Assembly: GCA_021791815.1 (NCBI GenBank)
Contig: JAJYVV010000001.1
Coordinates: forward strand, 1-56,384
Length of the DNA stretch: 56,384 nt
Direction of reading: 5' to 3'
DNA from: Bacillota bacterium
GTDB lineage: Bacteria > Bacillota > Sulfobacillia > RBS10-35 > JAJYVN01
Within the stretch, counting starts at the first letter, position 1; each line of letters starts with the position of its first letter. The notes under the pieces were generated by a model, which was not told where the DNA came from, did not search any database, and saw only the letters and a list, made by a program, of their open reading frames with translations. Positions 1-56,384 of the stretch are shown here, in pieces. Made by a program: the position numbers and the translations under genes.

Positions 1-198
1 CCGGCCGGGGCCGGTCGGGGCGGCGCGGCGGACTCGGGGCGCCGGACCCGGCGCGGACCACCGAGGCGCGCTGCAGCACCGGTCGCCCTCCAGGGGGGCG
101 GGGTCGGGGGCGCGCCGGCGGCGGCCGCAGCGTCCCCGCTCGCCGGAGACCCTATGCCCGTCTCCCCGGGGCCATGAGGGCGCACGTGGTGTCAGCCG

Positions 199-741
199 TT
201 GCGCGCTTTGCCTGCCCAACCGCGACATCCGCTGTCTTGCCACTCGGGCGCTTCCACCTTCGGGGAGGGCGCGGGCCAGCCGTCGCCCTTGTGGACGGCG
301 GCACAGCGGGCTTCGGTGGCCGCCTACCAGGTCTTCCTGGCCTCCGTGGACGGGCGTGCCGCCCTGGCCCGCGGCCGCGCGCAGGCACGCGCGGCCCTCA
401 GCCACGACGACGCCCGGGAACTCGCGCTGGTCCCCGCGATGGACCACGGCGGCCGGCCCCTGTGGGACGTTCTGGAGGATCTGGCGCCGCTGGCCGGGGA
501 TCTGGGCCCGGAGTGGGCCACGGTGGTGGCGGGGGCCGTGGGCGCGTTGAGGTACGATGCACAGGAGCCGGCCGACCGATCACGGCTCCTGGACGTGCTG
601 GGACGCCTGCCAGGAACGGCCGGGCGCCTCAACGAGGCGTGGACCCACCGCCCCGTTGAGGCGCCCAAGACATGCCCCCTGCTTGGGCTCGCCCGTGGCC
701 GATGGGCACCGGAAGGCCGCGGAGCCTGCGGGCCGCCGTAG
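199..741 (+). CDS. hypothetical protein (start uncertain)
   Basis: Open frame with strong G/C third-position bias and non-repetitive, Leu/Asp/Glu-containing sequence (..LWDVLEDLAPLAGDLGPEWATVVAGAVGALRYD..). Overlapping frames are Arg/Pro/Gly shadow ORFs. No family recognised. Confidence 0.35.
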   Translation: MRALPAQPRHPLSCHSGASTFGEGAGQPSPLWTAAQRASVAAYQVFLASVDGRAALARGRAQARAALSHDDARELALVPAMDHGGRPLWDVLEDLAPLAGDLGPEWATVVAGAVGALRYDAQEPADRSRLLDVLGRLPGTAGRLNEAWTHRPVEAPKTCPLLGLARGRWAPEGRGACGPP

Positions 742-1204
742 GCGGTCCGACAGGCCGGCGCGGGACCTTCACCGAGGGCCCCCGCCGGAGCTCTTGATGG
801 GACGCGCCGCGGCGCCCGCCAGGCGGCGCGGGCGTCCGATCGGCCACCGGATCGGCCCGATGGACCCTTGGCAGCCGAATCGACCGCATGCTCCACTCCA
901 TGGGTTGGCGCGGGCACCGGCGGCGGGCGAGGCCCGTGGCCGCCGGCCGCATCCGGAGGGGGTGGTGCCGGGTGCATACCCGCCCCGCGTCCGCCGGGGG
1001 GCCTAGGGGGCTGTTCCGGCAGCCGGGGCCGCCCGTGCGAGGAGGGGAGCGGCGGTGTTCCCCCGCCGATGCGCTCCGCGAGATCCCGCCCACCGCCGGG
1101 GGGAAGGGGGATCGGCGGCGGCTGTCGAGGAGCCTGGCGGACAAGCGTGGGCCCCGGACCGGGTGCCCCCGCAACGATCCCGCAGAGCAGGAGGACACGC
1201 CAGC

Positions 1205-2146
1205 ATGGAATCCCGCGAGCGCATCCAGGCCACCCTGGCCGGGGAAGAGGCCGATCGACCGCCGTTCTGTCTCTGGCACCACTTCCGCCCGGAGGGCTCG
1301 CCCGCCGCGCTGGCGGCCGCCACCGTGGACTTCTTCGGCGGGCTCGGCCTGGATCTGTTCAAGGTCATGCCAGACCTGCCCTATCCCGGCCCGACGCCCG
1401 GCACGATGCGAACCGCCGAACAGTGGTCCACCCTTCCGACTTTGGGCGCCCGTCCCGGCCAGCCTCTGGGCGGCATGCCCGAAGCGGTGGCTGCCGTCCG
1501 CGCGGCCCGCCCGTCGGCCGTGATCCTCGCCACGGTGTTCTCCCCTCTGGCCCTGGCCCTCCGGTTCAGCGGCGGCGCCGAGGCGCTGCGGCGGGCCGCC
1601 AGGGAAAATCCCGGTGCGGTGCGCGCGGGGCTGAGCATCCTGGCCGCCAACGTCGCCGGAGCGTGCGCCGCCTGCCTAGCCGCCGGTGCGGACGGCATCT
1701 TCTTTGCCACGGCCGGCGCCGGCGAGGGGATGCTGTCCGAGGACGCCTACCGCGCCCTGGGCCGGCCCTCCGACCTGCAGGCGCTGGAGGCCTGCGCGCC
1801 CGGATGGTGCAACGTCCTCCACCTGCACGCCGCCTCCGATCTGCACTGGACCTGGATGGCGGACTACCCTGTCCCGGTGTTCTCCTGGAGCGACCGGCGG
1901 ACGGGCGTGCCCCTGCGCGAGCTGTCGGAGGCCCTGCCGGCCAAGGTGCTGATGGGCGGCATCGATGAGACGGGCGCCGTGGTCTCCGGAGATATGACTG
2001 CGCTGGCCGGCGAGATGCGGGACGCGGTCCGACAGACGGATGGCCGCCGCCTCATCCTGGCGGGAGGGTGTTCGGTGCCCGACGACATCGCGCCCCAGCG
2101 GCTTCGCGCGGCTCGCCACCTGGTCTCGCAACTGCTTGGCGGCTGA
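1205..2146 (+). CDS. uroporphyrinogen decarboxylase (URO-D)-like family protein
   Basis: Start trimmed to ATG 1205 (MESRERIQATLAGEE..DRPP..) with AGGAGG 10 nt upstream. The length (313 aa) and layout resemble URO-D/MtaA-like TIM-barrel proteins (..KVMPDLPYP.., ..LAGGCSVPDDI..). Confidence 0.7.
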   Translation: MESRERIQATLAGEEADRPPFCLWHHFRPEGSPAALAAATVDFFGGLGLDLFKVMPDLPYPGPTPGTMRTAEQWSTLPTLGARPGQPLGGMPEAVAAVRAARPSAVILATVFSPLALALRFSGGAEALRRAARENPGAVRAGLSILAANVAGACAACLAAGADGIFFATAGAGEGMLSEDAYRALGRPSDLQALEACAPGWCNVLHLHAASDLHWTWMADYPVPVFSWSDRRTGVPLRELSEALPAKVLMGGIDETGAVVSGDMTALAGEMRDAVRQTDGRRLILAGGCSVPDDIAPQRLRAARHLVSQLLGG

Positions 2147-2342
2147 CGCGGTATGCATTCCTTGCAGGGGACTCCCCCATGCCCGTGCCGGGCGCCAACC
2201 CCGCTATCCTGCGGCTCGGGGGGTCTGGACGGCCGAGTATATGGACACGCCGCCGGTGGGCCACGGCGACACCGCCGGGGAGGCCGCGGCCCCGATCGCC
2301 CGCCACGCCCGGGCCTGGGGGCACGGAAGCGCGAGGCAGGGC

Positions 2343-5300
2343 CTATTCGGGAAGGACTTGCGCGAGGCGGACCGGCCCGAAGAGCCCGCCTGCGCCCTGT
2401 CCGCCTGCCACCAAACTCGTGGGGCGGCCGACCTCGTAGTGCGCCCCCAGCGTGTTGGTCACGCGGACGCGGATGCGGTGCCGCCCCGCGCCCCCAGCGG
2501 GCGGCAGGACAAACCGGAACGGGTGCCAGAGCCGGACCCCGGCGTCGCGGCCGTCCACCCAGACCTGCGCGGTGCCGCGCACGTAGCCCAGGTCGAGCCA
2601 GGCCTGCGCGCCGCCTCCCTCCACCTCCACCTCCGCCTCGTATTCCACGACGCCGCTGTGGTGCGGCAGGTGCAGCGCCGTGCGCCAGTCACCGAGGCTC
2701 CCCGCGGCAGCCGCGCAGCGGAAGCGGACCGGTGCAGAGAGCACCGCGGCCTCGGGGGCGGGTAACGCCGGCTCCACCCGCAGGGCACACACGGTGCCCG
2801 CGGCCTGCGCGGGGAATTCGGCCGTCCCGCCCCGCACCTCCACCTCGGTCCCGCCCACCCAGGCCCGCAGCGGTCCGAGCGCGGCCACGCGGAGGGCCGT
2901 GGCGCCGGCGGGCACCTCAAAGCGCAACCACACGGCCTGGCGGGCGCGGTCGGGATGCAGCAGGAACGGCAGGGGAGGTGGGGTGGCGACGGCCTCGGGC
3001 ATCAGCCAGCCGACGCCGGGCAAGGGGTGCGGGCGCGGTCGGATCCAGAGGCCTTCGCTGCTGCCCGCGGCCACGACCCGGACGGCCCGGCCGCCCGCCG
3101 CGTCCGTCCACTCCGGTCCCGTGGAAAGCCCGTGCCGGGAACCGTCGGCGAGGATCACCTCCCCGTCCAGCAGCGCGCAATCATCGCGTCCGCGCTCAGG
3201 GAAGCGCAGGACGACATCGTTGGCCCCGTCGCGCCAGAGGGGGGCGACGTCCAGTTCCTCCTGTCCGGAACGGGTGTATGGGTTGAAGTCGCCCTGCACG
3301 GCGGCGCGGCGTCCGTTGACGATAAGCTGCACATGACCCTGAGCGGCGAACGACAGCCGGACGCTGCGCGCTCGCCCGGCCGTCGCCAGCCGTCGCCGCA
3401 GTTCCCATTCGCCGCCCGCGGCCGGCGGACGCACGGCCACCCACTCCGGCAGCGCCTCCGGCTCTCCCGCCGTCACCTGCACGCCCAAGCGCACGACCCC
3501 GTCGCGCAGCGCGGTGCACCGCAGCAGCAGGTCGTGGATCCCGCGGCGCAGCGCCACCGGGGCCGCGACCGCGTACCCGCCCCCGGCGCCGGCCTCGATG
3601 ACGGGGGCGCCCCCCACGTCGGCCGCCTTGATGGCCACGCCCTCGACCTGCAGCCAGTATTCGCCGTCGTCCGGCACCACGACGTGTGTGAAGGCCCACA
3701 CGACCTCGCCCGGCCGCGCGCGCCCCAGGTCCAGGAAGGCGCGCGGCACGCGGCCCATGCGTCCGGCCCAGTCGCGCCAGCCCATGTCACCCAGCGAGGT
3801 GCTGTACACCACGGGGCGGCCCGCGGACGGATCCCAGTGCTCGCCCCGGCCGGCGAGCCAGTGGGCCGCTTCGCTCCAGAGGCGCTGCGGCCACTCCCGG
3901 TCATCGCAGGCCGGCAGATGCCAGCCCGCCTTCTCCCCGTCTCCCGCCGTCGTTTCGGCCTGCACCCGGAAGTGCCGCCGTTCAATGGGCAGGAAAGCGC
4001 TGGCGCCGTGGAGGTCGAAGTCGCCGAAGCGGTTGTCCAGGGTGGATTCGGCCCGCACGCGCCAGATCGCGGGCGGCAGCTCCCGGACGCTCGCCGCTGC
4101 CCCGGCCTCCGGCCAGCCCACGCGGGCGGGCCCGACCCGGCCGAAGGCCTCCGGGACCTCCGTTGCGGCAGGCGCCGAGCCCGCTGCCCCCTCCGGGGCG
4201 CAGACCACGAGGGCCGCGGGCCAGTCGGCGAACGGTACCTGCACCACGACACGATCGCCCTCGCGCGTGTGCGGCAGGGGACGCTGGCCCCCGCTGACCG
4301 GATCCCGCAGCTCCGGCCGTCCCGCCGTTCGCAGGCGGTATGTGGCCTCGGCCGGAAGGGCAGGGGGCGCCGCGCTGGCGGCGTGCATCGGCAGCAGCGC
4401 CTCCGCGGGCGGTAGGAGGAGAAAGACATCGGCGTCGCCCACGCGCCGCGCCAGCCCCAGGCCGGGCCCGTCCACCCGGCGCGGGGCGGTCTGCGCCAGC
4501 GCGGCGGGCACCTCGGCCGGCGAGGCCACGCGCATCGCGCCCGCAGGCAGCGGCACGTCATCGCCGAACCCGACGGCCACGAGCAGGCCGCCGCCGGCCG
4601 CGAAGGACTCCAGGCATGCCAGCCCCTCCCGCTCCGGCGGGGCCGCCGGTAGGATCACCACACGGTACCGCTCCTGAGCGACGCAGAGAGCGCCGGGCTC
4701 GACGCGGCCCGAGGCCAGCGCGGTGTCGTCCAGGAGGTCGAAGTCCCTGCGGTCGGCGCGCAGGATGCCCGGTGCCGCCTCGTGCCGGGCCTGGTGCCCC
4801 GCCAGCGCCCAATACACCTCGCGGATGTGGCGGACGTCGCCGTCCGGGTCGCGCCCGGCCGCCGCCCGGGGATGCTCTCCGGTCCGCCGGTCGCCTGGTG
4901 ACATGTGCTCCCAAACGGCATGGCCCGGGTAGTACACGGCGAGATCGCAGAGGTGGTGCCCCTGGGCCAGCAGCCCGCACACCCGGGCCACGGTGTCCGC
5001 GAAGACGGGATAGTGCTCCGCGTATGGCTGGCGCCAACCGGTATCGGGCGGCGCCCACTCCCACCACCCGCCGCGCGTGCTGTAGTAAACGGCATGGGGG
5101 TCGAAGAGGGTGACGCCGGCCTGCAACCACGGCAGCAGCCAGTGCAGGGTCTCCTCCACGGTCCCGCCCCAGCCGCTGGAGTGAAAGCCCTCCAGCCAGA
5201 CCCGGCGTCCCCCGTGCGTGTGGACCAGCGAGGAATGCGGCTTGGCCTCCCCGTCCATGTCGCTGCCGGGGGCGGAGAAATGCCGGTGGGTCCGGAAGTA

Positions 5301-6158
5301 GTCGAGGTACAGGCGCTGGGCGCCGTGCGGGTCCACTGTCCGGCCTGGACCGGCCTGGTCGCAGCCCAGCAGCATCCCGTGGCGGTCGTGCCAGGCGCCG
5401 AGCGGGCGGAAGAACGCCGCCTCGGCCGCCTCCGCCAACAGGCCGTAAAAGCGGCGGCGCGCCTCCCCGGCCCCGGCACCCCGTTCAAAGAGCAGGGGCA
5501 GGCGGTCGAGCAGTTCCTCGCCATAGCGCTCGCGATACCGGGCGGGAAGGGACGGCGTCCAGGTCGGCATGGGCTGCAGCTCATCCTGGAAGCTGCCGGC
5601 GATCACCCGCCCCAGGCGGTCCCCGCAGCGCCGCTCCATCTCGCCGTGGATGCGGTCCAACAGGGCGCCGGCCGCCACGGGGTCGAGCCAGTCGAAGCCC
5701 TGGCGCAGCGTCGCGTAGTGCTGGCCATGCACCGTGGCCACGACGGTGGCGTCGGGTGGAGGGTCCTGCCCGGCCGGGAACCGTCGCAGTTCGTACCCGG
5801 CGAAATCCGGTTGCTCGGCCACGAGCCGGGCGGGGAAGTTGGCGCCCGAGAACCCGATCTGGTCGTAGTACCAGAGGAACATGCCGAGCCGCTCTGCCTC
5901 ATCCAGGGCGCGGGTGAACAGCTCCCACCAGCGTTCGGAGTAGAAGGGCGGGGCGTCGCCGGCGCAGCCGTAGGTCGGGCCGGACGGCGCCAGGTTGATC
6001 ACGCAGAGGTTGCGCAGCCCCGCCCCCCGCAGCCGCTGCAGTTGCCAGCGCAGCCGCTCCTCGGTGACGGGTTCCCCGCTCCACCACCACAGGGGCACCG
6101 GACCGTATCGCGCATCCGGGACCGCGAAGCCACGACGCAGGCCGTGCAACCCGGCCAC
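2343..6158 (-). CDS. large glycoside-hydrolase-like protein (1271 aa), family not resolved
   Basis: GTG start with GGAGGGGAG just upstream. The N-terminus (PLWWWSGEPVTEERLRWQLQRLRGAGLRNLCV..SERWWELFTRALDEAERLGMFLWYYDQ) is typical of TIM-barrel glycosidase-like proteins. C-terminal galactose-binding-like beta-sandwich segments are present (..GTAQVWVDGRDAGVRLWHPFRF). It lies 36 bp downstream of the GH38 gene. Confidence 0.7.
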   Translation of the reverse strand: MAGLHGLRRGFAVPDARYGPVPLWWWSGEPVTEERLRWQLQRLRGAGLRNLCVINLAPSGPTYGCAGDAPPFYSERWWELFTRALDEAERLGMFLWYYDQIGFSGANFPARLVAEQPDFAGYELRRFPAGQDPPPDATVVATVHGQHYATLRQGFDWLDPVAAGALLDRIHGEMERRCGDRLGRVIAGSFQDELQPMPTWTPSLPARYRERYGEELLDRLPLLFERGAGAGEARRRFYGLLAEAAEAAFFRPLGAWHDRHGMLLGCDQAGPGRTVDPHGAQRLYLDYFRTHRHFSAPGSDMDGEAKPHSSLVHTHGGRRVWLEGFHSSGWGGTVEETLHWLLPWLQAGVTLFDPHAVYYSTRGGWWEWAPPDTGWRQPYAEHYPVFADTVARVCGLLAQGHHLCDLAVYYPGHAVWEHMSPGDRRTGEHPRAAAGRDPDGDVRHIREVYWALAGHQARHEAAPGILRADRRDFDLLDDTALASGRVEPGALCVAQERYRVVILPAAPPEREGLACLESFAAGGGLLVAVGFGDDVPLPAGAMRVASPAEVPAALAQTAPRRVDGPGLGLARRVGDADVFLLLPPAEALLPMHAASAAPPALPAEATYRLRTAGRPELRDPVSGGQRPLPHTREGDRVVVQVPFADWPAALVVCAPEGAAGSAPAATEVPEAFGRVGPARVGWPEAGAAASVRELPPAIWRVRAESTLDNRFGDFDLHGASAFLPIERRHFRVQAETTAGDGEKAGWHLPACDDREWPQRLWSEAAHWLAGRGEHWDPSAGRPVVYSTSLGDMGWRDWAGRMGRVPRAFLDLGRARPGEVVWAFTHVVVPDDGEYWLQVEGVAIKAADVGGAPVIEAGAGGGYAVAAPVALRRGIHDLLLRCTALRDGVVRLGVQVTAGEPEALPEWVAVRPPAAGGEWELRRRLATAGRARSVRLSFAAQGHVQLIVNGRRAAVQGDFNPYTRSGQEELDVAPLWRDGANDVVLRFPERGRDDCALLDGEVILADGSRHGLSTGPEWTDAAGGRAVRVVAAGSSEGLWIRPRPHPLPGVGWLMPEAVATPPPLPFLLHPDRARQAVWLRFEVPAGATALRVAALGPLRAWVGGTEVEVRGGTAEFPAQAAGTVCALRVEPALPAPEAAVLSAPVRFRCAAAAGSLGDWRTALHLPHHSGVVEYEAEVEVEGGGAQAWLDLGYVRGTAQVWVDGRDAGVRLWHPFRFVLPPAGGAGRHRIRVRVTNTLGAHYEVGRPTSLVAGGQGAGGLFGPVRLAQVLPE

Positions 6159-6194
6159 GCTCCCCTCCGCCCGGCGAAGTCCGCGCCCGCCCCG

Positions 6195-8822
6195 TCAGGG
6201 CGCCGCGGCGTCCCCCGCGCGCTCCAGCCACAGCCGCAGCGTGGCCAGGCGCCGTGGCCCGAGTTCCAGGCGCAGCGTGCCATCGTCGCCCAGCGGCACG
6301 ATTTCCCGCAGCGCCCCGGGCAGGTCAGCAAGCCCCGCGCGGCGGATAGCCAGCAGCGCCGGCCCTAGGACGGCCTCGGCCGGCGCGTCGCTGGCGTTCA
6401 GCAGCCGGAGCAGCACCGAGCCGTCGGCGGGGTCGGGGCGCATGGTCAACAGCAGGACGGGAGGCTCCGGCAGCCGCAGCAGGCTACCGCGGGCCGGCAG
6501 GGGCCTCGTCCCGGCGCGCGGCTCGCCCAGGTGTTGAAATACGGGCGGCAGGGCGGCCTCCAGGCCGAAGCGATGGGCCGCGGCCTCATCGAATCCGCCG
6601 GCATGCGGCCGCAGCACAAAGCGCGCCCGGACCGGCCCGGGCTGGCTGGCCCGGAAGTTGGTATGCCAGTAGTTGTTGGTGGGCCAAGCGAGAAGCCAGG
6701 GAGCCTCCAGTTGGAATCGGCGCCGGTCGCCGCCGAAGGTGAAGCCCCCGAACTGCCACAGCGGCGTGTCGGGACAGGCCACGGTCACTCCGGCGTCGGC
6801 GCCGGTCAGGTCCACCCAGTTCTGCACGCTGTAGAAGTCACGGCAGGCCCCGGGGATCTGGTCTTGCTCGGGACGGACCGCCTGACCGCCGGCGTCGTAG
6901 CGCACCTCCGCGCCTGGCAGCGCGAAGGGGAACACCAGATACGTCGCCTCGGGCGTGGGGGTGTCCTCCATGTGCCACCGCGACTCCAGCCGGATCTCAT
7001 CGGACCCCTCGACCATCGTGACCGTCTGGACCAGGTCTCGTACGCCGGGTGCCTCCAAGCGCTGCACCACGGACACCCCGATCGCGGTGTGCTCGACCCG
7101 ATGGCCCGTCAGGCGCTGCGGGCCGCGGCGCTCGGCCGGCCAGCCGGGGTGCCAGCCGCGCTCGCTCTCCGTGGGCGATGCCGACCGGGGCCAGGACCAG
7201 ATGGACTCCCGGCCGTTCCCGGCGGAACCCGCCGGGCGCTCGTGCACAAACCCGTGCAGGGGCCAGGGGCTGCTCTGGTCGACCAGTTCGCGGTCGAGGT
7301 CCTGGAAGGAGCGGATCCCGCCCCGCCGCATGTCGAATTGCAGCCGGAAGCGCCCGCAGGACACCACCTCCGCGTCCCCGAGCCGCGCCTGGCCCGCCGC
7401 CCGGAGGCTCGCGGCGGGCACCACCGCGTACCCCAGGGCCGGCACCTCGACGGGCGGCAGGGTGGCGGCGACCCCGCGGCCGGCACGATCCTGGAAGTGG
7501 CGGGCGGCGGACGGGTCGGCGGCGCTGCCGCGCTGTGCGGAGGCCCGCCATTCCGGGACCGGGCCGGATACGCGGCGGGCATGCCCCGCAGGATTGAAGA
7601 CCAGCAGGGCGTCCTCCGGAGTGACCGCGACGTGGCGCGCCAGTTCAGCTACGGCGTCGCGCTGCAGCAGGACGCTCAGGCTGCGCGCCGTCCAGGCGTA
7701 GGCCGCCTTGTGGTGCCACTGCGCCACGGTGTCCTCGTCATCCGGGCGGCCGACGCTGCAGTCCGCGCCCCAGGTGTGCTCGTCCCACAACTGGAGGGCC
7801 GACGCGGCACGGGCCCGCGTACCGGGGGCGGCACGGCGGGCGGCCTCCCGGACGGGGGCGACAACCGCCAGAGCGGTTTCCGCCCGGTCTGCGGCCTGCA
7901 GCCGCCCCCGGCTGGCACGGTTGACCGCGGTCTCCAGGGCGCTGGATCCCGCACCGAAGTTCCAGAAGTCCGTCCAGTCGCCCCGCCAGACCGGCAGGCT
8001 CGCGCTGTACGGCGCCACTGCCCGCCACCAGTCCGCGGGCGTGGCCAGCACCAGCCGGGGCGCGCGTCTGGAGGCATTCCAGGCCCGGACGAAAGCCGGC
8101 AACTCCGGCAGCGCCGGGCCGTTGTCGCCGAATCCGCTGAACAACTGCAGCATCACCATGGGCAGCGGGGAACCCAACCCCGCCAGGTACTCAGCGAGCT
8201 GCGGCCAGCGCTGGGCCAGGAGCTCGGCGGAGTGCCCGATCCCGACGCTCCAGGCCAAGCCGTAGCTCCAGCCGTGCCAGGCGGGAATCCGCCGCCCGCT
8301 GGGTCCCTCCCAGAGGAAGGCGCCGGGCCGGCCCGGCGGGGCGCCTCCGTGGTCGGTGTTGATGGCCATGCTGAAGGCTTCGATGCCCGCGTCGAGCAGG
8401 ACGTCCACCAGCGGCCAGTTTTCCCCGTTGACGTCGCTGTTCATGGCATGGCGGACCGGCACGCCGAACTCCGCGCGGAGCCGGCGCAGGGGCTCCAGGG
8501 ACTCGGCCAGCTCGGCCGTGTCGAACAGCGGCGTGACGTTGACGGGCATGGCCGTGACCTCGACGCGGCCCAGCCGGCACAGGTCGGCCAGCAGGCGCAG
8601 GCGGGCTGGAGGCGCGGTCTCCATCCAGCGGAGCAGGGGAGCCGTGGTCTCCACCGTCCAGCGGAAGGGGTCGTCCCCCTCGCGGTCGGCATCCCGGGCG
8701 CAGAGATCGACCGCCTCGTCCAGGAAGCGCCGGTACAGGTCCCACACCACCGGCTGGTCGTGGGTGTAGCCGACGTCGGTGTGGCTGTGGTGGATGAGGT
8801 ACACGGTCTCGATACCGGCCAT
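6195..8822 (-). CDS. GH38 alpha-mannosidase
   Basis: N-terminus trimmed to ATG 8822 (MAGIETVYLIHHSHTDVGYTHDQP..). The HSHxD metal-binding signature and overall GH38 layout are present. The upstream 94 codons of the track ORF are Arg-rich and non-coding-like. Confidence 0.85.
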   Translation of the reverse strand: MAGIETVYLIHHSHTDVGYTHDQPVVWDLYRRFLDEAVDLCARDADREGDDPFRWTVETTAPLLRWMETAPPARLRLLADLCRLGRVEVTAMPVNVTPLFDTAELAESLEPLRRLRAEFGVPVRHAMNSDVNGENWPLVDVLLDAGIEAFSMAINTDHGGAPPGRPGAFLWEGPSGRRIPAWHGWSYGLAWSVGIGHSAELLAQRWPQLAEYLAGLGSPLPMVMLQLFSGFGDNGPALPELPAFVRAWNASRRAPRLVLATPADWWRAVAPYSASLPVWRGDWTDFWNFGAGSSALETAVNRASRGRLQAADRAETALAVVAPVREAARRAAPGTRARAASALQLWDEHTWGADCSVGRPDDEDTVAQWHHKAAYAWTARSLSVLLQRDAVAELARHVAVTPEDALLVFNPAGHARRVSGPVPEWRASAQRGSAADPSAARHFQDRAGRGVAATLPPVEVPALGYAVVPAASLRAAGQARLGDAEVVSCGRFRLQFDMRRGGIRSFQDLDRELVDQSSPWPLHGFVHERPAGSAGNGRESIWSWPRSASPTESERGWHPGWPAERRGPQRLTGHRVEHTAIGVSVVQRLEAPGVRDLVQTVTMVEGSDEIRLESRWHMEDTPTPEATYLVFPFALPGAEVRYDAGGQAVRPEQDQIPGACRDFYSVQNWVDLTGADAGVTVACPDTPLWQFGGFTFGGDRRRFQLEAPWLLAWPTNNYWHTNFRASQPGPVRARFVLRPHAGGFDEAAAHRFGLEAALPPVFQHLGEPRAGTRPLPARGSLLRLPEPPVLLLTMRPDPADGSVLLRLLNASDAPAEAVLGPALLAIRRAGLADLPGALREIVPLGDDGTLRLELGPRRLATLRLWLERAGDAAAP

Positions 8823-9129
8823 GCAGCGCCCCCCACGGGCGGAGCGTCCGGCGGCGCCGCGCCTTCCCGGCCAGGCCCCCAGGGAGGCCCGGGCGTGCCG
8901 CAGCCGCGATGCGCGTCGACTCCTTCGCGCCGCACGGGTACGCCGGGCATCCCGCCCTCCCCTGCGCGCCAGCGCTGCACCGAACGGTCCGAACACGGGG
9001 CGGGACGGGCGCGGCCGAGGGACCGCCGGGCCGCCCAGCGCAGGCGCCCTGCCGGGCCCTCGCCGTCTCCACGGCAACCGTGCTGCGCCCCTGTCCCCGG
9101 CCACCCGTCGGCCGGGGGACTACTCCTGC

Positions 9130-9206
9130 GTCCGGCGGTTCGGCCGCCGGACGCGCGATGCGACGCTCGAACAGGCGTCCTGCCGCCGCCGGTGCGCAGG
9201 CAGGAC
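9130..9206. other. two perfect GC-rich stem-loops in a 594-bp non-coding gap
   Basis: GTCCGGCGG-ttcgg-CCGCCGGAC (9130..9152; 9-bp stem) and GTCCTGCC-14 nt-GGCAGGAC (9177..9206; 8-bp stem). No credible ORF lies in 8823..9416. Confidence 0.3.
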
Positions 9207-9416
9207 CCGGATGCCAGATCCAGGTGCACCAGGCGGTACACTGCCGCAGGGGCCGGCCACCCGCGACGGAGCGGGCCCTGGGCGCGCCCGTGCGAGGGAA
9301 CGCGTCCAATCCGCATCCCGCGACGGCGAAGTCGGGAACCATCGCCCCTCCGCCGGGGAGGCGCGAGCAATCGGCCCCGGATCCGGGTCCAGGTAGCCCA
9401 GCGACCCCCGCCCGGG

Positions 9417-10667
9417 TCAGCGACCGCCTGCGGAAAGACAACAGTGCTTATACTTGCGGCCACTGCCGCAGGGGCAGGGATCGTTGCGCCCGACGCGCCA
9501 GCGCGCGGCGTCGGCGCGCTCCATTTCGGCCATGATTTCCGCAGGGGCGCTGCCCCGCCGCCAGAGTATCGCCAGACGGCGCAGGTGCGGCGCGGCGTGG
9601 TGGAAGAAGTCCCTGAAGCCCGCGCAAAGGTAGTTGAGGCCAGGCTCGCCGTCGGCGCTCAGGATGAAACGATCCTTCGGGCAGCCGCCGTTGCAGATGA
9701 AGCGCACGTCGCATTGCCGGCAGACCTGCGGTAGGCCATCCTGCTTGGCCTGGCCAAACGCACGCTGCTCCGGGGACTCGACCATGTCCTCCAGGCTCCG
9801 GTCGGCCAGATTGCCCAGCCGATGTTCCGGGAGCACGAAGTGGTCGCACGCGTAGACATCGCCGTTGTGCTCGATGACCAGCGCCCGTCCGCACGTCTCC
9901 CGCAGCACGCACAGGCGCGCCGGCATCCCGGCCCAGACAGTGGCGCTTTCCTCGAAGAGTTGGATGAACATCCGGCCCACGTCGTGGCGGATCCATTCGT
10001 CAAAGATCGCGCTCAGGAAGGTGCCGAAGTCCTCGGGCAGGACGGATCGGTCGGACACACCCCCACCCGGGAGCCGCTCCACGATCGGGATGAACTGCAG
10101 CCAGGTGACACCCACGTCGCGCAGGAACCGGTACACGGCCAGCGGCTGATCGGCATTGGCCCGGTGAACCGCGCACAGGACGTTGTACTCGACGCCATGG
10201 CGCTGCAGGACGTCAAGGCCGCGCATCACGCCGGCATGGCTGGGCCTGCCGCGCCTGTCCACACGGTAGCGATCGTGCAGTTCGGGCGGACCGTCGATGC
10301 TGATGCCCACGAGAAATCCATGGCGCTGCAGGAAGTCGCCCCACTCGTCGTCCAGCAGCGTGCCGTTGGTCTGCAGGGCGTTGGTGCAGGTCCAGCCCGC
10401 GGGCAGGTGCTCCCGCTGCAGGGCCGCCACCCGCCGGAAAAAGTCCAGACCCTGCAGGGTGGGTTCGCCGCCCTGCCAGGCGAAGTCCACGCGCGGCCCG
10501 GGCTGGGCCGCGATGTAGTCGTGGATGTACCGTGCGAGCAGGTCGGGCGCCATGCGGCGGTCGGCGGCCCTGGCGAAAAGCGCGTCCTTGCGCAGATAGT
10601 AGCAGTACGCACACTCCAGGTTGCAGACCGGTCCCACGGGCTTGGCCATGACGTGAAAGGGAAGCAT
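9417..10667 (-). CDS. radical SAM/SPASM anaerobic sulfatase-maturating-enzyme-like protein with C-terminal SEC-C motif
   Basis: Start at ATG 10667 (MLPFHVMAKPVGPVCNLECAYCYY = CxxxCxxC). The SPASM Cys cluster is present (CRQCDVRFICNGGCPKDR). The C-terminal tail NDPCPCGSGRKYKHCC is a SecA-type SEC-C metal-binding motif. Confidence 0.85.
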   Translation of the reverse strand: MLPFHVMAKPVGPVCNLECAYCYYLRKDALFARAADRRMAPDLLARYIHDYIAAQPGPRVDFAWQGGEPTLQGLDFFRRVAALQREHLPAGWTCTNALQTNGTLLDDEWGDFLQRHGFLVGISIDGPPELHDRYRVDRRGRPSHAGVMRGLDVLQRHGVEYNVLCAVHRANADQPLAVYRFLRDVGVTWLQFIPIVERLPGGGVSDRSVLPEDFGTFLSAIFDEWIRHDVGRMFIQLFEESATVWAGMPARLCVLRETCGRALVIEHNGDVYACDHFVLPEHRLGNLADRSLEDMVESPEQRAFGQAKQDGLPQVCRQCDVRFICNGGCPKDRFILSADGEPGLNYLCAGFRDFFHHAAPHLRRLAILWRRGSAPAEIMAEMERADAARWRVGRNDPCPCGSGRKYKHCCLSAGGR

Positions 10668-10867
10668 CCGCGCCCCTCCCCTGCGTGCGGGCATTGCACG
10701 CCGGATGAGGGGATCCCCGTCAGGGCGCCGGGTCCGAACGGACCGAACACAGGGGCCTGTGGCCCGGCTGTTCCCCGCACGTGGCGGCCCCTGAACGACC
10801 GTGGACCGCCTCGCTCGGGCGGGGATTTGGTGGCGGTGGGTGGAGGCCAAGGGCGGGGTTGCCGTCG

Positions 10868-10957
10868 GCGTGGCCGCGATACATCGACACGCTGCTGGGG
10901 GCCTCCGTGGTCGACGGATATGCGAATGGGACGTTCCGGCCCGACGGGACGCTGACG
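10868..10957 (+). pseudogene. S-layer homology (SLH) domain remnant
   Basis: AWPRYIDTLLGASVVDGYANGTFRPDGTLT matches the core of an SLH repeat (..W..YI..L...G.v.GY.DGTFRP...lT). There is no plausible start, and the similarity ends after about 30 aa. Confidence 0.35.
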
Positions 10958-11313
10958 GGGGTGCATCCCACGAATGTGGGGGTCAGGCCCCCTTTCCGCA
11001 GCGGAGCCAGGTCGCATGGGGAGGGGCGTTCCATCCGGAAGCGATGGGCCAAGAAGGCCTGCCAGCACCGGAGCAGGGATAGGGCCACGGCACGCAGGGC
11101 CAGCACGGCACACGCGCCGGGAACGGACCAGTGCATTTGTCGGCCGTCGCCAGCGGCCACAGCGACCATGGAGCGTCAGGCGCGTACGGTCCGCGTTCGA
11201 GTCTCAGGGAGTGGTGTAAAGCCCCGCCGACGGCCGAGGTCGCTCCCGGGCCCACCGCGGGTTTCCTGGCGAAGTGGACCAGCACGTCCCTTCGTGAGGC
11301 GGGACCCTGACCG

Positions 11314-11487
11314 ATGGCCGACGAGCTGAGCATCGCGTTGCTGGACCTGCCGCGCGAGGCCGATCCCGCGGAGCGCACCGACTTCGTGCGGCAGGCGGTG
11401 GAGCGCCTGGCCCAGGCGATCGTCGAGGTCGAGCGGAAGGTCTGGCGATGCCGGTCCTTCTGGTCCGAGCGCTGCGTGGAGCCATGA
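11314..11487 (+). CDS. small hypothetical protein (57 aa) or gene remnant
   Basis: ATG..TGA frame below the track size cut-off. Codon usage looks genuine (gcc gac gag ctg agc atc gcg..): MADELSIALLDLPREADPAERTDFVRQAVERLAQAIVEVERKVW.. The SD is weak and no family is recognised. Confidence 0.3.
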   Translation: MADELSIALLDLPREADPAERTDFVRQAVERLAQAIVEVERKVWRCRSFWSERCVEP

Positions 11488-11635
11488 TATTCCATCCGCG
11501 TACGTTAGGCGATAAACCATTCGCCTGTTGGCAGCTCATGCCGGGCCATCATGGAGTCATGACAGCTCGGGGGGAGCGGGCGGGGCGCGTTCCCCGCCGC
11601 GCTCCGGCGGCAGGGGCGGGGCGCATGGCCACGGT

Positions 11636-12361
11636 TCAGACCGCTTGGAGCGCCGCCGCAACGGCGGCCACGGCCGCGCGCACGGCGGGCGTGGGGTCGT
11701 GCTCGTCCGCCTCATACTCCAGGACGTAGGCGGTGGAGAAGCCGGACCGCGCGAGGGCCCGCAGGGTGGCCGGGAGGTCCAGGCGCCCGGCCCCGGGCGC
11801 CACCTCCGCGCCGGCGGCCGTGAAGTCCTTCAGGTGGACGGCGAGGGCGCGCGCCCCGAGCCGCACGACCGCCTCGACCGGGTCCTGGCCGGCGCGGAGG
11901 AAATGGCCGGTGTCCACGCACGCGCCGAAGCAGGCCGGCATGCCCTCGACCTGCGCCAGCACCGTGTCCACGGTGCTGTAGTGGTGGCCGGGGCCGTGGT
12001 TGTGGATGCCCAGGCGCAGGCCGCACGCTTCGGCGTGCGCGATCGCGGCCCGTTGCGCGGCGCGGTCGTCCGGCCGTACGTCGATGCTCACGTAGTCGCA
12101 GCCGAGTCCGTGGGCGAAGCGCAGGTCGCGCTCCGCGCCGTCCGGGCCGACGCCGACGACCCCGTAGCCGCAGAAGCGGATGCCGTGCGCCCGCGCGTGG
12201 GCCAACACGGCGTCGACCTCGGCCTGCGGCGTGTCCGCCGGCAGATGGCCGGGGAAGACCTCGAGCGCGCGGCAGCCGACCGCCGCGGCTTCCTCGATCG
12301 CCCTGCGCAGGGGGAACCTCCGGTACGTGTAGCTCTGGAGTCCGACGTCGGCCGACCTCAC
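11636..12361 (-). CDS. sugar phosphate isomerase/epimerase (xylose isomerase-like TIM barrel)
   Basis: GTG 12361 with GGCGAGGGGG 7 nt upstream, 26 nt after the stop of the upstream oxidoreductase. Typical motifs are present (..GLRLGIHNHGPGHHY.., ..VDTGHF.., ..AVHLKDF..). Confidence 0.8.
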   Translation of the reverse strand: MRSADVGLQSYTYRRFPLRRAIEEAAAVGCRALEVFPGHLPADTPQAEVDAVLAHARAHGIRFCGYGVVGVGPDGAERDLRFAHGLGCDYVSIDVRPDDRAAQRAAIAHAEACGLRLGIHNHGPGHHYSTVDTVLAQVEGMPACFGACVDTGHFLRAGQDPVEAVVRLGARALAVHLKDFTAAGAEVAPGAGRLDLPATLRALARSGFSTAYVLEYEADEHDPTPAVRAAVAAVAAALQAV

Positions 12362-12387
12362 ACGGACACCCCCTCGCCTGTTGCCGC

Positions 12388-13449
12388 TCAGGCGCCGATC
12401 CCGCTGGCGCGCAGCTTCTCGCGCACGTTCACCGTCGCCTGCCGCTCGCTCGCCTCGATAGCGGCGAAGAGCATGGCGGTGCTCTTGATGTTGTCGGAGA
12501 GCTGGGTCTCCGGGGCCGGCCCGCCCTGGAACCACGCCAGGGCGTCGTGGATGATGTGCAGGTGGCCGTCGTAGGTCGGCCGCACCTGCTCGATCTCCTC
12601 GGTCCGCACCCGCCCCCCGCCCAGGTGCCGCACGACGCGCACGACCTGGTCGGCGCCGACGGACACCGCCCCGTCCTCGCACTCCACGCGGTAGCGCTCC
12701 TGGTGCCACGAGTTCTGCGCCGAAGCCGCGAGGCAGGAACCCTCGTAGTTGCCCATCACGCCGTTCGTCATCTGACAGACATACTGGGCCATGCACTCGC
12801 CGTCGAACGAGGGGTGCCCGGGCGACCACTCGCGGCCCGAGATCCATTCGCAATCCGCGCCCGCCAGGTTGCGGATCTGGTCGAAGTGGTGGATCGCGCC
12901 CTCCAGGAGGAGCGAGTGCCGGATCTCGTGCCGGAAGCGGCCCCAGGAGTGGCGCACGCGGTAGTCCGCGGCGAAGCGGGCCATGATGTAGCGGGGGCGG
13001 CCCAGCGCCCCGTCGCTCAGGACCTTCTTCACGGTCATGATCCTCGGCGTATAGCGGTAGTTCTGGATGACCGCCATCTTGCGCCCGGCCTCCGTGACGG
13101 CCCGCCAGACGTCGACCGCCGCCTCCCAGGTGTCCGCGATGGGCTTTTCGCTGAACACGTGCATGCCGCGGCGGAGCGCGTGCAGGACCGCCTCCCGGTG
13201 GTGGGCCGGCGGGATGACGACGATGGCGAAATCGGCGTCCGCCCGGGCGAAGGCATCCTCCATCCGCGCGTAGCGGGCCTCCGGCGGGAGGTGGAGGAAG
13301 TCGGCCGCATCCTGCAGCGTCTGGGGCACGACGTCACAGAGGCCCACGACCTCCATCTCGGACGAGAACCGGGGGAGCATGTGCCGGATCCAGCCCCCCG
13401 CCATCCCCCCGGCGCCGATCATCAGGGCACGCAGTTTGGGCACGGCCAT
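12388..13449 (-). CDS. Gfo/Idh/MocA family oxidoreductase
   Basis: N-terminal Rossmann motif LRALMIGAGGMAG. The EKP motif is present (VFSEKPIADT). Full-length 353-aa ORF. Confidence 0.9.
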   Translation of the reverse strand: MAVPKLRALMIGAGGMAGGWIRHMLPRFSSEMEVVGLCDVVPQTLQDAADFLHLPPEARYARMEDAFARADADFAIVVIPPAHHREAVLHALRRGMHVFSEKPIADTWEAAVDVWRAVTEAGRKMAVIQNYRYTPRIMTVKKVLSDGALGRPRYIMARFAADYRVRHSWGRFRHEIRHSLLLEGAIHHFDQIRNLAGADCEWISGREWSPGHPSFDGECMAQYVCQMTNGVMGNYEGSCLAASAQNSWHQERYRVECEDGAVSVGADQVVRVVRHLGGGRVRTEEIEQVRPTYDGHLHIIHDALAWFQGGPAPETQLSDNIKSTAMLFAAIEASERQATVNVREKLRASGIGA

Positions 13450-13643
13450 CCGCTCCTCGCAAGGGCGATCGGCGGCCCCGCGGACCGCCTTCGTGCGGCG
13501 CTACGACGCCCCGGCGCCCATCCCCTGCGGCCACCGGCCAGCCGGGTGGGACGGCGCCTGGGGAGGCCGCGTGCCGCTCGGGACCAGGGGGGACGGGCGG
13601 GGAGACGCCCTGCGGTGGGCGGGCAGGGGGCGCCGGAGCCGGT

Positions 13644-14261
13644 TCAACGGCCGGCGGCCGCGCCGTCGCCCCACGCCGGCGTCCCCGCCGGCACGGCGGG
13701 GGCCGGGACCGCCCGACCTTCGGCCGGCCGGCCGTCGAGGGCGGCCAGCCCGCCCGTCGCGGCGGCGATGCCGACCGCATGGAGCGGCATGGGGCCGGCC
13801 GCCGTCCTGTCGTGCGCCGGCTCGGCGGCGAGCGCCGCCGCCGCGCGCGGATCCGGCAGCCGCAGGCGGAGGGCCCGGAGCGCCGTGCGGCGGACGCGCT
13901 TGCTGCGATCGAACCGGGCGAGGCGAACCAGGTGGGGCACGGGATCGAGGCCGAACGCGGCGCTCCGCAGCGGGTCGGCCAGCGTGCGCAGGGCGAGCAG
14001 CCGGACGGCCGCCGTGCGGTCGTGCGTCGCGCCCACGATCGCCGCCGCCACGCCGCGATAGCCTCCGTCCGCGAGGAGGTGGGCGCACCAGCGCCGGACC
14101 CCGTCGCGGGAGTGGTTGGCGAGTCCCCGCTCCAGGGCCGGCACCGCCGAGCGCCCGAGCGCCCGCAACTGGGCCACGGCGCGCATCCGCCTCGTGGCCT
14201 CCGGCGCGGCGAGCATCTCGACGAGGGCCCACGCCGGACCAGGATCGGTCTCAGCGGACAT
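13644..14261 (-). CDS. HEAT-repeat protein
   Basis: Start trimmed to ATG 14261 (GGGAGG upstream). It has repeated helical units with the ..R..A..AL..LG.. pattern (RMRAVAQLRALGRSAVPAL.., VRLLALRTLADP.., VRRTALRALRL..). Confidence 0.65.
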   Translation of the reverse strand: MSAETDPGPAWALVEMLAAPEATRRMRAVAQLRALGRSAVPALERGLANHSRDGVRRWCAHLLADGGYRGVAAAIVGATHDRTAAVRLLALRTLADPLRSAAFGLDPVPHLVRLARFDRSKRVRRTALRALRLRLPDPRAAAALAAEPAHDRTAAGPMPLHAVGIAAATGGLAALDGRPAEGRAVPAPAVPAGTPAWGDGAAAGR

Positions 14262-14411
14262 GGATTCCTGGCCTCCCCGGACGAGACGGTCCCGACCGGG
14301 TTCGACGATCGGGCCGGGCCCCTTCCACCGGCCGCGTGTCGCCTCCTGCCGATTTGCCGTCGAATCGCTCGACACCCGGACGCCCGCCGAGGCCCGGGAC
14401 CGCGGCCCCCG

Positions 14412-15029
14412 TCAGGAGCGGACCTCCGGCGGGAGGTGGGCGACGTCGTTGCAGGTGTGCAGGACGGTGCGGCCGGCGGCGACCGTGAGGCGGCTCATGG
14501 CGCCGTTGTCCTGGGCGAAGCCCACGGCGCCGTCGACCCGCGCCCGGAGCCACGTGCAGAGGAGCATGGCGTTGAAGGTGCCATGGGCGACGACGGCCAC
14601 GCGCTCGCCGGGCAGCGCCGAGACGCGACGCACCACCCGCGCGGCGCGGGCCCACCCCGCGGCGGCGTCCTCCGGGCCCGGATACGACCAACCCGCCTCG
14701 GGCATGTCCGGCTCGAGCTCGGCCCGGGGGAACAGCCGCCGCAGCTCGTCGCGCGGGCTGCTGGAGTACGGCTGCCAGCCGTTCATCTCGACGAGGTCGT
14801 TCCAGACGAGCAGCGGCGCGCCGGTCGCCGCGGCGATGGCCGACGCGGTCTCCAGCGCCCGGAGCAGCGGGCTCGAGAGGATCGGCGCCGGCCGCTCGGC
14901 ACGCAGCGCGGCGGCCAGCGCCGCCGCCTGGGCCCGGCCCAGGTCGGTCAAGCCCGGGTTGTGCAGGCGGGCGCCGGTCAGGTTGCCGATGGTCTGGCCG
15001 TGGCGGATCAGGTAGACTTCACTGGCCAT
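14412..15029 (-). CDS. histidine phosphatase family (phosphoglycerate-mutase-like) protein
   Basis: The catalytic RHG motif lies at the N-terminus (VYLIRHGQTIGN). ..SSPLLRALETA.. and ..VVAHGTF.. are typical of the family. Confidence 0.85.
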   Translation of the reverse strand: MASEVYLIRHGQTIGNLTGARLHNPGLTDLGRAQAAALAAALRAERPAPILSSPLLRALETASAIAAATGAPLLVWNDLVEMNGWQPYSSSPRDELRRLFPRAELEPDMPEAGWSYPGPEDAAAGWARAARVVRRVSALPGERVAVVAHGTFNAMLLCTWLRARVDGAVGFAQDNGAMSRLTVAAGRTVLHTCNDVAHLPPEVRS

Positions 15030-15148
15030 CCTGGCGCGCCTCCCCCGCCCGCGGTCCCAGCCTTCTTCGGTCGGCCGCCGGCCGGACCTGCGCGGCGCCG
15101 TGTCCCCGGCCCCGGACGGGGCCGCGGCCGAAGGGAGGGCCCGGAGCG

Positions 15149-15937
15149 CTGCCGCCCCTGGGGACCCTGCTATTCCTTCCCGTCGTCGGCTGCGGGATCG
15201 GCATCCTCGCCGGGCTGTTCGGCATCGGGGGCGGCGTGCTCGCCGTGCCCGCGCTGACGCTGCTCATGCACAAGAGCCAGCATCTCGCCGAGGGCACGAG
15301 TCTGGCCGTCATCCTGCCCACGACCGCCCTCGGCGCGTACCGGTACGCCCGCCGGGGCTCCGTCCGCTGGGCGGCCGCCGCGGCGGTCGGCGGGGCCGCT
15401 GCCGTCACGGGCTTCGCCACCGCGCACGTGGCGCTCCGGCTCCCGGGCTCCCTCCTCCGCGACCTCTTCGCCTGCTTCCTGCTGTTCCTCGCGTGGCGAA
15501 CGGCCTCCGCGGCGCGCGGCGGCCCCCCGGGTTCCGCCGCGCCGTCGCCCGCGCGCCGGCCGTCCTGGCTCCGCCGTCAGGCGGTCGCCGGCCAGGCGGG
15601 GATCGGCCTGGCGACGGGCGCGCTGGCCGGGCTCCTGGGCGTGGGCGGCGGAACCATCGTCATCCCCGGCCTGGTCCTCCTGTATGACTTCACCGCGCAG
15701 GCGGCCCAGGGCACGTCCCTCGCCGCGCTGGTGCTGTCCTCGGCGTCCGGGGCGGCGGGGTACGCCGTGGCCGGGTCCGTCGACTGGGTGGCCGCCGCGG
15801 CCCTCTTCGTGGGCGCGGCCGTCACGGTGCCCCTGGGCGCCCGCATCGCGCACCGCCTGCCCGACCGCCAGTTGCGCCGCATCTTCGCGGCCTTCCTCGT
15901 GGCGGTCGCCGCGGCCGAGGTGGCGAGCCGCCTCTGA
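15149..15937 (+). CDS. TauE/SafE family sulfite/anion exporter (probable non-canonical CTG start; canonical GTG at 15236)
   Basis: Multi-TM protein with duplicated G-x-G-G-G motifs. The first one (GLFGIGGGVLAVPAL) is encoded upstream of the first ATG/GTG/TTG (15236). An in-frame CTG at 15149 sits 9 nt after AAGGGAGGG (15131..15139). Confidence 0.7.
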   Translation: MPPLGTLLFLPVVGCGIGILAGLFGIGGGVLAVPALTLLMHKSQHLAEGTSLAVILPTTALGAYRYARRGSVRWAAAAAVGGAAAVTGFATAHVALRLPGSLLRDLFACFLLFLAWRTASAARGGPPGSAAPSPARRPSWLRRQAVAGQAGIGLATGALAGLLGVGGGTIVIPGLVLLYDFTAQAAQGTSLAALVLSSASGAAGYAVAGSVDWVAAAALFVGAAVTVPLGARIAHRLPDRQLRRIFAAFLVAVAAAEVASRL

Positions 15938-16017
15938 GCGGGTGGCGCCGCGCCCCGCATTGGGCTACAGTCCTATCGGCGTCGGCGCCGCTCGGCCGGC
16001 GGCGGAGGTGACGGCGC

Positions 16018-16704
16018 GTGGAACAACCGGCCGCGGCCCCGTCGGAGGGACCGGCACGCGCCGCGGGTGGCGGCGCGCCGGATGCGGGACGGTCGGGGTC
16101 GGATGCCCGGCCGGGCCTGGCGATCCCCCCCCAGCCCAAGGAAGCGAACCTCTGGCGCCTCATCCTCGGAGCGGGCGTCTTCGCGTTGCTGCTGGTCGTG
16201 GGTCTCCTGCAGGCGGCGGCCCACGGATGGCTGCCGGAGCAGCTCATCGCGACCATCGAGGGCAGCCAGGGCATTCCCGACACGACCAATCCCGAGACCA
16301 TGGCCCTGGGGGCGATCCCCGTCTCCGAGGTCACGTGCGGCCTGGCGAGTCGGCCCCCGGGCGGCGTCTGCGTGCTGCAGTTCCTCGACGAGCGCGGCGA
16401 CCTGGTGTGGCCGAGCCTGGACGTGCCGGTTCCCGCCACGTGGCTGCGGGCGCAGACCGGCGTGGGGGCGGCCAACCAGGCCGCGCTGCTTTACGCGCTG
16501 GTCCAGTCGCCGTATTCGCCCCCGAACGATCCCGAGCTGGACGGCCTCCCCATCAGCGTCGATCCGTCGCTCGGCTCGGTGCTGGCCCAGGCCGGCGTCA
16601 CCCCGACGGCGTTTCTGGCCTGGCTCTACCGCAACGTGCCCGACCAACACCGGCCGCCCTGGGTGCCCGGCGGCGTCAACCCCGCCAACAACCCCGACTA
16701 CTGA
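16018..16704 (+). CDS. hypothetical membrane-anchored protein
   Basis: GTG start with GGCGGAGGTGA 7 nt upstream. There is one N-terminal TM helix (LWRLILGAGVFALLLVVGLL) and a non-repetitive C-terminal domain. No family recognised. Confidence 0.6.
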   Translation: MEQPAAAPSEGPARAAGGGAPDAGRSGSDARPGLAIPPQPKEANLWRLILGAGVFALLLVVGLLQAAAHGWLPEQLIATIEGSQGIPDTTNPETMALGAIPVSEVTCGLASRPPGGVCVLQFLDERGDLVWPSLDVPVPATWLRAQTGVGAANQAALLYALVQSPYSPPNDPELDGLPISVDPSLGSVLAQAGVTPTAFLAWLYRNVPDQHRPPWVPGGVNPANNPDY

Positions 16705-16719
16705 AGCGATGGGCCGCGC

Positions 16720-18621
16720 CTACCCGGCGGCCTCCCGCTCCAGGAAGCGGAACTGGGCCTGCAGCAACTCGGCGTAAATGCCGGCGCGGTCGAGCAGTTC
16801 GTCGTGCGTGCCCGCCTCCACGATCCGGCCGTGGTCGAAGACCAGGATGCGGTCGGCCTGGCGGATCGTGGACAGCCGGTGCGCGACGACGAAGGACGTG
16901 CGGCCCTGGAGCAGGCGGCTCAGCGCGCGCTGGATGACCAACTCCGTCTGCGTGTCGATGCTGCTCGTCGCCTCGTCGAGGATGAGGATGCGGGGATCCG
17001 CGAGCAGCGCCCGGGCGAAGGAGAGCAGCTGCCTCTGGCCCACGGAGAAGCGGCTGCCGCGCTCCTGGACCTCGGTGTCGTAGCCCTGCGGCAGCCGGCT
17101 GATGAAGTCGTGCGCGGACACGGCCCGGGCGGCCGCCTCGATCTCCTCGTCGGTCGCGTCCAGCCGCCCGTAGCGCAGGTTCTCGCGCACGGTGCCCGAG
17201 AAGATGATGGTGTCCTGCAGCACGACGCCGATCTGCCGGCGCAGGGACGCGAGGTCGGTCTCGCGGATGTCCCGGCCGTCGACGAGTATCCGCCCCTCCT
17301 GCGGATCGTAGAAACGCGTGAGGAGGGTGATGACCGAGGTCTTGCCCGCGCCCGTGTGGCCCACCAGGGCGACCGTCTGCCCGGGCTGCGCCTCGAAGCT
17401 CACCCCGTCCAGCGCGCGGCGCCTGCCGTCGTACGAGAACACGACGTCGCGAAACTCCACGGCCCCGCGCACCGCCGGCAGCGGCGCCGCCCCCGCGGGC
17501 GACACGACGCGGATGGGGTGGTCGATGAACTGGAAGATCCGCTCCGCCGACGCCATCGCCATCAGCAGCGAGTTGTACAGGTTGCCGAGCATGGAGATCG
17601 GCGACCAGAACGCGGCCACGTATTGGACGAAGGTCACGACCAGCCACGCCTGGATCGCGCCGGTGCGGACGAGGTGGGCGCCGTACCAGAAGACGATGCC
17701 CGTCCCCACCGCGCCGGTCAGGGTCACCGTGGGTCCGAACAGGGACGACCACATCTGGGCCAGGCGCCAACTGTCGTAGTACCGGCGGTTCATGACCTGG
17801 AAGAAGCGCCGGTTCTCGGTCTCCTGGGTGAACGCCTGGGTGACGCGGATGCCCTGGATGGCCTCGTTCAGATGGGAGTTGATGCGCGTGAGCCGCACGC
17901 GCACCCGCTGCCACGAGACGCGGATCTTGCGCCGCAGGCCCGTGGACAAAAACAGCATGGCCGGAATGACCGCGAAACAGGCCAGGGCCAGGTTGGGACG
18001 CAGCACCAGCATCGCGACGATGATGCCGACGAGCAGGAAGACGTTGCTGAGCAGGGTGACGATGCCGTTGGTGAACAGGTCGTTGAGGGCGTTGACGTCG
18101 TTGGTGACGCGCACCAGCACGCTGCCCACCGAGCGCGCGTCGAAGAAGTCGAGCGACAGGTCCTGGATGTGGCCGTAGAGGTGGCGGCGCAGGTCGACGA
18201 GCACGTTCTGCCCGAGCCGCGTCGTCAGGCGGGTCTGGCCCCACGAGCACACCCAGTTGACCAGGAACGAGGCGAGGTAAGCCGCCGCGTAGAGGTCGAG
18301 GCGACGCACCCAGGCGGCGAGGTTGCCGTGGCCGAGGGCCGCCTCGATCACGGCCACCGACCGGCCGAGCAGGATGGGCCGCACGAGTTGCGTCGCCGCG
18401 CCGAGGACCGTGAGCGCCGTCGCCAGGGCGGCCAGGCCGCCGTATGGCCGCGTGTACGCGAGCAGGCGGCGCATCATGCCCCAGTCGAAGGGGCGGTCGA
18501 TCTCCTCCTCGTCGCGGTAGCGGAAGCGCTCCGGGCCCGGGGCGGGCGCGGGCACCGCGCCCAGCCAGCGCCCGACGGCGGCGGCCGCGCGGGCCCCGGC
18601 CCCGCCGCCCTCACTCGGCAC
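16720..18621 (-). CDS. ABC exporter, fused permease/ATPase subunit (consensus Walker B, degenerate signature)
   Basis: Type I exporter TMD followed by an NBD. Walker A is GHTGAGKTS, the signature is FSVGQRQ, and Walker B is ILILDEATSSID. The GTG start overlaps the upstream ABC gene's stop by 11 nt. Confidence 0.9.
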   Translation of the reverse strand: MPSEGGGAGARAAAAVGRWLGAVPAPAPGPERFRYRDEEEIDRPFDWGMMRRLLAYTRPYGGLAALATALTVLGAATQLVRPILLGRSVAVIEAALGHGNLAAWVRRLDLYAAAYLASFLVNWVCSWGQTRLTTRLGQNVLVDLRRHLYGHIQDLSLDFFDARSVGSVLVRVTNDVNALNDLFTNGIVTLLSNVFLLVGIIVAMLVLRPNLALACFAVIPAMLFLSTGLRRKIRVSWQRVRVRLTRINSHLNEAIQGIRVTQAFTQETENRRFFQVMNRRYYDSWRLAQMWSSLFGPTVTLTGAVGTGIVFWYGAHLVRTGAIQAWLVVTFVQYVAAFWSPISMLGNLYNSLLMAMASAERIFQFIDHPIRVVSPAGAAPLPAVRGAVEFRDVVFSYDGRRRALDGVSFEAQPGQTVALVGHTGAGKTSVITLLTRFYDPQEGRILVDGRDIRETDLASLRRQIGVVLQDTIIFSGTVRENLRYGRLDATDEEIEAAARAVSAHDFISRLPQGYDTEVQERGSRFSVGQRQLLSFARALLADPRILILDEATSSIDTQTELVIQRALSRLLQGRTSFVVAHRLSTIRQADRILVFDHGRIVEAGTHDELLDRAGIYAELLQAQFRFLEREAAG

Positions 18622-20521
18622 CGCCGGCCACCTCCCGCCTGAGGGACCGCCCGCGCAGGGCGTCCCGGTCCCGGAACTGCACGTCGAAGATCTCGCGGTA
18701 CAGGCCGCCGCGCCGGAGCAGGTCCTCGTGGCGGCCCCGCTCCACCACGGCCCCGCCGTCGAGCACGATGATCTCGTCCGCCCGGCGCACCGAGCTCAGC
18801 CGGTGGGCGATGATGAAGGTCGTGCGGCCGGCCATCGCCGCCTCCAGCGCGCTCTGGATCTCGAACTCCGTCTCCAGGTCGACGCTGGATGTCGCGTCGT
18901 CGAAGATCAGGATGCGCGGGTCGTACAGCAGGGCGCGCGCGATGGCGACCCGCTGCCGCTGACCTCCCGACAGGCCGAGGCCGCGCTCCCCGACCGTCGT
19001 CTCGTAGCCCTCGGGGAGCTCCATGATGAAGTCGTCGGCCTGCGCCATGCGCGCCGCCCGGCGCACATCCTCCAGGGTCGCGTCCCGGCGCCCGTAGCTG
19101 ACGTTCTCAAAGATCGAGGCGGAGAACAGGAACGTCTCGCCCGGCACCACGCCGATCTGGCGGCGCAGGCTCTGCAGCGTCCACTCGCGCACGTCGCGGC
19201 CGTCCACCAGCACCCTGCCCTGCTGGCACTCGTAGAAGCGGGGGATCAGGTTCACCACCGTGCTCTTGCCGGCGCCGGTCGGCCCGACCAGCGCCACCAC
19301 CTGTCCGGGCTTCGCCTCCAGCGAGACGCCGGAGAGGGCAGGGCGGCCGCCCTGCCCCGGATAGCGCACGGTCACGTTCTCGATCCGGACGTGCCCGCGC
19401 GCCTGGGACGGGTCGAGCACCGCCGCCCCGGGCCGGTCCCGCACCGCGTCCGGGGTCTCCAGGATCTCCAGGAGGCGGACCTCCGCCGCGGCGGATTGCG
19501 CGAAGAGGTTCACGAGGAACCCGAGCTGTTGCGTCGGGCCGGTGAGGTAGCCGAGGAGGCCGAAGAAGGCCACCAGGGCCCCGAGGGAGGCATGGCCGTG
19601 CATCACCTGCAGGCCGCCGTACCAGATGAGGATGACCGCCGACAGGTTGCCGAGGAGCTGCATCAGGGGGATGTACGTGGCCTGGTACCCGCCGGCGTCG
19701 ACGTTGCGCCGGCCGAATTCGAGGTTCGCCTCCTGGAACTTCGCCATCTCGAACGGTTCCCGGGCGAACGTCCGCACGACGCGCACGGCCATGATGTTCT
19801 CCTGCACGACCGTCTGGAGGCGGGAGGCGGCCTGCCGGATGCGGGTGTACACGGGGCGCACCCGATCGTCGAAGCGCAGCACGGCGACGATCAGGAACGG
19901 CATGAACACCAGGGTCAGCAGCGTCAGGCGGGCGTCCAGGGTGAACATGACCACCAGGCCGAAGGCCACGTTGAACACGAAGTTGAAGCCGCTGATCAGG
20001 CCCTGGCTCAGATACATGCGCCAGGCCTCGACGTCGCCCGTCAGGCGCTGCATGAGGTTGCCCGTGTGCTCACGGTCGTAGTATTCGAATCCGTGGTACT
20101 GCAACCGCGCATACAGCGCCTGGCGCAGGGTGAACGTGGCCTTCTGGCCGAACAGACCGCTCAGGTAGCCCTGCAGGAAGTTGAAGGTCCCGCCGACCAG
20201 GGCGAGGCTCGGTATGGCGGGCACGATCCAGCGCAGCTCGCCCCAGCGGTGCGCGCCCAGCACCCCGTTGAAGAGGGCGGCCGTCAGGTACGGCACGACC
20301 ATGTTCGTCGCCGTGAGGCACGCCAGCGCCAGGACGGCCACATACAGCGTCCAGCGGAAGGCCGTGCAGTGGGCCCGCAGCTTACCGAACATCCACATCG
20401 TCCGGGTGATCGACCCTCCCCTGGATGGACCGGGGCCGGTTCCGGGGGCGCCGGCGGCCGGCGCCTGCCCGGGGCATACGGCCGCGAGCGGGGGCTCCCT
20501 TCCGGAACCCGTGCGCTCCAT
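18611..20521 (-). CDS. ABC exporter, fused permease/ATPase subunit (degenerate Walker B, consensus signature)
   Basis: Walker A is GPTGAGKST, the signature is LSGGQRQR, and Walker B is ILIFDDATSSVD (Asp replaces the catalytic Glu). The start is uncertain (ATG 20521 or ATG 20398, MWMFGKLR..). Confidence 0.9.
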   Translation of the reverse strand: MERTGSGREPPLAAVCPGQAPAAGAPGTGPGPSRGGSITRTMWMFGKLRAHCTAFRWTLYVAVLALACLTATNMVVPYLTAALFNGVLGAHRWGELRWIVPAIPSLALVGGTFNFLQGYLSGLFGQKATFTLRQALYARLQYHGFEYYDREHTGNLMQRLTGDVEAWRMYLSQGLISGFNFVFNVAFGLVVMFTLDARLTLLTLVFMPFLIVAVLRFDDRVRPVYTRIRQAASRLQTVVQENIMAVRVVRTFAREPFEMAKFQEANLEFGRRNVDAGGYQATYIPLMQLLGNLSAVILIWYGGLQVMHGHASLGALVAFFGLLGYLTGPTQQLGFLVNLFAQSAAAEVRLLEILETPDAVRDRPGAAVLDPSQARGHVRIENVTVRYPGQGGRPALSGVSLEAKPGQVVALVGPTGAGKSTVVNLIPRFYECQQGRVLVDGRDVREWTLQSLRRQIGVVPGETFLFSASIFENVSYGRRDATLEDVRRAARMAQADDFIMELPEGYETTVGERGLGLSGGQRQRVAIARALLYDPRILIFDDATSSVDLETEFEIQSALEAAMAGRTTFIIAHRLSSVRRADEIIVLDGGAVVERGRHEDLLRRGGLYREIFDVQFRDRDALRGRSLRREVAGGAE

Positions 20522-20560
20522 CGGCCGGGCGCGGCGATGCGGGAAGGCGGGCCGCGGGCG

Positions 20561-21166
20561 TCAGGCCAGGTGCCGGCAGTCGTTGCACGAGACGACGCGC
20601 ACTCCGCCGCCGGGAGGCCACGCCAGGTGGTTCACGCAGGCGTTGCCCTGGTCGATCGCCACGGTGCCGTCCTGGGGCGCGCCGAGGCACCGGCGGATGA
20701 TGTAGCCGTTGAACGTGCCGTGGCCGAACAGCGCCACCCGTCCCCCATCCCCGAACGCGGCGCGGAGGCGGTCGAGCAGGCGCGCCGCGCGCGCCGCCGC
20801 CTGCGCCCACGTCTCGTCGCCGGGGTGGCCCGGCCACGGCATACCGGCATCGAAGACCGCGTCGGGAAACCGGGCGCGGAGCCGGGACACGGGCCAGCCG
20901 TCCCCGGGATGGGCGCGGTGGGCCTCCGCCGCGTCCGCCCACACGAGCCACGGCGCGCGACACCGCGCGACCGCGGGCCGAGCGGTCTCGAGCGACCGAA
21001 CGAGCGGGCTCGAGAGGAGGACCGTGGGCTCCAGCCGGGCCACCGCCTCGGCGAGCCGCTCCGCCTGCCTGCGCCCCAGCGCCGTCAACTCCGGGTCCGG
21101 CACGTGGCGCTCCCGCGGCAGCGTGTTGTTCTCGGACTCCCCGTGCCGCAGGAGGAAGAGGTGCAC
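20561..21166 (-). CDS. histidine phosphatase family protein (second paralogue)
   Basis: N-terminal LFLLRHGESENN (RHG motif), with ..SSPLVRSLETA.. and ..LFGHGTF.. The GTG start immediately follows the TAG of the upstream small ORF. Confidence 0.85.
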   Translation of the reverse strand: MHLFLLRHGESENNTLPRERHVPDPELTALGRRQAERLAEAVARLEPTVLLSSPLVRSLETARPAVARCRAPWLVWADAAEAHRAHPGDGWPVSRLRARFPDAVFDAGMPWPGHPGDETWAQAAARAARLLDRLRAAFGDGGRVALFGHGTFNGYIIRRCLGAPQDGTVAIDQGNACVNHLAWPPGGGVRVVSCNDCRHLA

Positions 21167-21439
21167 CTAGCGGCGGTGCTCCACGTCGAGCCAGGCGCCG
21201 AAGCGGCCCCGGCCGAGCGTGATGTGGAACGTGCCACCGAGGGTGGAGGCGACGGCCAGCGGCACGCCGGCCACCTCCAGGCGCTCGTCGCCCGGTTCGG
21301 CGGCCGGGGCGGGCGCCGCCACCGCGCGCCGCAGTCCGCAGCTGCCGACCGCGATGCGCAGCACCGTATTGCGGGGTCCTCCCCCGAGCGGCGCGGCCGC
21401 GAGGAGCGCGCGGGCCTCCTCCAGGGCTTCGGGGCTCAT
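21167..21439 (-). CDS. small hypothetical protein (90 aa)
   Basis: Start trimmed to ATG 21439 (GGAG 9 nt upstream): MSPEALEEARALLAAAPLGGGPRNTVLRIAVGSCGLRR..ERLEVAGVPLAVAS..FHITLGRGRFGAWLDVEH. It is directly abutted to the phosphatase gene. The alternating beta-strand pattern is vaguely HesB/IscA-like but not assignable. Confidence 0.5.
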   Translation of the reverse strand: MSPEALEEARALLAAAPLGGGPRNTVLRIAVGSCGLRRAVAAPAPAAEPGDERLEVAGVPLAVASTLGGTFHITLGRGRFGAWLDVEHRR

Positions 21440-21670
21440 CGTCACGCGCTCCACAGCCGCTCCGCCGCCTGGGCGGCGGAGCGGGGGCGCGCGGCCAGCC
21501 CGATGGGCCGCACCGGCGACGGACACCTCCCTCGGCGGAACCGTGGGCCGGGTCTCCGGACCCGGGGCCCGCCCCGGCCGCGATCATCACCCACGGCCCC
21601 TGCCGGCGCAAGCCCCCGCCGACATTGGCCGGGCCGTCCGGAGCCGCGCGGGCGGCGCCGCCGCCCGCGG

Positions 21671-23143
21671 CTACGGTCCGCGCGCCGCGAGCCCGCGCAC
21701 CGCGTCCCCGGCGGCCGACAGGTTCGCCAGCCGCATCTCGGAGTACTTGCGCGACAGCACCACGCCCGCCGCGCCGCCGGCGAAGGCCGCCTCCACGGCG
21801 GCCCGGACGTCGTCCGGCGTCGTCTTCTTCTGGCCCGCGCCCGTGGGGATGTCGATGTCGATCCCGGGATAGATGCTCGTGCGTCCGCTGCCGCCGCACG
21901 AGGGCGACACGAGGGCGACCGCACGCGCCGTCTCCCGGCGCACGTACTCCGCGGACCACCCGTGCCGCGCCACCGCATCGAGGTCGGTCTCCTCGTCGAC
22001 GCCCAAGACCGCATACATCCACGCGACCGTGTCGCGCGGCGCGGCATCGGCGAGGAACAGGCGGTGCAGTCCCTGGAGGTGTCCCACCCAGCGCGGGCCC
22101 GCGCAGTTGTTGTAGGCCACCAGCTTCAGGAAGTCCGCGTGGTGGCTGAACGCGGCGATGTCCTGCGTGGCCCGGTAGAAGGGGGAGAAGGAGTTGAGAT
22201 GCATGATGTGCCACCCGAAGGTCGAGCGCCCGCGCCCCACGCCGCGCACCAGGCCGTGGGCCGCCCGCAGGAAGTCGTTCTGGCCCTCGTGCCACAGCGC
22301 GTCCCAGCCGAGCAGCTCCGGATAGCGGAGCAGCAGGCGCCAGAACGAGACGAAGTACCCGTCGGGGGGCCGGTCCGCGGCGCCCGCGCGGCCGGCGAGG
22401 TGTTCCAGCTCCGCGAATCCCGCACGGGCGCGGTCGGCGTCGAGGCCGCGCTCGCGCGCCGCGGCCAGGCAATGCGGGCAGAAGCACGTGGAAGCCGCGT
22501 ACTCGGACCAGCGCATCAGGGCCGCCTGCAAAGGCCCGTGCCGCTCGGAGCACCAGGCCACCCCGTCCACCCCGTAGGCGGCCACGCGCTCTTCGATCAG
22601 TCCCAGGTGCCAGGCGCGGTAGTCGGGATGGCGCAGGCAGGGCCGCCCGGCGAGGCGGCCGCGGTGGTCGACCTCGAGGCAGCGCCAGAACCCCGGGATG
22701 TTCTGGAGCTGCGGGCCGTACGAACTCTCTTCGATCCAGGAATAGACCGCCAGCCCCCGGGCGCGGGCCGCCGGTAGGACCGCCTCGAGGAGGTCCAGGC
22801 CCGGATGTTCCGGCGCGGCGAAGGCCTCGGGGCGGATGAAGGTGCCGCCGTAGTACTCCGGCCGGGCGCGGGCGTAGTTGCCCCCGATCCAGCCCGGGTC
22901 GTGCTCCTGCGCCCCGTGGTCCGGGAGCGGCTGGCCGGGCACCTGCCGGCCGCCCGTGCCGCGCGTGTACGTGAAGTCGGCGAGAAACAGGGCGTTGACG
23001 GCGCCACGCGCCTGCAGGGTCTCCAGGCAGCCTTCCACGCCCTCGTCGACGAAGGAGACGGCGCCCACCTGGATGGCGACCAGCGGCGCCGGGGCCGCCC
23101 GTCCGGCGGGACCGGGGATGGCCGCCGAGGATGGGTCCGCCAC
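21671..23143 (-). CDS. uncharacterised TIM-barrel, glycoside-hydrolase-like protein
   Basis: GTG start with GGAGG 7 nt upstream, 42 bp downstream of the MFS gene. Good coding character over 490 aa. The ..TCFCPHCLAAARERGLD.. motif resembles GHL10/DUF187-type putative glycosidases; the family call is tentative. Confidence 0.65.
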   Translation of the reverse strand: MADPSSAAIPGPAGRAAPAPLVAIQVGAVSFVDEGVEGCLETLQARGAVNALFLADFTYTRGTGGRQVPGQPLPDHGAQEHDPGWIGGNYARARPEYYGGTFIRPEAFAAPEHPGLDLLEAVLPAARARGLAVYSWIEESSYGPQLQNIPGFWRCLEVDHRGRLAGRPCLRHPDYRAWHLGLIEERVAAYGVDGVAWCSERHGPLQAALMRWSEYAASTCFCPHCLAAARERGLDADRARAGFAELEHLAGRAGAADRPPDGYFVSFWRLLLRYPELLGWDALWHEGQNDFLRAAHGLVRGVGRGRSTFGWHIMHLNSFSPFYRATQDIAAFSHHADFLKLVAYNNCAGPRWVGHLQGLHRLFLADAAPRDTVAWMYAVLGVDEETDLDAVARHGWSAEYVRRETARAVALVSPSCGGSGRTSIYPGIDIDIPTGAGQKKTTPDDVRAAVEAAFAGGAAGVVLSRKYSEMRLANLSAAGDAVRGLAARGP

Positions 23144-23185
23144 GCGCTCGCCTCCGTTGCCCTGGGCCGTTCGCCGGGCCCCTGC

Positions 23186-24454
23186 TCAGCGCACGCCGCG
23201 GATCTTCCACACCAGCGCGGAGCCGCAGAACGCGTACAGGGCGGTCGCCCCGAAGATCAGGCGGTAGGGGAGCGCTCCCCCGGCCGGCAGAAGCAGGAAG
23301 ACGATCCCCCCGATGACGGGGGCGATGACCTGGGGCAGCGTCGTGCCCATGCCCCAGAAGCCCATGTCCCGGGCGACGCCCGCGGCGTCGGGCAGCACGT
23401 CGGTGACCAGCGCCCAGTCGACGGAGATATACGCGCCGTAACCGAGCCCGAAGACGGCCCCGACCGCGAGGATGGGCACGAGGCCCCGCGCGAGGAGGAA
23501 GGCCAGGGCGCCCACCCCCATCAGGGCACCGGCCGCGCAGACGATCGTGCGGCGGCCGACCGCGTCGGAGCGGCGGCCGGCCCACACGGTGGAGAACGCG
23601 GCGGCGAGAATCGTGACCGCGACCGTGTACGAGGTGGCCGTCACGTAATCGCGCACGCCCGCCACGTCGCGGAGGTAGTACGAGAGGTAGGTCAGCAGCG
23701 TGTAAAAGCCGAGCATGACCAACCCCCGGGTCACGACCACCCAGACGAAGTCGCGATAGCGCCCCGGCCTCCGCGCGGAGCCGGCGGGCGGAGCCGGCGC
23801 GGCGCCCCCTGCGACGACCCGGCCCTCGGGCAGCCCCCACACGGTCACGGCGACCCCGCCGAGCAGGATGGCGGCCAGCAGGGCGAGCAGGTAACGGTAG
23901 GTGCTCCCGTGCACCAGGAAGACGGAGCCGATCGCGCCGACCAGCGCACCCACGCTCGACATGAGGCCCAGGAAGCCGCTCGCCCGGCCCCGCCCTTCGG
24001 GCGGCGCGATCTCCGGGATGTAGGCCTGGTAGGCCGCCAGCGCCGTGTTGTAAGCGAGTTGGAGTAGGAGGACGGCCGCCAGGAGGGCCGGAAACCCGGA
24101 GGCGAAGGCGAGCCAGCAGAGGGCGGCCGCCCCGGCGACTCCGCCGCCGAGGACGTAGGGGCGCCGGCGGCCGAAGGCGGTGCGGGTGCGGTCCGAGGCC
24201 CAACCCGCGACCGGGTGCACGGCGGTGGCGAGCAGCGTGCCCAGGGTCGTGAGCAGGCTCAGGGCCACGGCCTTGCGCGCGTCGCCGACCGCCTGGAGGA
24301 CCAGGAACGGCAGCAGGACGGCGGACAGCGACTCCCAGACGGCGTTGCCGGCGAACCAGAGGCCGGCCAGACGCAGCTGGTCGCCCAGGCGGCCCGCGTC
24401 GAAGGGTCGGGGCGCGGACCGGGGGCGGGGCAGCTGCAACCCCTCGGCCGCCAT
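23186..24454 (-). CDS. MFS transporter
   Basis: Start trimmed to ATG 24454 (GGGGAGGAGGGG upstream). About 12 hydrophobic segments. Loop motifs typical of MFS are present (..SDRTRTAFGRRRPY.., ..GRRSDAVGRR..). Confidence 0.85.
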   Translation of the reverse strand: MAAEGLQLPRPRSAPRPFDAGRLGDQLRLAGLWFAGNAVWESLSAVLLPFLVLQAVGDARKAVALSLLTTLGTLLATAVHPVAGWASDRTRTAFGRRRPYVLGGGVAGAAALCWLAFASGFPALLAAVLLLQLAYNTALAAYQAYIPEIAPPEGRGRASGFLGLMSSVGALVGAIGSVFLVHGSTYRYLLALLAAILLGGVAVTVWGLPEGRVVAGGAAPAPPAGSARRPGRYRDFVWVVVTRGLVMLGFYTLLTYLSYYLRDVAGVRDYVTATSYTVAVTILAAAFSTVWAGRRSDAVGRRTIVCAAGALMGVGALAFLLARGLVPILAVGAVFGLGYGAYISVDWALVTDVLPDAAGVARDMGFWGMGTTLPQVIAPVIGGIVFLLLPAGGALPYRLIFGATALYAFCGSALVWKIRGVR

Positions 24455-24738
24455 CGACTGCGGCCCCTCCTCCCCGCGGGCGCGCCGCCGGCCCACGCGT
24501 GGCGCGGACGCGCTCCGGCGGAGGCGTTCGCGGCGCGCGCGCGGGACCCTGCGTCCGCGCAGCTCTCGGTTGCCGCGGCGGGGAACCCGGGCGGCGGCGG
24601 GGACGTCCAGTGGCCGGGCGGCGAGCGCCGGGGCCGCAAAGGCGGTACGCTCCGGGGGGCGGGCGCTGCGCCGGGGCAGCCTCGGGAAGCAGGACACGCC
24701 CCGGGGGACGGGCGGCCGATGGGGAGGGCTCGCCGGAC

Positions 24739-25659
24739 ATGGCCGAGCGTGCGCTGGACGTGGTCACGGGGGCGTTCTCGTACACCGGCCGGCACATCGC
24801 CTCCCGGCTGCTGGCGGCCGGCCGGGAGGTGCGGACCCTGACGGGGCACCCCGAGCGCGAGGACCCATTCGGCGGCCGCGTCCTGGCGCTGCCCTACCGG
24901 TTCGACGACCCGGCCGCGATGGCCCGCAGCCTGGAGGGCGCCGAGACCCTGTACAACACGTACTGGGTCCGTTTCGCCCGCGGGGGGCGAAGCCACGACC
25001 GCGCCGTGCACGACAGCGAGGTGCTCTTCGCCGCGGCCGCGGCGGCGGGCGTGCGGCGCATCGTGCACGTCAGCATCACCGGCGCCGACCCGGCGTCGCC
25101 CCTGCCCTACTTCCGCGGCAAGGGCAGGGTCGAAGCGGCGCTCCGGGCCTGCGGCCCGGACTTCGCCATCGTCCGCCCGACGCTGGTCTTCGGGCACGGC
25201 GACGTGTTGCTGCACAACATCGCGTGGGCGCTGCGCCGCCTTCCCGCCTTCGCGCTGTTCGGCGACGGGGCGTATCCCGTCCAACCGGTGCACGTCGACG
25301 ACGTGGCGGAACTGGCGGTGCGCCTGGGGCGCGAGGGCGCGGGCGCCGCGGCGGACGCCGTGGGCCCCGAGACCTACACCTACCGCGACCTGGTCGCCCG
25401 CGTCGCCGAGGCGATCGGGCGCCGGGTGCCGCTGGTTCCGCTGCCGCCGGGCCTGGCCTGGGCCGGGGCCGCCGCCGTCGGGGTGGTCGTTCGGGACGTG
25501 GTCGTGACCCGGGACGAGATCGCGGGGCTCATGGCCGGCCTGCTCGTCTCCCGCCAAGCGCCGACGGGCGGCAGCCGGCTGAGCGAATGGCTGCGCGCGA
25601 ACGCGCCGACCCTGGGCCTGCGCTGGGTTTCGGAGATCCGCCGGCATTACGCGCCCTGA
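24739..25659 (+). CDS. NAD(P)-binding NmrA/atypical SDR family protein
   Basis: ATG 24739 with GGGGAGGG 10 nt upstream. N-terminal VVTGAFSYTGRHIASRLL Rossmann motif. ..RIVHVSITGA.. and ..FAIVRPTLVFG.. are typical of NDUFA9/NmrA-like proteins. Confidence 0.8.
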   Translation: MAERALDVVTGAFSYTGRHIASRLLAAGREVRTLTGHPEREDPFGGRVLALPYRFDDPAAMARSLEGAETLYNTYWVRFARGGRSHDRAVHDSEVLFAAAAAAGVRRIVHVSITGADPASPLPYFRGKGRVEAALRACGPDFAIVRPTLVFGHGDVLLHNIAWALRRLPAFALFGDGAYPVQPVHVDDVAELAVRLGREGAGAAADAVGPETYTYRDLVARVAEAIGRRVPLVPLPPGLAWAGAAAVGVVVRDVVVTRDEIAGLMAGLLVSRQAPTGGSRLSEWLRANAPTLGLRWVSEIRRHYAP

Positions 25660-25836
25660 TCCGGCGCGGGGGGCCCGGCCCCCGGCTGCGGCCGGCGGCG
25701 GTCCGAAGGACAAGATGCTAAGATCCGCGACCGGCGGCGCGAAGGATGCGATCCGCCGTGTTGGCGAATTGTGTCGAAACGAGTCGGCGGCGCGCGCCCG
25801 GGACGGCGCCCCCACCCGTCCGAAGGAGGTCGACGC

Positions 25837-27033
25837 ATGCGCGGGGCCCGCTGGCTGCTGGTCGTGATCGCCCTCGCCCTCGTGGTCGCCGTGGTCCAGC
25901 TCGTCCGCCCCGTTCCCGACGTCCGGCTCCAGGTGACCCTGCCTTCCGCCTTCACCGCCAAGGGCCCGGCGGTGAGCGTCCCGTGGCCGTCCGCCGGCCA
26001 GAGCGCGCTGGCCATCGAGGGCGTCGGCCTGGTCGGCACGTCCGGGGCCACGACTCCCCAGCCGATCGCCAGCGTCGCCAAGGTGATGGTCGCCTACCTC
26101 ATCCTCAAGGATCATCCGCTGGCCTCCGGCGCCAACGGGCCCTCGGTGACGATCACCCCGGCGGACGTCGCCGTGTACCAGAGCGACTTGGCGGGAGGCC
26201 AGTCCGTGGTGCCGGTGGTGGCGGGCGAGACGCTGACGGAACGGCAGCTGCTGGAGGGGCTGCTGCTGCCCTCGGGCAACAACCTGGCCACCCTGCTCGG
26301 CGAGTGGGACGCGGGGTCCCTGCCGGCCTTCGTGGCCAAGATGAACCAGGCCGCGCAGCAGCTGGGCATGACCCACACGCACTACGCCGACGCGAGCGGC
26401 GTGTCGCCAGAGACCACGAGCACCGCCGCCGACCAGATGATCATGGCGCAGGCGGCCATGGCCGACCCGACCTTCCGCCACATCGTCGCGCTGCCGCAGA
26501 CAACCCTGCCCGTGGCCGGTGTGGTATACAACGTGAACGCCTTCCTCGGCCGCTCCGGCATCGTGGGCATCAAGACGGGCAGCACGCTTGAGGCCGGCGG
26601 GTGCTTCGTGGCCGCGGCACCCGTGACCGCGGGCAGCCAAACGGTGCTCGCCTTCGGCGCGGCGTTCGGCCAGGACGGCGTCATGCCGCTGCACGACGCG
26701 CTGACCGCCGGGCAGGGCCTGGTCGTGGCGGCGGGCCAGTTCGTGACCACGGACAGCCCCGTCCGGTCCGGGGAGGCGGTCGCCACCCTGGTCGCCCCCT
26801 GGGCACCGCCGGTCGCCGTGGTCGCGTCCTCCGGGACGACGTTCATCGCCTGGAACGGCCTGAAGGGGTCGGCCGGCGTGACGAAGCCGGCGGCCCTCGC
26901 GCACTCGGTCGCGCGCGGCGCCCATATCGCCACGCTGCAGGTGCAGCTCGGCGAGCAGGCGGCAACCATCCCGCTCACCGCGGCGGGATCGATCCCGCCG
27001 CCCTCGCTGCGCTGGCGGCTGACCCGGCACTAG
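25837..27033 (+). CDS. D-alanyl-D-alanine carboxypeptidase (peptidase S11, PBP5-like)
   Basis: ATG 25837 with GAAGGAGG upstream. A signal/TM segment is followed by the SxxK (ASVAK), SxN (LPSGNN) and KTG (IKTGST) motifs. Confidence 0.85.
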   Translation: MRGARWLLVVIALALVVAVVQLVRPVPDVRLQVTLPSAFTAKGPAVSVPWPSAGQSALAIEGVGLVGTSGATTPQPIASVAKVMVAYLILKDHPLASGANGPSVTITPADVAVYQSDLAGGQSVVPVVAGETLTERQLLEGLLLPSGNNLATLLGEWDAGSLPAFVAKMNQAAQQLGMTHTHYADASGVSPETTSTAADQMIMAQAAMADPTFRHIVALPQTTLPVAGVVYNVNAFLGRSGIVGIKTGSTLEAGGCFVAAAPVTAGSQTVLAFGAAFGQDGVMPLHDALTAGQGLVVAAGQFVTTDSPVRSGEAVATLVAPWAPPVAVVASSGTTFIAWNGLKGSAGVTKPAALAHSVARGAHIATLQVQLGEQAATIPLTAAGSIPPPSLRWRLTRH

Positions 27034-27104
27034 GCGGGCCCGCCGCCGGAGCCCGCGGCGCCCGGCCCCGGGATGGGACCGCCCGCACGAAGGAGGATGC
27101 AACG

Positions 27105-28283
27105 GTGCCGCGCATTCCGAGGCGGGGGTGGCTCGCCGGCTCCGCGGCGGCGCTCGCGATCCCCGCGCTTTCCGCGCTGCTCTCCGGATGTGGGCCCCAG
27201 CGGGGGGCGCACCCCGGAGGTGCGCCGACGCCCCGCGGGAAGCCGTACGGCGGGCTGGGTTTCACGGCGATCCACATGGTGGGCGCCTCGCTGGGGTGGG
27301 CCATGGGGGGCGCGGCGCTCTTCCGCAGTTCGGACGGGGGGCGGACCTGGTCGAACGTCTCGCCGCCCTCGCGGCCCAGCGCCGGCACGATTGTGGCCGC
27401 CTTCGGGGGTGCCAGCCGCGCGTGGGCGGCGATGGCCACCCCATCCGGGGTCCAGCTGTTCTCCACCGCCGACGGCGGCGCCCATTGGTCCGCCGCCGTC
27501 GCGCCCGGCTCCTCCAACCTGGTCCCGCGCTTCCTGTCGTTCCTGACCGACAGCGTGCACGGGTGGCTCTGGTGCGCCGGCGCGACCGCACCGGGCCTCG
27601 AGCCGGGCGTGCTGTTCCGCACGGCCGACGGCGGCGCGACCTGGACCGAGGCCGTGAGCACCGGGGCCGCCTCCGGCGCGGCGCGGGGTCCCGGCCTGCC
27701 CGCGGCCGGCGTCAAGTCCGGCCTCGCCTTCCGCGACCAGAATCACGGCGTCATGACCGCCACCGGCGCCCAGCGCGGCACCCCCTGGGTGTATGCGACG
27801 GCGGACGGCGGAGCGACCTGGGCGCCCGTGACCCTGGGCCTTCCCGCGACCGAGCGGAGCCTGCCCGTCGGGACGCAGGCCCCCGCGTTCTTCGACGCCC
27901 GGCACGGGCTCATCCCGGTCCTGACCTTCAAGGCCGCCATCCCGGCGCTCACCGTCTTCGTCACCGCGGACGGCGGATCGACGTGGACGGCGAGCCTTCC
28001 GGTGTCGTCCCCCTACGCGGCCCTGACGACCGCCTTCGTGGACGAAGGCCACTGGTTCGCGACGGACGGCGTCGGGATGTATGCCACGGCGACCGGGGGA
28101 CAGGGCTGGAGCTCCTACCTCTGCCAGCCGCCGAAGGTGCTGCAGGGCGTGGCGCAGCTCGACTTCCTCTCGCCCGGCTCCGGGTTCGCCTTCTGCCCCC
28201 CGACCCCGGGCACGCAGGGACAGGCCGGGGCGCGCATCCTGGCGACGGTGGACGCCGGCCAGTCGTGGCAGGCGGTGGGCTGA
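27105..28283 (+). CDS. Asp-box (BNR) beta-propeller lipoprotein, Ycf48-like
   Basis: GTG 27105 with AGGAGG 8 nt upstream. Lipobox LLSGC. Six S/T-x-D-G-G-x-T-W repeats are present (SSDGGRTW, TADGGAHW, TADGGATW x2, TADGGSTW, VDAGQSW). Confidence 0.8.
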   Translation: MPRIPRRGWLAGSAAALAIPALSALLSGCGPQRGAHPGGAPTPRGKPYGGLGFTAIHMVGASLGWAMGGAALFRSSDGGRTWSNVSPPSRPSAGTIVAAFGGASRAWAAMATPSGVQLFSTADGGAHWSAAVAPGSSNLVPRFLSFLTDSVHGWLWCAGATAPGLEPGVLFRTADGGATWTEAVSTGAASGAARGPGLPAAGVKSGLAFRDQNHGVMTATGAQRGTPWVYATADGGATWAPVTLGLPATERSLPVGTQAPAFFDARHGLIPVLTFKAAIPALTVFVTADGGSTWTASLPVSSPYAALTTAFVDEGHWFATDGVGMYATATGGQGWSSYLCQPPKVLQGVAQLDFLSPGSGFAFCPPTPGTQGQAGARILATVDAGQSWQAVG

Positions 28284-28303
28284 AGGCCTTCCGGCGGACA
28301 CCC

Positions 28304-31066
28304 TCAGGGCGTCGCGGGGTCGGCCGCCTCGCCCGCCGGGCGGCGCCGGTTGCGGAGGCGCGTGGCCGGGGCGTGCGGCGACCCCAGCGCCCACTGCTCC
28401 AGGAACCGGTGGAGGTGCTCCGCGGCCAGGGGGCGCGCGAACAGGTAGCCCTGGGCCGTGTCGCAGCGCTGCCGCTGCAGCGCGTCCAACTGCGCCTCGA
28501 TCTCCACGCCTTCGGCCACGACTTCGAGGTTCAGCGTCTTTCCGAGTTCCACCAGCGTGCGCACGACCGCCACGGCCTCCGCGGAGTCCTGGACGGTGCG
28601 GATGAACGACCGATCGATCTTCAGGACGTCGACGGGGAACTGTCGCAGGTAGGAGAGGGAGGAGTAGCCGGTGCCGAAGTCGTCGATGGCCACGCGGACC
28701 CCCAGCGCCTTCAGGGCGCGGACGCGGCGGGCCGCCTCCGCCGCGTCGCGCATCAGGGCCGTCTCCGTGATCTCGAGCACGAGCAGGCCGGCGGGCAGGC
28801 CGCTGTCCTGCAGGGCCGAGCGGACGTCTTCCACGAGGTCCGGGGTGTCGATCTGCCGCCCGGAGACGTTGACGGACACCGCGAGGCCCGGACTCGTCGG
28901 CTGCCAGGCCGCCGCCTCGCGGCACGCCTTGCGCAGGACCCACAGGCCGAGGGCTGCGGCCAGGCCGGCATCCTCGGCGAGCGGCACGAACACGCTCGGC
29001 GCGATGGGCCCGCGGACCGGATGGGTCCAGCGGGCGAGGGCCTCCATGCCGGTGACGCGCAGGTCGCGAAGGTCGACGGCGGGCTGGTAGACGAGGCTGA
29101 GCTCCCGGGCGGCGAGCGCCGCCCGCAGGTCGGTCTCCAGTTCCAGCCGTTCCTGCGCCACCAACTGCATCTGCGGCTGGAAGACCACCACGCGGTTCTT
29201 GCCGCGCGCCTTGGCCCGGTACATCGAGATGTCGGCGTCCCGCAGGAGTTCCTCGCCCGATCCGCCCGTGCGCACGGCGACGCCGATCGAGGCGCTGGGG
29301 GTGTATGCCCGCTCGCCGATCGCGATCGGCGAGCGGAGGACCTCCAGCAGGCGCCCCGCCACGGCCTCGGGCGTGCGGCTCGGATCGGCGGTCGGCCGCA
29401 CGTCCTCCTCCGCGTCGGCCGAGGCTCGCCCCCGGTCGCGGCCGCCGCCAGCTCCTCGCTGCTCCCCCGGCGCGGCCCCGGCGCCCGCGCCGTCGAGCAG
29501 CACCACGAACTCGTCGCCGCCGAGGCGGCCCACCGTGTCGGACTCGCGGACGGCCCCGAGAAGGCGCGCGGCCACCGCGCGCAGCAGTTCGTCGCCGGCC
29601 GCGTGCCCCAGGCTGTCGTTGATCACCTTGAAGTTGTCCAGGTCGACGAACAGCGCGGCCACGGGCGTCCGCGTGCGGCGGACGGCCGCCAGCATGCGGT
29701 TGGCGCGGTCCAGCACCAGCGCCCGGTTCGGCAGGCCGGTCAGGGGGTCGTGCAGGGCCTGCCGGCGGAGCTCCGCCTCGAACCGCTCGCGCTCCGTCAC
29801 GTCGTGGATCACCACCACGACGCCCGCGACCGCGGGATCGTCCACGAGATCGGTGACCGTCGCCTCGCAGGACCGCGGCTCGCCGGCCGCGGTCAGGGCG
29901 CGGACCAATCCGCGCACGGGAGCGCCACCCGCCGCACGGCTCTCGGCCGCCAGGTCGGCGGTCCCGACATGCTCCCCGTCGGGCAGCAGCCGGCCGACGG
30001 GTTGGCCCACCAGCTCGTCGGCCGCGTAGCCGAGGAGCCGCGTCAGGGAGGGGCTCTGGTACCGGACGAGGCCGTCGCCGCCGACCACGACGACGTGGTC
30101 CGTCAGGTTCTCCACCAGCAGCCGGAAGCGGCGCTCCCGGAGGACCACGTGCTGTTGGATGCGCTCCTTGGACGCGAAGAGCTGGCGCAGCCGCAGCAGG
30201 ACCAGGGCGGTGACCGCGGCCGACGGCAGCAACAGGGTGCGCGGCACGAAAGGCTGGTGCAGCACGCGGACGGCGATGACCGTGGCGCCGGCGGGCACCA
30301 GGAGCGCCAGCCCCAGGGTCGCGGTCCGCCGCCGGCCCAGGTTGTCGGGGTGGGCCCGGGCGGCGTCCGCGATGCGCCGCATGGACGGGTGCAGCGCCGG
30401 CAGGGCGATGAGGAGGCTGGTCGCCATCCATCCCGCGACCAGCAGCGGGACGTTGCCGGGCCGGCCCCAGGCCAAGCCGAGCGCGCCCAGGGAGAATCCC
30501 GCGATCATGGCGGCGGCCCCGGCCTCGACGGCCCACAGCGGCCAGAGCACGTCGGGCGTGGCCGCGATCAGGTGGACGGCGACAGCCATCAGCAGCATGC
30601 CGGCGGCCGGTACGGCCGCCCCCATCGCGGCCTCGATGCCGGGGAGCCGCGTCGCGTGGGCCAGCGGCAGGTAGACGAGGTCCCGCAGGGCCGCGGCCGC
30701 GGCGATCAGCACGACGCCGGCGTCGAGCACGTCGTCCCCGCTCTCGCGCGCGTGCATGGCATGGCCTGAGCAGGCGACGCCCGCGAGCAGCGCGCCGAAC
30801 GCCGCGACGGACATGCCGTCCGCGAACGCATCGAGGGCCGGGCGGCCGGCCAGACCGCCCGGCGCGAGCTCATGCAGCAGCCCCGTGACGGCGAAGAGCG
30901 GAATCGATACCCCGAAGAGGTACCAAACGACGGGCCGGGCGGGCCGGTGGGCCCGGATGCCGGCGAGCACGGCGACCATGGACAGGATGGGGACGGCGCC
31001 CGAGGCGACCACCGAAGCACGTCCCGGCAACAGGAAGTGGGCGCAGAACAGGGCGGCGCCGCCCAC
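28304..31066 (-). CDS. membrane-bound PAS-GGDEF-EAL c-di-GMP signalling protein
   Basis: N-terminal multi-TM region followed by a PAS-like segment. GGDEF is preceded by the RESD I-site. The EAL domain carries EALARW, EITE and DDFGTGYSS. Confidence 0.9.
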   Translation of the reverse strand: MGGAALFCAHFLLPGRASVVASGAVPILSMVAVLAGIRAHRPARPVVWYLFGVSIPLFAVTGLLHELAPGGLAGRPALDAFADGMSVAAFGALLAGVACSGHAMHARESGDDVLDAGVVLIAAAAALRDLVYLPLAHATRLPGIEAAMGAAVPAAGMLLMAVAVHLIAATPDVLWPLWAVEAGAAAMIAGFSLGALGLAWGRPGNVPLLVAGWMATSLLIALPALHPSMRRIADAARAHPDNLGRRRTATLGLALLVPAGATVIAVRVLHQPFVPRTLLLPSAAVTALVLLRLRQLFASKERIQQHVVLRERRFRLLVENLTDHVVVVGGDGLVRYQSPSLTRLLGYAADELVGQPVGRLLPDGEHVGTADLAAESRAAGGAPVRGLVRALTAAGEPRSCEATVTDLVDDPAVAGVVVVIHDVTERERFEAELRRQALHDPLTGLPNRALVLDRANRMLAAVRRTRTPVAALFVDLDNFKVINDSLGHAAGDELLRAVAARLLGAVRESDTVGRLGGDEFVVLLDGAGAGAAPGEQRGAGGGRDRGRASADAEEDVRPTADPSRTPEAVAGRLLEVLRSPIAIGERAYTPSASIGVAVRTGGSGEELLRDADISMYRAKARGKNRVVVFQPQMQLVAQERLELETDLRAALAARELSLVYQPAVDLRDLRVTGMEALARWTHPVRGPIAPSVFVPLAEDAGLAAALGLWVLRKACREAAAWQPTSPGLAVSVNVSGRQIDTPDLVEDVRSALQDSGLPAGLLVLEITETALMRDAAEAARRVRALKALGVRVAIDDFGTGYSSLSYLRQFPVDVLKIDRSFIRTVQDSAEAVAVVRTLVELGKTLNLEVVAEGVEIEAQLDALQRQRCDTAQGYLFARPLAAEHLHRFLEQWALGSPHAPATRLRNRRRPAGEAADPATP

Positions 31067-31438
31067 GGCAAATGCGCCCAGGGCCCACGGCCTGCCCGCG
31101 AGCCACGGGGCGCGCGCCGGGGAGGGGGTGCCCGCCGGGACATGGTGCGTCGCCGAGGGTCGTCCTCCTCCCGGGGCCGCGCCCCCTCCCGGCCCGACCG
31201 AGGACGCGGCCGGCGCGACCGGCGGGTGCCGCCAAGCCTGTCATCGGCACGGCGGTCCGCCCCTGATAGATCCCGCGCATCCGCCGGCGGCCACCGCCCT
31301 GCGGCAGGGACCGACCCGGCGGGGGCCAATCCCGCCCACGCGGCCGGCCTCGGCACCGCCGACCGGCGTCGCGGAAGGAGGTGGCGGCGTCCCCGCGCCC
31401 ATCGGACCCCGGAGCGCGATGGGGCGCCGCGAAGCGCT

Positions 31439-32254
31439 TTGAGGATCGGGCTGAACGCGGGGATCTTTCCGGGCGGACCCGGGCCGGTCGAGGCGGTCCG
31501 GGCCGCGGCCGCCGCTGGCGCGGACGGCTGTGAACTGAACGTCGGGGAGAGCGGCCCGCTCTCCCTCCAGACCAGTGCAGCCGACCTGCAGGCCGTCCGC
31601 CGCGCAGCGGCGGACGCGGGCGTCGACCTGCCGTCCCTCCACTGCGGGCTCCACTGGAAGTATCCGCTCAGCGACCCCGACCCGGCGGTCCGGGCGCGTG
31701 GTCTGGCGGCGCTGCGCCGCACCGTGGATATCGGCGCGGAACTCGGCTGCGGGGTCCTCCTCGTCGTGCCTGGCGTCGTCACGTCCGCCGTATCGTACCG
31801 GGACGCCTATGGCCGGGCGCAGGAGGGCTGCGCCGAACTTGCGCAGCACGCCGCCGGCGCCGGCCTGCGCATCGGGATCGAGAACGTCTGGAACCGCTTC
31901 CTGCTCTCGCCGCTGGAGATGGCGCGGTTCATCGACGACCTGCCCGGCGCGGCCGCCGGCGCGTACTTCGACGTCGGCAACATCCTGGCGTACGGCTACC
32001 CCCAGCAGTGGATCGCCGAGCTGGGGCGGCGCCTCGTGGCGGTGCATTTCAAGGACTACCGGTCGGACGTGCCCGGCGGGGGCGGCTTCGTGCACCTGCT
32101 GCAGGGCGACGTCCCCTGGAAGGCCTGCATGGAGGAGCTGCGCCGCGCCGGCTACGACGGTTACGTGACCGCGGAACTGCCCCCCTACCGGCACCTCCCC
32201 GAGCGGGCGGCCCCCGATACCGTGGCCGCCATGCGGGCGATCCTCGCGCTCTGA
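31439..32254 (+). CDS. sugar phosphate isomerase/epimerase (xylose isomerase-like TIM barrel)
   Basis: The only in-frame start before the conserved N-terminus is TTG 31439 (LRIGLNAGIFPG..). Motifs IGIENVWNRF, FDVGNI and AVHFKDY are present. The track ORF's upstream part is Arg/Gly-rich. Confidence 0.75.
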   Translation: MRIGLNAGIFPGGPGPVEAVRAAAAAGADGCELNVGESGPLSLQTSAADLQAVRRAAADAGVDLPSLHCGLHWKYPLSDPDPAVRARGLAALRRTVDIGAELGCGVLLVVPGVVTSAVSYRDAYGRAQEGCAELAQHAAGAGLRIGIENVWNRFLLSPLEMARFIDDLPGAAAGAYFDVGNILAYGYPQQWIAELGRRLVAVHFKDYRSDVPGGGGFVHLLQGDVPWKACMEELRRAGYDGYVTAELPPYRHLPERAAPDTVAAMRAILAL

Positions 32255-32303
32255 GCCCGGGGCCGGGCGGCACGCCGGCTCCCGCCGGTCCCCGCCCGGC
32301 TCC

Positions 32304-33509
32304 TCACCCGAGCTCCCGCAGCAGCGCGTCGGTGGCCGCGCGCAGCGCCTCCCCCGCCTCGGGGGCCAGGGCCGAGGGGAACCCGTAGTAGCGGTGGGCC
32401 GCGGCCACCTCATAGCCACCGCCGGCGTAGGCCTGCCGTTCGGGGATGTAGCCCACCGACGGGCCCGCGTGGCCGACGCCGCAACAGTCGGAAGGCAGGG
32501 CCAGGGCGAAGGCGGCGTGCGGCTCCCCCGGCCAGAAGGCTGCCCGCCCGGCGCCGATGCGGCAGGCCACCACCGCCGCCGCCTCCGGCGGCACGGGCTC
32601 GCCCGGGGCCGCCACGGTGTCGGCCCACCGGAGCATGGCGGCCGCCGCCCGGGGATCCGCCGGCCGGGGAGGCACCGCGTCCCCCGGCAGGCGCGGCAGC
32701 CGCACCTCCCGCCGGGCCCATCCCAGCGGCCCGGCCGCGGCCGTCGGGGTCACGTTCCAGAGCGCGCCGAGTTCCGCCGCCAGCGCGGCCCAGGGGCCGA
32801 GTTCCGCCTCGCCCCGCCGCAGCGGGTCCTGGTCCCCGCAGAAGCCCTGCAGGAAAAGGGAGGGAAACGGCAGCGCGCGCGCCACCTCACCCACCCAGTC
32901 GGCGGAGACGGCGCGGTTGTCGGCACCGAGGACGACCGGGTGGCAGGCCACCGACCACACCGCGCACACCGGCCGCCGCGTGCTGTCGGAACGCTCGATC
33001 TTCATCAGGTGGACCCGGGGATCCACCGGGCCGGCCGGATCGCGCCGGTTACCCCAGAGGGCGCCCGAGGGCAGGGCGCGGCGGCCCCAGCCCACGCGGC
33101 AGGGCACGGCGTCCGCCAGGGCGCGCCGGGCCGCGTCGCCGACGGCGAGGGCGGCCCGCCGGACGTAGGCCGGGTCCGGAGCGCCGCACCCGATGAGCGG
33201 GTAGGTGGCCGGCGCCGCGTGCGTGTGGCTGCAGCAGAGGACGACGCGCTCCTCGGGCAGCGGGCAGGCGGCGGCGAGCCGTCCGGCGGCGGCGGCGTCC
33301 AGGATGCAGAGGTCCAGCCCGACCAGGAGCCAGGGATCGCAGCCCTCGCCCCCGAGGGCCAGGACGCCGGCGCGCAGCCGGTCGCGGACGCCGGTGGCGG
33401 GTTGTTCGCGCGCGACGTAGCCCGACAGCTCCACCCGGCCCTCGGCCGGATCCGGCGTGATGTCCACGGTGGCGAATCCCGCGCGGAAGTGGACCCGGGC
33501 CGTGGCCAC
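32304..33509 (-). CDS. neutral/alkaline ceramidase-like domain protein
   Basis: The N-terminus FRAGFATVDITPDP..VELSGYVAREQPATGVRDRLRAGVLAL matches the family's N-terminal pattern (G.a..dITP..G..l.GY..R...a.G.hD.L.ara). Full 401-aa ORF. Confidence 0.7.
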   Translation of the reverse strand: MATARVHFRAGFATVDITPDPAEGRVELSGYVAREQPATGVRDRLRAGVLALGGEGCDPWLLVGLDLCILDAAAAGRLAAACPLPEERVVLCCSHTHAAPATYPLIGCGAPDPAYVRRAALAVGDAARRALADAVPCRVGWGRRALPSGALWGNRRDPAGPVDPRVHLMKIERSDSTRRPVCAVWSVACHPVVLGADNRAVSADWVGEVARALPFPSLFLQGFCGDQDPLRRGEAELGPWAALAAELGALWNVTPTAAAGPLGWARREVRLPRLPGDAVPPRPADPRAAAAMLRWADTVAAPGEPVPPEAAAVVACRIGAGRAAFWPGEPHAAFALALPSDCCGVGHAGPSVGYIPERQAYAGGGYEVAAAHRYYGFPSALAPEAGEALRAATDALLRELG

Positions 33510-33548
33510 CGGCTCACCCTCCTCGGCAGCGGGCGGCGGACGCCCGGC

Positions 33549-34862
33549 TCAGCCGGCCCGTGTCCAGGCGCGCTGGATCTTGGCCATCGCCGCCGCCGCG
33601 GCGACGACCTCCCCTTCCCCGGCCAGGAGCACGGGGTGGGCCATCCAGCAGCAGTCCTGGGCGGCGGCGGCCGCCACGGGGAGCGGCGCGTCCTCGTACC
33701 GCGGCTCAGGGGCGCCGCCCCGGGCGGCGTTGGCCCGCGCCCGACGCTGCACCGCCTCGTTGCCCGAGAGCAGCGTGTACCCGGCCGACGCCGGGACCCC
33801 CTCCGCGCCGAGGGCCCGCAGGAACTCCGCGCGGCTGTGCCCGCCGAACGCCGCGGGGTCGAAGCGGAACGCGAAGAGGTGCCAGGCGTGCCGCGTCACC
33901 TCGGGCGGCGGGGCGAGCGGCAGGATGCCGGGCACGGCGGCAAGCGCCTCGAGCAGGGCGGCCGCCCCCGCTTCGCGCCGCCGGGCCAGGTCCTCGAAGC
34001 GGCCCAGCTGGGCCTGCAGGAGGGCCGCCTGCAGCGCCGTCATGCGAGCGTTCTGGCCGATCCGCGGATGCCCGTACCACGCGCCGCCGCGCTGGCGCCC
34101 GACGTTGTGCAACGACCAGACGAGGTCGATGCCCGGGGCGCTCCCCGTGACCGCGCCGCCCTCGCCGGCGCTGAGGTTCTTGCTTTCCTGGAAGGAGAAG
34201 CAGCCGAACGTGCCCCACGACCCGACGGGACGACCCCGCCACGCGGCGCCCGGAGCCTGACAGGCGTCCTCCACCAGGGCCGCCCCGCGCTCCGCGCACA
34301 GGGCGCTGAGCGCGCCGAGGTCGGCGGGGCAGCCGGCGAAGTGCACCGGGACGACGGCCTTGGTGCGGGGCGTCCAGGCGCGGCGGACGGCCTCGGGATC
34401 GAGGCAGAGCGTGCGCGGCTCCACGTCCGCGAACACCGGCACGGCGCCCAGGAACAGGCAGGCGCTCGCCGTGGCGATGAAGGTGTAGGGGGGGACGATC
34501 ACCTCGTCGCCGGGCCCCACGCCGGCGGCCTCGAGGGCGAGGATCAGGGCCGCCGTTCCGCTGCTGCACGCCACCGCGCCAAGGCGGGCGCCCTCGGGCT
34601 GCAGGGGTGACGCCGGCGCCGCGGGGGAGGCGGCGTGGAGGGTGGCGAATGCCTCCTCGAAGGCCTCGACGACCCGCACGCCCCGGGCGGCCGAGCACCA
34701 TGTGCCGTCGCGGACGACCCGCAGGACGGCGGCCTCCTCGGCCTCCGTGGGCTGCGGCCAAGCCGGCCAGGGCCCCCGATGCACGGGTGGCCCACCGTCC
34801 ACCGCGAGGCGCTCGCCGTGCTGGGCTTGCGCCTCGGCCGCTCCGGGTCCGCGCAGGCTCAC
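33549..34862 (-). CDS. DegT/DnrJ/EryC1/StrS family aminotransferase
   Basis: GTG 34862 with GGGAGGTG 7 nt upstream. ..SSGTAALILALEAAGVGPGDEVIVPPYTFIAT.. is present, and the PLP-Lys context FSFQESKNLSAGEGGAV. Confidence 0.85.
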   Translation of the reverse strand: MSLRGPGAAEAQAQHGERLAVDGGPPVHRGPWPAWPQPTEAEEAAVLRVVRDGTWCSAARGVRVVEAFEEAFATLHAASPAAPASPLQPEGARLGAVACSSGTAALILALEAAGVGPGDEVIVPPYTFIATASACLFLGAVPVFADVEPRTLCLDPEAVRRAWTPRTKAVVPVHFAGCPADLGALSALCAERGAALVEDACQAPGAAWRGRPVGSWGTFGCFSFQESKNLSAGEGGAVTGSAPGIDLVWSLHNVGRQRGGAWYGHPRIGQNARMTALQAALLQAQLGRFEDLARRREAGAAALLEALAAVPGILPLAPPPEVTRHAWHLFAFRFDPAAFGGHSRAEFLRALGAEGVPASAGYTLLSGNEAVQRRARANAARGGAPEPRYEDAPLPVAAAAAQDCCWMAHPVLLAGEGEVVAAAAAMAKIQRAWTRAG

Positions 34863-35184
34863 GGCGACGCACCTCCCGCGGCCGTCGGCGCACCGGCTCC
34901 CGCATCCCCCACGCCGGCCGCGCCGCGGCGGGCCCCGGACGGGTGCCGGCGGCCGGCACCAGGCGGGTGGCGTTCGCACGACGGCAGCGGATTCCTGCCC
35001 TCCCCCGGACGCGGGCCGGCGCTCGGGCGACCGCGGGAAGCCGCCGCGGAAAGATGGAGGCGAGGCGGCCCTGGCGACGGAGACGGCACGAGCGCCCGGG
35101 GACCGGGGCGACCCGCCGGTCGCCCCATCCGCCGCAGGGCCCGGCGCACCAGCCTCCCTCGGCCGGGCGCTTCTCGGGGCCCTC

Positions 35185-37392
35185 GTGCGCCGGCGCCCCG
35201 CCCGGCTTCCCGGCCGAAGCCTCCGGCACCGCCTCCGGCTCCTCCTCCTCGGGGCGGCGCTCGCGCCGACGCTGGCCCTGGGCGCGGCCTCCCTGGCGGT
35301 GGTCATCCGCCTCGGCGCAGCGACGGCGGCCGCGGGGGCGAGCGCCCTCGAGGCGCGCAACGCGAGCCGCCTCCAGGCCCAGGTGCAGCAGGCCGCGCAG
35401 CCGCTGGGCGCCCAGTTCCTGGCCGTCGAACAGCAGGCCTCGGTCCTGGCCCAGCAGGTGCAATACATCCTGGACAACCCGGCGCTGTTCCCCGGGGACC
35501 AGCAGGGCAACACGCCCTTCACCCAGCTGCCGGACGGCGACCTCGTCAACACGGACCCGACGGTGGGGGTCTATGCGCCGCTCTCGGCCCTGGCGCAGCC
35601 GGACTTCTGGACCCAGGTCAGCCTGCTGACCCACGTCGATCCGCTCCTGCGCGCGATGGCCGGGGTCTCCTGCTGTCTGCCGAGCGTCCTCCGGTACTGG
35701 ATCCAGACGCCGGCCGGCATGATCCGCGTCGATCCCAACCCCGGCTTCGCCGCCGGGGTGCGCATGCGCCCGCAGGCGGCCCTCCTCGACTACTACGCCG
35801 GTTTGCGCGCCTCCGACCTGGCGGCCTGGCAGCGCACGGCGTGGACCCTCCCCTATGCCGATCCCGCCCAGCCGAGCGGGCCCTCGCCGGAGGTCGTCTC
35901 CGCCGTCGTCCCCGCGTATGTGGCCACGGGAGGCTTCGCCGCGCTGGCCGGCGCGGACGTCTCCGCGCAGGTCCTGGTCCGGGCGCTTCAGGCCGCGGTG
36001 CAGCCGCCGTTCTCCGCGGCGATGCTGTACCGGCCGGTGGCGGCGGCGGGCGGCGACACACCCGCCGCCCCCTACCCCGTGGCCTCGTCGCCGGGCGGGC
36101 TGACCGCCGTAAGGCTCGCGGCCACCTCCGCGGCGATGCCGCTTCCGGCGGCGTTCGGCGTGCCGTCCGGGGTCGCAGGCGTGCGGCTGCTCGGCTCCGG
36201 CTCCGGCGCGCTGGAGGTCGCCTACGCGCCCGTGGGCATCGGCGGATGGATGCTGGCCGAGGCGGCGCCGGCCCGCGCCGCCGACGGCGCGACGGACGCC
36301 GCGCGGGCGGTCCTGGCCCGGCGCGCCGGCCGGACGCGGGCGGTCGCCGCCGGCCTGCTCGCCGCGGTGACGGTGGGCCTGGGTATCGCCTTGGTCCTCA
36401 TCGCCGAACGGGCCGCCGCCACCGTGTCGCTGCCGCTGCGGCGGCTTGCCGCCGACATCCGCGGCACGGCCGGTGACGCCGCGGACCCGTTCGCGGGGCA
36501 GGCCGACACGGCGCCCGGCCGCGGCGCCCCCGACCCGGCGGGCGCGACGCGCAGGGCCGGGCGGTCGGCCCGCGAGGCGGACGAGGTCACGGTGCTGACC
36601 GAGGAGTTCGCCGACCTGCGCCGGCGGCTCCGGGCCGCCGTGCAGCGCTGGCGCCGGGAGGCCGTGGAGCGCGCGCGTGCGGAGATGGCCGTCCTCGTGG
36701 AGAAGCAGCGGATCGCGCGCGACATCCATGACACGATGGCCCAGGCCTTCCTGTCCATCGTCCTCCTTTCGGAGGGGGGCGCGGGGAGGCTCGCGCAGGT
36801 CGGGGACCTCGCCCGCCAGGGCCTGCGCCAGGCGCGGCGGGGGATGGCCGATCTGGCGCCCACGCCGCAGGAGCGGGAGGAGGAGCCCTTCGTGCAGGCG
36901 GTGCGGGCGGAGGCCGCCGGCTTCCCGGACTCCCTCCCGGACGGACCGGCGGTCGAACTGGAGGCGGCGGACTGGCCGGAGCTGCCGCTCCCGACGCAGG
37001 TCGCGCTGCTGGGGGTCCTGCGGTCGGCCCTGGGCAACGTGCGCGAACACGCCGGGGCGCGCCGGGTCCGCATCCGTCTGCGGGGCGTCGAGGACGCGGC
37101 CATCCTCGAGGTGGCCGACGACGGGGCCGGGTTCGATGCGGCGGCGCTCGGCCGCACGCCGCCCGATCCGGAGCGGGGCCGCGGGCTGCCGGGCATGCGG
37201 CGGCGCGTCGCGGAGGTGGGCGGGGTGCTGGTGGTGACCTCCAGCCCGGGCCGCGGCACGGTGGTGCGGGCGATCGTCCCGCGGGGAGGCGGGGACGGGC
37301 CCGAGGCCGGTCCCGGAGCGAATGCGACGCCGGCCCCGGATGGCGGCGGCGCGCCCACGGGCAACGCCGGGTCCGGCGGCGCGGCGCCGTGA
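35185..37392 (+). CDS. sensor histidine kinase (extracytoplasmic Cache-like domain, HisKA_3/HATPase)
   Basis: Two TM segments flank a periplasmic domain of about 330 aa. The H-box is RIARDIHDTMAQAF. The C-terminal ATPase carries ..NVREHAGA.., ..DDGAGF.. and ..GRGLPGMRRR.. Start GTG 35185 is the last in-frame start before TM1 (moderate support). Confidence 0.85.
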   Translation: MRRRPARLPGRSLRHRLRLLLLGAALAPTLALGAASLAVVIRLGAATAAAGASALEARNASRLQAQVQQAAQPLGAQFLAVEQQASVLAQQVQYILDNPALFPGDQQGNTPFTQLPDGDLVNTDPTVGVYAPLSALAQPDFWTQVSLLTHVDPLLRAMAGVSCCLPSVLRYWIQTPAGMIRVDPNPGFAAGVRMRPQAALLDYYAGLRASDLAAWQRTAWTLPYADPAQPSGPSPEVVSAVVPAYVATGGFAALAGADVSAQVLVRALQAAVQPPFSAAMLYRPVAAAGGDTPAAPYPVASSPGGLTAVRLAATSAAMPLPAAFGVPSGVAGVRLLGSGSGALEVAYAPVGIGGWMLAEAAPARAADGATDAARAVLARRAGRTRAVAAGLLAAVTVGLGIALVLIAERAAATVSLPLRRLAADIRGTAGDAADPFAGQADTAPGRGAPDPAGATRRAGRSAREADEVTVLTEEFADLRRRLRAAVQRWRREAVERARAEMAVLVEKQRIARDIHDTMAQAFLSIVLLSEGGAGRLAQVGDLARQGLRQARRGMADLAPTPQEREEEPFVQAVRAEAAGFPDSLPDGPAVELEAADWPELPLPTQVALLGVLRSALGNVREHAGARRVRIRLRGVEDAAILEVADDGAGFDAAALGRTPPDPERGRGLPGMRRRVAEVGGVLVVTSSPGRGTVVRAIVPRGGGDGPEAGPGANATPAPDGGGAPTGNAGSGGAAP

Positions 37393-38099
37393 GCCGGGCG
37401 ACGGTCCGCGTCCTGGTCGCCGACGACCACCCGGTGGTGCGGGAAGGCCTGACGGCCATCCTGCACCGCTTCCCCGACCTCGAGGTCGTGGCCTCCGTCG
37501 GCGACGGCGGTAGGGCGGTGGACGAGGCGTGCCGCCTCCGGCCCCACGTGGTGCTGTGCGACCTGCGGATGCCCGGTACGGACGGCGTCGAGGTGGCCCG
37601 CCGGCTGCGCGCCCGTCTGCCGGACACGGCCGTGCTCATGCTCAGCACCTTCGACGACAGCCCGGGCATCCTGGCCGCGCTATCCGTGGGGGCACGGGGG
37701 TATCTGCTCAAGGACGCGGCTCCCGAGGATCTGCGCCGGGCCATCCTCGCCTGCGCGCGGGGGGACACCGTGCTCCACCCCCACGTCGCGGGCAAGGTGG
37801 CGAGGGTCCGCGGCACGGACGCGGGCTGGGACGGGCCCGGGGACCCACGGGGAGGTGAGGCTCCCGTCGGCGCGGGGGGGCCCGCCCCCCTGACCGGGCG
37901 GGAGATCGAGGTCCTGGCGCTGCTCGCCCAGGGGCTGGCCAACAAGGAGATCGCGGCCGCCCTCCGCGTGGGCGAGAGCACGGTGAAGACCCATGTCGGC
38001 AATGTGTTCCGCAAGCTGGGCGCCGTCGACCGGGTGCAGGCGGTGACGGAGGGCATGCGCCGGGGCTACCTGGACCCGCCGGTGGGCGGGTTCGCCTGA
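37389..38099 (+). CDS. NarL/LuxR-family response regulator
   Basis: The GTG start overlaps the kinase stop (GTGA). Receiver motifs are VLVADDHP and VLCDLRMPGTDG. C-terminal LuxR HTH (LTGREIEVLALLAQGLANKEIAAALRVGESTVKTHV). Confidence 0.92.
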   Translation: MSRATVRVLVADDHPVVREGLTAILHRFPDLEVVASVGDGGRAVDEACRLRPHVVLCDLRMPGTDGVEVARRLRARLPDTAVLMLSTFDDSPGILAALSVGARGYLLKDAAPEDLRRAILACARGDTVLHPHVAGKVARVRGTDAGWDGPGDPRGGEAPVGAGGPAPLTGREIEVLALLAQGLANKEIAAALRVGESTVKTHVGNVFRKLGAVDRVQAVTEGMRRGYLDPPVGGFA

Positions 38100-38139
38100 G
38101 CCACCGCCTCCCCCAAACGGTCGATGCCCCCCGCCGCTG

Positions 38140-38163
38140 CCCCGCGGTAGCGTAGCCGCGGGG
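38140..38163 (+). promoter_or_regulatory. perfect 8-bp stem-loop between the response regulator and the GT39 gene
   Basis: CCCCGCGG-tagcgtag-CCGCGGGG. Its 3' arm runs into the G-rich SD-like tract (GGGGGGA) 8 nt upstream of GTG 38175. No U-tract follows. Confidence 0.4.
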
Positions 38164-38174
38164 GGGACCGGGCG

Positions 38175-39644
38175 GTGGACGGACCGCGCCCGCGGTGGAC
38201 CAGCATTCCGTCCGCAGCGCTCCGCGCCGCCTGGACGGGCCCCGTCGCCGCCTTCGCGGTGGCCCTCGCCATCCGGGTCTACTGGGTGCGGCACTGGATC
38301 CTCCCGCCGTACGGCGACCAGGCGAGCCTGGAACGCTTCGCGGGCAACGTGGCCCACGGACTGCTCTACGGGACCCACGGCGCCTACTGGCCGCCGGCCT
38401 TCGTGTTCCTGGCGGGCGCCGTGGAGCGGGCCTTCGGCACCGGCCACCACCTCCTCGCGGTGCGCACGGCCGACGCGGTCCTCGGCGCCCTCGCCGCGGC
38501 GCTGACGGCGGACCTGGCCCGCCGGCTCCTGCGCTCGCCGCCCGCCGGGCTGGCCGCGGGCCTCCTCTGGGCCGTCTACGTGCCGGCCGTCTACTACACC
38601 GACGCGTTCCTCGCCGTCACCCTCGGTACGCTGATGCTCCTCGCCGTCTGCGACGCCGGGGTCGCCTACGGCGATCGACCCGGCGGCACGCGCCTGGCCG
38701 TGGTGGGCCTCCTGCTCGGCCTGGCCGCTCTGACGAAGCCCACGGAGCTCCCCTTGGTCGTGCCGCTGGGCTTGCAGTGGGGCCTGCGCGGGTCTCGGGG
38801 CTTCGACTGGGCCTTCGCCCTCCGATCGGCCGCCGCCACGCTGGCCTTGGCGCTCGTCGTCAACGTGCCTTGGACGCTCCGCAACCTCCACGTGACGGGC
38901 GCGCCGGTCTTCGTCGACATGAACGGCGGCATCAACTTCTACATCGCCCACAACCCGAGGGCGACCGGGGAGTTCGTCGACCTCGGCCCGGCGAACCCCG
39001 TGCTCCTCCGCGGGGCGGGCTACGACGCACCGGAAACGGGCGCGCTGGCCCTTCGCGCCGGGGTCGCCTATTTCGCGGCCCACCCCGGCGCCGACGCGCG
39101 GGAGGCGGCCACGGTGCTCCGGTACTTCTGGACGATGCGCGACCCGGACATCGCCACGTACGGCGGCGAGATCTACCGCCTCGCCGCCCGGCTCCGCGCG
39201 CCCGCCTGGGGGTTCGGCGTGGTGCGCGACCTGGGACTCCTCGGCGCGGCCTTCTGGGCGCGGCGGTGGCGCCGGATGGCGGTCCTGCCCGCCACCGTCC
39301 TGGGATACTGCGGCGGGCTGGCGCTGCTGTTCTTCGCCCCGCGCTTCCGCCTCCCGGTCGAGCCGCTGTTGGCCATCTCCGCCGCCTGGGCGGCCGTGCG
39401 CGTCTCCGCCGCCGTGGCAGCCGAATGGCGACGCGCGGCGCCCGTGGGCGCGGGCCACGGCGCCCGCACCACGGGAGAGGCCGCCGTGGCGGACGGGCCG
39501 CAGCGGCCGGCCGGGAGGGCCGGCCCCCAGGGACCGGCTACCCGTTCCGCCGCGATGGGCCGGCCGCCCGGCTTGCCGGAGACGTCGGCCGGCCGACGGC
39601 GGACGCCCAGGCCCGCGGCCCCCGGCGCGCTTCGCATCCGCTGA
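38175..39644 (+). CDS. GT-C fold membrane glycosyltransferase (GT39/ArnT/PMT_2-like)
   Basis: More than 10 TM segments. The N-terminal loop with ..YGDQASLERFAGNVAHG.. has the Asp/Glu-containing first loop typical of the family. The extracytoplasmic loop is ..NVPWTLRNLHVTGAPVFVDMNGGINFY.. The family call rests on pattern only. Confidence 0.7.
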   Translation: MDGPRPRWTSIPSAALRAAWTGPVAAFAVALAIRVYWVRHWILPPYGDQASLERFAGNVAHGLLYGTHGAYWPPAFVFLAGAVERAFGTGHHLLAVRTADAVLGALAAALTADLARRLLRSPPAGLAAGLLWAVYVPAVYYTDAFLAVTLGTLMLLAVCDAGVAYGDRPGGTRLAVVGLLLGLAALTKPTELPLVVPLGLQWGLRGSRGFDWAFALRSAAATLALALVVNVPWTLRNLHVTGAPVFVDMNGGINFYIAHNPRATGEFVDLGPANPVLLRGAGYDAPETGALALRAGVAYFAAHPGADAREAATVLRYFWTMRDPDIATYGGEIYRLAARLRAPAWGFGVVRDLGLLGAAFWARRWRRMAVLPATVLGYCGGLALLFFAPRFRLPVEPLLAISAAWAAVRVSAAVAAEWRRAAPVGAGHGARTTGEAAVADGPQRPAGRAGPQGPATRSAAMGRPPGLPETSAGRRRTPRPAAPGALRIR

Positions 39645-39758
39645 GGGCGGTCCCGTGCCGAGGGGCAGGGCCCGCAGGAGCATGGCCGCCGGTTCAGAAG
39701 CGCTGTGGGGCGGCACGTTGCCGGGGAAGAGCCCCTTCGCTGGGAGGGTGGGCGCCCG

Positions 39759-40787
39759 ATGCCGAACCCGCGGGACCCGGTCGCTGGCGATGGGCCCGTG
39801 TTCTGCTGTTTGCGGTGCGGGGACTCCACGCCGCTGCCCCGGTGCCGCCACTGCCACCACGAGTTCGAGAGCGTGGACGGGATCTACCAGCTCACCCTGG
39901 ATGCGGACAGCAACCTGGACCGCCGACGCGGCGCCACGTACATCGGGTACGAGCGCGTCGGCGCTTACTTCCACGGCCGGGATTGGGCGGAGAGCGCCTG
40001 CGACGCGGGCACCATGGCCCTGGGCGCGAAGATGTCCGAACTCACCGCCGCGGGGACGCTGCTGGACGTCGGATGCGGCGGGGGACGGTATGCCGTCCCC
40101 GCCGCCCTGCACGGCTGCACGGTGATCGGCGGCGACATCTCGAACGGGATGCTGCGGCTCCTCCTGCGAAAGGCGGCGACGAACCGGGTCGCGCCCGGGC
40201 GCATCGTCGCCTGCCGCCTGAACGCCCTGTCCCTGCCCCTGCCGGAGGCGAGCGTCGACGGGGCCACGCTGAACAACGTCCTGCACCTCGTCTCGGAACC
40301 CGAACGCGTCATCTCCGAGGTGTACCGGGTGCTGCGACCGGGCGGGAAACTCCTCACGCAGGTCGACGTTCCCACGGGCGACGACCGGCGTAACGCGGGG
40401 CGCAACGCGGAGTACGACTGCCGCGAGGTGGAGTTCCACAACCGGTATTGGGAGCTCTTGACCGAACGGGGGATCCCTCTGGCGCCCCGCAACCGGAGCT
40501 TCAACCGGCACAGCACCCGGCTCGCCGCCTTCGAGGCGGTCTTCGGGCCCGGCGTCCGGGTCGACGTCCCGTTCTCGGACCGCCAGGTCCAGAGCATGAC
40601 GGATGCCTTCCTCTACCGGATGGGCGGGAAGGGCTTCTCGGCCCAGCAGACCGTCCCCGACGACATCCATGAGGCGACGTTCGCACGGGTGGTCGAGGAG
40701 TTCCGGATCAAGTACGGGCGAGACTTCGGCGACCTGACCTGCGAGATCGTCACCCTCGGCTTGGCGCTGCATGTGTTCGAAAAGTGA
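39759..40787 (+). CDS. class I SAM-dependent methyltransferase with N-terminal Cys4 zinc ribbon
   Basis: ATG 39759 with GGGAGGG 10 nt upstream. CCLRCG..CRHCHHEF..DGIYQL is a Trm112-like ribbon. SAM motif I is LLDVGCGGGRY, followed by ..LRPGGKLL.. Confidence 0.85.
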   Translation: MPNPRDPVAGDGPVFCCLRCGDSTPLPRCRHCHHEFESVDGIYQLTLDADSNLDRRRGATYIGYERVGAYFHGRDWAESACDAGTMALGAKMSELTAAGTLLDVGCGGGRYAVPAALHGCTVIGGDISNGMLRLLLRKAATNRVAPGRIVACRLNALSLPLPEASVDGATLNNVLHLVSEPERVISEVYRVLRPGGKLLTQVDVPTGDDRRNAGRNAEYDCREVEFHNRYWELLTERGIPLAPRNRSFNRHSTRLAAFEAVFGPGVRVDVPFSDRQVQSMTDAFLYRMGGKGFSAQQTVPDDIHEATFARVVEEFRIKYGRDFGDLTCEIVTLGLALHVFEK

Positions 40788-40909
40788 GGGCGCGTGGGCG
40801 CGGCGGCCCGTCGGGCGGCCATCCCTGGGGCCGGCCCAGGCGTCTGCTGGTTGGCGGCCAACGCCTCCCCGCCTCGCTGCTGTCCCTGAGTCGACGCATA
40901 GCCGGGCGC

Positions 40910-41359
40910 TCACATGGGCGGTACCAGTACGACGTGGGACTCACCGAGCACGGACGCGGCCACCCGGCCTTGCCGCTGGTCGGCCGTGCAAAAACGCACT
41001 ACATTCCCGCGGCGGCGCTGCTGCCGCGCGACAACCAAGGCCGTTGCCACATGGATGGCGTCCAGGGTTCGTAGCGGGAAGCGGTCGGTGAGTTGCACCG
41101 CGTCGGAGACCACGGCCTCGTTGAGGTAGATCTGCGTCGTGGATGCGAGCAGGTGGCTCGCGGTGGCACCGAGTTCCTCCTTCTGCGTCGCGCTGATCTG
41201 TCCACGGTGGAAGCGCGCCGAGATGGCCGCCGGAATCTCCACCGTTGCCACCGTGGACACCACGGGCGTGGCCCGCATCGCCTCGGCGACATCGTCAAGG
41301 TCTCCTTCACCAAAGCAGAGCCGCAGAACCGCGCTGGAATCGATCACGGTAACGATCAC
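40910..41359 (-). CDS. vapC: PIN-domain toxin (VapC-like)
   Basis: MIVTVIDSSAV.. (Asp7), ..VEIPAAI.., ..RTLDAIHVATAL.., ..CTADQRQ.. give the acidic quartet of PIN domains. The start overlaps the antitoxin stop (ATGA). Confidence 0.85.
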   Translation of the reverse strand: MIVTVIDSSAVLRLCFGEGDLDDVAEAMRATPVVSTVATVEIPAAISARFHRGQISATQKEELGATASHLLASTTQIYLNEAVVSDAVQLTDRFPLRTLDAIHVATALVVARQQRRRGNVVRFCTADQRQGRVAASVLGESHVVLVPPM

Positions 41360-41640
41360 GGATCATCGCCGCGGACCCAGTCCAAATCCTTCTGCAGCCC
41401 CGCGCCGGCCTCGCGCAGGGACTGTCGGGCACGCCGGATCACGTCGAGGTCAAAGGACTCCGACGGTGGGGACTGCACCAGCGGGCCCAGGGCTCGCCAC
41501 GGGGCGTCGGTCACAACCTCACCGAGGCCGCGAAGGATGGCGTCCACGGTGGCGTCGTTGAGGGACCGCCCCTCGAGGCGGCTTCTCGCTCGAAGGCGTT
41601 CCAACACCGGGTCGGGCAGCCTTACCGTCATCTTGGCCAT
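41356..41640 (-). CDS. vapB: ribbon-helix-helix (Arc/CopG/FitA-like) antitoxin
   Basis: MAKMTVRLPDPVLERLRARSRLEGRSLNDATVDAILRGL is a classic RHH N-terminus. The protein is 94 aa and shares a 4-nt overlap with vapC. Confidence 0.8.
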   Translation of the reverse strand: MAKMTVRLPDPVLERLRARSRLEGRSLNDATVDAILRGLGEVVTDAPWRALGPLVQSPPSESFDLDVIRRARQSLREAGAGLQKDLDWVRGDDP

Positions 41641-41662
41641 AGTGCCATCATAGTGGCAATAG
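41638..41662 (-). promoter_or_regulatory. candidate vapBC operator
   Basis: Direct repeats CATAGTG at 41638 and 41649 (11-bp phasing) overlap an inverted repeat TGCCA/TGGCA. They sit at the antitoxin start, in a locally AT-richer patch. Confidence 0.35.
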
Positions 41663-41967
41663 CCCCCGCGGCGCAAGCACAGCTCCCGGATGGCGACGAA
41701 ACCCCCCGCCATGCTGCCCGGGGTCCGCCATCTACCGCTGTCTTGACGCTGGCGAGGCCCCGGGGCTGGCCAGGGGGTCGGCGACGGCGGCGGCCGGAAA
41801 GAGCCGGGCGACGGCCACCCGCATCGGCAGCGCGCGGTGCCCCTCACCGCTTCCATGCCGTGCGGCACCGAACCACTCGATCTCGCAGCGGTCCCAGCGC
41901 CGGACCGCATGCCTGAAACGGCGGCGACCGAGGCTCGGCCGCCAGGGCCGGCGGGCCGGTTGTCCGA

Positions 41968-42437
41968 GTGCTCGCCCGTGCCCCTTGTGCGCCGTTGACG
42001 AGGACGGCCACCGATGGGTTTTCTGGCGAAGTCCCTTTACTACAAAGCTCTTCGCCAGAGGACGTTCCCGTCGGCGGCCGACTCCTTGAGCGTCGCAGTG
42101 CTGGAGCTTCTGCGCAAGGCGGATCCGGTCGGGCGTCTCGACTTCGTCCACACAACTGAGGGCGCGTAGCGCAAGAGATCATCGGGCCACGCTGGATGCC
42201 GACGTCTCGGCCTTCCGCGCCCGTCCGTTGACCGAGCCCTTCCCGTACCTCTGGCTGGATGCGACCTTCCCCCACGTCCGCGAGGACGGGCGCGTCGCGC
42301 CCCAGGCGCTCATGATCGCCATCGGGGTGGACGCTCACGGCCGGTGTCGCATCCTGGGCCTCGACATCGGCTGCTCGGAGAACGGGGCCCACTGGACCGC
42401 GTTTCTCAGGTCTCTGGTCGACCGCGGCCTCCACGGC
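41968..42437 (+). pseudogene. IS256-family (Mutator-type) transposase remnant
   Basis: Strong core match at 42170..42437: ..LDADVSAFRARPLTEPFPYLWLDATFPHVREDGRVAPQALMIAIGVDAHGRCRILGLDIGCSENGAHWTAFLRSLVDRGLHG. Upstream similarity is weaker and spread over other frames (..FTTKLFARGRSRRR.. / ..SLSVAVLELLRK..), separated by stops. Both the N- and C-terminal thirds are missing. Confidence 0.6.
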
Positions 42438-42469
42438 GCTGCGCTGCCACCGCGGAGCGCTGTCACGGC

Positions 42470-42792
42470 GGAAGCGGCAGAAAAGTGTGGTGGGGAGATG
42501 ACGCCCAGCCGGTGGAGAGTCCCGCAGCGCCGCGGATGAACTAGCGCCGCAAGCCAGGATTTCGCCCACAAAGGAACTTCCCCCTCCGCCGCCACGCCCA
42601 CCACGGTGCCCGTGGTCGCGTCGATGCGCATCGTCGCCCAGCGCCGTGCCTTCTCTGCATACGACAGCGATGCAAGGTGCGCGGCGGGGACGATTCCGGG
42701 GTACGTGGTGCGCCAGGCGTCGACGTGCACCTTCGCGATGCCGGGGCATCCTCGCGGGACGCGTCCCGCACGACGACGTCGCCGGTCGTCAC
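42470..42792 (-). pseudogene. GNAT N-acetyltransferase, frameshifted and 3'-truncated
   Basis: GTG 42792 with GGGGAGGG 6 nt upstream: VTTGDVVVRDASREDAP. It continues after a frame change at the CCCCGG run (42741..42746) as GIAKVHVDAWRTTYPGIVPAAHLASLSYAEKARRW..VVGVAAEGEV. A second frame change occurs near 42566..42580 (..FVGEILACGA..). Similarity is lost next to the IS256 remnant. Confidence 0.6.
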
Positions 42793-43041
42793 GCCGGTCC
42801 CTCCCCTGTCGTGCGGCCGAAACGGCACGTCCACCGCACGACGCCCGCGGCGCCGGCTCCTTTCGCATCCGGTGCGCGCGCCGCCTGCGTCGCGCGTCCA
42901 TCCGCCCCCGAGTGCCCTCCGTTCCCGCGGGGGAGCCTCCGTCTCCCCCGATCGTCGGTGCGCGGCCGCGCAAGCCCTATGGTCGGTGTGCTGCAGTTCA
43001 GCTCCGCGTGGGGCGGTCGTCCAGGGCCGCGAGCCCCCGCC

Positions 43042-44970
43042 CTACACGAGCAGGCGCACGCGGTACGCGCGCAGCCACAGATCCACCTGCCAGAGATAGG
43101 CGTAGAACTGCGCGCCGCTCATCGTCTGACCGAACCACTGCACCGCCGGAGGCGACTCGGACTCGGTCAGCGTCCGCAGCAGGCGCACGTCCAGCAACGG
43201 CCGCAGGGGCGACGACCGGTCCTCGAGGATGCCCCGGATGCGCGCCCGCATGGCGGCGTGGTACGCGGGGTTGAACGTCCGCGGATAGGGGACCTTGGGC
43301 CGGTCGAGCACCTCCTTGGGCAGGAGGCCGCGCACCGCCTCGCGGAGGATGGCCTTCGGCACACCGCCCGCCGTCTTCATCGCCCACGGGATGTTCCAAA
43401 CATACTCGACCAGGCGGTGGTCGCAGAAGGGCACGCGCAGTTCGAGCCCGACCGCCATGCTCATGCGGTCCTTGCGGTCGAGCAGCGTCGGCAGGAAGCG
43501 CGACATGTTGAGGTAGAGGATCTCGCGGCGGCGCGCCTCGCCGGGCGCTTCCCCCGGCAGCCGGGGCACCTCGGCCTGCGCCTGGCGGTACCGCTCGCGG
43601 GCGTAGGCCGCGGGCCGCAGGGCGGCGCGGACGTCCGGCGCGAGCACCGCGCCGCGAACCTCCACGTCGCGCGCCCAGGGGAAGGTGTCGGACGCGATGG
43701 CCTCCTCCCAGTGGCACCAGGGATAGCCGCCGAAGATCTCGTCGGCCGCCTCGCCGGACAGGCCGACGGTGGTCTCCTCGCGGATCGCCTTGCAGAACAG
43801 ATACAGCGAGCTGTCGATGTCGGCGAGGCCTGGAAGGTCCCGCGCACGCACCGCGGCCTCCAGCGCCTCGACCTGCTCCGGGGTGTCGAGGACCACCCGG
43901 CGGTGTTCGGTCCCCAGGGCTTCCGACACGCGCCGCACCCACGGCCCGTCGGGGTCCGCGTAATAGCGGGTGGGCGCGAAGTCGGCCTCGAGGCCGGCAA
44001 AGTCGATGGAGTAGGTGCGCAGCGGCCCGCGGCGCTCGGCGGCGAACCGCGCCGCGGCGATGGCGGTCACGGCGCTGCTGTCGAGACCGCCGGAAAGGAG
44101 GGTCGCGATCGGCACGTCCGAGACCATCTGGCCGACCACGGTGTCGACCAGGAGTTCGCGCACCGTGGCGGCCGTGGTCGCCGCGTCGTCGGCGTGGGGC
44201 TCCGAACGGAGGCGCCAGTATGGGCGCCCCCTCACGCGGCCGTCCGCGTCGAGGGTCAGGACGTGGCCCGGCCGGAGTTCCTCGACGCCCCGGAAGACCC
44301 CCTGCCCCGGCGTCCGCGCGGGGCCCAGCGCGAAGATCTCGGCCAGGCCTTCGGCGTCGACGTCGGGGGCCACCAGGCGGTGGGCGAGCAGCGCCTTGAG
44401 CTCGGAGGCGAAGAGGAACGCCGTGCCCCGGCGGGCGAAGAACAGGGGTTTGACGCCCATCCGGTCGCGGGCCAGCAGCAGCCGGCCGGCGCGGCCGTCC
44501 CAGATGCCGAACGCGAAGATGCCGTTGAGCCGGGTCGGGCAGTCCTCGCCCCACTCCAGGTAGGCGCGCAGGACCACCTCGGTGTCGGAGCGGGTGCGGA
44601 AGACGTGCCCGCGGGCGCGGAGCTCGTCGCGCACCGCCGCGGTGTTGTAGAGCTCGCCGTTGTACGTGAGGACGGCAGCCCGCGAATCGGGCAGGCCGTC
44701 CGGCGCGGGTTCGCCCCCGATGCCCTCCGTCCACCCGGCGGCGACGCGCTCGACGGCCGCGGCTCCGGCCGGGGCCGCGACCATGGGCTGCCGGCCGCCC
44801 TCGGGGTCGATGACCACCAGCCGCCGATGCACCAGGGCGGCGTGCGGCACGACCCAGTAGCCCCCGGCGTCCGGGCCGCGGCAGGCGAGCGCGGAGGCCA
44901 GGACCTCGAGCTGCGCCCGCTCCCGCGTCAGGTTCGCGTCCCGGTCGATCCAACCAGCGATGCCGCACAA
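43042..44970 (-). CDS. asnB: asparagine synthase (glutamine-hydrolysing)
   Basis: TTG 44970 with GGGGAGG 10 nt upstream gives (M)CGIAGWIDRD.. with the Ntn catalytic Cys2. The SGGLDSS pyrophosphatase motif is present. Protein of 642 aa. Confidence 0.9.
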   Translation of the reverse strand: MCGIAGWIDRDANLTRERAQLEVLASALACRGPDAGGYWVVPHAALVHRRLVVIDPEGGRQPMVAAPAGAAAVERVAAGWTEGIGGEPAPDGLPDSRAAVLTYNGELYNTAAVRDELRARGHVFRTRSDTEVVLRAYLEWGEDCPTRLNGIFAFGIWDGRAGRLLLARDRMGVKPLFFARRGTAFLFASELKALLAHRLVAPDVDAEGLAEIFALGPARTPGQGVFRGVEELRPGHVLTLDADGRVRGRPYWRLRSEPHADDAATTAATVRELLVDTVVGQMVSDVPIATLLSGGLDSSAVTAIAAARFAAERRGPLRTYSIDFAGLEADFAPTRYYADPDGPWVRRVSEALGTEHRRVVLDTPEQVEALEAAVRARDLPGLADIDSSLYLFCKAIREETTVGLSGEAADEIFGGYPWCHWEEAIASDTFPWARDVEVRGAVLAPDVRAALRPAAYARERYRQAQAEVPRLPGEAPGEARRREILYLNMSRFLPTLLDRKDRMSMAVGLELRVPFCDHRLVEYVWNIPWAMKTAGGVPKAILREAVRGLLPKEVLDRPKVPYPRTFNPAYHAAMRARIRGILEDRSSPLRPLLDVRLLRTLTESESPPAVQWFGQTMSGAQFYAYLWQVDLWLRAYRVRLLV

Positions 44971-45279
44971 GGGCGCCCGACCTCCCCGGCCTCCGGCCGC
45001 GGCTCGCGCCGCGACGGACGGCTCAGGGTAGGTTCGGGGCCGTGGCGGCGTGCCTGTCTGGGGTCCGGCGCCCGGATGCGCCGCACCCGTGGCGTGGAGC
45101 GGCCGGCCGAGCAGCCGTCCCAGGGCCCCGCGGGCACAACCGAAGCCAGCGCGCAGGGCAGTGCGGCTCCCGGCGTGCCGCGCACTCCGAGGGCCGGCGG
45201 AGACACCCGGGCGCAACCGAATGCGCGGCCAGATCCGGGGGGCCGCCCGTCACGCGCGCGGCGCGGGCGCCCCAGCGCG

Positions 45280-45534
45280 TCAGGCGAACGCCGCATCCTC
45301 TTCGGCGGCGCAGGCGCAGCCGCTCTCGCCACAGCCGCCCCCGCAGCAGTCGCCGTCGTCCGCGGGGCCGGCCGAGGGGCCTCCCCCCGTCAGCACGGTG
45401 ACGCTGAGGGGCATGAGCCGGACCACGCGCCGGCCGCCGCAGGCGGGACACGCGGCCTCGTTGCGCCGCTCGACCGGCATCCGGGCCTCGAAGGGCTTGG
45501 CGCAGTCCTCGCAGCGATAGTCATACAGGGGCAC
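45280..45534 (-). CDS. FmdB-family zinc-ribbon protein with Cys-rich tail
   Basis: GTG 45534 with GGGAGG 9 nt upstream. (M)PLYDYRCEDCAKPFE..CPACGG is the FmdB CxxC..CxxC ribbon. The C-terminal tail is DCCGGGCGESGCACAAEED. Confidence 0.8.
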   Translation of the reverse strand: MPLYDYRCEDCAKPFEARMPVERRNEAACPACGGRRVVRLMPLSVTVLTGGGPSAGPADDGDCCGGGCGESGCACAAEEDAAFA

Positions 45535-45647
45535 GACTCCGCACCTCCCGCGACGGGGCGGCAGGCGCCCCGCGGCCACCCCAAGAATGGCCCGCGGACC
45601 GTGCGCGGTCAAGGGGCGGTCGCCGGGAGCCCGTGGAGGTGAGGGAG

Positions 45648-46433
45648 ATGGGCGCCGCCCCGGGCGACGTCCCGCCGGTCACCCGCTTCTACGAGTGGGA
45701 GTGCGAGCGCTTCCTCAGGGAACAGCGCCGGGACGTGCGCTGGTACCGGCGCCTCGCGGCGGAGACGGGCGGCCCGCTGCTGGAACTGGCGTGCGGAGCC
45801 GGTCGTGTGTGCGTCGCCCTGGCCGCCGAGGGCCACGAGGTTTGGGGCCTCGACAACCAGCCGTACCTGCTCGGCCGCGCCCAGGCCCACGCCGACCGGC
45901 ACGGCGTGGCCGAGCGCTGCGCATTCGTGCAGGGCGACATCCGCGCCTTCGACCTGGGCCGGCGGTTCCCCCTGGTCCTCCTGCCCTACAACACCCTGGG
46001 ATACCTCCTGGAGGAGGACGAGGCCGCGGCCTGCCTGCGCGCCGTGGCGGCGCACCTCGTGCCGGGCGGCGTGTTCGCGATCCAGATCACCCCCTTCGAG
46101 GTCGGCGAGCCGGGGCGGCCGCGCGGGTTCCTCGCGGCGGGCGCCTGCGAGGACGGCGATCTGGAGATGTACGAGAGCGTCACGGCGGAGCCGGAGCGCC
46201 ACCGCACCCACTACGACGAGGAGTACCACCTGCGGCGCCCCGGGCACCCGGCCCTGGTCTTCCGGCAGCGACTGAGCCTGCGCAGCTGGTACCGCCGGGA
46301 CCTCGAGCGGTTGCTGCCCGAGGCCGGCATGGAGGTGCGCGCGGTCTTCGGCGACTTCGACGGCCGGCCGCACCCGATCCCCGGGCGGCCGGGGGGGCCG
46401 GTGCTCGTCGAAGCGGTCCGCCTCGGGCGGTGA
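45648..46433 (+). CDS. class I SAM-dependent methyltransferase
   Basis: ATG 45648 with GGAGG 8 nt upstream. Motif I is LLELACGAGRV, followed by ..HLVPGGVFAI.. Protein of 261 aa. Confidence 0.85.
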   Translation: MGAAPGDVPPVTRFYEWECERFLREQRRDVRWYRRLAAETGGPLLELACGAGRVCVALAAEGHEVWGLDNQPYLLGRAQAHADRHGVAERCAFVQGDIRAFDLGRRFPLVLLPYNTLGYLLEEDEAAACLRAVAAHLVPGGVFAIQITPFEVGEPGRPRGFLAAGACEDGDLEMYESVTAEPERHRTHYDEEYHLRRPGHPALVFRQRLSLRSWYRRDLERLLPEAGMEVRAVFGDFDGRPHPIPGRPGGPVLVEAVRLGR

Positions 46434-46533
46434 GCGCCGGGGTCGGAACTCCCGCCCCCGGCGCCAACCTGGCGTGGGGACCACCCGCGCCGGCGAGCCG
46501 CCCATGCGTGGCCGTGCCCACGGGGCCGCCGCG

Positions 46534-46929
46534 CTACGTCGGCAGGCGCTGCCGGAGGAAGTCCACGACGGCCCCCGTCCGACCCTCGCCGCCGCTGCAG
46601 TGCACCAGGACGGGAACCGGCAGCCGGCGGTACGCCGCCAGGGCGGCCTCCATCCGCGCCGCGTCCGGCAGCGCGTGCTCCTCCATCGGCACGTGCTCGA
46701 CGGGCAGGCCATGGGTCCGGTAGTAGGAGAGGAGGCCGCCCTCGGGCCCGTCGTAGAGGGCCAGTTCGTCGTCGTCGAGCAGGCAGAGGATGCCGCCGAT
46801 CCCTTCGCGCCGCGCGCGTTCGACCCACTTGGGCACCTGTCGCCGGTCGACGGTCTTCGTCCCATCCGCTGCCTTGGCGTATCCCGGTCTGCGGGCGCGG
46901 GCCAGGCGGCCGGGAACCACCCACTGCAC
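46534..46929 (-). CDS. Cys-based protein tyrosine/dual-specificity phosphatase-like protein
   Basis: GTG 46929 with GGAGGGGGG 8 nt upstream. The HCX5R(S/T) P-loop is VHCSGGEGRTG. Protein of 131 aa. Confidence 0.75.
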   Translation of the reverse strand: MQWVVPGRLARARRPGYAKAADGTKTVDRRQVPKWVERARREGIGGILCLLDDDELALYDGPEGGLLSYYRTHGLPVEHVPMEEHALPDAARMEAALAAYRRLPVPVLVHCSGGEGRTGAVVDFLRQRLPT

Positions 46930-47080
46930 GCTCGACGCCCCCCTCCGCGATCGCCCGGGAGGGGTTCCGCCCCGGGGGCGGGATTCCCTGGGCCGCGGCG
47001 GCATGCGCCGCTCGATGGCCAGGGCGGTCGTGACCGCGGATGGCTCGGCCGCGCCGCCCTTCGGACCGGATGCCGGGCCC

Positions 47081-47563
47081 TTACGCGGGGGATGCCCCGG
47101 GCCGCAGCGCGGCCAGCGCCCGTCGCAGCGCAGGCCACGGCAGGGCCCCATTCGGGTTGGGCGTCTGCACCGCGAAGCGGACGACGCCCTCGCGGTCGAC
47201 CAGGACCGTGCCGGAGCGCCGCAGGGGCCCCAGCACGCGGGTGCAGCCCAGGGCGTCGAGATTCCTGCCCGCCGGATCGGCCCAAACCCGGACCCCCGCC
47301 CCGGTGCCCCGGGCCAGTGCCGCCGCCTCGTCCGCCCGGCCCGGACCGATCACGACGACCTCCGCCCCCGCATCCCGCCATTCCGACTCGTGCGCCGCCA
47401 ACTGGCGGACGTGGGACCGGCAGATCCCTCAGCCGAACGACCGCATGGCATAGATCAGCACCGCCGTCCGCCCCCGGGCCGCGCCCAGGTCGAAGCCCTC
47501 GCCGGGTCCTTCCAGCCGCACCTCGGGCGCCCGATCCCCCACCGCGCATGCGCCGTCCGCCAC
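47081..47563 (-). CDS. Prx-like/AhpC-TSA redoxin with in-frame UGA (candidate Sec, U-G-I-C motif) or nonsense pseudogene
   Basis: The same frame is continuous from GTG 47563 (GGGAGG upstream) except for one TGA at 47431..47429: ..VGDRAPEVRLEGPGEGFDLGAARGRTAVLIYAMRSFG-U-GICRSHVRQLAAHESEWRDAGAEVVVIGP..RSGTVLVDREGVVRFA.. The stop falls at the first Cys position of the CxxC motif. Confidence 0.65.
47393..47431 (-). promoter_or_regulatory. candidate bacterial SECIS element
   Basis: RNA: UGA-GGGAUCugccGGUCCC-a-CG(U)CCGCC-AGUU-GGCGGCG. The second hairpin has 7 bp with a bulged U. Its apical loop has G-U at positions 2-3, and the loop starts 26 nt after the UGA. Confidence 0.5.
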
Positions 47564-47669
47564 CAACCATCGCCTCCCGCCCCGCCAGGGGCCCGCCCGG
47601 AGATTCGCGGCCGCGAAAGACGAACCCTCGCCATGGGTCGTGGGGTGGCCACCATGCCGGCGCCCCCGA

Positions 47670-48617
47670 TCACGGGACGCGCAAGATGACCTTGCCCCGG
47701 GCTCCGGGCGACATCACGGCGACATGCGCCGCGGAGGCCTCCGTCAGAGGGAAGCCGGGGCCGACCACCGGTCGGAGCGTGCCGTTGCGCAACCCGGCGC
47801 CCAGGGCCAGGTGGATGCGCCGCCGCTCGTCCGCGCTCATCGCCATGACCCCGAGGACGGCGGCCGACCGCGACATGAGCTGGCGGGGGTCCACCGTCAC
47901 CTCGCCGCGCGACCCGACCACGGCAACCCGGCCGTGCGGGGCCAGGAGGGACAGGTCGCTCGCGAGGTTCACGTTGGCGAGCATCTCGACGATGACGTCG
48001 TACCCGCGCGGCCCGGCGAGATCGAGGAGCCGGGCGTCCTCCCCGTGCCCGCAGGAGGCCAGCGCGCCGGCCTCCTCGACCAGGGCGCGCCCGCCGGCGG
48101 TCCCCGCCGTGGCCACCACCTCGCACCCATGGGCGGCGGCGATCTGGATCGCCGCGATGCCGACCCCGCCGCTGCCGCCGCGGACCAGAACCCGGTCGCC
48201 CGGCTGCGCGCGCGCCGCCAGGTGGAGGGCCAGGTACGCGGTGCGATAGGGCACCCCGACGGCCGCCCCCTGCTCGAACGTCAGGCCCGGCGGCAGCGGC
48301 CACACCGCCGCGGCGGGAGCGGCGACCATCTGCGCGTATGTGGGCGCGCCCGCGACGTACACGCGCTCCCCGGGCCGCGGGCCGCCCTCGACGTCCGGCC
48401 CCACCGCCGCCACCTCGCCGGCCCCGTCCGAGCCCGGCACATAGGGCAGCTCGGGACGGCGGGCGTAGGATCCAGACCGAATGTAGGTGTCCACCGGATT
48501 CACGCCGGCGGCCCGCAGCCGCACCAGGACCTCCCCGGGTCCCGGCACCGGATCCGGGACCTCCTCCAGCCGCAGGACCTCCGGCCCACCGAAGCCCCGC
48601 ACGCGAATGGCCTGCAT
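47670..48617 (-). CDS. NADPH:quinone oxidoreductase / zinc-type alcohol dehydrogenase superfamily (MDR)
   Basis: ATG 48617: MQAIRVRGFGGPEVLRLEEVPDPVPGPGEVLVRLRAAGVNPVDTY.. The nucleotide-binding motif is RVLVRGGSGGVGIAAIQIA. Confidence 0.9.
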   Translation of the reverse strand: MQAIRVRGFGGPEVLRLEEVPDPVPGPGEVLVRLRAAGVNPVDTYIRSGSYARRPELPYVPGSDGAGEVAAVGPDVEGGPRPGERVYVAGAPTYAQMVAAPAAAVWPLPPGLTFEQGAAVGVPYRTAYLALHLAARAQPGDRVLVRGGSGGVGIAAIQIAAAHGCEVVATAGTAGGRALVEEAGALASCGHGEDARLLDLAGPRGYDVIVEMLANVNLASDLSLLAPHGRVAVVGSRGEVTVDPRQLMSRSAAVLGVMAMSADERRRIHLALGAGLRNGTLRPVVGPGFPLTEASAAHVAVMSPGARGKVILRVP

Positions 48618-48840
48618 GGCGCCGCCCCCCCTCTCGCCGCCCGCGGCGGCGCGGGCCCCCATTCCCCCGGGGCACGGCGCCGGCCTGCCGGGGAGCGCGG
48701 CGCAACCCCGCCGGGCCCTGCCGCGCCCGACACGCCCCCGGCAGCCAGGCAGCATGGCGTCTCTGCCGCCATCCGCCGTTGGGCGCGTCGCGCGGGGCCC
48801 GGGCGGCGCCGCGTGCCCTCCGGGGCGGGGCGCTCGCCCG

Positions 48841-49581
48841 TCAGGGCTTCCAGGCGACAAGGGCCTCGCGGACGGGCGGCAGATCCGCGAGCCACGATCC
48901 ATCCTCGCCGTCCCGCCGCAGCAGCGCGGCGACCTCGGCCTCCAGGGCCGCGAGGTCGGCCGGCTCGCACAGGGCGAGGATGCCGGCCACCTGCCGGACC
49001 GCCTCCTCCTGGCTCGCATACCGCCCGTACGGCCGCTCCGCCGAATGCACCGTCACCTGCGGGCGGACCCCGATCTCGGCGAGGACGGCTTCCAAATCGT
49101 GGGCCACGGGCTGCGCGGGAAAGGGGTCGTCGGGATGGAAGCGCGGCCACAGGCGCAGGGCCAGCGGGTGGTGCTGGTCGGCGCGGATGGCGAGGACGCA
49201 GCGGTCCGTGGCGGCCGCGGTCATGGCCCGCAGGAAGGCGGGGGCGTCGGGATGGAAGTGGACCACGAGCGAGGCGAGCGCGACCTCCGCGCGGGGAAGG
49301 CCCGCCACCGCCTCCGGCCACGAACCCGCGACGATGGTGACGCGCCCCCGCACCTGGGCATCCTCGGCCGCAAGGGCTTCGACCATGTGTTGCCGCATCA
49401 GCGGGCTCGGCTCGACCGCCCACACCCGGCACCCCGCGCGCGCGAGCGGGACGGCGTAGCGGCCCGTGCCGGCGCCCAAGTCGATCACCGTCCGCTCCGG
49501 GCCCAGGGCCTCGCACACGGCCTGAAAGACCGGGGTCGCGGTCATGTCGCGGGCGCCGTCGCGCCGCAGCCGCTGCGCCAT
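48841..49581 (-). CDS. class I SAM-dependent methyltransferase
   Basis: Motif I is VIDLGAGTGRYAVPLA. Start is ATG 49581 (alternative ATG 49545). The rest of the 621-aa track ORF is the shadow of the GH31 gene. Confidence 0.8.
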   Translation of the reverse strand: MAQRLRRDGARDMTATPVFQAVCEALGPERTVIDLGAGTGRYAVPLARAGCRVWAVEPSPLMRQHMVEALAAEDAQVRGRVTIVAGSWPEAVAGLPRAEVALASLVVHFHPDAPAFLRAMTAAATDRCVLAIRADQHHPLALRLWPRFHPDDPFPAQPVAHDLEAVLAEIGVRPQVTVHSAERPYGRYASQEEAVRQVAGILALCEPADLAALEAEVAALLRRDGEDGSWLADLPPVREALVAWKP

Positions 49582-49694
49582 GGTGCCGAGGTTGCAGGGC
49601 TGCGCATCGCGGCCGCCGGGACCCTCGCCCCGCCGACGCTCCACGAGGGACCGCCAGCGGGCCGCCGCCGGGCCGCCCCCGCCGTCTGCGCGGT

Positions 49695-51758
49695 TCACTC
49701 CGCTCCCTCCCCCATCCACACCCAGCGAATCGGGTCGTAGCGCAATCCGGGGCCCGCCGCATGCGGGCCCTCCGCCGTCCCCTCGACCTCGACCCGGCCC
49801 CGCCGCGCGCCGTCGGGGCCGACGTCCACGGCAAGGCGCAGCCACCGCCGGGAGCCGTTCTCGAACGCCAGGGTCTCGCCGTCGTCGTCGTAGAGGCGGA
49901 AGGCGCCCGGGACGCCGCCATAGTGCCGGACCTCCAGTTCCAGGCGGTCGCCGGCCCGTGGCGCGTGGGGCAGGACCGGACCCAGGGGCACCACCGCGCC
50001 CGTACGCACGAAGAGGGGGATGCGCTCCAGGCCGCCGGCCACGGTGAGCCGCGTCCCGCCCGAGATGCGCGCGCCGGTGTCGAACTCGTGCCAGTCGCCC
50101 TCGGGGAGCGCCACCCCGCGCTCGGCCTGTCCGGTGAAGAGCGGGGCCACGAGTATGTCGTCCCCCAGCATGTATTGGTCGTCGGCGAGGGCCGCCTCCC
50201 CCGCCCCCGGCTCCAGGGCCATCGGGCGGAACGGCGGCGTGCCGTCGAAGCGGTAGCGGGCGAAGGCCGAGTAAAGGTACGGGACGAGGCGGGCCCGCAA
50301 CTCGATGGCGGCCCGCACGGGCCCCTCGACCTCCGGAAAGGACCACGGCTTGGTGCCGGACGACCACGCATCCAGCATGGCGATCGGCGACAGGCAGGCC
50401 ACCTGGACGCGGCGGACCCACTCCTCCGGGCTGCGCGCCGCGCGCACCTCGGCCGCGAAGAGCAGGCCGGAGAAGCCCGCGTTGCAGAGCGCTCGGACGT
50501 ACTCGCGGTGGTCGTACAGGTCCGTGTACAGGGCGTAGGGCAGCGACGCCGCGCCGGCCCCGGAGGCGCGGACGAGCCCATAGGTCCGGCGGCCCTGGGC
50601 GCGGAAGAGGCCCGCGGTCATCCGCTGCAGCAGCAGTCCATACACCTGGCGCATCTGCTCGCCGTCGCGGCCCGAGGGGAACTCCGCGTGGGCCGGGAAC
50701 ATCCACGACGACCCCGTCAGCTCACTGCCGTCGCACTCGTCGAGCTTGTACCCGGAGACCCCGGGCCGGACGTGCGCACGCTCGTGCTGCGCCTCGAACA
50801 CGGCCCGGGCTTCCGGCAGGGTCAGGTCCGGCGCCAGGCCGCCCCAGACGGTGTGGGAGCCCGAGAGCGGAGCCAGGGCCCCGTGGATCGGCGCGCTGGG
50901 CGAGACCCATGCATGTTCCCACAGGTTGAGGCGCAAGCCGGCGGAGGCCATGCGGCCCAGGAAGGCGGGCGGGTCCGGAAAGCGCTCGGGCGACCACTCG
51001 AAGCTGCAGGGGTAGGCCGTGCTGTGCCACCCGGGCTCCAGGCCGACGACATCCAGGGGGTAGCCGCGGCGCCGGTACTCGAGCGCCTCCGCCTCGACCT
51101 CCGCGTCGGTGTAGCGGGTGGGGGTGCGGTGCCAGAACCCCAGGCCCCAGCGGGGCGGCAGGCACCCGCCCCCGCAGAAGAGCACATAGCGGCGGACCGC
51201 GTCCCTCGGGGTCGGCCCGCCGAACACCAGGACCCGGAGGCCGGCCGCGGCGACGACCGCCTCCACCCAGGCCGACCGCGGCGTCGCCGTCCAACCGGCA
51301 TCCGTGGTCCGATCGCGGACGGGCACCGGCTCCTCCCGGCGTGTCACGGACGCGACGTGGACCGTCACGATGCGCGCCGTGTCGAACAGGACGCCGTATC
51401 CCGCCCCCCCGACATAGAACGGCACCGGGGCGTGCGTCTCGCCGGTGTCCTGGCGGGGGTCGCTGTTCACGCGCAGGAACCGGGTTCGCCCCCGCTGGTT
51501 CACGCGGAAGAACTGGAGGCCGAGCCCGAAGACGGGCTCGGTGCCCCGCAGGGGCAGCCGGACCACGAAGCGCTGGGCGCGGCGCTCGCCGCTCACCTCG
51601 CCGGCGGCGAACGGCGGCGCGTCCACGGCCGGCAGCCGGGCCATCGCCTCCCGGTCGGGTGCCCCGCCCGCCGCCGCCAGGGCCGTGAATTCCTCGGGGG
51701 CGCCGAACGAGCCCGACCACACACCGGGTGCGACCTCCGACCACGCGCCGCCCTGCAC
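49695..51758 (-). CDS. GH31 alpha-glucosidase/alpha-xylosidase family protein
   Basis: ..PPRWGLGFWH.., ..YPLDVVGLEPGW.., ..GVSGYKLDECDGSE.. (nucleophile-region KxDxxE pattern) and ..WSSGTKPWSF.. are present. Start GTG 51758 is the last start before the conserved N-domain and does not overlap the divergent gene (moderate support). Confidence 0.85.
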   Translation of the reverse strand: MQGGAWSEVAPGVWSGSFGAPEEFTALAAAGGAPDREAMARLPAVDAPPFAAGEVSGERRAQRFVVRLPLRGTEPVFGLGLQFFRVNQRGRTRFLRVNSDPRQDTGETHAPVPFYVGGAGYGVLFDTARIVTVHVASVTRREEPVPVRDRTTDAGWTATPRSAWVEAVVAAAGLRVLVFGGPTPRDAVRRYVLFCGGGCLPPRWGLGFWHRTPTRYTDAEVEAEALEYRRRGYPLDVVGLEPGWHSTAYPCSFEWSPERFPDPPAFLGRMASAGLRLNLWEHAWVSPSAPIHGALAPLSGSHTVWGGLAPDLTLPEARAVFEAQHERAHVRPGVSGYKLDECDGSELTGSSWMFPAHAEFPSGRDGEQMRQVYGLLLQRMTAGLFRAQGRRTYGLVRASGAGAASLPYALYTDLYDHREYVRALCNAGFSGLLFAAEVRAARSPEEWVRRVQVACLSPIAMLDAWSSGTKPWSFPEVEGPVRAAIELRARLVPYLYSAFARYRFDGTPPFRPMALEPGAGEAALADDQYMLGDDILVAPLFTGQAERGVALPEGDWHEFDTGARISGGTRLTVAGGLERIPLFVRTGAVVPLGPVLPHAPRAGDRLELEVRHYGGVPGAFRLYDDDGETLAFENGSRRWLRLAVDVGPDGARRGRVEVEGTAEGPHAAGPGLRYDPIRWVWMGEGAE

Positions 51759-51935
51759 CGCGGCACCCCCGTTCCCCTGCGGTCCCCGAGCCCGGCCGGC
51801 TTCGGGCCATGCGCGGCACGGCCCTGCCGGGCGGAGGCAGGAACCCGCCCGGTCGCGTTCGCGCCGCGCCCGGTCGCGGAGCGGCAGGAAAGCCCCGGCG
51901 GGGCGCGGATCCCAGGCCGGGGAGGCGGTGGGAGG

Positions 51936-52931
51936 GTGTCCACGGGGGCGGAGGCGTCCAGGGTCAGGGTCGGGGTCATCGGCTGCGGCGGACGGGCGGG
52001 CTCGCACCTCCATGCGCTGGCCCGCGGGTCCGGATCGACGGTGGTCGCGGTCGCGGACGTCGTCGAGGCGGCCGCGCGCACGGCCGGCGAGCGCTGGGGG
52101 GTGCCCTGGTACACGGACCACCGGGAGTTGCTGCGCCGGGACGACCTGGACGCCGCCGTGATCTGCGTGCCCGTCTTCGCCCACGGCCAGATCGAAGGGG
52201 ACGTGGCGGCACGGGGGCTCCCGTTCCTCGTGGACAAGCCCGTGGCGCGGGACCTGGCTACGGCGAGGCGCGTCGCGGAGGCCGTGCGGGCGGCCGGGGT
52301 GTGGGCCTCCGTCGGATACCAGCTGCGCTACCTGCCCCACGTGCGCCGCGCGCGCGCCTTCCTGGCGGGCAGGACGGTGGCGGTCGTCGAGGGGCACTAC
52401 TGGTGCGGCACCGGACGCGCGGGAAGTTGGCACAACGACTGGGAGAAGTCCGGCGGGCAACTCGTCGAACAGGCCACCCACACGGTGGACCTGATGCGCC
52501 ACCTCGTGGGCGACGTCGAGGCGGTGTACGCGCAGCAGGCCCGGCGGATCCTGACCGGCATCACGTCGCCCGACGCTTACACCGTCAGCCTGCGCTTCGT
52601 TTCGGGCGCGCTCGGGACCCTCAGCACGAGCTGGGCGCACGATCCGGGGGACTGGTCGCAGGCCAACGTCCTGCACCTCTCCCTGGACGGCTGCCTTCTC
52701 CGCGTCGACGGGGGCGGGGCGAGCCTCCTTCCCGAGGGCAAGGAGCAGTTGCCCGAGGTGGACGGACCGGACATGTACGCGGCGTTCTGCGCCGGCGTCC
52801 GTTCGGGCCGGCCCGCGGAGGTCCTGTCGTCCTACGACGACGGCGTCGCGACCCTCGCCGTCTCCCTCGCCGCCAACGAGTCGGCACGGTCGGGGCGGCC
52901 GGTGGCGCTCGCGGAGGCGGTCGGCGCCTGA
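51936..52931 (+). CDS. Gfo/Idh/MocA family oxidoreductase
   Basis: GTG 51936 with GGGGAGG 10 nt upstream. The Rossmann motif is RVGVIGCGGRAGSH, and LVDKP is the EKP-type motif. It is divergent from the GH31 gene. Confidence 0.85.
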   Translation: MSTGAEASRVRVGVIGCGGRAGSHLHALARGSGSTVVAVADVVEAAARTAGERWGVPWYTDHRELLRRDDLDAAVICVPVFAHGQIEGDVAARGLPFLVDKPVARDLATARRVAEAVRAAGVWASVGYQLRYLPHVRRARAFLAGRTVAVVEGHYWCGTGRAGSWHNDWEKSGGQLVEQATHTVDLMRHLVGDVEAVYAQQARRILTGITSPDAYTVSLRFVSGALGTLSTSWAHDPGDWSQANVLHLSLDGCLLRVDGGGASLLPEGKEQLPEVDGPDMYAAFCAGVRSGRPAEVLSSYDDGVATLAVSLAANESARSGRPVALAEAVGA

Positions 52932-53013
52932 ACGGGCGCCGTCGCGCGGCATGGCGCGGGCGGGCTCCCGCGAGCCCGTCCGCCCGCCGTGCGGGCCGCA
53001 TGGCGCCGCCGGG

Positions 53014-54411
53014 TCACCCCCGCCTGGGCGGGTCCGCGACGAGTTCCCGCGCCTCGCCGGCGATGCGCGTGCGGAGGCGGCAGCGGTGCCGCCAGATGCG
53101 GGCGACGTGCTCCAGCGCCTTCTGCGCGTCCGCCAACTCCAGGTCGCGCCCGTCATGGCTGTGTTCGAGCAGGAGTTCGCGGGCGCCCCCGTGGTCGAAA
53201 TCGACCGCGGCGACGACCGGGCGGCCGCACGCCTCGCGGCTGCGCACCAGGGCGTCGCGCACGGCCTCAAAGTCGGTGGCGGTCACCTTCCAGAGCGCCT
53301 GGCCGCCCTCGTCGCGCCTGCTGTACACGAACATGTCGAGGCGTTCGGCGACCTCCCGGGTGAAGTGGTTGCGCACAAACGCGACGTCGTCCTCGACCTC
53401 GCGGATGAGAAAGCATTCCCGCAGCCCGTCGCGCTCTCCCAGACGCTCGACGATGTCCTCGTAGATCGCGACCCCCAGGAGATATGGGTTGATCGCACCC
53501 GGGTGCGCGGCCCGCACACCGGCGTTGAGGCGGGCGAAATCGAGGTACTCGCCGTCGGAGAGCGGCAGGTCGCGCAGCAGGCGCGTGTGCCAGAGCGTCG
53601 CCCACCCTTCGTTCATGACCTTGGTGCGCAGCTGGGGGCGGAAGTAGAGCGCCTCGTCGCGCACCATGTCGATGGCATCGCGCTGCCAGTCCTCCAGATC
53701 CGGGGCGTGGCGGGCCAGAAACAGCAGCAGGTCGGCGCCCTCCGGGCCGCGCCGCCCGGCCGACGCCCCGGCGCCCTCCCGTCGGGGAAACAGCGTGGCC
53801 GCCCGCGCCTCGACGGCCTCCGCGTCCGCCGCGACCCTGCCCGGAACCGGGCCTGCGCCGGCGCGGCCCGGCGGCAGGCCGCGGAGCGGCATCGGCGGGG
53901 GCCCGGCCGCGCCCGGGTCGACATGGTCCTCGATGGCGAGGAGGGCGTCGAGCAGCGCCTCCACCTCCGCCCGTCCGTGGGCGAATTCGTAGCCGCGCAG
54001 GCGGTCCGCGTGCAGCGGCGCGCGGTCGGCCATGTCGCGCGGCGCGGCCCTGAAATGCGCGTTGCGGGCAAAGAAGTCGGCGTGCCCGAGCACGTGCCCG
54101 GCGACCAGCTTGTTGGTCAGCAGGTCGTTGCTCTCGAGCAGGAAGGCCTCGGCGGGGTCGCTGTGCACGACGAGCTCGAAGTACTTGACGAGCCCGAGGT
54201 CATACTGCGCCTTCAGGCTCTGGTACGCCTTGCCGTGGGACCAATGGGAGAAGCGCCCGGGCAGCCCGTAGGCGGCCACCTCGTACAGGATGGTCGAGGG
54301 CACGACCTCGAAGTGCACGGGCAGTGGAGCGAGGCCCGCGGCGGCGGCGAGGTCGCCGAGCCGGGAGAGCGCCTCCTGCAGGGCCGCCGCGTCGCTGTCG
54401 CGCATCCCCAT
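53014..54411 (-). CDS. spoVR: SpoVR family protein
   Basis: From ATG 54411: ..PVHFEVVPSTILYEVAAYGLPGRFSHWSHGKAYQSLKAQYDLGLVKYFELVVHSDPAEAFLLESNDLLTNKLVAGHVLGHADFF.. and ..VMNEGWATLWH.. are collinear with SpoVR/YcgB. Protein of 465 aa. Confidence 0.9.
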   Translation of the reverse strand: MGMRDSDAAALQEALSRLGDLAAAAGLAPLPVHFEVVPSTILYEVAAYGLPGRFSHWSHGKAYQSLKAQYDLGLVKYFELVVHSDPAEAFLLESNDLLTNKLVAGHVLGHADFFARNAHFRAAPRDMADRAPLHADRLRGYEFAHGRAEVEALLDALLAIEDHVDPGAAGPPPMPLRGLPPGRAGAGPVPGRVAADAEAVEARAATLFPRREGAGASAGRRGPEGADLLLFLARHAPDLEDWQRDAIDMVRDEALYFRPQLRTKVMNEGWATLWHTRLLRDLPLSDGEYLDFARLNAGVRAAHPGAINPYLLGVAIYEDIVERLGERDGLRECFLIREVEDDVAFVRNHFTREVAERLDMFVYSRRDEGGQALWKVTATDFEAVRDALVRSREACGRPVVAAVDFDHGGARELLLEHSHDGRDLELADAQKALEHVARIWRHRCRLRTRIAGEARELVADPPRRG

Positions 54412-54714
54412 CTCCGCCCCTTCGCGGCCGCCGCGCGGCCGCGGGGATCCATATGCCGGCGCGCGGCCCGCCGGGCTGCGCACGAGACCGCCGTGGCGGG
54501 CACCGGCAACCATCCAGCCGGGCGGGCCAAGACCGCATGCGGACTCTGCGGCAATGACCGCCATCCGGCGGCAGGGAACGGGACCTCGTGCGGCCAATAG
54601 CCGTGCCGGGCGGATGCTGGTGGCCCGCTCGGCGGCCGACTCCCGGCTGGGCGGCGGCATGCCGTTCCGGATGCGCGTCCGAGTCGGCCGGGTTCGTTGC
54701 GGGGGGACACGGGG

Positions 54715-55818
54715 ATGCATCGTGGGCTGTGGAGGCGCGCCCGCTTGCTCGCGCCGCTGCTGGCGGCATCCGTCGCCGCGGCCGGTTGCAGCTTCCGGCT
54801 GCTGCCGGCCCAGGGCGTGGTCGCCAACCCGGCGACCCGGTTGGTGTTGCCGGCCCAGCAGCAGGTGACCACGGTCACCGTGCAGCAGGGGAACGTCACC
54901 GCCACGCAGCAGATCGCCGGCACGATCGAGCCTGTGCGCACGGCCCTCCTGTATTTCTTGACCAACGGCAAGGTCGAGACGCTCAACATGGTCAACGGCC
55001 AGGCCGTACATGCCGGCGAGGTGCTGGCCACCCTCAACGTGGGCAACCTGCCGTTCCAGATCAGCCAGATGAACCTCACGCTGCAGCGCGACCAATTGCA
55101 GATCACGGATCTCGAGAACAGCCTCCAAACCAATCCGCCCACGTCCCCGCTGCAGGCCGATCAGCGGATGAACCAGGTCCAGGAGGCCCAGATGCAGCTC
55201 CAGGCCGATCAGTTGAGCCAGCAGAGTCTGCAGTTGCAGCTGTCCCAGCAGGAGATCATCGCGCCGTTCGCCGGCGTGCTGCAGGACGTCAACGTGCAAA
55301 CGGGCAACGACGTCGGCCAGTATCAGGTGCTCGCCCAATTGCAGGACACGTCAGGGGGCATCTGGGTCGCCAAACTCACGGCGGCCCAGGCCAATATCAT
55401 CGCCCCGGGCCAGCCGGTGAAGCTCAGCCTCTCGACGGACCCGCAGGCGGCCCTGACCACCACCATCGGCTCCGTGCAGATCCCCACTTCGGACGCGACC
55501 GCGATCGCGCAGGCGAACTCGGGCCTGGGCGGCCTCACGCAGCCCCAGGCGACCCTCGCGACCCCGTCCGGCTACACGTTCAAGGCGAGCGACGTCGGTG
55601 CGGCGTTCACGGGCGTGGTCACCGTCGCCGAACAGGACAACGTGCTGTTCCTGCCCAACAGCAACACCGTCTTTTCCTTCAACGGCCTGAACTACGTGTT
55701 TCTCTACAAGGACGGGCGGACCATCGAGCGGCCGGTGTCGCTCGGCCTGCAGGGCACCCAGGACGTGGTCATCACCGGCGGACTCAAGGCCGGGGACGCC
55801 GTCGTGGAACAGGGGTAG
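54715..55818 (+). CDS. HlyD/membrane-fusion-protein family periplasmic adaptor lipoprotein
   Basis: ATG 54715. Lipobox AAAGC. The architecture is barrel-sandwich, then Gln-rich coiled-coil hairpin (..QMQLQADQLSQQSLQLQLSQQEIIAPFAGVL..), then a beta-barrel. It is noticeably less GC-rich than its neighbours. Confidence 0.8.
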   Translation: MHRGLWRRARLLAPLLAASVAAAGCSFRLLPAQGVVANPATRLVLPAQQQVTTVTVQQGNVTATQQIAGTIEPVRTALLYFLTNGKVETLNMVNGQAVHAGEVLATLNVGNLPFQISQMNLTLQRDQLQITDLENSLQTNPPTSPLQADQRMNQVQEAQMQLQADQLSQQSLQLQLSQQEIIAPFAGVLQDVNVQTGNDVGQYQVLAQLQDTSGGIWVAKLTAAQANIIAPGQPVKLSLSTDPQAALTTTIGSVQIPTSDATAIAQANSGLGGLTQPQATLATPSGYTFKASDVGAAFTGVVTVAEQDNVLFLPNSNTVFSFNGLNYVFLYKDGRTIERPVSLGLQGTQDVVITGGLKAGDAVVEQG

Positions 55819-55837
55819 GGCCCGCCGCGCCGGCCGG

Positions 55838-56101
55838 TCACGACTCGCCCGGGGTCCGGACCGCCTCCGGCGGATGGAAGAACCGGCGCAGGGCCCGATA
55901 CACGTCGCGCCGCTCGTGGAGCGACATGGTCACGAAGCGCGCATCCCCGATCTCGGCCAGGGCGCCGAGGAGCGGGGAGCGGTATCCTCCCTCGGCGATC
56001 TCCGCGTAGCCGACGGCCGCCGCGCCCGCCACCATCTGCCGGGTCAGCTCCACGCACCGGCGGTTGTCGGCGTCGCCCCAGTTGTCGCCGTCGGGAAACT
56101 G
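55838..56101 (-). pseudogene. yhbH: 3' fragment (about 87 codons) of yhbH/yeaH (DUF444) gene
   Basis: QFPDGDNWGDADNRRCVELTRQMV..VGYAEIAEGG..LLGALAEIGDARFVTMSLHERRDVYRALRRFF matches the C-terminal end of YhbH/YeaH (..SDGDNW..D...C...L...l....Y.Ei........L.......F.......DiY...r.lF). The roughly 300 N-terminal residues are absent from this position. Confidence 0.7.
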
Positions 56102-56129
56102 CGGCCCAGGGAGACGGCGTGCCGCCACG

Positions 56130-56384
56130 CTACTCGATCTCGACCCTCGCGTCCCGCCAGACCTGGATGCGCCGTGCAACGCCGCGGAGCAGCGCTCGCC
56201 GCTGCGCCCCGTCGGCCAGGTCCCAGAGCTGTGGCAAGTCGACCAGCAGCCGCTTGACGTTTTCCGGATCGGGGCGGTGATCGCGGGCGAGGTCCAGTTC
56301 CAAGGCCGCTGCGCGCGTCTGGAGTTCGGCGCGTTCCGTCCGCAGGGCGCCCATCCTCTCCCCCACGTCGGAACCCGACAGCCA
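56130..56384 (-). CDS. large serine recombinase, C-terminal end (5' part lies beyond the window)
   Basis: The frame is open to the window edge. ..ERMGALRTERAELQTRAAALELDL..ENVKRLLVDLPQLWDLADGAQRRALLRGVARRIQVWRDARVEIE* shows the coiled-coil plus the ..R..LL+.++.RI.V..D..vEI tail typical of large serine recombinases. Confidence 0.7.
   Translation of the reverse strand, partial: WLSGSDVGERMGALRTERAELQTRAAALELDLARDHRPDPENVKRLLVDLPQLWDLADGAQRRALLRGVARRIQVWRDARVEIE

Follow-up and report, generated by a model that had tools for sequence, protein, structure and literature searches.

Does the minus-strand frame at 47563..47081 encode a single selenoprotein, in which an in-frame UGA stands at the redox-active position of a thioredoxin fold, or is it what is left of a gene that the UGA has disabled? 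The locus lies in a stretch of 56,384 nucleotides (the window, by which we mean all of the DNA that was analysed) with a G+C content of 74.8%, from an uncultured Bacillota of 75% G+C. An earlier note on this DNA proposed the first answer, a candidate selenoprotein with a U-G-I-C redox centre that ORF calling had truncated, and named a TGC-to-TGA nonsense pseudogene as the competing explanation. UxxC Prx-like selenoproteins and SECIS hairpins within coding regions are both well established, and the question here is whether this gene belongs with them.

The locus and its reading frame

The complete predicted coding sequence (47081..47563, minus strand) is delimited by the sequence, its translation and Pfam matches across the TGA. 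It starts at GTG 47563, or alternatively at TTG 47566, and runs through 44 codons, the UGA and a further 115 codons to a TAA at 47083..47081. A Shine-Dalgarno-like GGGAGG (47573..47578, minus strand) lies upstream of both starts, at 9 nt from the GTG and 6 nt from the TTG. From either start to the TAA the frame contains one stop, the TGA at 47431..47429. Read-through would give a product of 160 residues from the GTG (161 from the TTG) with the redox motif U45-G-I-C48, where U45 is the predicted selenocysteine (Sec; 47429..47431, minus strand) and Cys48, which closes the UxxC, is specified by a TGC codon at 47420..47422 (minus strand). Re-reading of the sequence reproduced the 160-codon frame with a single stop that the earlier note had described, and its positions for the frame, the starts, the TGA and the GGGAGG all agree with ours.

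The locus has been called as fragments. The mechanical ORF list holds two, 47081..47401 (106 aa) and 47429..47566 (45 aa); the first is the C-terminal ORF already known from the earlier note, and the second is a separate entry in the same list. Public gene calls for identical DNA give a 44-aa ORF from the GTG and a 90-aa ORF. An open upstream frame in DNA of 75% G+C is a weak sign on its own, but this one is more than chance, since the Pfam match spans the TGA and the 44 N-terminal codons are conserved in relatives. Nor is an alternative genetic code the explanation, because TGA is an ordinary stop in the window, where it is the commonest stop of the high-GC3 ORFs.

Four more pairs of high-GC3 ORFs in the window that are separated by a TGA in the same frame, at about 6195, 20561, 23186 and 39642, were checked as possible further selenoproteins. 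Three of them (20561, 23186 and 39642) are neighbouring genes with different Pfam domains, and in the pair at about 6195 no Pfam family was matched by the partner of 1283 aa.

Family assignment of the predicted protein

Profile searches against Pfam and NCBIfam, with U read as C, gave matches to AhpC-TSA (PF00578; E 9e-11, 42.2 bits against a cut-off of 26, profile positions 1-123 of 124) and Redoxin (PF08534; E 1.2e-10, 41.8 bits against a cut-off of 26.6). Both matches are above the gathering threshold and run across the TGA, in line with the AhpC/TSA-type fold that had been claimed for the whole 160 codons. The narrower placement in Prx-like2/AhpC-TSA_2 stands in one part: the stop does lie at the column of the first Cys of the homologues, but AhpC-TSA_2 (PF13911), with a cut-off of 27 bits, scores 19.9 and is matched only over profile positions 2-56 of 114. 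The best NCBIfam model, NF040769 (SelL-related redox protein), reaches 38.5 bits against a cut-off of 120, over residues 25-100 only. Because both models fall below their cut-offs, the window protein is not filed here as a member of AhpC-TSA_2/Prx-like2 or of SelL. Judged by its sequence, the gene belongs to the broad AhpC-TSA/Redoxin superfamily, within which it is part of a CxxC/UxxC subfamily of its own.

This subfamily has the signature R-x3-U/C-x2-C-x2-H-x2-Q-L. In an alignment of 36 sequences Arg41 and Cys48 are invariant, and Cys/Sec45 and His51 are nearly so. The U45-x-x-C48 spacing therefore joins two positions that are invariant or nearly invariant, and by homology to AhpE it would lie at the start of helix alpha-1. 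Canonical peroxiredoxins keep an active-site Arg in a strand of the form R-x-(T/S)-F/V-hydrophobic-D. The window and its close relatives have a strand reading L-R-R-S-G-T-V-L-V-D; distant members have Q/E-x-S-G-T, and the Arg of this strand is not invariant in the family.

Cys homologues and truncated database entries

An exhaustive comparison by phmmer between the 115 residues that follow the TGA and 1.84 billion representatives gave 94 matches. In the 35 full-length matches that carry the motif [FYL]-x-R-x3-C-x2-C-x2-H, the column of the predicted Sec holds Cys in 34 and Ser in one, which is the Cys alignment that the selenoprotein reading had called for. Cys forms were also seen at the DNA level (L017, L018 and L103).

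About 47 of the 94 matches are fragments of 78-138 aa that begin at or after the Sec column, with twelve or so starting exactly one residue past it (for example MQCQHHVRQLA). Such starts are the expected product of gene callers that halt at a Sec-UGA, and an upstream TGA was present in every post-column fragment whose DNA was examined. About half of the detectable subfamily members are thus stored as N-terminally truncated fragments, a recurring annotation error that is corrected here.

Almost all subfamily members in the databases searched are nameless metagenome fragments. When the family alignment was used as the query for homologues, most of the matches were ordinary BCP/PrxQ proteins, and none of the subfamily entries was named as a selenoprotein; for this last reason the subfamily may lie outside the current curated models. 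A scan of the GTDB species-representative genomes gave no member of the redoxin family, in part because one pattern demanded Cys at the Sec column.

Conservation of the TGA in relatives

Close homologues retrieved by a word-indexed search were of fragment length only (P0002, P0003 and P0004, with 75%, 72% and 55% identity). When the homologue contigs were translated upstream of the fragments, each proved to have a conserved N-terminal half that ends at an in-frame stop, always in the matching column. The context of this column is MRSFG-stop-GICRSH in the window, MRAFN-stop-LTCQGH in L001 (with L002, 72% identical to the window), MRAFS-stop-MQCRGH in L003 (75%) and MRAFG-stop-IPCQRH in L004 (55%), and the stop codon is TGA in all four. 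Six distant homologues (L014, L015, L016, L019, L101 and L102) came from a metagenome scan and from look-ups of representative proteins; their identity is about 27-36%, their contigs have 44-69% G+C, and in them too TGA stands at the Sec column. The N-terminal halves of the distant Sec forms keep a redoxin-like segment, with APDF or APEF in L014, L015 and L101.

The TGA is hence found at this column in ten distinct sequences, namely the window and nine homologues (L001/L002 counted once), and no other stops or frameshifts were found in the nine. It is retained as well in nine same-species contigs from separate samples or assemblies, two NCBI MAGs among them (GCA_027339855.1 and GCA_027420535.1), with 0-1 mismatches over 486 nt. 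Two points left for checking by the earlier note, whether relatives keep TGA or TGC and whether the locus has decayed in them, are answered by these sequences in favour of a working gene. For the pairs formed by the window, L001 and L003, Nei-Gojobori dN/dS lies at 0.21-0.41 in the part before the TGA and at 0.23-0.37 in the part after it. Such low values on either side indicate that both halves are translated in frame and are under purifying selection.

The hairpin downstream of the UGA

A SECIS-type hairpin within the coding sequence (47393..47411, minus strand) is recognised by its fold, its conservation and its covariation. It consists of a 5' arm CGUCCGCC (47411..47404), the loop AGUU (47403..47400) and a 3' arm GGCGGCG (47399..47393). 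U47409 is bulged in the window copy, and the stem has 5+2 bp. The hairpin begins 17 nt, and its loop 25 nt, after the UGA. The bSECIS model asks for at least 4 bp in the stem and 3-9 nt in the loop, with a G at the first or second loop position and then G or U, for a spacing of 16-37 nt from the UGA, and for a minimum free energy of -7.5 kcal/mol or lower (PMC13188914). With its 4-nt AGUU loop, its distance of 25 nt and its minimum free energy of -11.4 kcal/mol, the window hairpin lies within all of these limits. A search against Rfam of the window and of the surroundings of the hairpin gave no match.

The energy is not exceptional when compared with shuffles of the GC-rich window sequence (z = -0.72), and the Cys form L103, which is GC-rich as well, has a hairpin close by; the case for a SECIS therefore rests on conservation and covariation and not on energy. 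The hairpin is present at a fixed register with an AGUU loop in all ten Sec forms (AGUUA in L102). In their ungapped alignment five of the seven pairs show double-sided changes. Paired cells amount to 70%, against 52% in shuffles, and the covariation score of 0.413, against 0.155 in shuffles, was reached by none of 500, with the caveat that several of the covarying sequences may share one ancestral change. Controls in slid registers all score below the true register of the hairpin, and RNAalifold recovers the core four pairs.

The hairpin also leaves its mark on the protein. The clade of the window has the stem codons CGC...GCG (R-Q-L-A), L015 and L016 have GCG...CGY (A-Q-L-R), and complementarity is kept in both. 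The loop imposes Gln-Leu (CAG-UUG), which is found in all 21 of the N-truncated presumed Sec representatives that extend this far but in only 5 of 34 Cys forms (Fisher p = 8e-11). For Leu the loop uses TTG, which accounts for just 4.5% of the Leu codons in the genes of the window. This makes the family a clean case of a SECIS that constrains its own protein, with an obligatory Gln-Leu and with Arg and Ala codons swapped for the sake of stem pairing.

Sec machinery and lineage

The 56-kb window contains no selA, selB, selC or selD and no tRNA of any kind. A search with AsnB, which is encoded beside the locus, puts the MAG Bacillota bacterium MAS3.bin161 (L021) nearest among named genomes, at 68% identity; further matches are from Clostridia, Limnochordia, Sulfobacillus and similar. 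No redoxin homologue was found in the AsnB flanks of the genome collection. In the same-species contig L005 the locus is adjoined by SpoVR and DUF444 genes, which fits a spore-forming Bacillota.

In L021, LysR-SelD-NifS-like genes directly adjoin asnB, and the catalytic site of this SelD is Cys. When it was used as a query, it retrieved about 30 clusters of 68-83% identity, all of 326 aa and so N-terminally truncated. Two of these clusters were inspected (L106-L111 and L112/L113, in MAGs of 70-75% G+C), and in both the frame reads on upstream through a TGA at the catalytic site (SPGAG-U-ACK), followed by a strong hairpin of 9-10 bp with a GUG or GUC loop that is missing in the Cys-form SelD. 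These Sec-type SelD genes indicate that Sec decoding is present in this group of high-GC Bacillota; the data come from other assemblies (GCA_021806565.1, GCA_027335805.1 and GCA_041825655.1), whose kinship to the window species is approximate. The redoxin adds a predicted selenoprotein, and hence an indirect sign of Sec decoding, for an uncultured Bacillota lineage of 75% G+C. A split Pyr_redox_2 gene in L106 was considered as a possible second selenoprotein and rejected as a frameshift.

Selenocysteine and the alternatives

The conserved TGA, the Cys homologues and the covarying SECIS-like hairpin together support a selenoprotein with a U-G-I-C centre, as the earlier note had supposed. We consider it very probable that 47563..47081 is a genuine UxxC Prx-like selenoprotein gene, with one intact frame that has been truncated by ORF calling. 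The three alternatives that we weighed against it are unlikely even when they are taken together.

The alternative that survives best is read-through of the UGA without selenium, by a near-cognate Trp or Cys tRNA or a suppressor tRNA, with the hairpin serving as a generic stimulator and a selenium-free full-length protein as the outcome. It has in its favour that conservation demands full-length translation and not selenium as such, but recoding falls precisely on the column of the redox-active Cys, and the hairpin fits specific bacterial SECIS criteria, including the GU of the loop and the spacing. The Sec-type SelD genes in related MAGs also speak for selenium. Sec at a redox-active Cys column is the hallmark of Sec/Cys pairs, and redoxins are not known to have any non-Sec read-through system. 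We therefore rate read-through without selenium as quite improbable.

A shade less probable again is that translation ends at the UGA, so that the locus yields a 44-aa peptide, an internally initiated C-terminal protein of 90-106 aa, or both. Neither product would be a complete thioredoxin fold, the Pfam match requires both halves, and the CxxC-equivalent motif would be broken up. Start codons are indeed available past the TGA, namely TTG 47401 and the GTG from which P0001 was called, but these internal starts are not conserved, and the called fragments begin at differing residues among relatives. Purifying selection moreover acts on the upstream half, which shares its frame with the downstream half.

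Least probable of all is the nonsense pseudogene, in which a TGC-to-TGA change would have killed a Cys-type redoxin whose fragments are now decaying: it needs one base change and agrees with the lack of Sec machinery in the window and with the treatment of the locus as fragments by database gene calls, but the TGA is common to ten distinct homologues, with identities as low as about 30% and G+C of 44-80% (locus values), without other lesions, is fixed in nine same-species assemblies, is flanked on both sides by sequence with dN/dS well below 1, and is followed by a conserved, covarying hairpin at SECIS distance.

Relation to known systems

The predicted selenoprotein can be set beside several described groups. 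The Prx-like 1 class (pfam00578, UxxC) was represented by 225 sequences in the GOS data (PMC2398784). The classes in a 2026 review include Prx-like thiol:disulfide oxidoreductase (PF00578, UxxC/UxxU), Redoxin family protein (PF08534, UxxC) and Peroxiredoxin-like family protein (cd02970, UxxS) (PMC13188914). The UxxC Prx-like and Redoxin selenoproteins of these Gladyshev/Zhang catalogues resemble the window protein in their thioredoxin/AhpC-TSA fold, in having Sec for the first Cys of a CxxC, in their many Cys homologues and in a SECIS that lies in the coding sequence after the UGA; like it, they are predicted from sequence only. Compared by description, the subfamily of the window differs from these classes in its own signature, R-x3-U/C-x2-C-x2-H-x2-Q-L.

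SelL/NF040769, of the Prx-like2 group, is similar to the window protein in its Prx-like fold and its FxRxxG-C/U-xx-C/U motif, and the distant Sec homologue L016 nearly reaches the NF040769 cut-off (112 against 120 bits). SelL proper reportedly has UxxU, in the account of Shchedrina et al. from 2007. PrxU (NF040737) is likewise a selenoprotein of the same fold superfamily, but its Sec occupies the position of the peroxidatic Cys (TxxU), whereas the Sec of the window lies three residues earlier (UxxC). The PrxU model gave no match to the window protein at E <= 0.01, and it matched the homologue L014 weakly.

The closest solved structure is that of the 1-Cys peroxiredoxin AhpE of M. tuberculosis (Rv2238c; 4xih, 1xvw), which is matched over residues 9-138 with E 5.5e-6. 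The two proteins are alike in the G-I-C segment, in the Q-L that follows and in the R-x-G-T-x-V-V-D strand. Where AhpE has P-x3-T-x2-C, however, the window protein has R-x3-U-x2-C, with Arg41 at the Pro, Sec45 at the Thr and Cys48 at the peroxidatic Cys. With Arg for Pro and Sec for Thr, CxxC-like chemistry would be expected and not that of a 1-Cys peroxidase, and the protein is not a canonical peroxiredoxin. Its predicted redox centre is of the UxxC (CxxC) type, carried on a Prx-like scaffold.

The hairpin resembles the SECIS of E. coli fdhF and other bSECIS elements of that type in being a stem-loop within the coding sequence, with GU in a small apical loop, a distance of 25 nt and a bulged U. 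The sequences are unrelated, and no Rfam model matches that of the window.

The gene reveals no new mechanism and changes no concept, being a member of a known bacterial selenoprotein class. A wider claim is possible, but we hold it to be doubtful and put it forward only tentatively: the gene could belong to a distinct Sec/Cys subfamily of Prx-like redoxins that no catalogue lists and of which no earlier member has been recognised. About half of this subfamily would be selenoproteins with one unusually rigid AGUU SECIS in common, and it would extend from soil bacteria of 44% G+C to uncultured thermal-habitat Bacillota of 75% G+C and be stored almost wholly as mis-annotated fragments. It would then extend the use of Sec to very high-GC, and maybe aerobic or facultative, Bacillota.

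Proposed mechanism and gene context

In the mechanism that we propose, the UGA at 47431..47429 would be recoded as selenocysteine, with the hairpin recruiting SelB-GTP-Sec-tRNA(Sec) to the UGA-paused ribosome, by analogy with the fdhF SECIS of E. coli. In the finished protein the selenolate of U45 would attack an oxidised substrate, which may be a disulfide or a sulfenic acid and possibly a hydroperoxide. A selenenylsulfide would then form between U45 and Cys48, the latter acting as the resolving residue, and would be reduced by a reductant of the thioredoxin type. For the predicted protein, the role of a thiol:disulfide (selenylsulfide) oxidoreductase is likelier than that of a classical peroxiredoxin; peroxidase activity is possible, and less likely than the oxidoreductase activity.

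Downstream of the redoxin gene and on the same strand lies a gene for a Cys-dependent, PTP-SAK dual-specificity phosphatase-like protein (46534..46929, minus strand). L001/L002, the relative with 72% identity, likewise has a PTP-like phosphatase gene after that for the redoxin. It is possible, as a speculation from this gene context, that the phosphatase is an operon or functional partner of the redoxin, and perhaps its client.

Fragment annotation of probable selenoprotein genes

About half of the detectable members of the redoxin subfamily, represented by the 94 proteins (P0012-P0105) matched in a library of 1.84 billion proteins by the residues that follow the TGA, exist only as fragments without the N-terminal ~45 residues. 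These truncated entries are a systematic annotation artefact of the Sec-UGA. SelD is also called in N-truncated form, at 326 aa, in related Bacillota MAGs of 70-75% G+C; the calls fall into two clusters, one at L106 9989..10981 (and in contigs L107-L111) and the other at L112 5916..6908 (and in L113). Upstream of the call the SelD frame runs on in both clusters, through a TGA where the catalytic Cys/Sec residue lies (SPGAG-U-ACK), and after this TGA comes a hairpin of 9-10 bp that has GUG or GUC as its loop. The 326-aa length recurs in ~30 further clusters of the SelD hit list.

Other interrupted frames

At four further sites in the window, two long open frames of high GC3 share a reading frame and are parted by just one TGA (6195..6197, 20561..20563, 23186..23188 and 39642..39644). 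Three of these four pairs are ruled out as selenoproteins because Pfam shows them to be unrelated neighbouring genes, for example His_Phos_1 beside an ABC transporter and PMT_2 beside a methyltransferase. The pair 2343..6194 / 6195..9119 consists of a GH38 N-terminal domain and then 1283 aa without a Pfam match. Three long ORFs of the window, 2346..6194 (minus strand), 21674..23185 (minus) and 16012..16701 (plus), have no Pfam family at E <= 1e-5; their GC3 is coding-like (0.89-0.93).

A Sec site was also considered, and rejected, in a split Pyr_redox_2/FCSD-type (sulfide:quinone-oxidoreductase-like) gene of L106 (7080..7858, minus strand), where the break is a frameshift and the L112 counterpart (3107..4261, minus strand) is intact. 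Within a few kb of the split gene is an integrase gene of the rve family; the split copy probably reflects pseudogene formation or faulty assembly.

Gene neighbourhoods

Downstream of the redoxin gene by ~150 nt, and on the same strand, lies a PTP-SAK / dual-specificity-phosphatase-like gene (window 46534..46929, minus strand). The pairing is kept in L001 and L002, the contigs with a redoxin relative, and the selenoprotein may have the phosphatase as its redox client or partner. Synteny with these contigs extends to a zinc-ribbon gene of the FmdB family (PF09723; window 45280..45534, minus strand), two genes from the redoxin gene. UxxU Sec forms of FmdB-family proteins are listed from elsewhere in a 2026 review (PMC13188914), whereas the motifs in the window have Cys.

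The closest relative with a name is the Bacillota MAG MAS3.bin161. On its contig L021 (10001..15609), asnB stands in a row with a LysR regulator that is transcribed divergently, selD in its Cys form and a NifS/selenocysteine-lyase-like class-V aminotransferase gene. Unlike its L021 counterpart, the asnB of the window has no adjoining selD.

Follow-up and report, generated by a model that had tools for sequence, protein, structure and literature searches.

A probable attachment junction of a large serine integrase element within yhbH of an uncultured high-GC Bacillota bacterium

Elements that split sporulation genes

Serine-recombinase elements are established as interrupters of sporulation genes. 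Described examples are skin in sigK, vfbin in spoVFB, vrin in spoVR, gin in gerE, and yin in yabG, and in these excision of the element rebuilds the gene. In SPbeta, the large serine integrase gene is found at the end of the element, beside the 3′ gene fragment (sprA-ypqP). SPbeta lies in spsM of B. subtilis and is served by the SprA integrase and the SprB directionality factor; the coding sequence is split into 5′ and 3′ ORFs, and precise excision rebuilds the gene (PMC4191935, PMC5499854). The att sites of sporulation gene-intervening elements are ~50 bp long and contain inverted repeats around a short core (PMC5595907). yhbH has also been named as an insertion target, Kohm et al. (bioRxiv 10.1101/2021.11.22.469490) citing Abe et al. 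2013 (Mol Microbiol) on this point. A search of the searchable literature for "intervening element" combined with yhbH returned no paper. Since the splitting of sporulation genes by serine-recombinase elements is established and yhbH is already cited as a target, neither the target gene nor the principle is new here; novelty lies with the host clade, with the family of integrases, and with the att sites that were resolved.

The DNA analysed here (the window) is a stretch of 56,384 nucleotides with a GC content of 74.8%. Its left flank is host chromosome, and carries among other genes GH31 and GH38 glycosidases, asparagine synthase, transporters, and two-component genes. Towards the right, spoVR is encoded at 53014..54413 on the minus strand (Pfam SpoVR, E 4.7e-94, and SpoVR_C), followed at 54697..55818 on the plus strand by a gene for an HlyD-type membrane-fusion lipoprotein (Pfam HlyD_D23/HlyD_3), which is convergent with a fragment of yhbH. 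The original prediction had placed spoVR 1.4 kb from this fragment and had assigned yhbH to a PrkA-YhbH-SpoVR module. The distance agrees with the annotation and spoVR is indeed nearby, but prkA was not adjacent to yhbH in the loci examined from the lineage of the window, and the picture of a PrkA-YhbH-SpoVR operon therefore holds only loosely here.

The yhbH fragment and the recombinase gene

The fragment of yhbH occupies 55838..56092 on the minus strand. It consists of 84 codons running from a DGDNW motif to the stop codon, with an intact frame and with the family-conserved residues GYxEI, YxSPL, RF, and VYxALRRFF retained. The region 55838-56128 (minus strand) matches Pfam DUF444 (PF04285) with 33.4 bits against a curated cut-off of 27 (E 3.4e-8). 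Because only positions 339-416 of the 418 in the profile are covered, this is a C-terminal fragment. Over the fragment stretch it is ~50% identical to the intact protein of a relative (L021; tblastn), and a tblastn search with an intact relative as query found no further piece of yhbH in the 56 kb window, in line with the prediction that only the 3′ end of the gene is present. No stretch of yhbH is more conserved than the DGDNW site, which is found across several lineages. A weak VWA_CoxE match in YhbH falls at a von Willebrand A-like region with the "DG" of this motif; no solved structure matched intact YhbH by sequence. The closest named YhbH relatives of this uncultured high-GC clade are from Symbiobacterium and Thermaerobacter.

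On the same strand, 56130..56384 holds the 3′ end of a second gene, of which 84 codons and a TAG stop (56132-56130) are present and whose body runs past the window end. This gene had been predicted to encode a large serine recombinase (LSR). By itself, the tail of 84 residues does not match any Pfam recombinase model. It has a single database match in a homologue search, P0001, encoded on contig L001; six further contigs (L002-L007) were reached through the closest relatives of the yhbH fragment. In L001-L007 a called ORF of 392-423 amino acids is followed, 6 bp after its end, by a DUF444 fragment of 91 aa; the LSR tail of the window is 78-86% identical in amino acid sequence to the C-termini of these ORFs. 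Where the ORF is whole in its contig (L002-L005), Resolvase, Recombinase, and Zn_ribbon_recom domains are found (the latter two by PF07508 and PF13408), and the relatives match the phrog_95 integrase family with an E-value of 7e-120. This identity to the L001-L007 proteins supports the recombinase assignment by homology. The relatives are ~29-35% identical to phage integrases from Geobacillus, Streptococcus, and Anoxybacillus. Phage and plasmid collections contained no relative above 37% identity, and no relative at all was found in IMG/VR or in a comparison of the C-terminal alignment with JGI metagenomes.

The C-terminus of the LSR in the window compared with that of L002 gives a dN/dS of 0.12 at a dS of 0.94, which indicates purifying selection on the LSR. 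In L002-L005, the catalytic AAIYIRVSTEEQ lies in frame upstream of the called ORF, and an N-terminal truncation of these proteins was therefore rejected. Only a canonical start codon is absent, as no ATG, GTG, or TTG lies between the upstream stop codon and the catalytic AAIYIRVSTEEQ. Judging from these reading frames, some LSR copies may be poorly expressed or dead.

Reconstructed att sites and the far end in relatives

Between the two genes, the minus strand of the window can be read as an attR site of about 56118-56065. The LSR stop is followed by an element-derived spacer at 56119..56129, read from the sequence, whose length differs between the window and L001/L002. Next comes the P half-site, the element arm of attR, at 56093..56118 (GCCGTCTCCCTGGGCCGCAGTTTCCC). 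The inferred crossover dinucleotide, GA (TC on the plus strand), lies at 56091..56092 and forms codon positions 1 and 2 of GAC, the codon for the first Asp of DGDNW. The B′ half-site, which is the host arm, follows at 56065..56090 (CGGCGACAACTGGGGCGACGCCGACA) and encodes (D)GDNWGDAD. The attachment junction is thus located between the LSR stop and the yhbH fragment as originally proposed, but the crossover falls ~10 bp outside the interval 56102-56129 that had been suggested for it. The residues "QFP", previously read as the start of yhbH homology, have to be reassigned to the P arm of the element. Since the TTTCCC of the element mimics the TTCTCC of the host, its translation, "FP", resembles the "FS" of the host.

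Comparison with relatives allowed the remaining sites to be reconstructed. To the left of the core, the P arm of attR has the form CCGTCTCCCC-N15, and to the right of the core the P′ arm of attL has the form N15-GGGGAGACGCG, as in GGGAAACTGCAGGGTGGGGAGACGCG. Joined, the two arms form inverted repeats, CGTCTCCCC-N15-GA-N15-GGGGAGACG, and yield a near-palindromic attP of ~50 bp around the central GA, assembled in silico from attR and attL of different organisms. The corresponding attB is CACTTCTCC-GA-CGGCGACAACTGGGGAGACGCC, in DNA coding for ...NIYPFHFS-DGDNWGDAD. The P arm of the window agrees with the reverse complement of P′ (L023/L027/L028/L030) at 18-19 of 26 positions, a level reached by none of 20000 shuffles, and those of L001/L002 agree at 19-22 of 26. 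Between the host arms B and B′, agreement is limited to 6-8 of 26 positions. P matches B at 9 of 26 and P′ matches B′ at 8 of 26, and GA is the only sequence common to the centres of attB, attL, and attR. A CGTCTCC motif is found at equal spacing from the core in six clade-A attR junctions (the window, L001, L002, L010, L015, and L018), and is replaced by CGTCACC in clade B (L009/L011). The B′ half-site is near-invariant across intact and split yhbH genes. A GGGG(A/C)GACG motif (the outer GGGGAGACG) is separated from the core by 11 nt in B′ and by 15 nt in P′, a difference of 4 bp; reportedly, structural work on the LI integrase has found a difference of similar kind between attB and attP half-site spacings. 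The reconstructed sites therefore show what is expected of serine integrase att sites, namely an attP of ~50 bp, inverted half-sites, a central dinucleotide, and an attB that shares only the core. Searches with the P′ arm pattern gave no matches in viral contigs (IMG/VR) or metagenome contigs (JGI), and the symmetric attP pattern gave none in the IMG/VR viral contigs or in 36 fetched loci. A free attP was accordingly not found in IMG/VR or JGI contigs, and the P′ arm is absent from the window even with three mismatches allowed.

The evidence on the far end of the element comes from relatives only, the contig of the window not being extendable. Exact-protein look-ups with the HlyD and SpoVR proteins of the window gave no match through which it could be extended, and an exact 40-mer from the window end was absent in a scan of one genome per species. 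Protein look-ups, the 40-mer, and two metagenome scans did not recover the upstream part of the LSR gene, the element body, attL, or the 5′ part of yhbH for the genome of the window. When one genome per species was scanned for DNA coding for DGDNWGDADN, intact yhbH was found in L012, L013, L014, L017, and L019-L022, and truncated yhbH in L009-L011, L015, L016, and L018. All of the truncated genes are cut 2-4 codons before DGDNW.

To find the 5′ parts, the first 302 residues of L021/P0007, the nearest intact protein, were used as a query. Besides intact proteins of ~380 aa, the search revealed proteins of 315-326 aa which end in ...YPFHFS(D/E)GN and a conserved foreign tail, (C/R)xxGRRxEMA-stop. 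These reciprocal 5′ fragments (P0011, P0013, P0015, P0020, P0127, and P0129) end at HFS(D/E)G, most with the element-derived tail ...GRRxEMA-stop. Their contigs (L023, L027-L030) carry host genes upstream, including HSP20 and solute-binding proteins, and unrelated DNA of lower GC content downstream. The halves are complementary on the DUF444 profile, the 5′ fragment reaching position 345 and the 3′ fragment covering 340-416.

One cluster of proteins, defined at 90% identity, contains both states of the gene. It includes the intact P0010 (378 aa), the further intact proteins P0128 and P0131-P0133, and the 315-aa 5′ fragments P0127 and P0129, which end in HFSEGDR(R/S)PGRRAEMA-stop. P0010 has a C-terminus identical to P0004/P0134, the 3′ fragment that neighbours the LSR in L001-L007. 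Joining the two halves in silico, which had been proposed as a check, succeeded in this sister species: at the level of the species cluster, P0127/P0129 and P0004 joined at the core GA give the intact P0010/P0128. At the nucleotide level, the intact locus L036 is 98.4% identical over 913 bp to the attR locus L001, and the alignment begins exactly at the GA core (position 1325 of L036, 468 of L001). The presence of intact and split alleles in one cluster indicates that occupied and empty or restored sites coexist, and recombination at GA explains both. Moreover, the nearest relative of every split lineage is intact (P0014 for P0013/P0015, P0007-P0009 for P0011, P0016 for P0020, and P0010 for P0127), which points to integration or precise loss on several occasions. 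By these comparisons, repeated integration or precise loss gives the locus the appearance of an active, site-specific mobile element.

A further link between the two kinds of junction is provided by an intact locus (L031/L032, encoding P0009). Here, as in the window, yhbH and a gene for an HlyD homologue (63% tblastx identity) converge, and the upstream side of L031, with HSP20 and its neighbours, matches the attL loci L028/L023/L027. As it has both types of flank, L031 represents the undisrupted version.

In the loci of relatives, the element sides have a GC content of 66-69% compared with 70-74% for the host sides, the element being ~5 points lower. In the window, the integrase part has 71% compared with 74.8% overall. 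The possibility that the element brings a replacement 3′ end of yhbH was considered and rejected, as both composition and synteny on the fragment side are those of the host. Cargo varies from element to element. Beside attL, L027/L030 encode a replication-initiator-like protein and a helicase, and L023 carries an IS256-type transposase, a LanC/kinase protein, a glycosyltransferase, an ABC transporter, and a DruA-domain protein. In L002, an AAA_21/AAA_15 ATPase is found with a DUF4276 protein, the best PADLOC matches being PDC-M07A, HEC-01A, and AbiLi; this ATPase with DUF4276 is a candidate defence gene. The readable parts of the related elements (at most 10 kb) showed no phage structural genes.

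Readings of the junction and comparison with known systems

The att half-sites, the reciprocal 5′ fragments, the intact sister allele, and the flanks of L031 together agree with the original prediction of an edge of a gene-interrupting LSR element. The window end is very probably the right-hand junction, attR, of an integrative element which carries its own large serine integrase and is inserted in yhbH. According to this model, the integrase would have recombined the ~50-bp palindromic attP of the element with an attB inside yhbH, with strand exchange at the central GA (56091-56092). The last 84 codons of yhbH would thereby have been left beside the integrase gene, and the first ~300 codons would be expected at the far end of the element, past the window. 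Recombination between attL and attR would result in precise loss of the element and an intact, rebuilt yhbH, as with other serine integrases, and this excision would need the same integrase and a recombination directionality factor. In the genome of the window, the 5′ half of yhbH is presumably still present along with a complete integrase, and the element may excise. In two MAGs of relatives an intact DUF444 gene and a fragment are found together, and the genome of the window may also have a second intact copy of yhbH.

It is possible, though on balance doubtful, that this is an intervening element under developmental control, of the kind represented by skin, SPbeta, vrin, and gin. The spore, as the germ line, would retain such an element, and excision would be confined to the terminally differentiating mother cell, with a sporulation sigma factor controlling the integrase or the directionality factor and yhbH being rebuilt when needed. 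The position of the integrase beside the 3′ fragment reproduces the sprA-ypqP geometry of SPbeta, and spoVR, a neighbour of the same module, is split by vrin in Geobacillus. With regard to the sporulation gene itself, the interruption of yhbH is shown by the junction, and in B. subtilis yhbH belongs to the mother-cell (sigmaE/SpoIIID) programme (PMC517825). Kohm et al., citing Abe et al. 2013, further name yhbH as a frequent integration target of phages or transposons in spore formers. Conversely, there is no evidence of spore formation by the uncultured host of 75% GC. A sigma-70 promoter and terminator scan of 55500-56384 found nothing, and neither a sporulation promoter nor a directionality factor was identified. 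The varied cargo and the intact and split alleles in one species cluster fit an ordinary mobile element at least as well. The 3′ fragments are under purifying selection, with an omega of 0-0.11 within lineages (for L001 versus L002, dS is 0.17 and dN is 0); between independently invaded lineages, such selection may predate the insertion.

The developmental reading draws further on three MAG species (L010/L015/L018) which have the yhbH split in common. Both sides of their junction are about equally diverged (dS of 0.44-0.52 for spoVR and 0.35-0.76 for the gene beyond the junction), which argues for an inherited split. The dN/dS of their 3′ fragment is 0.05-0.11, the signature that would be expected if the fragment were still used. 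A P-arm-like sequence is kept in these species without an adjacent integrase, and the DNA beyond it is host-like in GC and begins with a divergent AAA_16/TPR/LuxR regulator. The shared split, the strong purifying selection on the 3′ fragment, and the absence of element-like DNA past the P arm hint at an inherited switch. Within this reading, the switch would exist in L010/L015/L018 in a domesticated or rearranged form, possibly of the inversion type. A programmed rearrangement in the full sense, in which the split yhbH is vertically inherited and selected and a serine integrase rebuilds the gene on demand, nevertheless seems unlikely.

An equally unlikely reading is a dead or immobilised insertion, in which the integrase or attL has decayed since integration and yhbH is permanently inactivated in the genome of the window. 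The upstream part of the integrase lies outside the window, relatives L002-L005 have no canonical start codon, degenerate fragments such as that of L016 exist, and the P-arm-like sequence of L010/L015/L018 stands in DNA of host-like GC without a neighbouring integrase. In the window, however, the frame and the family-conserved residues of the 3′ fragment are intact, the integrase C-terminus is under purifying selection relative to L002 (omega 0.12), and the P arm is well preserved, all of which speak against decay.

The short C-terminal DUF444 ORF could in principle be a free-standing gene, or a piece that the element has captured and carries along. Its database matches are all short ORFs (five of five, 65-117 aa), L009 has the fragment in two tandem copies, and strong purifying selection is apparent in L010/L015/L018. 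This is nonetheless highly improbable, since the att core is the exact point at which homology to intact genes sets in, GC and synteny (HlyD, spoVR) on the fragment side are those of the host, as in the intact locus L031, matching 5′ fragments exist, and a start codon 5′ of DGDNW is not conserved among relatives. Finally, although the window ends inside the integrase gene and a conspecific JGI contig with a 100% identical fragment (L008) starts inside that fragment, an assembly chimera at the contig end hardly merits consideration, because the same arrangement of LSR stop, short spacer, and yhbH fragment, seen also in L001-L007, recurs in register base for base in at least eight contigs from independent ENA, Logan, and NCBI assemblies, produced by different projects and assemblers.

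With the integrative element as the preferred reading, a previously uncharacterised family of serine integrases is defined together with its inferred attB, attP, attL, and attR sites. Gene splitting of the skin/SPbeta type is extended to uncultured high-GC Bacillota, and a testable case is provided of a gene from a stress/sporulation module that is possibly switched by DNA excision. A defined integrase with its att sites, coming from a possibly thermophilic background of high GC, could find use in genome engineering as well. Knowledge of how such systems work is unchanged by the element in the window.

Among known systems, SPbeta offers a close parallel, as in both cases a coding sequence is split and the integrase gene adjoins the 3′ fragment. 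The target gene and the att sequences differ from those of SPbeta, and the LSR family of the window is only ~30% identical to phage integrases. The host is also different, being an uncultured Bacillota bacterium of 75% GC, and unlike SPbeta the related elements show no phage structural genes in their readable parts. The target of vrin, spoVR, sits 1.4 kb from the yhbH fragment of the window. Experiments have demonstrated mother-cell excision for skin, vfbin, vrin, gin, and yin, a behaviour that is a possibility for the element described here. The domain set of the LSR relatives is that of the phage serine integrases (phiC31, Bxb1, and the LI/A118 family), from which they differ in having at most 37% identity. 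Likewise, the att sites resemble those of phiC31, Bxb1, and LI in their near-palindromic attP, their non-palindromic central dinucleotide, and an attB that shares little with attP (8-9 of 26 positions per arm), although here, unlike in those systems, the sites have been reconstructed from junctions in different organisms.

Arrangement of the yhbH locus and its fragments

The yhbH locus of the window (54697-56092) was compared with two loci that carry an intact yhbH, L021:3095-7388 and L031:5065-7530. The spoVR-HlyD pair is kept in L021, the closest intact genome locus. Relative to the window, however, the orientation of yhbH is reversed there, and an alcohol-dehydrogenase-like gene lies in between. 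The arrangement in L031 is that of the window. Since one intact locus differs from the window and the other matches it, the locus is rearrangement-prone.

Three MAG species (L010:1-1560, L015:1579-4674, and L018:4032-7133) have in common a yhbH 3' fragment with spoVR immediately after it. Upstream of this fragment is a P-arm-like sequence consisting of CCGTCTCC, 17 nt, and GA. The neighboring gene encodes a divergent 924-aa AAA_16/TPR/LuxR regulator, with no integrase in that place, and the DNA around it is host-like at 75% GC. For the 3' fragment itself, dN/dS was 0.05-0.11 at a dS of 0.34-0.48.

In the second DUF444 clade (clade B), locus L009 contains two tandem 3' fragments (L009:3798-4064 and L009:5641-5853) with 89% nucleotide identity to each other, separated by a methyltransferase gene. 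Both start immediately 3' of the att core; at the second, the central GA is replaced by GG and spoVR comes next. The same MAG, DX1.bin73, also has an intact clade-B gene (L014). Similarly, MAG HSP1.bin35 has an intact clade-B gene (L017) and a separate 3' fragment (L016), which is frameshifted and degenerate. Possible causes for the presence of an intact gene and a fragment in one MAG are paralogy, a mixture of strains, and relics of old junctions.

Palindromes at attL and the integrase start

Of the four attL junctions, three (approximate coordinates L027:7975-8005, L028:2695-2730, and L030:2085-2120) have a palindrome, AAATGGCGT-N4-ACGCCATTT, immediately outside the P' arm, and the fourth (approximately L023:7225-7260) has an imperfect variant, AAATGGTGT...ACGCCACTT. 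The palindrome either overlaps the stop codon at which the truncated 5' yhbH ORF ends or lies shortly 3' of it. Possible roles are those of operator, terminator, or accessory-factor site.

In four of the loci pairing an integrase with a yhbH 3' fragment (L002:5199-5460; the same in L003, L004, and L005), the integrase frame is open for 509 codons, including the catalytic AAIYIRVSTEEQ. From the upstream stop codon to this motif, there is no ATG, GTG, or TTG. An 86-aa ORF in a different frame ends at a TGA about 10 codons ahead of the motif. The missing canonical start could point to use of an uncommon start codon, to coupling, or to a defect.

Other window features and element cargo

About 14 kb from the junction, an IS256-type (Transposase_mut) gene fragment (42228-42539), spanning only profile positions 158-228, and a nearby PIN-domain gene (40910-41359) are signs of older mobile-DNA activity. 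Elsewhere in the window (9417-10850), a radical SAM/SPASM protein ends in a SEC-C metal-binding motif, an unusual domain combination.

The cargo of another yhbH-inserted element (L023:7508-15037) includes an IS256-family transposase, a LanC-like/kinase protein, a glycosyltransferase, an ABC exporter, and a DruA-domain protein. In L002 (2009-3822), the cargo adjoining the integrase comprises an AAA_21/AAA_15 ATPase and, after it, a protein whose Pfam match to DUF4276 is sub-threshold. These two form a candidate anti-phage defence pair, the top PADLOC matches of the ATPase being PDC-M07A, HEC-01A, and AbiLi.
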